Source: an uncultured Actinomycetes bacterium
GTDB taxonomy: Bacteria > Actinomycetota > Actinomycetes > S36-B12 > CAIYMF01
DNA: 32,000 nt
Direction of reading: 5' to 3'
Assembly: GCA_963843975.1 (NCBI GenBank)
Contig: CAWJMG010000001.1
Span: forward strand, 870,001-902,000
This document shows, one piece after another, positions 1-32,000 of the stretch. Under the pieces are notes generated by a model. That model ran no database searches. It saw only the letters and a program-made list of their open reading frames with translations, and was not told the DNA's origin. The first letter of the stretch is position 1. Every line of letters begins with the position of its first letter. A program made the position numbers and the translations under genes.

Positions 1-79
1 CGTGGCCAACGCGCACGACACGGACAAGGACGGCGACGGCATCGCGAACTGGAAGGACAGCTCGCCCCGCGGCGTCTGA
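1..79 (+). CDS. 3' end (partial) of a secreted Asp-rich DxDxDG-repeat protein, upstream paralog of 350..1153
   Basis: Frame from nt 2 reads VANAHDTDKDGDGIANWKDSSPRGV*. This is nearly the same as the C-terminus of the 350..1153 product (VANAHDLDKDGDGVVNWKDSAPRGV*). The nucleotide similarity continues into the 3' flank. Confidence 0.7.
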   Translation, partial: VANAHDTDKDGDGIANWKDSSPRGV

Positions 80-96
80 CCTCCCCCGCACCACCG

Positions 97-133
97 GCAG
101 GGGCCGGGCAGCCTTCGGGCCGCCCGGCCCTGC
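97..133 (+). terminator. GC-rich hairpin downstream of the partial paralog (putative intrinsic terminator, no U-tract)
   Basis: gcaggggccgggc ... gcccggccctgc arms with an inner gcc-ttcg-ggc stem. A homologous hairpin sits at 1170..1205. Confidence 0.45.
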
Positions 134-349
134 TCGTCCTCTGGCCGCAGCGGGGTGGAGACGGAGCGCCATCAGCCGGACGCCCGGGCGATTTCCAAGG
201 AACGTCCAAGAGACGTCGGACGCGCTCCCCACGGCCGCAGCGAACGGGTGAAGCCGCAGGTCGAACGCTCAGGGACCGCTCAGGAACGGGCGACAACGCA
301 TCTGTCATCGACATCCCGGGCTTCGGCCCCATCCGATCGTGAGGACCCC

Positions 350-1153
350 ATGAGCAGCACCCGACGCACGAGCCTCCGCGCAGCCACCGCGCTGGGCGCC
401 GTGCTCACCGTGATCCTGGCCGGCGGAGCCGTGACCGGCATCGCCCACGCCTCCGACTCCACCTCGGGCGGCGGCGACGGAACCAGCGTCAGCACCGACA
501 CCGGCGAGGACCAGGACGGCGACGGCACCCCCGAGGCGGAGGACGCCGACGACGACGGCGACGGCATCGACGACGCCGTCGACTCCGACAAGGACGACGA
601 CGGCATCGAGGACTCGGTCGACGCCGACGACGACGGCGACGGCGTCAAGGACGCGGTCGAGACCGACATCGACGGCGACGGCATGGACGACGACTCGGCC
701 GCCGAGACCGACATCGACGGCGACCTGCGCGCCGACGACGCGTCGAACGAGCTCGACATCGACGGCGACGGGCTCAAGGACAACGCCGTCGCGGAGACCG
801 ACATCGACGGCGACGGGCGGACCGACGCCAGCGCCAACGAGGCCGACATCGACGGCGACGGGCGCACGGACGGCTCGAAGTTCGAGGTCGACATCGACGG
901 CGACGGCCTGAAGGACACCAGCGCCCTCGAGAAGGACATCGACGGCGACGGCAAGGGCGACAGCTCGGCCACCGAGACCGACATCGACGGCGACGGCACC
1001 TCCGACGCCAAGGACAAGGACGTGGATGGCGACGGCATCGCGAACCACGTCGACTCCGACCTCGACGGCGACGGCGTGGCCAACGCGCACGACCTCGACA
1101 AGGACGGCGACGGCGTCGTGAACTGGAAGGACAGCGCGCCGCGCGGCGTCTGA
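350..1153 (+). CDS. secreted Asp-rich calcium-binding-type repeat protein (thrombospondin type 3 / EF-loop-like DxDxDG motifs)
   Basis: ATG at 350 is preceded by gtgaggacccc (GAGGA). The N-terminus MSSTRRTSLRAATALGAVLTVILAGGAVTGIAHA looks like a signal peptide. The rest is serial D-[ILVK]-D-G-D-G-x-x-D units. The ORF-track start at 155 is probably too far upstream. Confidence 0.8.
   Translation: MSSTRRTSLRAATALGAVLTVILAGGAVTGIAHASDSTSGGGDGTSVSTDTGEDQDGDGTPEAEDADDDGDGIDDAVDSDKDDDGIEDSVDADDDGDGVKDAVETDIDGDGMDDDSAAETDIDGDLRADDASNELDIDGDGLKDNAVAETDIDGDGRTDASANEADIDGDGRTDGSKFEVDIDGDGLKDTSALEKDIDGDGKGDSSATETDIDGDGTSDAKDKDVDGDGIANHVDSDLDGDGVANAHDLDKDGDGVVNWKDSAPRGV
665..1024 (+). repeat. eight in-phase 45-nt (15-codon) tandem coding repeats, each containing gacatcgacggcgac (DIDGD)
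   Basis: gacatcgacgg starts at 665, 710, 755, 800, 845, 890, 935 and 980, an exact 45-nt spacing. Looser 39-nt units (DVDGDG, DLDGDG, DKDGDG) follow. Confidence 0.9.
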
Positions 1154-1169
1154 CCTCCTCGCACCACCG

Positions 1170-1205
1170 GCAGGGCCGGGTGACCTCCGGGTCGCCCGGC
1201 CCTGC
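1170..1205 (+). terminator. GC-rich hairpin after the Asp-rich gene (putative terminator)
   Basis: gcagggccgggtgacc / ggtcgcccggccctgc arms with a 4-nt loop and one G-U position. Confidence 0.5.
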
Positions 1206-1283
1206 TGCGTGCCGCCCTCGCGGCACGCGGCAACTTCGTGCGATGCGCTGCGACCTGCCGCGCGTCGGTCCTAGGTTCGCCCC

Positions 1284-2933
1284 ATGTTCACGTTGCTGCG
1301 CAGCTACTCGCCGTCGTGGCTCCGGGGGGACCTGGTGGCCGGCGTGACGGTCGCCGCCATCGCCATCCCCGAGTCCCTCGGCTACGCGTCCATCGCCGGC
1401 CTCCCGCCCCAGGCCGGCCTCTACTGCGCGCTGCTGCCCCCGATCCTGTTCGCGCTGCTCGCGTCCTCCCGCCAACTGGTCGTGGGTGCCGACTCGGCGA
1501 CCGCAGCACTGGTCGCGGCCGGCGCGGGCGCGGTGGCCGCCGTGGGCACGGCGGCGTACGCCGGGTCGATCGCGGTGCTCGGCCTCCTGACCGGCGCGAT
1601 CCTGCTCGTCATGGCGGTCGCACGGCTCGGGTTCCTCGCCGACCTCATCTCCCAGCCGGTGCTCGCGGGCTTCCTGTCGGGCGTCGGCGTCTCGCTCATC
1701 ATCGGCAAGCTGCCCGAGGTGCTGGGCATCAAGGCGTCGGGCTCCACGTGGGACAAGCTCGTCGACACGATCACCGGCCTCGGCACGATCAACTGGTGGT
1801 CCGCCGCCCTCGGGCTCGGCGTCGTCGCGGTGATGGTCGGTGCACTGCGCCTGCCGGCCGCCGTACCGGCAGCGCTCTTCGCGCTCGTCGTGTTCTCCAT
1901 CGTCGGCAACCTGCTGCACGTCGAGACCCACGGGGTCGACATGGTCGGCGCGCTGCCGCCGGGCCTCCCGAGCTTCGCGTGGCCCACGGTGAGCACGGGC
2001 GAGATCGGAACCCTGTCGGCGGCGGCCGTCTCGATCGCCGTGGTCGTCCTCGCGCAGAGCGCGGCGGTCTCACGCAGCTTCGGCACCAAGAACGGCTACA
2101 AGGTCGACACCAACAGCGACCTCGTCGGGCTCGCTGCTGCGAACGCCGCCAGCGCCGTGACGGGCGGGTTCGCCATCAACGGCAGCCCGCCGCGTACCGC
2201 CGCGGGTGACGGCTCCGGATCGAAGTCGCAGCTGGTCAACATCGTGATGGCCGTCGTGATCGGCGCGCTGCTCCTGTTCGGCTCGGGCCTGTTCGCCTAC
2301 GTCCCCTCGACCGTTCTTGACGGCATCGTCCTCGGCATCGGCTTCCACCTGCTCAAGATCTCCGAGCTGAAGGCGGTGGCGAGGGCAAGCAAGGAGGAGC
2401 TGTTCGCAGCCTTGCTCGCCCTCGTGGTCGTGGCATTCGTGGGCGTCGAGCAGGGCGTGCTCCTCGCCGTCATCGTGGCGTTGGTGGAGCGGGCCCGGCG
2501 GGCCTACCGCCCGGCGGACGAGGTGACGCTTCAGGGCGGCCTGATCGGCGCCCGCGAGCAGGAGCGGTTCGGTCCCATCGCGCCCGACAGGCTGAGGGGC
2601 ACGCTCGTCTACCGCTTCGGTACGTCGCTGTTCTTCGCCAACGCGACGCACTTCGACGAGCGCCTGCGCGGTCTCGTCGAGGAGACGACGCCCACCCCCG
2701 ACGTGGTGATCGTCGACGCCGCAGCGATGAGCGACATCGACGTCACAGGGGCGAACGTCCTGACCCGCATCGCGAAGGACTTCTCGGTGCGTGGCATCCG
2801 GCTGGTGCTCACCGAGCTCTCGCCGTCCGCGGCAGCGACGGTGGCCAGCACCGAGCTCGGCTCCGTCGCCGAGATCGTGCCGCGCATCGAGGACGCGCTC
2901 TCGGCCCCGGGCTCGTCACCGACCTCAGGCTGA
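1284..2933 (+). CDS. SulP family inorganic anion (sulfate) transporter with C-terminal STAS domain
   Basis: N-terminus ...GDLVAGVTVAAIAIPESLGYASIAGLPPQAGLY is typical of SulP. The protein is polytopic and hydrophobic throughout. The C-terminal soluble part (VVIVDAAAMSDIDVTGANVL) is STAS-like. Confidence 0.9.
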   Translation: MFTLLRSYSPSWLRGDLVAGVTVAAIAIPESLGYASIAGLPPQAGLYCALLPPILFALLASSRQLVVGADSATAALVAAGAGAVAAVGTAAYAGSIAVLGLLTGAILLVMAVARLGFLADLISQPVLAGFLSGVGVSLIIGKLPEVLGIKASGSTWDKLVDTITGLGTINWWSAALGLGVVAVMVGALRLPAAVPAALFALVVFSIVGNLLHVETHGVDMVGALPPGLPSFAWPTVSTGEIGTLSAAAVSIAVVVLAQSAAVSRSFGTKNGYKVDTNSDLVGLAAANAASAVTGGFAINGSPPRTAAGDGSGSKSQLVNIVMAVVIGALLLFGSGLFAYVPSTVLDGIVLGIGFHLLKISELKAVARASKEELFAALLALVVVAFVGVEQGVLLAVIVALVERARRAYRPADEVTLQGGLIGAREQERFGPIAPDRLRGTLVYRFGTSLFFANATHFDERLRGLVEETTPTPDVVIVDAAAMSDIDVTGANVLTRIAKDFSVRGIRLVLTELSPSAAATVASTELGSVAEIVPRIEDALSAPGSSPTSG

Positions 2934-3152
2934 GATCGGCCGGCGGGCTCCCCAGGCCAGGTAGGCGATCGGGCCGACGGGCTGCACGAGCAGCCCCATC
3001 GCCCAGACCCCCTTGCGGCCGCGGACCTGCTCGGCGGGACGGCGCACGAGGTCGACCAGCGCCGTCGCGGTGAGGGACAGCTCCACCGAGACCAGCACGA
3101 GGATCGCCGTCTTCTGCCGGTCCGACAGCTCCGACCAGGATCTCCTCGTCAT
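2925..3152 (-). CDS. small membrane protein, PLD-nuclease N-terminal (PLDc_N)-like
   Basis: 75 aa: MTRRSWSELSDRQKTAILVLVSVELSLTATALVDLVRRP...VWAMGLLVQPVGPIAYLAWG. Two TM segments. The end overlaps the convergent SulP gene by 9 nt. Confidence 0.6.
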   Translation of the reverse strand: MTRRSWSELSDRQKTAILVLVSVELSLTATALVDLVRRPAEQVRGRKGVWAMGLLVQPVGPIAYLAWGARRPISA

Positions 3153-3208
3153 GCCCTCACGCTACGTCCGTCGTCGGTGCGATGCCGGATCGAGCAGGCG
3201 GGAGGCCC

Positions 3209-3244
3209 TTGCCACCTGGTTTACAGATCCCTATGGTTTGTACA
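3209..3244 (+). promoter_or_regulatory. candidate alkB promoter (TTGCCA-17-TATGGT) overlapped by a direct repeat TGGTTTACA / TGGTTTGTACA
   Basis: ttgcca at 3209..3214, 17-nt spacer, tatggt at 3232..3237. Repeats at 3217..3225 and 3234..3244. The stretch is locally AT-richer and lies just upstream of the aggag RBS and ATG 3262. Confidence 0.35.
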
Positions 3245-3261
3245 CCTCAAGCAGGAGCCCC

Positions 3262-4686
3262 ATGGATCCCGTGCTCGATCCCTCCGGAACGGTGCCGACC
3301 GGCACGACCGAGCGGTGGCGCGACCGCAAGCGCCACCTGTGGCTCGTCGCGCTCGTCATGCCGCTGCTGCCGTTCGCCGCCGTCCTCCTGCACCAGCGCA
3401 CGGGCGCCACGGTCTGGCTGTGGCTGGGCCCGATCGTGATCCTCGGCGTCGTACCGCTCATCGATCTCGTGACCGGCCTCGACCGCTCGAACCCGCCCGA
3501 CTCCCTCATCGTGGCGCTCGAGCGCGACCCCTACTACCGCTGGATCACGTTCCTGTTCCTGCCGCTGCAGTACGCCGGGTTCGCGTTCGCGTTCTGGTAC
3601 CTCGCGACCGCGGGACTGACCGTCGGCGAGCGGATCGGTCTCGCGATCACTGTCGGCTTCATCGGCGGGCTCGGCATCAACACCGCCCACGAGCTCGGCC
3701 ACAAGAAGGAGAGCCACGAGCGCTGGCTGGCGAAGATCGCCCTCGCCCCGAGCTTCTACGGCCACTTCTACATCGAGCACAACCGCGGCCACCACGTGCG
3801 CGTGGCGACACCCGAGGACCCGGCCAGCAGCCGGCTCGGCGAGACGTTCTACGGCTTCTGGCCGAGGACGGTCGCCGGGTCCGCGCGATCGGCGTGGCAC
3901 CTCGAACGCCGTCGGTACGCGCGACGCCAGCAGAGCCCGTGGCGCCTCGGCAACGACGTCCTCAACGCGTGGCTGATGTCCGTGGCCCTCTGGCTCGCGA
4001 TGGTCCTCTGGCTCGGCATCGGCGTGCTGCCCTACCTCGTGATCCAGGCCGTGATGGCCCTGACCCTGCTCGAGGCCGTGAACTACCTCGAGCACTACGG
4101 CATGCTCCGGCTGCGGGTGGGCGCTGTCGGCTACGAGCGCTATGAGCGCGTCGAGCCCCGCCACAGCTGGAACTCCAACAACATCGCGACCAACGTGCTG
4201 CTCTACCACCTGCAGCGCCACAGCGACCACCACGCGAACCCGACGCGGCGCTACCAGTCGCTCCGGGACTACGAGGAGTCACCCGTCCTGCCCACGGGCT
4301 ACGCCGGGATGATCCTGCTGGCCCTCGTGCCGCCGGCCTGGCGCCGCGTCATGGACCCCCGCGTCCTCGCCCACGTCGACGGCGACCTGTCCCGCGCCAA
4401 CGTCGCGCCGCGCCGGCTCCCCGCCTACGCCGCGCGCTACGGCACCACCGACGCGACACCCGGGGGCGACAGCGTCGTGGCGGCCCCCCTTCTGGCCGAC
4501 GCGACCGGTGGACGCGTGCACCGCTGCCCGGGATGCGGCTACGAGTACGACGAGGTCACGGGCGACGAGCGCGAGGGCTTCGCGGCCGGGACCCCATGGG
4601 TGGACGTGCCCGCCACGTGGTGCTGCCCGGACTGCGGCGTCCGCGACAAGCTCGACTTCGTCGTGGTGCCGGTGGTCGGGTCGTGA
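3262..4686 (+). CDS. alkB: alkane 1-monooxygenase fused to a C-terminal rubredoxin domain
   Basis: Histidine boxes HELGHK, EHNRGHH and LQRHSDHH plus NYLEHYG are present. The C-terminus CPGCGYEYDE...WCCPDCG has rubredoxin knuckles. ATG 3262 follows aggag. The upstream part of the track ORF (3013..) is antisense to the PLDc_N gene. Confidence 0.92.
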   Translation: MDPVLDPSGTVPTGTTERWRDRKRHLWLVALVMPLLPFAAVLLHQRTGATVWLWLGPIVILGVVPLIDLVTGLDRSNPPDSLIVALERDPYYRWITFLFLPLQYAGFAFAFWYLATAGLTVGERIGLAITVGFIGGLGINTAHELGHKKESHERWLAKIALAPSFYGHFYIEHNRGHHVRVATPEDPASSRLGETFYGFWPRTVAGSARSAWHLERRRYARRQQSPWRLGNDVLNAWLMSVALWLAMVLWLGIGVLPYLVIQAVMALTLLEAVNYLEHYGMLRLRVGAVGYERYERVEPRHSWNSNNIATNVLLYHLQRHSDHHANPTRRYQSLRDYEESPVLPTGYAGMILLALVPPAWRRVMDPRVLAHVDGDLSRANVAPRRLPAYAARYGTTDATPGGDSVVAAPLLADATGGRVHRCPGCGYEYDEVTGDEREGFAAGTPWVDVPATWCCPDCGVRDKLDFVVVPVVGS

Positions 4687-5258
4687 CACCTGCCGGCACG
4701 ACGACGGGCACGCGGCAGCGCATCGTCGCCGCCGCCGTCGCCCTGACGACCGCCGAGGGCTGGACGGCGGTGACCATGAGCCGCCTCGCGGACGACGTCG
4801 GCGTCAGCCGCCAGACCGTCTACAACGAGGTGGGGTCCAAGACCGGTCTGGCCGAGGCGATGGTCCTCACCGAGCTCGACCGCTTCCTGACCCTCGTCGA
4901 CGACGGCTTCCACGCCCACCCCGACGACCTCGGCCGGGCCATGCGCGCTGCCGTCCGCGGTGTGCTGCGCGAGGCGGGGCGGAACGAGCTGCTGCGCACG
5001 ATCGTCGCGCCCGGAGGCGGCGACCTGCTTCCGCCGCTGACCACCGATGCGGCCGCGCTGCTCGACGCCGCGAAGACCGTCGTGGGCGAGCGCATCGCGG
5101 CGTACGAGACCGCCGTCGACGGCCGTACCCGCGACGCCCTCGTCGACATGCTGGTCCGCACGGTGCTCGGCCATGTGATGCAGCCGTCCGCCTCCCCCGA
5201 GCGCAGCGCCGACGACATCGCGTCCCTCGCGACCCGCCTGCTGACCACCGCTGTGTGA
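4683..5258 (+). CDS. TetR family transcriptional regulator (alkB-linked)
   Basis: GTG 4683 overlaps the alkB stop (GTGA). The N-terminal HTH reads RQRIVAAAVALTTAEGWTAVTMSRLADDVGVSRQTVYNEVGSK. Confidence 0.85.
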   Translation: MTPAGTTTGTRQRIVAAAVALTTAEGWTAVTMSRLADDVGVSRQTVYNEVGSKTGLAEAMVLTELDRFLTLVDDGFHAHPDDLGRAMRAAVRGVLREAGRNELLRTIVAPGGGDLLPPLTTDAAALLDAAKTVVGERIAAYETAVDGRTRDALVDMLVRTVLGHVMQPSASPERSADDIASLATRLLTTAV

Positions 5259-5288
5259 GCCGGGCGAGGGAGGTGCCACGCTGACCGC

Positions 5289-6083
5289 ATGCTCACCACC
5301 GTCGCCGCCGCCGGCGAGCCCCTGCTCGTCGAGATCGACGGGGCGCCGGTGGGGGTCGATGCGCTCGCTCCCGCGAGCTTCCTCCCCGCCGCCCACCTGA
5401 CGGCTCTCCAGGTCCGGGACGGCGCGGTCCGCGGGCTCGATCTGCACCTGGCACGGCTCGCCGCCGCCCACCTGGAGCTCTTCGGATCGGTTCTCGATAC
5501 GGCCTCGGTGCGCGCACTGATGGCCCGGGCCGTGAGCGGCCACCCGAGCTCCTACCTCCGCGTCGTCGTCGACGAGCCGACGCCCGGCACGCCGCGCGTG
5601 GTGGCGGTCGTCCGCCCACCGCTCGACGCGCCGACGACTCCCCAGAGCCTGACGCCCGTCGCCTACGTCCGCCCGAGCGCGCACCTGAAGCACACCGGCA
5701 CGTTCGGGCGGGACCTCCACGGCCAGGCAGCACGGCGCAAGGGCTTCGACGACGCCCTGCTCGTGGCGCCCGACGGCCAGATCGCGGAGACGTCCATCGC
5801 CAACATCGGCTTCGTCCGTGCGGGCCGCGTCGTCTGGCCGACAGGCCCGGCGCTCCACGGCATCACCTGGCAGCTCATCGACCTCGCCCTCGCGGCTGCG
5901 GGCACACCGGCGACGGCCGAGCGCATCCGGGTCGACGACAAGCGCGCCTACGACGCCGCCTTCCTCACGAGCTCGCTCGGTGTCGCGCCGGTCGGACGCA
6001 TCGGGACGCACGCCTTCGCCGATCCCGGCGCCACCTCGTCCGTCACCGAGCTCTACGCATCGGTGCCGTGGGACGCGCTCTGA
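5289..6083 (+). CDS. aminotransferase class IV family protein (BCAT / aminodeoxychorismate-lyase fold)
   Basis: 264 aa with ...HLKHTGTF...KGFDDALLVAPDGQIAETSIANIGFV...HGITWQL..., which resembles the class IV PLP fold. Confidence 0.7.
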   Translation: MLTTVAAAGEPLLVEIDGAPVGVDALAPASFLPAAHLTALQVRDGAVRGLDLHLARLAAAHLELFGSVLDTASVRALMARAVSGHPSSYLRVVVDEPTPGTPRVVAVVRPPLDAPTTPQSLTPVAYVRPSAHLKHTGTFGRDLHGQAARRKGFDDALLVAPDGQIAETSIANIGFVRAGRVVWPTGPALHGITWQLIDLALAAAGTPATAERIRVDDKRAYDAAFLTSSLGVAPVGRIGTHAFADPGATSSVTELYASVPWDAL

Positions 6084-6210
6084 GCCGTACGACGCGGCAG
6101 GCCCGCCCCACGCGGGGACGGGCCTGCGTCGTTCCGCACGGCGCGCGGACTCTGCGCGAGGCAGACAGCCTGTAGGAGCCGTCGCCCGCACGCCGCGGGT
6201 CGGGATGCTC

Positions 6211-6747
6211 CTAGATGAACAGGAGCTGGGCGCCCGCGGTGATCTCGATGAAGTCGGAGGCGTTGATGATGCCCTCGACGCCCTCGTAGAGGTCGTCCAT
6301 CGTCACGTGGTTCATGTCCGCGCTCATCCGGCACGCCCACAGATGCCCGCCGCTGGCCACGATGTGCTCCAGGAACTCCGGCACCTCGGGGACGCCGAGG
6401 TCGGCGATCTGCTTCTTGAGCATGTGCGTGGCCATCGGCTGCATGCCCGGCATCGGCGCGAGCGCCTGCGGGATGCGGACGTCACCGATCGGCATGTGCA
6501 TGGCGGTGTTGCCGCTCGGGCTGAACTTCAGGTCGTTCATGCGGCTCTTGATGATCATGTCGAAGCCCCAGAACGTGAAGAACAGGTGGAGCTCGACGCC
6601 CTCACCGAGTGCGGCGTTTCCCAGGATGAGCCCGGGGTACGCCATGTCGAGGTTGCCCTTGGAGCAGATGATGGCGAGCTTGCGGCCGCCCTCCTCGCCC
6701 TCGTCGTCGTCGAACTTGGGGATGATCGCTTCGGCGGTGCTGGTCAT
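6211..6747 (-). CDS. DsrE/DsrF/DsrH-like sulfur-relay family protein
   Basis: KLAIICSKGNLDMAYPGLILGNAA...LWACRMSADM... matches the DsrE-like pattern. It is the last gene of the sqr operon. aaggacg RBS upstream. Confidence 0.75.
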   Translation of the reverse strand: MTSTAEAIIPKFDDDEGEEGGRKLAIICSKGNLDMAYPGLILGNAALGEGVELHLFFTFWGFDMIIKSRMNDLKFSPSGNTAMHMPIGDVRIPQALAPMPGMQPMATHMLKKQIADLGVPEVPEFLEHIVASGGHLWACRMSADMNHVTMDDLYEGVEGIINASDFIEITAGAQLLFI

Positions 6748-6799
6748 GTCAGGTCACGTCCTTGATGGAAGTCGGGTTCTCGGATGAGTGACCTCGCGG

Positions 6800-7117
6800 T
6801 CAGACGCAGCCCTTGGGCTTGGGCAGGCCGGCGATGTACGCCATCTTCTTCGCCGGCTTCTTGGGGAAGAGCTCGAAGAGCTTCTTGGTCTCGAAGCCCC
6901 CGGCGGTGGAGACGCGGCGCAGCGTCGGGGTGACGTCGTCCTGCTCCTTGAAGTCCTTGCGCATGAAGCGGATCGCGCCCCACGCGTCGTCGCTCATCTC
7001 GACGCCGATGGCGACGGCCAGGGCCTTGCCCAGGTTCTCGTCCCACTCGTCGTACACGGTCATGAAGCCTTCGTCGTCGACGTGGATCTCGTGGCCGTCG
7101 ATGGTCGTGACTGGCAT
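6800..7117 (-). CDS. TusE/DsrC/DsvC family sulfur relay protein (single C-terminal Cys type)
   Basis: 105 aa, MPVTTIDGHEIHVDDEGFM...AYIAGLPKPKGCV*. The characteristic PKPxGCV C-terminus is present. gaggag RBS upstream. Only the last 105 codons of the 509-aa track ORF are used. Confidence 0.85.
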   Translation of the reverse strand: MPVTTIDGHEIHVDDEGFMTVYDEWDENLGKALAVAIGVEMSDDAWGAIRFMRKDFKEQDDVTPTLRRVSTAGGFETKKLFELFPKKPAKKMAYIAGLPKPKGCV

Positions 7118-7170
7118 CTCTAGCTCCTCAGGTATGGGGGGGTGTCGGGGGTGGGTCGGCCGGTGCGCCG

Positions 7171-8412
7171 TCAGGCGACGGGCACCTTCTTGCCGGCCAT
7201 CTGCAGGTCGGCGGCGATCGGCATCGGGCGACCAGGCATCAGCACGTTCCAGTAGGCCCAGCGGAAGCCGAGCTTGCCGAGGTGGTTGGCCTTGGTCTCC
7301 TTGAGCAGGCTCATCGGTCCGATGCCGGGGACGGGGTACTTGCCGGGCAGCGGCTCGGTGACGTAGTTGAAGTCGATGAGCATGGCCTTGCCGTGACCCG
7401 TCTCGATGAAGCAGTTGGCGTGGCCGTCGAACGTGTGGGTCATCGGCCTGCCCGAGACGTGGTCGAGGAAGTTCTCGACGAAGCCCTCGATCTCGAAGTG
7501 CGCGACCGAGCCGGCCTTGGACGCCGGGATGTCGTTGGCGTCGCCGAGCACGAAGATCGAGTCGTACTTCTTGGACTGCAGCGTCTGCTTGTCGACGGGC
7601 ACGAGGTTGAGCTCGTTGCCGAGCCCAGAGCGAGCGACGAAGTCGGCGCCCATGTTCAGCGGGATGGTCACGAGCAGGTCGTACGGCACCTCGCGCTCGT
7701 CGTACGAGACGAGGGACTTGGTCTCGGTGTCCACGCGCTCGAGCATGAACTCGGGCTCGAGCCGCACACCCTTGTCCTCCAGCATCGTGCCGAAGGCCTT
7801 GGCCGCGATGGGCTTGGTGAACGCCGCGTCGAGCGGCGTCACGTACACGATCTCGACCTTGTCGCGCATGCCGCGGTCGGTGAAGAAGGCGTCGGCGAGG
7901 AAGGTGAATTCGAGCGGGGCCACCGGGCACTTGATCGGCATCTCGACGATGTTGACGACCAGCCGGCCGCCCTTCCACGTCTTGAGCTTCTCGGCCAGCG
8001 CGGTCGTGCCCGCGTAGGTGTAGAAGTCGAAGACGCTCTCGTACCAGGAGCCCTCGTCGTCCATGCCCGGTGTCTGATCGGGTCGCGGCGTGACGCCGCT
8101 GGCGATGACGAGCTGGTCGTAGGGCAGCACCCGTCCGTCCATCAGGCTGACGGTCCTGGCCTCGGCGTCCACGCGGTCGATCTCGGCGTAGATCAGGGGG
8201 ATGTCGTCGTCGAGGTACTTGCGGCGCGACTTCGTGACCTCGTCGGGCTGGTAGATCCCGAACGGGATGAACAGGTACCCGGGCTGGTAGTCGTGCTTGT
8301 CGTCGCGGTCGACGACCGTGATGTCCCACTCGGCCTTGTCGAGCCGCTTGTGCAGCTTGTTGGCCGTGATCGTTCCGGCGGTTCCTCCGCCGAGGATGAG
8401 CAGGTGCTTCAT
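7171..8412 (-). CDS. sqr: sulfide:quinone oxidoreductase-like FAD-dependent oxidoreductase
   Basis: MKHLLILGGGTAGTITA is a Rossmann GxGxxG start. Cys-containing IKCPVAPLE and GHANCFIE motifs are present. Start at 8412 follows aaggag. The sulfur-relay genes lie downstream. Confidence 0.8.
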   Translation of the reverse strand: MKHLLILGGGTAGTITANKLHKRLDKAEWDITVVDRDDKHDYQPGYLFIPFGIYQPDEVTKSRRKYLDDDIPLIYAEIDRVDAEARTVSLMDGRVLPYDQLVIASGVTPRPDQTPGMDDEGSWYESVFDFYTYAGTTALAEKLKTWKGGRLVVNIVEMPIKCPVAPLEFTFLADAFFTDRGMRDKVEIVYVTPLDAAFTKPIAAKAFGTMLEDKGVRLEPEFMLERVDTETKSLVSYDEREVPYDLLVTIPLNMGADFVARSGLGNELNLVPVDKQTLQSKKYDSIFVLGDANDIPASKAGSVAHFEIEGFVENFLDHVSGRPMTHTFDGHANCFIETGHGKAMLIDFNYVTEPLPGKYPVPGIGPMSLLKETKANHLGKLGFRWAYWNVLMPGRPMPIAADLQMAGKKVPVA

Positions 8413-8514
8413 CTCGCGCTCCTTGGCCTGCGCACGGGTCGTGGCGGTCAAGGGCCGGATGCCCTGGCTGTCTCGATCCGGCGGTGAGGCCGGTCGGCTC
8501 CTACGACGCCCACT

Positions 8515-8530
8515 ATGCCCCTGGGGGTAT
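8515..8530. promoter_or_regulatory. pseudo-palindrome ATGCCCCTGGGGGTAT, candidate CsoR/CstR-type operator upstream of sqr
   Basis: 12 of 16 positions are self-complementary. AT(N)CCCC...GGGG(N)TAT architecture. It lies about 100 nt upstream of the sqr start, in the divergent intergenic region. Confidence 0.3.
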
Positions 8531-8639
8531 GCGGATTCCACCGTTCCGAGGCCGGTGTGACTCAGCAGACAGGCCCAGCGGGTGTGGCCTTGTCGGCACA
8601 CCGGGCGTGGCGACCAGGGACGCGTCTACCGTCCGGAGC

Positions 8640-8924
8640 ATGAGGATCGGAATCGTGGGACGGCATCCGGAGATCCTGCACGGCGCACTGGCTCTCGCCG
8701 ATGAGGCAGGCCACGACGCCCGAGGGACGACCGTTGACGACGAGGCGCTCGCCTGGGTGCGCCAGCAGCAGGTCGTGGCGCTTCTCATCGGCGGCGGCGT
8801 CGAGCTCGAGTCGCGCGAGACGCTGCTGTCGGCGTGCGAGGCGAACGACGTGCGCGGCGTCGAGGTGCACGAGCCGTCGAACCTCGGAGGGATCCTGCGC
8901 GGCCTCGCGGAGACGGGCGCCTGA
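8640..8924 (+). CDS. hypothetical protein (94 aa)
   Basis: ATG 8640 follows ggag. GC3-rich codons throughout. I recognise no motif (MRIGIVGRHPEILHGALALADE...). Confidence 0.5.
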   Translation: MRIGIVGRHPEILHGALALADEAGHDARGTTVDDEALAWVRQQQVVALLIGGGVELESRETLLSACEANDVRGVEVHEPSNLGGILRGLAETGA

Positions 8925-8980
8925 CAGGGGCATCCCTCCGTTCGCCCTCCGGCACCGGCCCGCTGCGGCAGGCTGCTCCC

Positions 8981-10459
8981 ATGGGTGAGCAGTTCGGAGG
9001 ACGCACGTTCACGCGCGAGGACCGTCAGCGCTACCGCGACAAGGTGCACCGCTGCCTCGACGTGTTCGCGCGCATGCTCGAGGAGTCGCGCTTCGACTTC
9101 GAGACGCCGCTCACCGGCATGGAGGTCGAGCTGAACCTCGTCGACGCCGAGGGCCGGCCCGCGCTGCGCAACGCCGAGGTGCTCGAGCGCATCGACGACC
9201 CTGCGTTCGTGCAGGAGCTCGGCCGGTTCAACCTCGAGATCAACGTGCCGCCGGCGTCGCTCTCAGGCGATGGAGCCGCAATCTACGAGGACCACCTGCG
9301 CACCCAGCTCAACGCGGCGAACGAGCACGCGCACGAGGCGGACGCCGGGATGGTGATGATCGGGATCCTGCCGACCCTCACGCCTGCCCTCCTCACCCAC
9401 GAGTCGATCAGCAGCAACCCCCGCTACGACCTGCTCGACCAGCAGATGCTGCTGGCCCGCGGGGAGGACCTGCACATCTCCATCCAGGGCGGCCCGGAGA
9501 GCCTCGAGACGTACGCCGACTCCATCGCGCCCGAGGCCGCGTGCACGAGCGTGCAGTTCCACCTGCAGGTGAGCCCGGACGAGTTCGCGCAGAACTGGAA
9601 CGCCGCGCAGTGCCTCGCCGCCGCGCAGGTGGCGATGGGGGCGAACTCGCCGTACTTCCTCGGGCGCGAGCTGTGGCGCGAGACGCGCATCAGCCTGTTC
9701 GCCGAGGCCACCGACACGCGGCCCGCCGAGCTGAAGGCGCAGGGCGTGCGGCCGCGCGTGTGGTTCGGCGAGCGCTGGATCACGAGCGTCTTCGACCTCT
9801 TCGAGGAGAACCTCACCTACTTCCCGCCGCTGCTCCCGGTGCTCGACGACGAGGACCCCGTGGCGGTGCTGGACGCCGGCGGCACCCCGGCGCTCCCCGA
9901 GCTGCGCCTGCACAACGGCACGGTCTGGCGCTGGAACAGGCCGGTGTACGACGTCGTGGCAGGGCGGCCGCACCTGCGCGTGGAGAACCGCGTCCTCCCC
10001 GGCGGGCCCACCGTCGTCGACATCCTCGCCAACGGCGCGTTCTACTTCGGCGCGCTGCGTGCGCTGGCGGAGATGGAGCGGCCGGTGTGGTCGCAGATGA
10101 GCTTCGGAGCGGCCGAGGACAACTTCTTCGCCGCGGCGCGCAACGGCATCGAGAGCACGCTCTTCTGGCCCGGAATGGGTCATGTGCCCGCGACCGAGCT
10201 CGTGCTGCGCCGGCTGCTCCCCCTCGCCCAGCAGGGCCTCGACGCGTGGGACGTCGACCCCGAGATCAGCGCACGGCTGCTCGGGATCATCGAGGCGCGC
10301 TGCGTCGCGCACCGCAACGGCGCGGTGTGGCAGACCGAGGCCGTGCGCGCCTTCGAGGGCCGCGGCCACGACCGCTGGGAGGCGCTGCGCCTCATGACGC
10401 TGGCGTACGTCGAGCGCATGCACACCAACGAGCCCGTCCACACCTGGTCGCCGGTCTGA
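8981..10459 (+). CDS. glutamate--cysteine ligase family 2 (GCS2) / carboxylate-amine ligase-like protein
   Basis: MGEQFGGRTFTREDRQRYRDKVHRCLDVFARML...TGMEVELNLVD... resembles the long actinobacterial GCS2 family. Confidence 0.65.
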   Translation: MGEQFGGRTFTREDRQRYRDKVHRCLDVFARMLEESRFDFETPLTGMEVELNLVDAEGRPALRNAEVLERIDDPAFVQELGRFNLEINVPPASLSGDGAAIYEDHLRTQLNAANEHAHEADAGMVMIGILPTLTPALLTHESISSNPRYDLLDQQMLLARGEDLHISIQGGPESLETYADSIAPEAACTSVQFHLQVSPDEFAQNWNAAQCLAAAQVAMGANSPYFLGRELWRETRISLFAEATDTRPAELKAQGVRPRVWFGERWITSVFDLFEENLTYFPPLLPVLDDEDPVAVLDAGGTPALPELRLHNGTVWRWNRPVYDVVAGRPHLRVENRVLPGGPTVVDILANGAFYFGALRALAEMERPVWSQMSFGAAEDNFFAAARNGIESTLFWPGMGHVPATELVLRRLLPLAQQGLDAWDVDPEISARLLGIIEARCVAHRNGAVWQTEAVRAFEGRGHDRWEALRLMTLAYVERMHTNEPVHTWSPV

Positions 10460-10498
10460 CCGACACCGCGGGCTCGTGCCGAGACGTACGCTCGACGG

Positions 10499-11095
10499 AT
10501 GGGCCTCGATCAGGTGCGCGCAGAGTGGGATGCCGCGGCGGACACGTTCGACCTCGAGGCTGATCACGGCCTGCTGGATCCCGCGGCACGGGACGCGTGG
10601 CAGCGGGTGATGAGGTCGTTGCTGCCGTCGACCCCGGCCCGGGTGGCGGACCTCGGCTGCGGCACGGGCACGCTCGCCGTCCTCCTCGCCGAGGACGGGC
10701 ACGACGTGACGGGTCTCGACGTCTCCCCCCGCATGATCGGCCGGGCCCGGGCCAAGGCTCTCGCAGCGGGCGCGCCTGCCCGGTTCGCGATCGGTGACGC
10801 ATCTCGTCCCGCCCTGTCACCCGGTTCGTTCGACGTCGTCCTCGCACGGCACCTGGTGTGGGCGCTGCCTGACGCAGCGGCGTCCCTGCGGGCCTGGGTG
10901 CACCTGCTGGCACCCGGCGGCCGGCTCGTCCTCGTCGAAGGTCGCTGGGGCAACGTGTCTGGGCTGTCGGCCGACGAGCTCCGAGCGGTCGTGGGTCCGC
11001 TCGTGCGAGAGGTGGCCGTGACACCGCTGACCGACGAGGCTCTGTGGGGCAAAGCGATCGACGACGAGCGCTACGCGCTGGTCGGGGCGACCTGA
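10499..11095 (+). CDS. class I SAM-dependent methyltransferase
   Basis: Motif I VADLGCGTGTLAVLLAEDGHDVTGLDVSPRMI. Confidence 0.8.
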   Translation: MGLDQVRAEWDAAADTFDLEADHGLLDPAARDAWQRVMRSLLPSTPARVADLGCGTGTLAVLLAEDGHDVTGLDVSPRMIGRARAKALAAGAPARFAIGDASRPALSPGSFDVVLARHLVWALPDAAASLRAWVHLLAPGGRLVLVEGRWGNVSGLSADELRAVVGPLVREVAVTPLTDEALWGKAIDDERYALVGAT

Positions 11096-11096
11096 G

Positions 11097-12308
11097 TCAG
11101 CCGAGGTCGGTGAGGGCCTCGAGTGCGGCCAGTGCCAGCACCAGCGTGCCGTTCGCGATCGCGCGCTCGTCGACGTCGAAGGTGCCGGCGTGCAGGTCGA
11201 GCCGCGGCTGACCGGATGTCGGATCGTGCACGCCCAGGCGCGCGTAGGCGCCGGGCACCTTGTCGAGGTACCAGGCGAAGGAGTCGCCGCCCCACGACTG
11301 CTCCACCTCGACCAGGCCGGACTCGCCGAGCGCGGTGCGCACGGCGCTCGCCACGATCGTCGTCGCGTCCTCGTCGTTCACCACCGGCGGGACGCCGCGG
11401 CGGTGCTCGGTGGTCCACGTGACGCCGGTGCCGCCGAGGAGCGCGGCGAGGGCGTCCTCGACGTACTTCGGGAAGTGGCGCCACACATCGTGGTCGGGGG
11501 TGCGCACCGTGCCGCGCAGCGAGCCGCTCGAGGGGATGACGTTGGCGGCGTCGCCTGCATGGATCGAGCCGAAGACGCAGCGCACCGCACCGGGCTCGCC
11601 CGTCAGCCTGTCGATCTCGCCCTGCATGCCGGTGACCACGCGGGCGAGCACTGCGACCAGGTCCACCGTGCGCTCGGGGCGCGAGGTGTGGCCCCCCGGG
11701 CCCGAGACGCGGATCTCGATCATGTCCGCCGCGGACGAGATGGGGCCGACCCGCAGTCCGACGTGGCCGACGTCGACCTTCGGGTCGCAGTGGACGCCGA
11801 AGACGGTGTCGACGTCGTCGAAGAACCCCTCGGCGATGACGTCGACCGCGCCACCGGGCACCGACTCCTCCGCAGGCTCGAACACGAGCCGGACGCGCCC
11901 GTCCACGCCGAGCGAGTCGCCGGCCCGGGCGAGCACGCGGGCGACGCCCATGACCACGGTGGTGTGGACGTCGTGCCCGCACGCGTGGGCAATGCCGTCG
12001 GTCTGCGAGCGGTAGCCGACGTCCTTGTCGTCGTTCATGGCGAGGGCGTCGATGTCGGCGCGGACGGCCACCACCGGCCCGACGCCGCTGCCGAGCACGA
12101 CGTCGCAGACGACGCCGGTGCCCGCCTCGAGCCGCTGGGGGGCCAGCCCGAGGTCGCGCAGGTGCTGGTGGATCCAGCGCGTGGTCGCCTTCTCCTGGCC
12201 GGACAGCTCGGGGTGGGCGTGCAGGTCGCGGCGCATCTCGACCAGCAGGGCCTCGTCGGCGGCGACGGCGTCGCGCACGAGGGCGACGACGGACGGCTCG
12301 ACGGGCAC
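11097..12308 (-). CDS. M20 family amidohydrolase (N-acyl-L-amino acid amidohydrolase / hippurate hydrolase-like)
   Basis: ...MRRDLHAHPELSGQEKATTRWI...VAVRADIDAL...HACGHDVHT... is typical of the M20D family. Confidence 0.85.
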   Translation of the reverse strand: MPVEPSVVALVRDAVAADEALLVEMRRDLHAHPELSGQEKATTRWIHQHLRDLGLAPQRLEAGTGVVCDVVLGSGVGPVVAVRADIDALAMNDDKDVGYRSQTDGIAHACGHDVHTTVVMGVARVLARAGDSLGVDGRVRLVFEPAEESVPGGAVDVIAEGFFDDVDTVFGVHCDPKVDVGHVGLRVGPISSAADMIEIRVSGPGGHTSRPERTVDLVAVLARVVTGMQGEIDRLTGEPGAVRCVFGSIHAGDAANVIPSSGSLRGTVRTPDHDVWRHFPKYVEDALAALLGGTGVTWTTEHRRGVPPVVNDEDATTIVASAVRTALGESGLVEVEQSWGGDSFAWYLDKVPGAYARLGVHDPTSGQPRLDLHAGTFDVDERAIANGTLVLALAALEALTDLG

Positions 12309-12585
12309 GCTCCGAGCCTAGGGCGTCGGCGGCGACCTTCGCGGGCGACGCCGCCGCACGGCTCCGACCGGTCCCACGGTGCTCCACCGTTGCCCTGACG
12401 TGACCCAGTCGACCGTGATTCCGGGCACGTGGACCGGCCTCGCGGAACCCGGCCCGGTAGCGTGCGCCGAGGCGGGGAGATCCGACGCCCGGGCGCAGCC
12501 CGACGGCGTCGACGGTCGCCCTCGCCCAACGGAAGCCATGAGCTGCCCCCGCACGCGTGCGGCCGCAGCGTGAAGGAGGCTCGGC

Positions 12586-14109
12586 GTGATCATCGGAGTG
12601 CTGAGAGAGGCGCGTGCCGGGGAGACCCGGGTCGCGGCGACTCCCGCCACGGTCGTGCAGCTGCTCAAGCTGGGCTACGACGTCGTGGTGGAGGCGGGCG
12701 CGGGCGCGGCCTCGGACTTCTCCGACGACGGGTACGTCGAGGCAGGTGCCACGATCGGCGACCCGCTCGCGGCCGACATCGTGTTCGGAGTCAACGCCCC
12801 GTCGACCCAGCAGCTGGACGGGCTGCGTCCCGGTGCGACGCTGGTGAGCCTCCTGGCCCCCGCGTTCAGCCCCGACCTGGTCGAGGACCTCGGCCGCCGC
12901 CCGATCACGGCGCTGGCCATGGACGCCGTGCCGCGCATCTCGCGGGCGCAGTCCCTCGATGTGCTCAGCTCGATGGCGAACATCGCGGGCTACCGCGCGG
13001 TCGTCGAGGCCGCGCACGTGTTCGGCCGCTTCTTCACCGGCCAGGTCACGGCGGCGGGCAAGGTGCCGCCGGCGAAGGTCCTCATCGCAGGCGCCGGCGT
13101 CGCCGGCCTCGCTGCGATCGGTACGGCGGGCTCGCTCGGCGCGATCGTGTACGCCACCGACCCGCGCCCCGAGGTCGCCGACCAGGTGAAGAGCCTGGGC
13201 GGCGAGTACCTCGCAGTGGCCGCGGCCGACGTCGAGGTGTCCTCGACCGGTTACGCCAAGGAGATGTCGGACGACTACAACGCCCGGGCCGAGGCGCTCT
13301 ACGCGAGCCGCATCCCCGAGATGGACATCGTCATCACCACGGCGCTGATCCCCGGACGCCCTGCGCCTCGTCTGATCACCGCGGCGATGGTCGCGAGCAT
13401 GAAGCGCGGCAGCGTGATCGTCGACATGGCGGCGTCCAACGGCGGCAACGTCGAGGGCACGGTCGCCGGGGAGGCGGTCGTGACCGAGAACGGCGTCACG
13501 ATCATCGGCTACACCGATCTGGCCGGCCGCCTGCCCGCGCAGTCGTCGCAGCTCTACGGCACCAACCTGGTCAACCTGATGAAGCTGATGACGCCGGCCA
13601 AGGACGGCGTGCTGGTGCTCGACTTCGACGACGTCGTGCAGCGCGGCATCACGGTGGTACGCGACGGCGAGTCGACGTGGCCGCCGCCGCCCGTTCAGGT
13701 CTCGGCCGCACCCGCAGCGGCCCCCGCTTCGGCCGTGGCCGCCAAGGAGCCCAAGCCGCCGGCGCCACCGGGGCGGCGGTTCGCGATGGTCGGCATCGTC
13801 GCGGCGGTGCTCTTCCTTCTCGGTGCGGTGTCACCGCCCTCGCTGCTCGGGCACCTCACGGTGTTCGCCCTGGCGATCGTGATCGGCTACTACGTGATCG
13901 GCAACGTGCACCACGCCCTGCACACGCCGCTCATGTCGGTGACCAACGCGATCTCCGGGATCATCGTGGTCGGCGCGCTGCTGCAGATGGGCACCGGTGA
14001 CCCGGTGATCACGGCGGTCTCGACCGTGGCGATCCTGCTCGCGTCCATCAACGTCTTCGGTGGCTTCGCGGTCACCCGTCGCATGCTCAGCATGTTCTCG
14101 AGGAGCTGA
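12586..14109 (+). CDS. pntA: NAD(P) transhydrogenase subunit alpha (dI plus membrane dII-alpha part)
   Basis: GTG start after ggagg. [23 protein letters not shown]..., [13 protein letters not shown] Rossmann motif, C-terminal TM helices. Confidence 0.92.
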
Positions 14110-14111
14110 CC

Positions 14112-15530
14112 ATGACCTTCGAGAACGCCGCGCAGGCGGCCTACATCGTCGCGGGCCTGCTGTTCATCCTGGCTCTGGCCGGACTGTCCAAGCACGAGAC
14201 CGCACGCGCCGGCAACACCTACGGCATCACGGGTATGGCCATCGCTCTCGTGGCGACGCTCGCCCTGGTGCTCGACCGTGGCATCGACGCCGTCCCCCTC
14301 GCGCTGCTTGTCGGCGCCGTCCTGATCGGTGCCGCGATCGGCCTGTGGCGGGCGCGCATCGTCGAGATGACCGGCATGCCCGAGCTCATCGCGCTGCTGC
14401 ACTCGTTCGTCGGCCTCGCGGCCGTCCTGGTCGGCTGGGCGTCGTACCTTCACGTCGAGGCCACGCTCACCGGCGCCGAGGCCCAGCTCCTGGACGCCGA
14501 GGGCCTGCTGTCGATCCACTCCGCCGAGGTGTTCATCGGCGTGTTCATCGGCGCGGTGACCTTCACCGGCTCGATCGTCGCGTTCCTCAAGCTGTCGGCG
14601 CGCATCTCCTCCGCGCCGCTGATGCTGCCGGGCAAGAACTTCCTCAACATCGGCGCACTCGTCGCGTTCGTCGCGCTCACCGTCTGGTTCGTCATCAGCC
14701 CGGCGCTGTGGCTGCTCATCGCCGTCACCGTCGTCGCGCTGCTGCTCGGCTGGCACCTGGTCGCTTCGATCGGCGGCGGCGACATGCCGGTGGTCGTCTC
14801 GATGCTCAACAGCTACTCCGGCTGGGCCGCCGCGGCGTCGGGCTTCCTGCTCGGCAACGACCTGCTCATCATCACCGGCGCCCTCGTCGGCTCCTCCGGT
14901 GCGTACCTCTCCTACATCATGTGCCGCGCGATGAACCGCTCGTTCATCTCCGTCATCGCAGGCGGCTTCGGCATCGAGGCCCCCGCGGGCGACGACAAGG
15001 ACTACGGCGAGCACCGCGAGATCACCGCCGACGCGACCGCCGAGCTGCTCACCAGCGCCCGCTCGGTGATCATCACGCCCGGCTACGGCATGGCCGTCGC
15101 CCAGGCGCAGTACGGCGTCGCCGAGCTCACCCGCAAGCTCCGCGAGCGCGGAGTCGAGGTGCGCTTCGGCATCCACCCCGTCGCCGGGCGTCTCCCCGGC
15201 CACATGAACGTGCTCCTGGCCGAGGCGAAGGTGCCGTACGACATCGTCCTGGAGATGGACGAGATCAACGAGGACTTCGCGTCCACCGACGTCGTCCTCG
15301 TGATCGGTGCCAACGACACCGTCAACCCCGCCGCCATGGACGACCCCGGCAGCCCGATCGCCGGCATGCCCGTCCTCACCGTGTGGGAGGCCGGCCAGGT
15401 GATCGTGTTCAAGCGCTCGATGGCCTCCGGGTACGCCGGCGTGCAGAACCCGCTGTTCTTCAAGGAGAACTCGGCCATGCTCTTCGGCGACGCCAAGGAC
15501 CGCGTCGAGGACATCGTCCGCGCGCTGTAG
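14112..15530 (+). CDS. pntB: NAD(P) transhydrogenase subunit beta
   Basis: Polytopic N-terminus, then a C-terminal dIII domain ([15 protein letters not shown]...[14 protein letters not shown]). Confidence 0.93.
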
Positions 15531-15556
15531 CCGCCACTCACGCACCAGGAGCCCCC

Positions 15557-15841
15557 ATGTCTGTCGTCGCCTTCCTCGACGTCCGCCTCAAGCCTGCCAC
15601 CGCCGCCGAGGCGCTCGGTGTCCTCGACGGCGTGCTCGTCGCGACCCGGGCCTTCGAGGGGTGCCTCGGAGTCGAGGTGCTCGTGCAGGCGGACGACCCG
15701 ACCCGCGTTGTCGTGGTGGAGCGCTGGGCCTCGATGGAGGCCGACACGGCCTACCGCGCCTGGCGCCGGTCCGAGGGGCCGGGCGCCCTTGCGCCGTACG
15801 TCGTCAGCCTCGCTGTGACGCACTTCGCCCCTCGGCCCTGA
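15557..15841 (+). CDS. antibiotic biosynthesis monooxygenase (ABM) domain protein
   Basis: ATG 15557 follows aggag. 94 aa: MSVVAFLDVRLKP...GCLGVEVLVQADDPTRVVVVERWASMEADTAYRAWR. It is the tail of a 593-aa shadow ORF. Confidence 0.7.
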   Translation: MSVVAFLDVRLKPATAAEALGVLDGVLVATRAFEGCLGVEVLVQADDPTRVVVVERWASMEADTAYRAWRRSEGPGALAPYVVSLAVTHFAPRP

Positions 15842-16055
15842 CGCAGCCTGATCGCCGACCAGCGCGGCGTCACTGGCCGCAGGACACCGATTTCGGTCAC
15901 GGATCGTCAGTTCCTTGGGCCGAATGGGTGGATCCTCCCCCTTTCGGCCGACCTGCGTGGCCCCTCTGGCCCTCCCGTTGTCGCAGAGAGTGAGTATCTT
16001 TCTGAACACAGAGGGACACCGCGCAGATCCTGCGCCCGATGACGGAGACACCAGC

Positions 16056-17207
16056 ATGAGCCAGACGAGCACTGCACGACCCCGGGTCCGCGCCCGGCTC
16101 GGCCTCGCCATGGCGGCCGTGATCGGCCTCCTCACCATGGTCTTCGCGCCGGCTGCGTTCGCCGCGACCGACGTGACCTACAACGGAGTCAACACCGGCG
16201 GGCACGCGGTGTGGATGAACGGCACCCAGCACGCGACCTCCGTCTTCAAGCTCGACGTGGCCGGCGGCGGCTCGATCCGCGCCTACTGCGTCGACCTCGG
16301 CGTCCCGATCAACGCCGGCGACACCTACGAGCAGCAGCTGCTGACCTCGCAGATCGCCAACCCGGCGAAGGTCCTCTGGATCCTGCAGCACTCGTACCCG
16401 GTGCTCACCCTCAACCAGCTCGCGACCGCCAGCGGCGTCTCGCCGATGGACACCGCCACCGCGGTGGCCGGCACCCAGGCCGCGATCTGGCACTTCACCG
16501 ACGGCCAGACCCTCGACACCAACAAGAACACCGACGGCGTCAAGGCCCTCTACGCCTACCTGACCGGCTCCGCCAACGTCGGCTCCTCCTCCGACGCCGC
16601 CCCGTCGCTGTCGATCACGCCGGCGACCGAGGTCACCTCGGGCGGCCGCGTCGGTCCGTTCACCGTGAACTTCTCGGGCTCGGGCACCGTCGACCTGTCG
16701 GTCAGCCCCGCGCTCACCATCTTCGACGCCGCCGTCGACGGCTCGGCCGTCACCACCGCCTCGGACGGCGACCAGGTCTGGGTCGAGGTCCCCGCGGGCA
16801 CCGCCCCCGGCGACGTCACCGTCACCGCGACCGGCTCCGCCTCGGTCTCCGGCGGCTGGGCGCTCGTGAACCCGGACCGTCCCACCCAGGTGCAGAAGCT
16901 GGCCTACGCCGGCGTCCGCGACCTGACCGCCTCGGCCACCGCGACGATCACCGTGACCCCGTCGCCGACCCCGACCGACCCGGGCACCACCCCGCCGGCC
17001 ACCACGCCGCCGGCGACCACCACGCCGCCGGTGCCCGAGCCCGGCACCACCACGCCGGTCTCGACGCCGACGACGACCAAGCCGGGTCTCGCCGACACCG
17101 GTGCGGGCAGCAGCAGCTCGCTGGCACTGGCCGGCGTCGCCGCCCTCCTGCTGGGTGCGGGCGCCATGGTCCTCGGCAGCACCCGCCGCGCTGGCCGCCA
17201 CCACTGA
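16056..17207 (+). CDS. thioester-domain (TQXA) surface protein with LAxTG cell-wall sorting signal
   Basis: Signal peptide ...VFAPAAFAATD. Cys motif AYCVD and Gln motif TQAAIWHFTD. Pro/Thr linker. C-terminal LADTG, then a hydrophobic helix, then RRAGRHH. Confidence 0.85.
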   Translation: MSQTSTARPRVRARLGLAMAAVIGLLTMVFAPAAFAATDVTYNGVNTGGHAVWMNGTQHATSVFKLDVAGGGSIRAYCVDLGVPINAGDTYEQQLLTSQIANPAKVLWILQHSYPVLTLNQLATASGVSPMDTATAVAGTQAAIWHFTDGQTLDTNKNTDGVKALYAYLTGSANVGSSSDAAPSLSITPATEVTSGGRVGPFTVNFSGSGTVDLSVSPALTIFDAAVDGSAVTTASDGDQVWVEVPAGTAPGDVTVTATGSASVSGGWALVNPDRPTQVQKLAYAGVRDLTASATATITVTPSPTPTDPGTTPPATTPPATTTPPVPEPGTTTPVSTPTTTKPGLADTGAGSSSSLALAGVAALLLGAGAMVLGSTRRAGRHH

Positions 17208-17223
17208 TAGCACCGCACTGACG

Positions 17224-17259
17224 ACGGAGCCCTCGACCCTCTCGGGTCGGGGGCTCCGT
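17224..17259 (+). terminator. 16-bp stem hairpin after the surface-protein gene
   Basis: acggagccctcgaccc-tctc-gggtcgggggctccgt, with one G-U pair. Confidence 0.6.
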
Positions 17260-17286
17260 CGCGTCCCGGGGTGCCAGAGTGGGCGG

Positions 17287-17775
17287 ATGCGCAGCAGCGT
17301 GGTCGTCATGGGCGCGACCGGCGTCGGGAAGACCACCGTGGGGCGTGCGCTTGCCGCGCGGCTCGGTGCTGCGTTCGCGGACGCCGACGACCTCCATCCC
17401 GCCGCGAACGTGGCGAAGATGTCGCGCGGGGAGCCTCTCGACGACGAGGACCGCGCCCCCTGGCTCCAGACTGTGGCGGCGTGGCTGGTCGAGAATCCGG
17501 GCGGCGTCATGGCGTGCTCTGCGCTGCGCCGCAGCTACCGCGACCGCCTGCGGGACACGGCACCGCGGACGGAGTTCCTCCACCTCGTCGGCGACGCGGA
17601 GGTGATCGGCGGCCGGGTGGCGGGCCGCGCCGACCACTTCATGCCGACGTCCCTCGTGGCCTCGCAGCTGCGCACGCTCGAGAATCTCGAGCCCGACGAG
17701 GCAGGGCTCGCGGTCGACTGCACGCTGCCGATCGACGTCGTCGTACAGGCGTGGCTCGGGCGGATCGCCGGCTGA
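17287..17775 (+). CDS. gntK: gluconokinase
   Basis: P-loop VVVMGATGVGKTTVGRALA, then FADADDLHPAANVAKMSRGEPLDDEDRAPWL, typical of GntK. Confidence 0.85.
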   Translation: MRSSVVVMGATGVGKTTVGRALAARLGAAFADADDLHPAANVAKMSRGEPLDDEDRAPWLQTVAAWLVENPGGVMACSALRRSYRDRLRDTAPRTEFLHLVGDAEVIGGRVAGRADHFMPTSLVASQLRTLENLEPDEAGLAVDCTLPIDVVVQAWLGRIAG

Positions 17776-17840
17776 CCCCCGCTGCCCCACATCAGCGGCT
17801 AGCGTGCGTCAGGTCACCGGACGCGACGCGAGGGGATCCC

Positions 17841-18680
17841 ATGCAGTTCGACGTGAAGACCCGGCCCGAGCACATCACCTGGGCGCAGATGCGCGAGATC
17901 TGGCTCGCGGCGGACGACATCGAGATCTTCACCGCGGCCTGGAACTGGGACCACTTCTACCCCCTCACCGGCGACTTCGACGGCCCGAACCTCGAGGCCT
18001 GGACCACGCTCGCTGCGCTGGCCGACGCGACGAAGCGCATCCGCGTCGGCGTGCAGGTCACCGGCATGATCTACCGTCACCCGGCCGTGCTCGCCAACAT
18101 GGCCGCGACGGTCGACATCATCAGCGACGGCCGGCTCGAGCTCGGCATCGGCGCCGGCTGGAACGAGATGGAGACGACGGCGTACGGCATCGAGCTGCCG
18201 ACGCTGAAGAAGCGGTTCGACCAGTTCGACGAGGGGACGCAGATCCTGATCGGCCTGCTGCGCGACGAGCACACCGACTTCGCGGGCGAGCACTTCACGA
18301 TCACGAACGCCCGCAACGAGCCCAAGCCGGTGCAGCGCCCGCACCCGCCCATCGTGATCGGCGGGAGCGGGCCCAAGCGAACGCTGCTCGCGGTGGCGAA
18401 GTGGGCCCAGCAGTGGAACGCGATCACGCCGAGCCCGGAGGCGTGGCTCGCGTCCAAGGCGATCCTGCTCGAGCACTGCGCCGCGGTCGGGCGCGACCCC
18501 GGCGAGATCGAGTGCTCGGTCAACGTGCAGGTGCCCGGCGACGGCGACCTCGGGCCCGCGCTGGAGAAGATCGCGGCGTACGGCGCGGCCGGTGTCGACA
18601 TCGTGGTGCTCGGTCTGCCGAACGGTGCACCGACGAGCATCCTCGACGACCTCGCGGCTGCCGTCGCCCCGCTCGCCTGA
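17841..18680 (+). CDS. LLM class (luciferase-like) F420-dependent oxidoreductase
   Basis: MQFDVKTRPEHITW...GRLELGIGAGWNEME...PHPPIVIGGSGPKRTL... Confidence 0.8.
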   Translation: MQFDVKTRPEHITWAQMREIWLAADDIEIFTAAWNWDHFYPLTGDFDGPNLEAWTTLAALADATKRIRVGVQVTGMIYRHPAVLANMAATVDIISDGRLELGIGAGWNEMETTAYGIELPTLKKRFDQFDEGTQILIGLLRDEHTDFAGEHFTITNARNEPKPVQRPHPPIVIGGSGPKRTLLAVAKWAQQWNAITPSPEAWLASKAILLEHCAAVGRDPGEIECSVNVQVPGDGDLGPALEKIAAYGAAGVDIVVLGLPNGAPTSILDDLAAAVAPLA

Positions 18681-18704
18681 CCGCAGCAGGTCGACCGGCC
18701 GCGG

Positions 18705-19572
18705 TCAGGACCTGCCGAGGACCTCGTCGAGCCAGTCGATCGACGCGGGCAGGACCTCCTCGACCCAGCCAGGACCGCCGTGGCCGAACCCCGGCAGGAT
18801 CCGGAGGTCGACCTCGCCTCCGTGCGCACCCAGCTCGTCCGCGAGCAGCACCGACTGCAGATGCGGCACGAGGTGGTCGTTGTCGCCGTGGGCGATGAGG
18901 AACGCGGGAAGCCGTGCAGCTGCTGCGATGTACGACGTCGGGTCGGACGCGCCCGCGAGCTCGGGGACGCTCTGGATCGGCGTGCCGAGGTAGCGCGACT
19001 CGGGCGACGCCGGGTCGTCGTGCAGCGGGGGCCAGGGTGGCGTGAACGTCGGCTCGCCTGTCGGTGGCCTCTCTCGGTCGTGTAGATCCATCGCGAGGAA
19101 GCGGGTAGGACCGAACCAGTCGATGACCGCCGCGACCGAGGCGTCGACCGTCGGGTCGGAGGTCGCGTCGAACAGGGTCGGCTGGTCGCCGGTGACGCCG
19201 AGCATCGCGGCGAGGTGGCCGCCGGCCGACGCGCCCCAGAGCGCGAACCGCGACCGGTCCAGCCCGAGCTTCGCCCGCGTGGCCGCTCAGCCAGCGCAGG
19301 CCCGCCTTGCAGTCCTGCGGAGCGGCGGGGAACGTCGCCTCGCCCGAGAGGCGGTAGCCGACCGATGCGATCGCGTAGCCGCGCTCCAGCAGCGCCGGGA
19401 TCGCGGTGATCTCGGACCGCTTGTCCCCCATGAGGAATGCGCCGCCGTGGATGATGACGACGAGCGGCATCAGCGCATGGCCGGGCTGGCCCGGTACGTA
19501 GAGGTCGAGCGTCTGCACAGTCGACGCGTCGCCGTACCGCACGTCAGCGTGCGTCGGCTCCACGGTGCTCAC
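18705..19572 (-). pseudogene. alpha/beta hydrolase (esterase/lipase, HGG type) interrupted by a single-base frameshift
   Basis: The N-terminal frame (VVIIHGGAF...RWLSGHA) ends out of frame. The next frame reads AKLGLDRSRFALWGASAGGHLAAMLG...AHGDNDHLVP...GFGHGG. The shift is most simply an extra base in the CCC run at 19274..19276. Confidence 0.75.
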
Positions 19573-19601
19573 GCGAGCACCCTACGAGCGGCGACCACGG
19601 C

Positions 19602-20324
19602 TCATGCGGTGAAGCGCCGGTTGCACGACACGAAGCGCACGGGCTCGTCGGTGGTGTTGCGGAACAGGTGCGGCACCCCCGAGTCGAACCCGAACGAGTC
19701 GCCCGCGCGCACGACGTACGAGTCGAATCCGTAGGTGATCCCGAGCTCCCCCTGGAGGACGAGCCCGAACTCGTAGCCCTCGTGACGCAGCATCCGGCCG
19801 TCCGTGGTCGAGCTGCTGTGCGGCGCGTAGACCACCTCGAGCAGCTCCATGTCTGGTGCGGTGTTGGTGACGAGCTGCTCCCAGACCACGCCGCTGTCCA
19901 TATCGATACGGCGGCGCTCGCCCGGTCGAGCGATCTCGAAGCGGGCCCGGACGCTCGGCGAGTCGAAGACGTCGACGGGCCCGCCCACAGCGGAGCGACT
20001 CACAGGTCCGGACGCCAGCGCCTCTCGAGCCGGCCGCGGCGAGCCCAGGGGTGACGCGGTCTCGACCGGCGCCGCGGCACCCGCGGCCGTGCCTGCCGTG
20101 ATCGCCGCGACCGTCGCCGCCGTGGCGTCGTCGTCGAAGAGCTGGTCGATACTCACGTCGAGCAGCCGCGTCAGCGAGTAGAGCGTCGACACCGACGGCT
20201 GGGACTTGCCCGTCTCGAGCTGGGAGAGGAACGAGGCGGAGACGTCGAGCTGGCGCGCGGCCTCGCGCAGGCCCAGACCGCGCGCCTCACGCACAGCCCG
20301 AAGCCTCGAACCGATGTTCTCCAT
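19602..20324 (-). CDS. XRE family transcriptional regulator with C-terminal cupin domain
   Basis: HTH LRAVREARGLGLREAARQLDVSASFLSQLETGKSQPSVSTLYSL. The C-terminal beta-rich part has GDSFGFDSGVPHLFRN (cupin). Confidence 0.85.
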   Translation of the reverse strand: MENIGSRLRAVREARGLGLREAARQLDVSASFLSQLETGKSQPSVSTLYSLTRLLDVSIDQLFDDDATAATVAAITAGTAAGAAAPVETASPLGSPRPAREALASGPVSRSAVGGPVDVFDSPSVRARFEIARPGERRRIDMDSGVVWEQLVTNTAPDMELLEVVYAPHSSSTTDGRMLRHEGYEFGLVLQGELGITYGFDSYVVRAGDSFGFDSGVPHLFRNTTDEPVRFVSCNRRFTA

Positions 20325-20419
20325 CGTCCCCCACCCGTCCGGTGTCCCCTGGGCAGATCGTAGTGATCGGCTGAGGCGCCACCCCGCGTCGGGCGGGGCA
20401 GGCTGGCGGCGGTCAGCCG

Positions 20420-20767
20420 TCAGCGCCGCTCCACCAGCTCGTAGAGCCGTCCGTCCGGCGCCGTGAAGTGGGCGTAGCGGCTGACGGCGTTCTCGGAGAT
20501 CTCGTCGTCGACCTCGACGCCGCCCGCTCGCAGCTCGTCCAGTGCCGACGCGAGGTCGTCGACCAAGAACCCGATCGACCGGCCAGTCTCTCCCATACCG
20601 CCGGGTGACGCGACGGCGAAGGCCGTGCCGTCGGGAAGCTCGAACCAGTCGGCCTCGATGCCAGAGACGGCCGTCGTCGGCAGGCCGAGGACGTCCTGCA
20701 GGAAACCCCGCATCTCGGCGCGGTGCTCGGTGGCGGTTCCGGCGAAGCAGAGCCCGAGGATGCGCAT
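20420..20767 (-). CDS. VOC (glyoxalase/bleomycin-resistance fold) family protein
   Basis: 115 aa: MRILGLCF...DGTAFAVASP...GFLVDDLASALDELRAGGVEV...HFTAPDGRLYELV. Confidence 0.7.
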   Translation of the reverse strand: MRILGLCFAGTATEHRAEMRGFLQDVLGLPTTAVSGIEADWFELPDGTAFAVASPGGMGETGRSIGFLVDDLASALDELRAGGVEVDDEISENAVSRYAHFTAPDGRLYELVERR

Positions 20768-20801
20768 CCCCGCACGGTAACGGCCCGCAGCGCGCCGGCG
20801 C

Positions 20802-22001
20802 TCAGTCGTCGGACGACGGCACGAACGAGCTGAGCCACGTCAGGCTCAGCACCACGACCACGAGGAGCGCGAGCAGCCACGGCGCAGGCGCAATCGCGCC
20901 GAGCAGCAGCGCCAGGCCCGCGCCGACGACGTAGACCCTCGTGCGCGTGCGGCTGTCGATGGCGTCGCGCTGCTCTACCGCCGACGACTCGAGCGCGATC
21001 ACGAGCAGGATGACCGCCACGGCGCCGGTCAGCGTCCACGCCACCGCGGTGGGAGTCCGTGGCTCGTGGGCCTCGACGAGGAGGCCCACCATGGCGGCAC
21101 CCGCCACGGCCACGGCTCCGGTCAGCGGCAGGTGCCCGAAGAACCAGGTGGCCAGGGCGCTTCGGTCCTCTCGGGGCTCGCGAGCGCCGACCATGTCGAA
21201 GTAGTTCCAGAAGATGCCGAACCCGATCACCAGGCCGAGCACCCCGGTCGCGATCGTGAGGGCGTCGCGGTCCGTCTCGTTGATGCCGTTGACGACCCCG
21301 ACGACCGTCTCGCCCAGCACGATGATCACGAACAGCGCCATGCGCTCCACGAGCGACTCGGTCGGCTGGAAGAACGACAACGGCCGCGAGCGGCCCAGGA
21401 AACCCGTGAGCCCGAGCACCACCCAGCCGATGCTGATGCCGATCCATACGGAGATGCGCGGGACGTCAGAGAGCCAGGCCGACGCGAGCGTGGCCACGAT
21501 GGTGACCGTGAGCCCGACGAGGTACGGCGTCGACGCCGGCTTGTCCTGCGGCAGGTCGTGACGCCGCACCTCGTACCACTGCCAGAACAGCAGGAGCAGC
21601 AGCACCGAGTACGTCAGCGCGAACGCCGTGCCGTCCTTGATGCCGGCGTACCCGGTGAAGACGGCGAGGACGGCGAGGGCGCCCATCTGCGCGAAGACGT
21701 AGAACCGGCTGCGGCCGTCCTCGCGGCCGTGCAGCTCGTGGTAGAGCGTGCCGTTGATCCACGCGATCCACACGAGCCCGAAGACCGCCACGAACTCGGC
21801 AGTTCCGCGCCACCCGGGGTGGGCGGCGAGCGTGTGCGCGGCCTGGCCGACGAGGACGACGTAGACGAGGTCGTAGAACAGCTCGAGGTAGCTGACCGAA
21901 CGCAACGGGAGCGGCTCGCCGTGACGGCGCGGCCCCGCGCCGAACCACGCGCGCAGCCGGTGCTTCACGCTGCGGCCGCTCTGCGGCTGCACCTCGGACA
22001 T
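20802..22001 (-). CDS. ltrA: low temperature requirement protein A (LtrA) family membrane protein
   Basis: Start 22001 follows aggagg. ...VSYLELFYDLVYVVLVGQ...WIAWINGTLYHELHG... is LtrA-like and polytopic. Confidence 0.8.
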   Translation of the reverse strand: MSEVQPQSGRSVKHRLRAWFGAGPRRHGEPLPLRSVSYLELFYDLVYVVLVGQAAHTLAAHPGWRGTAEFVAVFGLVWIAWINGTLYHELHGREDGRSRFYVFAQMGALAVLAVFTGYAGIKDGTAFALTYSVLLLLLFWQWYEVRRHDLPQDKPASTPYLVGLTVTIVATLASAWLSDVPRISVWIGISIGWVVLGLTGFLGRSRPLSFFQPTESLVERMALFVIIVLGETVVGVVNGINETDRDALTIATGVLGLVIGFGIFWNYFDMVGAREPREDRSALATWFFGHLPLTGAVAVAGAAMVGLLVEAHEPRTPTAVAWTLTGAVAVILLVIALESSAVEQRDAIDSRTRTRVYVVGAGLALLLGAIAPAPWLLALLVVVVLSLTWLSSFVPSSDD

Positions 22002-22176
22002 CACGCCTCCTGGCCCTGCCGCGACCCGCGGCCAGGCCATGGAACCACGCGAAGGGCAGGCAGTGCCCTCACGGCCCAGCAGTGGCGACGTGCATGAGGC
22101 CGTGGCTGCGCCCGTCGTCGCGATCTCAGCCGGAGTGGGTCTGGACAAGCAGAGCCCGGCCCCGAAGGCTGGGGGC

Positions 22177-22776
22177 ATGTCGTTCGTCAATCCTGGGTTC
22201 CACGGACGCCGGCGAGACACGTCCGACCGGATCCCTCCCGGGCAGTTCCGCACCGACGACTTCCCGGTGCTCTCCGCTGGTCCGACCCCGCGCATCGACC
22301 TCGACACCTGGCGCTTCACGATCACCACCGAGGGCGGTGCGACCCGCGACTGGACGTGGGCGCAGCTGCAGGCGATGCCGCGCGAGACGCCGACCGTCGA
22401 CATCCACTGCGTCACCAAGTGGTCCAGGCTCGACACCGTCTGGGAGGGCGTCTCGCTCGACGTCCTCATGGAGGACGTCGAGACGGCCTCCGACTACGCC
22501 CTCGTGCAGTCGTACGGCGGCTACACCACCAACCTCCCGCTCGACGACCTCCTCGACGGGCAGGCCTGGCTGGTGTTCGGCTACGACGGCGAGCCGCTCG
22601 AGCCGGTGCACGGGGGCCCGGTACGGCTGCTCGTGCCGCACCTCTACCTCTGGAAGTCGGCGAAGTGGGTGCGCGGCATCCAGCTGCTGCTGCAGGACGA
22701 GCCAGGCTTCTGGGAGACGCTGGGCTACCACGAGTACGGCGATCCCTGGCGCGAGCAGCGCTACGCGGGCGACTGA
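22177..22776 (+). CDS. small cytoplasmic molybdopterin-dependent oxidoreductase (sulfite-oxidase fold)
   Basis: HCVTKWS (Mo-ligand Cys context), GGYTTNLPL, EPLEPVHGGPVRLLVPHLYLWKSAKWV. I see no signal peptide. Confidence 0.8.
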   Translation: MSFVNPGFHGRRRDTSDRIPPGQFRTDDFPVLSAGPTPRIDLDTWRFTITTEGGATRDWTWAQLQAMPRETPTVDIHCVTKWSRLDTVWEGVSLDVLMEDVETASDYALVQSYGGYTTNLPLDDLLDGQAWLVFGYDGEPLEPVHGGPVRLLVPHLYLWKSAKWVRGIQLLLQDEPGFWETLGYHEYGDPWREQRYAGD

Positions 22777-23492
22777 TGCGCCGTCTTCGCTGGACGGCGG
22801 CGACGGTCGTCGAGGCACAGTACGAGACGCCCACCGCGCGGACCCTCGTGCTCGACGTGCCGGGATGGCAGGGCCACCTCCCAGGACAGCACGTCGACGT
22901 GCGGCTCACGGCCGAGGACGGATACAGCGCCCAACGCAGCTACTCGATCGCGTCGGCGCCCGACGGCACGCGTGTCGAGATCACCGTCCAGCGGATTCAG
23001 GACGGCGAGGTGTCGCCGTACCTCGTCGACGTCGTGGCCGTCGGCGACCTGATCGAGCTCCGCGGGCCGGTGGGCGGCTGGTTCAGCTGGGACCCGGTCG
23101 GCACAGACCCGGTGCTGTTGGTCGCCGGCGGGTCCGGGCTCGTGCCGCTCATGGCGATGGTCCGCACCCGACAGGCCGTGGGCAGCACCGCGCCGTTCCG
23201 CCTGGTGTGCTCGGTGCGGAGCCCCGAGGAGGCGCTCTACCTCGACGAGATCGACGCCCTCCCCACCGAGATCCCGGTCGTGCTGGCCTTCACCCGTGAG
23301 GCGCCCGCCGGATCGGAGCGGCCGGTGGGCCGCGTGACGCTGAGCGATCTGGGGCGCGCCGCCGACCCGTCCGAGACCGTCTACGTGTGCGGTCCCACCG
23401 GCTTCGTCGAGGCGGTGGCAACCATGCTCGTGACGCTCGGGCACGACCCCAACCAGATCCGCACCGAGCGCTTCGGAGGAGGCAGGGCATGA
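22776..23492 (+). CDS. ferredoxin-NADP reductase-like FAD/NAD(P)-binding oxidoreductase
   Basis: The ATG overlaps the upstream stop (TGATG). RSYSIAS (RxYS FAD motif), GGSGLVP (NAD motif), VYVCGP. Confidence 0.8.
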   Translation: MRRLRWTAATVVEAQYETPTARTLVLDVPGWQGHLPGQHVDVRLTAEDGYSAQRSYSIASAPDGTRVEITVQRIQDGEVSPYLVDVVAVGDLIELRGPVGGWFSWDPVGTDPVLLVAGGSGLVPLMAMVRTRQAVGSTAPFRLVCSVRSPEEALYLDEIDALPTEIPVVLAFTREAPAGSERPVGRVTLSDLGRAADPSETVYVCGPTGFVEAVATMLVTLGHDPNQIRTERFGGGRA

Positions 23493-23767
23493 GCGACATC
23501 GGCTACTCGGACGGCAACCTGCTCGCAGGTCCGCTCAGCGACCTGTTCGCCGTCGACCTCACCATCGCGACGACCGCCTGCTCCGGCTGCGGCAAGGTCG
23601 ACCGCATCGCCGCGCTGCACGTGTACGTCGTCGGCGAAGGGTACGTCGCGCGCTGCCCCGGCTGCGGCGACGCCGTGCTGCGCTTCCTACGCACGCCGAC
23701 CCAGGTGGTCCTCGACCTGCGCGGCACCTTCAGCCTGCGGGTGCCGATCGTCGAGTCCACCGGCTGA
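23489..23767 (+). CDS. small four-Cys (CxxCG ... CPxCG) protein, DUF6510-like
   Basis: ATGA overlap with the upstream gene. 92 aa with CSGCGK and CPGCGD knuckles. Confidence 0.7.
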   Translation: MSDIGYSDGNLLAGPLSDLFAVDLTIATTACSGCGKVDRIAALHVYVVGEGYVARCPGCGDAVLRFLRTPTQVVLDLRGTFSLRVPIVESTG

Positions 23768-23797
23768 CCGCGCGACGCCCGGTGCGGGCGTCGAACT

Positions 23798-23828
23798 ACG
23801 AAGGGCCCCGGCATCGCCGGGGCCCTTC
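23798..23828. terminator. perfect 14-bp stem / 3-nt loop hairpin (bidirectional terminator-like)
   Basis: cgaagggccccggc-atc-gccggggcccttcg. It lies between the triad's last gene and the tRNA-Thr fragment's 3' end. Confidence 0.7.
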
Positions 23829-23833
23829 GTGCG

Positions 23834-23883
23834 TGGAGCCGCCTATCGGAATCGAACCGATGACCTACGCATTACGAGAGCGT
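23834..23883 (-). other. 3' portion (anticodon arm to CCA) of tRNA-Thr(CGU); the 5' half is absent, so this is an att-like remnant
   Basis: The minus strand reads acgct-CTCGTAA-tgcgt aggtc atcgg-ttcgatt-ccgat aggcggc t cca. The 26 nt upstream cannot form the acceptor or D arm (no gccgcct). Confidence 0.75.
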
Positions 23884-24120
23884 CGCAGGCAGGCGTGAGG
23901 CTCGCCGCTACCCGCCAGATCACCACGGTACGAGCACAAACGGGCCGTTCTATGTCGGCGTGTGACGGTTGCTCGGGGACGAGACGGGGACGAGCTCGTC
24001 CGCTAGGGCGCCATGGTTCTGTGGCTCGGCGTCATGATCTTCATGCTCATCTTCGTGCTCTTCATCATCGTCCTGCCGCCGCGCGCTCAGTGCCGTACTA
24101 CAACGATCGTCGTGTTAACC

Positions 24121-24186
24121 GACAACGTCCCGAAGAGGACCCTTTCCATCATGAACAGGGTTTACAGACAACGTCTTGAAGAGGAC
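24121..24186 (+). promoter_or_regulatory. 20-nt direct repeat pair GACAACGTCCCGAAGAGGAC / GACAACGTCTTGAAGAGGAC (candidate operator)
   Basis: Copies at 24121..24140 and 24167..24186, 18 of 20 identical, 46 nt start to start. The second copy covers the RBS-like gaagagga just before ATG 24188. Confidence 0.5.
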
Positions 24187-24187
24187 T

Positions 24188-24904
24188 ATGTCGGTTATGG
24201 CGACGAGATCAGGAGGGCAGTTCGTGGCGGTCGAGGAGGCCGCCCGCCTGCTGGATGTGACCAAGCGCCATGTTGCGCGACTGGGCGACCTTGGCCAGAT
24301 CCGCTACGTCGGTCGCGGCCTCGTGGATCGCGACTCGATAGCCGAGTACCTGCAGGAGCGTGACTTCTACCGGTCCCGGGCGTGGAGTGAGGAGACTGCG
24401 TGGGGTGCAGTGGCCCTGCTGTCCGGTCTTCACGTCGACTGGCTCGGCCAAGTGCAGACATCCCGGCTGAGGGGCCGGCTTAGAGAACTCGCCGAAGACG
24501 AGCGAGGTGCGAACGAACTGGTCGGTCGGACCCGCAACCGAGCCCGCGTGATGCGGTACGAGTCGTATGGATTCTTGGCGGCGCGGCTGCGCAAGGAGAT
24601 CGTGCCCGTCAGCCGACGGCGGCTGGGGCTCGCCGACACAAAGCAGGTAGACGGGTACATCGACACCGAGCGGCTGGCCGCGCTGGAGGGGCAGTACGGC
24701 CTTCGTCGCAGCTCCCGTGGCGACATGACCATGAGGTCGACGTCATTCGACTTGAGCGTCGTGAAGACGATCGCGAGCCGAGGGAACGGCGCGCTCGCTG
24801 CCCTGGACGCAGCCGGCTCGATGGATGCGCGTGAGCACGGCGCTGGTTCGCGCGCCCTCGCCATGCATCTCGAGAGGTTCGCGGAAGGGCGCGCGCGTGA
24901 CTAG
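24188..24904 (+). CDS. excisionase/MerR-type HTH (HTH_17-like) domain protein with an uncharacterised C-terminal domain
   Basis: FVAVEEAARLLDVTKRHVARLGDLGQIRYVGRGLVDRDSIAEYL resembles excisionase-family HTH. Start could be ATG 24188 or 24197 (the track's TTG 24176 is less likely). Stop is TAG 24902..24904. Confidence 0.7.
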   Translation: MSVMATRSGGQFVAVEEAARLLDVTKRHVARLGDLGQIRYVGRGLVDRDSIAEYLQERDFYRSRAWSEETAWGAVALLSGLHVDWLGQVQTSRLRGRLRELAEDERGANELVGRTRNRARVMRYESYGFLAARLRKEIVPVSRRRLGLADTKQVDGYIDTERLAALEGQYGLRRSSRGDMTMRSTSFDLSVVKTIASRGNGALAALDAAGSMDAREHGAGSRALAMHLERFAEGRARD

Positions 24905-25676
24905 GCCGGTGCCCGACCGCGGAACAGACGACGACAGACGTCCCACGTTTGACGTGAAGGCACCGGCCGGTGGCTGGGGGGACCCATGGCCGAACGTAGC
25001 CGAGATCGCGCGGGTGCTACCCACGAACCGATGGACGCTGATCGGTGGCCTGATGACGCAACTGCATGCGATCCACCATGGCGTCGACGCCGTCCGGCCG
25101 ACCAACGACGTTGACATCGCACTCCACATAGAGACGGCCCGAGGGACGCCGAACACGACAGCAGACGCGCTGGAGTCACTGGGCTACGAGCTCAAGCCGA
25201 GCATCGATCCGAGAAACAACGTCGGCCATCGGTTCACGCGCGGAGTGAGCCGTGTCGACGTCGTCGGCGGCCACGAGGCCGATGACGATGACGATGTAGT
25301 CGACGTCGTTATCGCGGATCACCCAGCGCCGAGCGTGCAGGAGCGGATGCGGCGTATGGACATGGTGAAAGTGCCAGGAGGAACGCAGGCACTGCGCCGA
25401 ACGGCCAACTACCGTCTGACCTTCAACGAGGAAACCCCGGTCACGATCTCGGTACCGCAACCATTCGGGGCGCTCATCCTCAAGACCGCGGCGTACGTAT
25501 CGGACAGCCGGGACCCGGCACGCCACCTCCAGGACGCCGCCGTGCTCCTCGCATGCATCGACGATCCCTTCGCCGAACTCGACCGACTGGCCGGTTCTGA
25601 CCGTGGCCGCCTGGCGATACTGGATCGCGAGCTCGACAGATGCCCACCCGGCATGGCGATTGATGCCCCGTGCTGA
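24897..25676 (+). CDS. Pol-beta-fold nucleotidyltransferase-like protein (AbiEii-like candidate)
   Basis: TLIGGLMTQLHAIHHGVDAVRPTNDVDIAL fits hG[GS]-x(9-13)-D-h-D-h. GTG 24897 overlaps the upstream gene by 8 nt, but the start is uncertain. The C-terminal half is helical. Confidence 0.6.
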   Translation: MTRPVPDRGTDDDRRPTFDVKAPAGGWGDPWPNVAEIARVLPTNRWTLIGGLMTQLHAIHHGVDAVRPTNDVDIALHIETARGTPNTTADALESLGYELKPSIDPRNNVGHRFTRGVSRVDVVGGHEADDDDDVVDVVIADHPAPSVQERMRRMDMVKVPGGTQALRRTANYRLTFNEETPVTISVPQPFGALILKTAAYVSDSRDPARHLQDAAVLLACIDDPFAELDRLAGSDRGRLAILDRELDRCPPGMAIDAPC

Positions 25677-25885
25677 CGCCGATCGAGGACGAGCAGTGCT
25701 TCGCGTGCTCACAAGTCCTCAGTAGCGGGTCCAGGGCGCCGCACGACCTGACGGGGAGCCCGCTCCGGAATCGAGTCCACGACCTTCGCAGCGAGGCGAC
25801 CGCCCCGACATGGTTGGTCTGCCGCCGGGGCGCAGCACCACCCCCTCCGGCAGCGACGACCTATCCGGACGCGCACTCGCGCAAC

Positions 25886-25928
25886 TTCCCAAGCTGACAG
25901 TGCGGGTTCGATTCCCGTCACCCGCTCC
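25886..25928 (+). other. 3' portion (anticodon loop to acceptor) of tRNA-Gly(CCC); the 5' half is absent, so this is an att-like remnant
   Basis: TTCCCAA-gctga cagt gcggg-ttcgatt-cccgt cacccgc t cc. The expected 5' anticodon-stem strand tcagc is replaced by gcaac, and no gcgggtg acceptor or D arm lies upstream. Confidence 0.7.
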
Positions 25929-26600
25929 GTAGAAATCGCCCTGTTCTGTGGGCTTTACGACCATACGGCGAGTTTCCTTGGTGCCCGATTCTCGCCTTTG
26001 GGCACCGTTCTGGACCGTTGCTTAGCCCACGTGGAGCCCACGGCTGCGGGGATACCGCAGCAGCGGTCTCGCATCAGGGTCTTGGTCAGCGGGCGTTCGG
26101 GTGCGGCGGGAAAGTTGCGCTCCAGCGCCAGTGCGGTGTGACGTGCTCAAACCGTTCGCCCGGCGCCCCCGCCGCAACACCAGCCCCACCTGGATGGGCG
26201 TCGGGGGCTTCCGGCGGGGGCCCTACAGGCGGGGCGACGATCGTGATAGCGAGTAGCGGCGGAGCGACCGCGCAGACGGTGCCTGTCGGTGCGTGCGGGC
26301 CCTGTACCCGTTTGGGTGAGTCTTCCCTCCGCAGTGTACGCATCGGCCCACGTCCCCAGCCGGTTTGAGCGGACACCTCGACCCGACCCCGCCTCAGGCT
26401 GCCGACCAAGCCTGGCAACGTGCCGTTGTCTACCGCCAGCCGCTCACCGACCCCGGCGCCCCTCGTCGACGTCGGGGGCCAACCCACGAGCCAACGAGTC
26501 GGTGGTTGGGGACACCTCAGGCACGTCGCTCGTCGTTGTCTGTGGTCGCCGCCGGGCCGGTGATCACGGCGTGGCCAGCAGCGGGGCCGGACGAGGGCTC

Positions 26601-27686
26601 CTAGAAGTCTTCGTCGAGGGAGAACGCGCCGCCGACGGCGACCTGATAGGCGCTGACGCGTCGTTCGAAGAAGTTGGACAGTTCCTGGACGTCTTGGAGC
26701 TCCATGAACGCGAACGGGTTGGTGCTGCCGTAGATCGGTTCCAGTCCGAGCTGTTCGAGGCGGCGGTCAGCGACATGCTCGAGGTACTGCCGCATGTCGA
26801 TCGTGGACATCCCCGCGACGCCCTGGCCCAGAAGGTCCTGCGCGAACGTGGCCTCGCACTCGACCGCGTCGGTGAGCATCTGGCCAACTCGGTCGGCGAG
26901 GTCGGTGTCGAAGAGGTCGGGTTCCTCTTCCCGAGCGGCGGCGACCACGTCGAGGGCGAAGGCCATGTGCATGGACTCGTCGCGGAACACCCAGTTGGTT
27001 CCTGAGGCTAGTCCGTGGAGCAGACCGCGTGAGCGCAGGAAGTAGACGTAGGCGAAGGCACCGTAGAAGAACAGGCCCTCGATGCAGGCAGCGAAGCAGA
27101 TCACGTTGAGCAGGAACGCCTTGCGGTCCTCTCGTGTCTCCAACCGTGTGAGGTCGGCGAGGGAGTTGATCCAGCGGAAGCAGAACTCCGCCTTGGCTCG
27201 AATGGAGGGGATGTTCTCCACCGCCGCGAACGCCTGCACCCGCTCTGCCTCGTCCGGAAGGTAGGTGTCGAGGAGGTTGAGGTAGAACTGGACGTGCACG
27301 GCCTCCTCGAAGAGTTGCCGCGAGAGGTAGAGCCGAGCCTCGGGTGCGTTGATGTGCTGGTAGAGGTTGAGTACCAGGTTGTTGGCCACGATGGTGTCAC
27401 CGGTGGCGAAGAACGCGACGAGGCGGTTCACCAGGTGCCGTTCGGCGGTGCTGAGCTTGGCGAGGTCGGCCAGGTCGTTGTGCAGGTCGACCTCCTCGAC
27501 GGTCCAGGTGTTCTTGATCGCGTCCTTGAACCGGTCGAAGAACTGCGGGTAGCGCATCGGGCGCAGGGTGAGGTCCAGGCCCGGGTCGAGCAGGAGCCTG
27601 CGCTCCCGTGGTTCGGTGGTGATCTTCGCGTCGCTGGGTCGTGCTGCTCCCGGGCGGACGTCGGTCACGGGCTCGGTCGTGGTCAT
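26601..27686 (-). CDS. nrdB: ribonucleoside-diphosphate reductase beta subunit (class I, Tyr-radical type)
   Basis: MTTTEPV... start at 27686. Metal and radical motif EEAVHVQFY (Tyr at His+4), ...RDESMH..., C-terminal SLDEDF. Confidence 0.92.
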   Translation of the reverse strand: MTTTEPVTDVRPGAARPSDAKITTEPRERRLLLDPGLDLTLRPMRYPQFFDRFKDAIKNTWTVEEVDLHNDLADLAKLSTAERHLVNRLVAFFATGDTIVANNLVLNLYQHINAPEARLYLSRQLFEEAVHVQFYLNLLDTYLPDEAERVQAFAAVENIPSIRAKAEFCFRWINSLADLTRLETREDRKAFLLNVICFAACIEGLFFYGAFAYVYFLRSRGLLHGLASGTNWVFRDESMHMAFALDVVAAAREEEPDLFDTDLADRVGQMLTDAVECEATFAQDLLGQGVAGMSTIDMRQYLEHVADRRLEQLGLEPIYGSTNPFAFMELQDVQELSNFFERRVSAYQVAVGGAFSLDEDF

Positions 27687-27753
27687 AGGTCTCTCACTCG
27701 TCAAGTAGTGGATCGAGCAGGGGTGGACCGCGGGCGTGCTCGCCGACCTGCAG

Positions 27754-30217
27754 TTACTGACAGGCCTCGCAGGACTCCGGGTTCTCCAGCGAGCACGACA
27801 CGGCGGCCGGGTCTGCGTCGATGAGCGACATCGTCTGATCAGCTGGGGCACTCATGGGTTCGTCGCTTCGGGCGCGGCCGACGGAAACGGTGGCCTGCTG
27901 GATGCGGGTTGCCGGGCGTGATCGCAGGTAGTACGTCGTCTTGAGCCCTGTTCGCCACGCGTGCAGGTACATCGAGGAGAGCTTCCCGATGGACGGGGTG
28001 GACAGGAACAGGTTGAGCGACTGGCTCTGGTCGATGTAAGGCTGGCGTGCGGCCGCGAGCTCGATCAGCGCTTTCTGCGGGAGTTCCCAGGCGGTGCGGA
28101 ACAGGTGCCGGACATCGGCCGGGACCGTGTTCAGGTCCTGCACGGAGCCGTTGTCACGCTTGATCACCGAGCGGGTGTCCTCGGTCCAGGCCCCGTGTCG
28201 TTTCAGGGCTGCGACCAAGGCGGTGTTGATCTGCAGGAACTCCCCGGAGAGGGTCTCGCGCTTGAACACGTTGGACACCTGGGGCTCGATGCATTCGTAG
28301 CACCCAGCGATGCTCGCGATCGTCGCGGTCGGGGCGATCGCGACCAGCAGCGAGTTGCGCAGGCCTGACGCGGCGACGCGGTCCCGAAGCGCGGCCCAGC
28401 GCTCGGCTTGGGTGACCGAGACGCCGTAGTGGTCCAGGTGCAGCACACCGCGCGCCGCACGGGTCTGGGAGTAGGCCGGGTGCGGGCCGTGGAGCTCGGC
28501 GAGCTCGGCCGAGGTCTCCAGCGCGGTGAGGTAAACCTCCTCCGCGATCACGGTCGACAGGGTTCGTGCCTGGTCGCTGTCGAAGGGCAGGCCGAGGGCG
28601 AAGAACACGTCCTGCAGACCCATGACACCCAGGCCCACGGGCCGCCAGCGCGGGTTGCTGGCCCGCGCCTGGGTGCTCGGGTAGTAGTTGATGTCGATCA
28701 CGCGGTCCAGGAACCGCACCGCGGTGCGCACGGTCGCGCGGAAGCTTGGGCCAGTCCAACGTCGATGCAGCCTGGTCGAGGTGGACGGCGAGGTTGACCG
28801 AGCCGAGATTGCATACCGCCGTCTCGGTGTCGTTGGAGACTTCCAGGATCTCGGTGCACAGGTTCGACAGGTGCACCACGTTGGGCGGCTCGGCGGTCTG
28901 GTTGCAGGTGCGGTTGGCGGCGTCCTTGAACGTCATCCACCCGTTGCCGGTCTGGGCCAGGGTGCGCATCATCTTGCTGTAGAGGTCGCGGGCCTTCACC
29001 GTCCGCACGACACGTCCGGCCGCTTCCGCGCGGCGGTAGGCCTCGTCGAAGTCCGCCCCCCACAGGTCCACGAGCTCCGGAGCCTGGGAGGGGTCGATCA
29101 GCGACCAGTCCTGATCGGCCTCGACGCGGCGCATGAACTCGTCCGGGATCCAGTTGGCGAGGTTGAGGTTGTGCGTGCGTCGGGCATCCTCGCCGGTGTT
29201 GTCGCGCAGCTCGAGGAACTCCTCGATATCGGGGTGCCAGGTCTCCAGGTACACACACGCCGCACCCTTGCGCCGCCCGCCCTGGTTCACCGCCGCGACC
29301 GACGCGTCCAACGTCCGAAGCCAGGGCACGATGCCGTTCGAGTGCCCGTTCGTCCCGCGGATCAGCGCACCCCTCCCGCGCACCCGTGACCACGAGATGC
29401 CGATACCGCCGGCGAACTTCGACAGCTTCGCGACCTGCGCGTACCGGTCGTAGATCGAGTCGAGCTCATCACGCGGGGAGTCCAGCAAGTAGCAGGAGGA
29501 CATCTGGGAGTGCCGCGTGCCGGAGTTGAACAGCGTCGGTGAGCTCGGCAAGTACGCCAGCGACGACATCAACCGGTAGAACTCGATCGCGTCCGCCGGC
29601 GTCGTGGCCAGACCGCACGCCACCCGCAGCAACCAGTACTGCGGGGTCTCGACCACAACCCGGTCGATCGGGTGACGAAGCAGGTAGCGGTCATAGACCG
29701 TGCGCAAGCCGAAGTACTCGAAGCGCTGGTCCTCCTCCGGTGTGATCGCATGATCGAGCTTGCGAGCGTTCTGCGCCACGAACTGCGCCGTCGCGTCACC
29801 GATCAACCCCTCCCGATGACCCAGCACCACGCTCTGACTGAACGACGCGATGCCCTGGCCACGGACCTCCTTGTCGATCACCCCAGCGAGCAGGCGCGCC
29901 GCCAGCAGCGAGTACTGCGGCTCCTCCCCCACCAACTCCGCGGCGGTCTGGATCGAGAGCCGGTCCAGCTCGACCGTCGTCGCGCCATCGAACAGGCCAC
30001 TGATCGTCCTGGTCGCTACCCTCAATGGATCGACGTCATCAAGATCGAGGGCGCAGCGCTCAACCGCGCGCACGATCTTGTTCACGTCGACCAGTTCGAG
30101 GTCACCGTTGCGCTTGCGGACCTGCATCTGGTGCCGACGCATCGGCGCAGCACCGAGGGGTGGGGTGTCCTCGACGTGCACCGTGGCAGTGGTCGAGTCG
30201 ACGGATACTGAAGACAC
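27754..30217 (-). pseudogene. nrdA: ribonucleoside-diphosphate reductase alpha subunit (class Ia) carrying a +1 frameshift (or a sequencing error)
   Basis: GTG 30217 follows gaggagagag. The N-terminal frame is good through ...CNLGSVNLAVHLDQAASTLDWPKL. The C-terminal frame resumes at RATVRTAVRFLDRVIDINYYP and ends ...ENPESCEACQ*. The junction is at about 28738..28747. Confidence 0.85.
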
Positions 30218-30354
30218 GGGCTCTCTCCTCGTGAGCGCGGACCACAAGGTCCACGCCAGCGCGAGAGACAGCGAGCACAACCTGCCCATCACGGCAGACG
30301 TGTCCCTGAGCCCCTCCCACGAAGGCCGCGGACCACCCGCACGCGACGCGCGCG

Positions 30355-30554
30355 GGGAGGTGGCAGGTCTTCGGACTCGTGGGCATGACCACTGTCGTGA
30401 TCGCCTACCGGCCATCGCTTCCCAGACACCCAGCGGCGCCCAGTGCTTCGTTGACGGCTTTCGTTCCCACTCACCGCTGCGGGGCAGTCCCGGACTTGCA
30501 CCGGGTTCCCTCTTGCGACGACCCCCCTGGCTGACGGGCCGAACCAACCTCGGA
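30355..30554 (-). promoter_or_regulatory. cobalamin (B12) riboswitch in the nrdAB leader
   Basis: The minus strand contains agagggaacccggtgcaagtccgggactgccccgcagcggtgag, cactgg...ctgggaagcg and the B12 box agtccgaagacctgcc (plus-strand 30361..30377). A P1-like pairing gaggt(t)gg / ccacctc is possible. Confidence 0.85.
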
Positions 30555-30556
30555 AC

Positions 30557-30604
30557 GGACGATATCTAGTGGCGGCAGGTTGTCACGGCATCAACATGTT
30601 GTGG
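30557..30604 (-). promoter_or_regulatory. two tandem NrdR-box-like 16-mers overlapping the nrdAB promoter
   Basis: The minus strand has CCACAACATGTTGATG (30604..30589) and CCACTAGATATCGTCC (30572..30557). By hand count they match 10 and 11 of 16 positions of the acaCwAtATaTwGtgt consensus. The centres are 32 bp apart. Confidence 0.55.
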
Positions 30605-31249
30605 GCGTGTCGCGGTTCAGCACCTCGCCGCTTACGGCGCGCCGACCCGCCGCCCGAACCCGGCGAGGGATCGATCGGCTCGACCACCCCAAGGTCGTTG
30701 CGTCGAGGGAAGGCGATCACTGATTCCGGCTCCCGTAGGCGTGCACGCCCGTTCCATCACCTCCGTTCCCACCGGTTCCATCACCTCGGGAGGACCGGAC
30801 ACCCATCCCCGGATCGCGCCCTGGACCACCGCGACGAGTTCGGCCGCTGGCGTGACCACCCTCACGAACCGGCACCGACGCAGCAGCCGTCCATGGTCCT
30901 GCGCACGCTCGATGAACTCGCAGGCGCCGGCGCCTGGGCCTTCTCTTTGGCGAAGACGACCGCGGAGCACTCCACCGGTCAGCGCAACGGTGGCCTGGCG
31001 TGGTCATCTGATGATCCGGCGGATCAGTTCTTCGCGGCTGAGACAGAACCCACGCGGCCCCGCGGCGCTCTGCCCGGCCGCCGCCGGACGCCTCCGGTGC
31101 CAGGCCGGCACACGCTCTTCCCTGGAACGCTGCAGACAGAGGATGCGCACAACGCGGACGGAGAGACCTTGGCGGATCCGTGCACAAGAGCACGCACCCA
31201 GGCCCGCCAGAGTCGGGACGGCTACCCGCTCCCGAGCCCCGGAGGACCC

Positions 31250-31834
31250 GTGCCCCGCCCCGCCACCCGCCGCATCCCCAGCCGCGACCTCGCCCTCATC
31301 GCCGTGTTCGCCGGGGTCACGCAACCCTCGGCCTTGTACCGGCTGTGTTCGTCCCCGGGTTCCCCGCACCCATCACCCTGCAGTCGTGCCGTCCTGGGCG
31401 CGCGTCGCGGCACCCTGGCGGTGCTGCTGTTCCTGGCACTGGTCGCCCTGGGCCTCCCCCTGCTCGCGGGCGGACGAGGCGGGCTGGGGGTGTTCGCCAC
31501 GCCCTACGCCGGGTTCCTGTGGGCGTTCCCCCTCGCCGCACTCACCGTCGGCTACCTCACCGAGCAGCGCGGGGCGCCGTACCGGCTGCGCTGGGGCATC
31601 CCGTTCAACATCGTCGGTTCGCTCGTGCTGTACCTCGGCGGCTGGATCAGCCTCATGGTCATCGGAGGCAGCGCCCCGCTCGCCGGATTCGCGCTGCTCG
31701 TCATCTACATCCCCGCGGACCTGGTCAAGATGTGCCTGGCCGCCCTGCTCGCCCGCGGCGTCCACCAGGCTCTGCCAGACCTGCTGCCCACCGAGCCCGC
31801 CTCCACGCCCGAAGTCCGTCCGGTGCGCGCCTGA
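31250..31834 (+). pseudogene. bioY: BioY family biotin transporter S-component with an internal out-of-frame segment (likely degraded)
   Basis: GTG 31250 follows ggagga. The flanks are BioY-like (DLALIAVFAG ... AVLGARRGTLAVLLFLALVALGLPLLAGGRGG...PADLVK). Codons at about 31322..31387 read nonsense in frame, but the -1 frame there reads TLGLVPAVFVPGFPAPITLQS. Confidence 0.7.
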
Positions 31835-32000
31835 GGGCGGCGGATCGACGTCCGGGCATCTCCCGCCAGGGGCTCGGCTGCGACCCGGCACCCGCGCCAA
31901 CCCCCGGCGTGTGGGACCACCACCAGCCCGAGGGAGACGGCCCGGATCGTCTGGTCGCGCGGGGCGCGCGGAGCGGTCCGGGGGGAGACAAGTCCGCGCC

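Follow-up and report, generated by a model that had tools for sequence, protein, structure and literature searches.

Toxins of the DUF1814 type (AbiEii/MenT) are among the most abundant effectors of toxin-antitoxin (TA) systems and of phage defence, and their control is an active question. The corresponding gene pairs include AbiEi-AbiEii (COG5340-DUF1814) of Streptococcus agalactiae and Lactococcus lactis, formerly classed as type IV and now proposed to be type VII TA and abortive infection (Abi) systems, and the MenAT systems of Mycobacterium tuberculosis, such as MenA3-MenT3 (Rv1044-Rv1045). MenT3 and Pb27 of the fungus Paracoccidioides brasiliensis are both DUF1814 members (bioRxiv 10.64898/2026.01.19.700257). 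The antitoxins that accompany these toxins are diverse, as already documented for MenA1 to MenA4 (PMC11375011). In 2024 it was proposed that unrelated antitoxins induce auto-phosphorylation of the toxin, and a preprint of 2026 carries the proposal over to AbiE; phosphorylation is not used by all family members, as MenA4/MenT4 illustrate (PMC11375011).

Here we describe a two-gene locus found in a 32,000-nt stretch of DNA (the window; contig CAWJMG010000001.1, positions 870,001 to 902,000) from an uncultured Actinomycetes bacterium. In RefSeq the products of such pairs are called "HTH domain-containing protein" and "hypothetical protein", and PADLOC makes no call. With a probability of roughly 0.7, we consider the pair to be a bicistronic, translationally coupled TA operon of the AbiE/MenAT kind.

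RESULTS

Layout and conservation of the gene pair

The first gene, ORF1, encodes a putative antitoxin and autorepressor and lies at 24197 to 24904 on the forward strand (235 aa); translation could instead begin at the ATG at 24188 (238 aa), and both ATG codons are conserved. The second, ORF2, the predicted DUF1814/AbiEii/MenT-type nucleotidyltransferase toxin, occupies, as now read, positions 24897 to 25676 of the same strand (259 aa). The overlap of 8 nt given in a preliminary description of the sequence was confirmed: ORF2 starts with GTG at 24897, ahead of the ORF1 stop codon TAG at 24902 to 24904, and in the closest relatives, the loci L001 and L002, the start at this position is ATG. Across 77 related loci, the commonest overlaps between toxin start and antitoxin stop were 4 nt (28 loci) and 8 nt (20 loci), together 48 of the 77.

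Of 80 actinobacterial loci from many genera, 79 have an ORF1 homologue directly upstream of the ORF2 homologue and in the same orientation; no M. tuberculosis orthologue was seen among the 80. Homologues are carried by 32 to 38 plasmids, the pair itself occurring on plasmids of Rhodococcus and Arthrobacter, and on plasmid 1 of Arthrobacter sp. FB24 the antitoxin-toxin layout is that of the window. The deviating codon usage pointed out earlier was also borne out, with a GC3 of 0.79 and 0.76 for the pair versus 0.91 to 0.95 in the two upstream genes. Compared with L001 and L002, the dN/dS ratio was 0.15 to 0.18 for ORF1 and 0.38 to 0.46 for ORF2. Two further reading frames, an antisense 178-aa ORF (25176 to 25712) and a 116-aa ORF (24013 to 24363), were set aside as shadow ORFs, as neither had homologue support and the forward-strand genes are strongly conserved.

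ORF2 as a divergent nucleotidyltransferase

Searches of Pfam, NCBIfam and PADLOC with the window ORF2 returned nothing, even at an E value of ≤1. The homologue P0001, which is 95% identical to ORF2, likewise had no Pfam match at E ≤1, hence PF08843 is not reached directly, and sequence and profile searches of the PDB with ORF2 retrieved no MenT, AbiEii or other nucleotidyltransferase toxin. The connection is made by relatives: PF08843 was matched by 18 of 37 close ORF2 homologues, and P0023, P0024, P0119, P0120, P0066 and P0056, with 60 to 71% identity to ORF2 (E values of 1e-87 to 1e-104), each passed its gathering score of 22.5 bits with 22.6 to 27.4 bits over profile positions 6 to 219. Because these unambiguous homologues pass, ORF2 is assigned to the PF08843 family by transitive membership. 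NCBI already names some members of the ORF2 family "AbiEii/AbiGii toxin family protein".

The Pol-beta nucleotidyltransferase signature originally noticed in ORF2 proved to be invariant or nearly so in 115 homologues. Motifs I and II read L-I-G50-G51 ... R67-P-T69-N-D71-V-D73, with R67, T69 (the presumptive phospho-acceptor Thr, separated from the first catalytic Asp by a single residue), D71 and D73 invariant in all 115 sequences; the G-to-D spacer is 19 residues long, versus about 15 in the motif I/II pattern hG[G/S]-x~15-DhD. The spacing of R67/T69/D71/D73 equals that of R63/T65/D67/D69 in the AbiEii loop (PMC3985639; bioRxiv 10.64898/2026.01.19.700257) and of R76/S78/D80/D82 in MenT3. Motif III is present (L-I-L-K196-T-A-A-Y-V-S-D203-S-R205; K196, D203 and R205 invariant), its Arg standing at K+9 versus K+7 in the KLxAaxxR-like pattern. 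In motif IV (R209-H210-L-Q-D213; R209 and H210 invariant, D213 nearly so), a His replaces the first Asp of +DxxD; the corresponding motif of a MenT3 orthologue is H-D-L-V-D. D136 is also invariant or nearly so.

The AlphaFold model of the toxin (pLDDT 84.5, pTM 0.85) agrees with the helical C-terminal half predicted for this protein. Foldseek searches of the PDB placed the model among nucleotidyltransferases with a helical C-terminal domain, the top two matches being Pb27 (5UVD; E 1.1e-4, probability 1.00, TM 0.47/0.56, 16% identity) and MenT3 (8XHR; E 4.5e-3, probability 0.99, TM 0.45, about 14% identity). When the toxin family was aligned with a single MenT3 orthologue by hhalign, the motifs fell in register in a statistically weak match (E 0.07). 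Judged from its sequence and modelled structure, ORF2 belongs, as a divergent member, to the nucleotidyltransferase toxins of the DUF1814/AbiEii/MenT type and lies at the margin of PF08843; the missing direct profile matches, TM-scores of only 0.45 to 0.56 and the non-canonical motif IV speak against the assignment. Of the two layouts proposed for the pair at the outset, that of AbiEi/AbiEii is upheld by the adjacency of the genes, the PF08843 matches of the homologues, the MenT3/Pb27 fold and the motifs. The MNT-type layout, that is, a HEPN/MNT TA system, was rejected: ORF2 is a protein of about 275 aa with a DUF1814-type helical C-terminal domain, versus about 100 to 150 aa for a minimal nucleotidyltransferase, and neither ORF1 nor ORF2 matched HEPN/DUF86 or NTP_transf_2/5.

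ORF1 and its C-terminal domain

ORF1 is made up of an N-terminal Xis/AbiEi-like winged HTH (residues ~9 to 57) followed by an alpha/beta C-terminal domain of ~170 aa. Its N terminus had been described as an excisionase/MerR-type HTH, in keeping with which HTH_17 matches 80 of the 83 family members and the first ~55 residues of the AlphaFold model superpose on HTHs of the Xis/BldC/MerR type. The window protein itself reaches 23 bits against HTH_17, under the 27-bit cut-off, and this sub-threshold HTH was all that profile searches (Pfam, NCBIfam, PADLOC) yielded for it. For ORF1, NCBIfam gives an "excise" domain only. No AbiEi_4 match was obtained with the window ORF1, and no AbiEi in sequence and profile searches of the PDB. 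AbiEi_4 is matched weakly by 55 of the 83 family members (best E 4e-7), with better scores for HTH_17, and hhalign aligned the ORF1 family with the canonical AbiEi profile at a probability of 81% (E 1.2e-5, 55 columns), the alignment covering just the N-terminal ~55 to 70 residues. The earlier statement that the DNA-binding domain is not that of AbiEi is correct insofar as the antitoxin is non-canonical; just this N-terminal stretch aligns to the AbiEi profile.

The remaining ~170 aa, which could not be placed before, had no match in Pfam, NCBIfam, PADLOC or the PDB in our searches either, and no fold relative in the PDB or BFVD. The AbiEi C-terminal domains PF09407, PF11459 and PF09952 were not detected in the ORF1 family; in a canonical AbiEi from L001 the AbiEi C-terminal domain was detected. 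An identification of ORF1 as an excisionase or recombination directionality factor (HTH_17, TIGR01764) was discarded in view of its 235 aa, its second conserved domain and the lack of an integrase ORF in the surrounding islet. We tentatively entertain the possibility, somewhat short of even odds, that ORF1 belongs to a distinct, uncatalogued class of antitoxins for DUF1814 toxins, defined by an Xis/AbiEi-like winged HTH and a relative-less alpha/beta domain. Proteins of the ORF1 type form 838 clusters (50% identity, E ≤1e-10) on chromosomes and plasmids of Actinomycetota. Such a class, if real, would be a fifth control route after MenA1, MenA2, MenA3/AbiEi and MenA4, and could neutralise the toxin otherwise than by the loop-induced auto-phosphorylation of AbiEi.

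Upstream 40-nt modules

Two 40-nt modules precede the pair on the forward strand as direct repeats (D1) with a spacing of 46 nt: a distal one at 24114 to 24153 (GTTAACCGACAACGTCC..AGGAC..) and a proximal one at 24160 to 24199 (GTTTACAGACAACGTCTTGAAGAGGACTATGTCGGTTATG), which ends on the ORF1 start codon. Both carry an imperfect inverted repeat, that of the proximal module being TTACAGAC...GTCGGTTA. The two are kept at 46 to 47 nt in L001, L002, L003, L005 and L076, and the proximal module is nearly invariant across six loci, the flanking DNA having diverged beyond alignment. From this pattern of conservation, both are likely to be operators. A scan for consensus promoters and terminators found nothing in the islet; the proximal module may nonetheless be read as a promoter as well, with TTTACA (24161 to 24166) as -35, GACTAT (24184 to 24189) as -10 and a leaderless ATG at 24197.

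A frameshift in the predicted toxin gene

An inserted G at position 25635 of the forward strand (GAGCTC[G]ACAGATG), which the preliminary description had missed, shifts the frame of ORF2. It is missing from L001, L002 and L081 in an alignment that is otherwise 96% identical. As a result of this 1-nt insertion, ORF2 stops at 25676; the original frame runs on to a TAG at 25723 to 25725. In a tblastn search with P0001, the match passed from frame 3 to frame 1 at the insertion, and what was originally the end of the coding region (25636 to 25725, forward strand), now out of frame, encodes the last 29 residues, 100% identical to residues 247 to 275 of P0001. The last 13 codons of ORF2 are out of frame, and the match to the family HMM ends at 241 of 267 in the window toxin versus 265 to 267 in other loci. 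The lost segment comprises two C-terminal helices of the model (H251-255 and H258-272; pLDDT 88 to 98) with the near-invariant residues W253, L268 and L271. Since the last ~29 conserved residues are replaced, the toxin copy here is probably attenuated or dead, next to an intact antitoxin.

We think it rather unlikely that the locus is still fully functional, either because the extra G is an assembly error or because the shortened toxin is active and held by the antitoxin. The catalytic motifs are all intact and upstream of the insertion, ORF1 is intact and under purifying selection, the putative operator modules are intact as well, and the out-of-frame tail is still identical at the protein level to that of the relatives, so that the insertion is recent or artefactual. 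The inserted G, however, lies outside any homopolymer run, the missing segment is confidently folded and holds near-invariant residues, the surrounding element is clearly decayed, and decayed copies are found elsewhere too, with the toxin split in L076 and the antitoxin in L073. The locus is probably decaying in this genome, a remnant with little physiological consequence; with its toxin frameshifted, it may do nothing in this organism.

The islet and its tRNA fragments

The pair sits on an islet (23832 to 25874) with a GC content of about 65%, versus 70 to 72% in the flanks. The islet is common to the closest relatives, being 94.3 to 94.7% identical to L001 (4936 to 6975) and L002 (107 to 2118), and the similarity stops at both borders. 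It had been presented as a tRNA-bounded mobile-element remnant; we likewise read it as such a remnant, and the tRNA boundary was not confirmed, as ARAGORN found no tRNA genes in the window and 3' fragments of two tRNA genes were present instead. At the left edge, on the reverse strand (23834 to 23894), lies a 5'-truncated tRNA-Thr(CGU) of which the anticodon arm through the CCA end remain, a presumed att-site remnant that lacks the D arm and the 5' acceptor strand and scores 25.8 bits in Rfam, under the gathering score of 29 bits. Eight nucleotides past the right border, on the forward strand (25882 to 25928), is a 5'-truncated tRNA-Gly(CCC) extending from the anticodon stem to the 3' end, which is identical to the tRNA-Gly(CCC) of L088 at 46 of 47 positions and ends in a 27-mer (25902 to 25928). 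Of 25 metagenomic loci checked, 19 have this 27-mer at the 3' end of a tRNA-Gly called by ARAGORN. Besides the T-loop motif of this fragment, the window has only one other.

The two fragments stem from different tRNAs and lie on opposite strands. With no tRNA gene, no matching repeat ends and no integrase in the ORF list of the islet, an intact tRNA-integrated genomic island was rejected. We regard the islet as a decayed remnant because its counterpart in L001 is flanked by two copies of the tRNA-Thr fragment as direct repeats; in L010 an intact tRNA-Thr(cgt) adjoins the pair. In L001 and L081 the toxin gene is followed by an ORF fragment that was suspected to be an integrase remnant, which Pfam and PDB searches did not support. 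The module would have arrived on a small tRNA-integrated element whose integrase has since been lost, as have the intact tRNA junctions at both ends.

The genomic setting also bears on the role of the pair, which could, like that of lactococcal AbiE, lie mainly in defence against phages by abortive infection, and not in addiction or the stabilisation of mobile DNA. AbiE, an Abi system already known, ranks among the most abundant systems of defence (PMC3985639; bioRxiv 10.64898/2026.01.19.700257), the window copy and L001 both sit on islets associated with tRNAs, many other TA pairs are present in L001, and seven loci have tRNA genes no more than about 300 nt away from the pair. That defence is the main role nevertheless seems doubtful to us: the PADLOC scan suggested earlier recognised neither window protein, matches within the family were weak (E around 1e-3), the commonest neighbours in other genomes are housekeeping genes (e.g., glutamine synthetase), neither defence nor integrase families are enriched there, the 25 commonest neighbour families include no integrase, and the many large plasmids that carry the pair fit addiction equally well.

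DISCUSSION

As the toxin of an AbiE/MenAT-like operon, ORF2 would, by analogy with MenT1, MenT3, MenT4 and AbiEii, attach nucleotides to tRNAs at their 3' CCA end and thereby halt aminoacylation and growth. ORF1 would bind, through its winged HTH, the two 40-nt modules upstream of and over its own start codon and repress the operon, and toxin neutralisation would fall to its C-terminal domain. Most likely this domain would bind the toxin and cause it to auto-phosphorylate at the invariant Thr69, as shown for MenT1, MenT3 and AbiEii; since the C-terminal domain of ORF1 is unlike that of AbiEi, the mechanism is not transferable with confidence. That the pair is not a TA system at all, ORF1 being an excisionase or element regulator and ORF2 a non-toxic nucleotidyltransferase, such as an ANT(2'')-Ia-like modifier of antibiotics or other small molecules, is very improbable: the DUF1814 superfamily does include non-toxin enzymes (bioRxiv 10.64898/2026.01.19.700257), ANT(2'')-Ia among them, the N-terminal domain of ORF1 is closest to Xis/BldC/MerR HTHs, and the window copy is on an integrative-element remnant, but Xis proteins of 50 to 80 aa lack the conserved extra domain of ORF1, integrases are missing from the islet and the common neighbour families, overlapping codons link the two genes in almost every locus regardless of context, and an invariant R-x-T-x-D-x-D phospho-acceptor loop with motifs III and IV is a toxin signature.

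To speak of an unrecognised family and an undescribed system, as was done at first, overstates the case for a toxin at the edge of PF08843 whose relatives in part already bear the AbiEii/AbiGii name. The TA kind (AbiE/MenAT) is known; the only unusual part is the uncharacterised C-terminal domain of ORF1. With an intact phospho-acceptor loop in the toxin and an antitoxin domain unrelated to any studied, the family is therefore well suited to asking how general antitoxin-induced auto-phosphorylation is. The pair is missed by current annotation and defence-finding resources, and adding profiles for it would improve the annotation of TA and defence systems in Actinomycetota.

Among the known systems, AbiE resembles the window pair in its two-domain antitoxin with an N-terminal winged HTH, encoded directly upstream of the toxin gene and overlapping it (by 4 nt in S. 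agalactiae [PMC3985639], by 4 or 8 nt in the window family), in its promoter-region repeats and carriage on mobile elements, and in toxin motifs I to III with the same spacing of the phospho-acceptor Thr. It differs in that its repeats are two 23-bp inverted repeats and not two direct 40-nt copies, in that ORF1 and ORF2 fall below the AbiE models of Pfam and PADLOC, and in the preference of the ORF1 family HTH for the excisionase-type HTH_17 over AbiEi_4. Single-domain Xis/BldC-type MerR-like proteins (e.g., Xis of mycobacteriophage Pukovnik, 4J2N) have sequence and fold in common with the N-terminal ~50 residues of ORF1, but they are about 55 to 70 aa long and act as integrase partners or developmental regulators, whereas ORF1 has an extra domain of 170 aa and is coupled to a nucleotidyltransferase. 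Pb27, the best structural match to ORF2 overall, is a nucleotidyltransferase-like fungal antigen of unknown enzymatic role and, unlike ORF2, has no antitoxin partner or operon context. MenT3, the best bacterial structural match, combines like ORF2 a pol-beta nucleotidyltransferase core with a helical C-terminal domain, and MenA3-MenT3 and the other MenAT systems are likewise actinobacterial two-gene operons with the antitoxin gene first. The R-x-S/T-x-D-x-D loops of MenT3 and ORF2 are in register, and ORF2 has the motif III Lys and the motif IV Asp; ORF2 is set apart from MenT3 by a G-G to D spacer about 4 residues longer and by an R-H-x-x-D motif IV, and the C-terminal domain of ORF1 is, as far as profile and fold searches reach, unrelated to MenA3/AbiEi.

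Layout and spread of the gene pair

ORF1 and ORF2 form a conserved, translationally coupled operon for a helix-turn-helix (HTH) protein and a DUF1814 nucleotidyltransferase (NTase), with the toxin-type motifs intact and the upstream repeats conserved. An ORF listing gave them as two long frames on the plus strand (24176-25676). ORF1, the putative antitoxin gene, stops at TAG 24902-24904, and ORF2, the putative toxin gene, starts in frame at GTG 24897, which gives the 8-nt overlap proposed in the preliminary description; the closest relatives have an ATG at the homologous position. Among 77 loci, 28 show a 4-nt and 20 an 8-nt overlap of toxin start and antitoxin stop. Codon usage, as also described earlier, is unlike that of the neighbors (GC3 of 0.79 for ORF1 and 0.76 for ORF2 versus 0.91-0.95 in the two upstream genes).

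A word-indexed protein database yielded 1,153 homologues of ORF2 and 121 of ORF1 (E ≤ 1e-3), an exhaustive search 838 clusters (50% identity) for ORF1 (E ≤ 1e-10), and a GTDB-wide scan with one genome for each species 225 relatives of ORF2. Eighty loci were retained, and 79 of them have a same-strand ORF1 homologue directly upstream of the ORF2 homologue. Genera with the pair include Nocardioides, Aeromicrobium, Nocardia, Mycobacterium, Gordonia, Promicromonospora, Isoptericola, Cellulomonas, and Dactylosporangium, and actinobacterial plasmids carried ORF2 homologues (38 plasmids) and ORF1 homologues (32 plasmids). Plasmid 1 of Arthrobacter sp. FB24 has the pair with an 8-nt overlap, annotated as "helix-turn-helix domain-containing protein" and "hypothetical protein." Against relatives with 94.5% identical DNA, dN/dS was 0.15-0.18 for ORF1 and 0.38-0.46 for ORF2, the latter figure coming from few substitutions.

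More distant toxin homologues were present on three Bifidobacterium plasmids. A further toxin homologue, 62% identical and in two pieces (82% coverage), was found at 20268-20986 of phage collection record MT835669.1, an unannotated entry for one "Bacteriophage sp." contig that came from human faecal samples.

The NTase and its frameshift

ORF2 of the window had no match in Pfam, NCBIfam, or PADLOC, and PDB sequence and profile searches found nothing. PF08843 was matched by 18 of 37 close homologues; six checked singly (60-71% identical to ORF2) scored 22.6-27.4 bits, above the gathering score of 22.5 bits, and NCBI names some family members "AbiEii/AbiGii toxin family protein." An AlphaFold model of P0001, an intact relative 95% identical to ORF2, was confident (pLDDT 84.5, pTM 0.85), and its top two Foldseek matches in the PDB were Pb27 (5UVD; E 1e-4, probability 1.00, TM 0.47/0.56) and MenT3 (8XHR; E 4.5e-3, probability 0.99, TM 0.45), both on the DUF1814-superfamily list (bioRxiv 10.64898/2026.01.19.700257).

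Dy et al. (PMC3985639) defined four motifs of the DUF1814 family, and the ORF2 family has motif I/II as G50-G51 ... R67-P-T69-N-D71-V-D73, motif III as K196 ... R205, and motif IV as R209-H210-L-Q-D213, a variant of +DxxD. The Pol-beta NTase signature read earlier in the second product is conserved, in a fold matching Pb27 and MenT3. R67/T69/D71/D73 are spaced exactly as R63/T65/D67/D69 of AbiEii and R76/S78/D80/D82 of MenT3 (taken from a MenT3 orthologue in L203); hhalign against this orthologue placed the four residues in register, with weak statistics (E 0.07). Given the identical spacing, T69 corresponds to the residue that in MenT1, MenT3, and AbiEii is auto-phosphorylated upon antitoxin binding (PMC11375011; bioRxiv 10.64898/2026.01.19.700257). 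ORF2 is a divergent DUF1814/AbiEii/MenT nucleotidyltransferase and a peripheral member of PF08843. Of the earlier label "AbiE-like, of unrecognised family," the first part is upheld, and the second does not apply to the toxin. Weak matches to the PADLOC candidate defence protein PDC-M21B were also seen in 24 of 37 toxin homologues (best E 1e-3).

The window's ORF2 toxin is frameshifted by one nucleotide, a point overlooked in the preliminary description. The frame 3 alignment with P0001 runs to residue 252, and P0001 residues 247-275 are 100% identical to window frame 1 (25636-25722), the ancestral stop being TAG 25723-25725. DNA alignment with three independent relatives showed that the window has one G too many, at 25635 and outside any homopolymer run, and the match to the family HMM breaks off at position 241 of 267, compared with 265-267 in other loci. 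The lost C-terminal segment comprises two confidently modeled helices with the near-invariant W253, L268, and L271; every catalytic residue precedes the frameshift. Other loci also hold decayed copies of the pair, with the toxin split across two frames (L076, 2097-2866) or the antitoxin split (L073, 5336-5996).

The HTH protein

The ORF1 model was confident (pLDDT 89.5, pTM 0.78). Residues ~9-57 form a winged HTH with Xis, BldC, and MerR-type matches in both sequence and fold; HTH_17 was matched by 80 of 83 family members, AbiEi_4 weakly by 55 of 83, and NCBIfam "excise" by 49. Against a canonical actinobacterial AbiEi profile (AbiEi_4 plus AbiEi_1, built from a seed ORF in L001, one of the two closest relatives), hhalign aligned only the first ~70 residues (probability 81%). 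The remaining ~170 residues, which the first reading could not place, form an alpha/beta domain conserved across the family, for which Pfam, NCBIfam, and PADLOC offered no model and Foldseek found nothing similar in PDB or BFVD; no C-terminal domain of the kind that marks an AbiEi was detected in the antitoxin. ORF1 is a two-domain HTH protein that is AbiEi-like in one half only, and the earlier view that it differs from AbiEi is right in part. PADLOC mad1 (MADS system) was matched by 55 of 81 antitoxin homologues (best E 4e-9), presumably owing to the HTH.

Upstream repeats

A 40-nt module is present in two copies (24114-24153 and 24160-24199) with a spacing of 46 nt; the second of them ends on ATG 24197. 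The same arrangement, at 46-47 nt spacing, occurs in L001, L002, L003 (N. speluncae), L005, and L076, loci in which the proteins share only 64-74% identity and the DNA farther upstream cannot be aligned. There is hardly any variation in the proximal copy (CTTTACAGAYAACGTCTYGAAGAGGACYATGTCKGTTATG), and both modules include an imperfect inverted repeat (TTACAGAC ... GTCKGTTA). Since AbiEi and Rv2827c bind promoter repeats and so repress their own operons (PMC3985639, PMC7319586), we infer that the modules are putative antitoxin binding sites and a likely operator. Both candidate starts of ORF1, ATG 24188 and ATG 24197, are conserved. By our own reading, a -35 TTTACA and -10 GACTAT would yield a leaderless transcript from ATG 24197; a consensus scan gave no promoter.

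Just 5' of the modules, a locally AT-richer stretch holds a 12-nt tandem repeat (ATCTTCATGCTC / ATCTTCGTGCTC; 24013-24090, +) that can be read as a strongly hydrophobic mini-ORF (MVLWLGVMIFMLIFVLFIIVLPP...). Only the near-identical L001 and L002 retain it; L003, L005, and L076 do not have it.

Islet borders and surroundings

The ~2 kb around the pair have about 65% GC against a background of 70-72%. The islet (23832-25874) also occurs, ~94.5% identical, in L001 and L002, and at either border the similarity ends. Its left end carries a 5'-truncated tRNA-Thr(CGU) fragment (minus strand, anticodon arm to CCA); its right end, shorter than in L001, adjoins a 47-nt tRNA-Gly(CCC) 3' fragment (plus strand, 46/47 identical to an intact metagenomic tRNA-Gly(CCC)). 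These fragments hold the sole two T-loop motifs of the window, ARAGORN found no tRNA gene in it, and the one Rfam family above threshold was a cobalamin riboswitch outside the pair's region. The "tRNA-bounded islet" therefore holds in spirit, the bounds being att-type fragments of two different tRNAs, which suggests a deletion between two former integration sites. In L001, two direct copies of the tRNA-Thr(CGU) fragment flank the islet, a pattern that marks tandem integrations at a single tRNA. The islet contains no integrase; an integrase remnant suspected in L001 and L081 found no support. Other genomes have the pair in varied contexts, with a tRNA gene within ~300 nt in seven loci, and the genes most often found beside it belong to ordinary metabolism (glutamine synthetase, for example) and are not integrases or defence genes.

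The tRNA-Gly 3' 27-mer recurs without an intact tRNA in L111 (2675-8961, four copies in 6.3 kb), L086, L096, L107, L112, and L125, which looks like arrays of att-site remnants left by serial integrations. Upstream of the islet lies an apparently overlapping three-gene chromosomal set of very high GC3 (22039-23767, +), encoding a molybdopterin oxidoreductase (PF00174), an FAD/NAD-binding ferredoxin-reductase-type protein, and a DUF6510 protein. The gap that separates the DUF6510 gene from the tRNA-Thr fragment holds a GC-rich hairpin with a perfect 15-bp stem (ACGAAGGGCCCCGGC / GCCGGGGCCCTTCGT, 23798-23830), probably a terminator that lacks a T-run; a terminator scan did not call it. Downstream, the riboswitch (30345-30564, minus strand, 89 bits) precedes a ribonucleotide reductase gene cluster, with the small subunit gene at 26601-27599 (-; PF00268) and, upstream, a long ORF at 28154-30547 (-) overlapping the riboswitch. 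The L001 contig (1-4640) is packed with other small toxin-antitoxin-like pairs, and at 4073-4636 (-) encodes a canonical AbiEi (AbiEi_4, 50.9 bits) with no adjoining toxin ORF. L001, L002, and L004 are labelled Bifidobacterium breve MAGs, yet their DNA is 89-95% identical to the high-GC actinobacterial window, so mis-binning seems likely.

Proposed mechanism and relation to known systems

By analogy with characterised relatives, the NTase would add nucleotides to tRNA 3' ends and arrest translation, the HTH protein would repress the operon, and its C-terminal domain would neutralise the toxin; induced phosphorylation of T69 is the most plausible route. The neutralisation step is the least secure, because this domain is unrelated to that of AbiEi/MenA3.

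A PADLOC scan, among the checks proposed earlier, recognised neither gene of the window, and RefSeq leaves many copies without a name; the family is therefore under-annotated rather than undiscovered. As diverse antitoxins of MenT toxins are already known, the pair is a variation within a known kind of system; that ORF1 stands for a separate class of antitoxin with a novel fold is a tentative reading, to which we give somewhat less than even odds. The system probably works like AbiE/MenAT, which it resembles in having a DUF1814-type toxin and from which it differs in that no AbiEi C-terminal domain was detected in ORF1.
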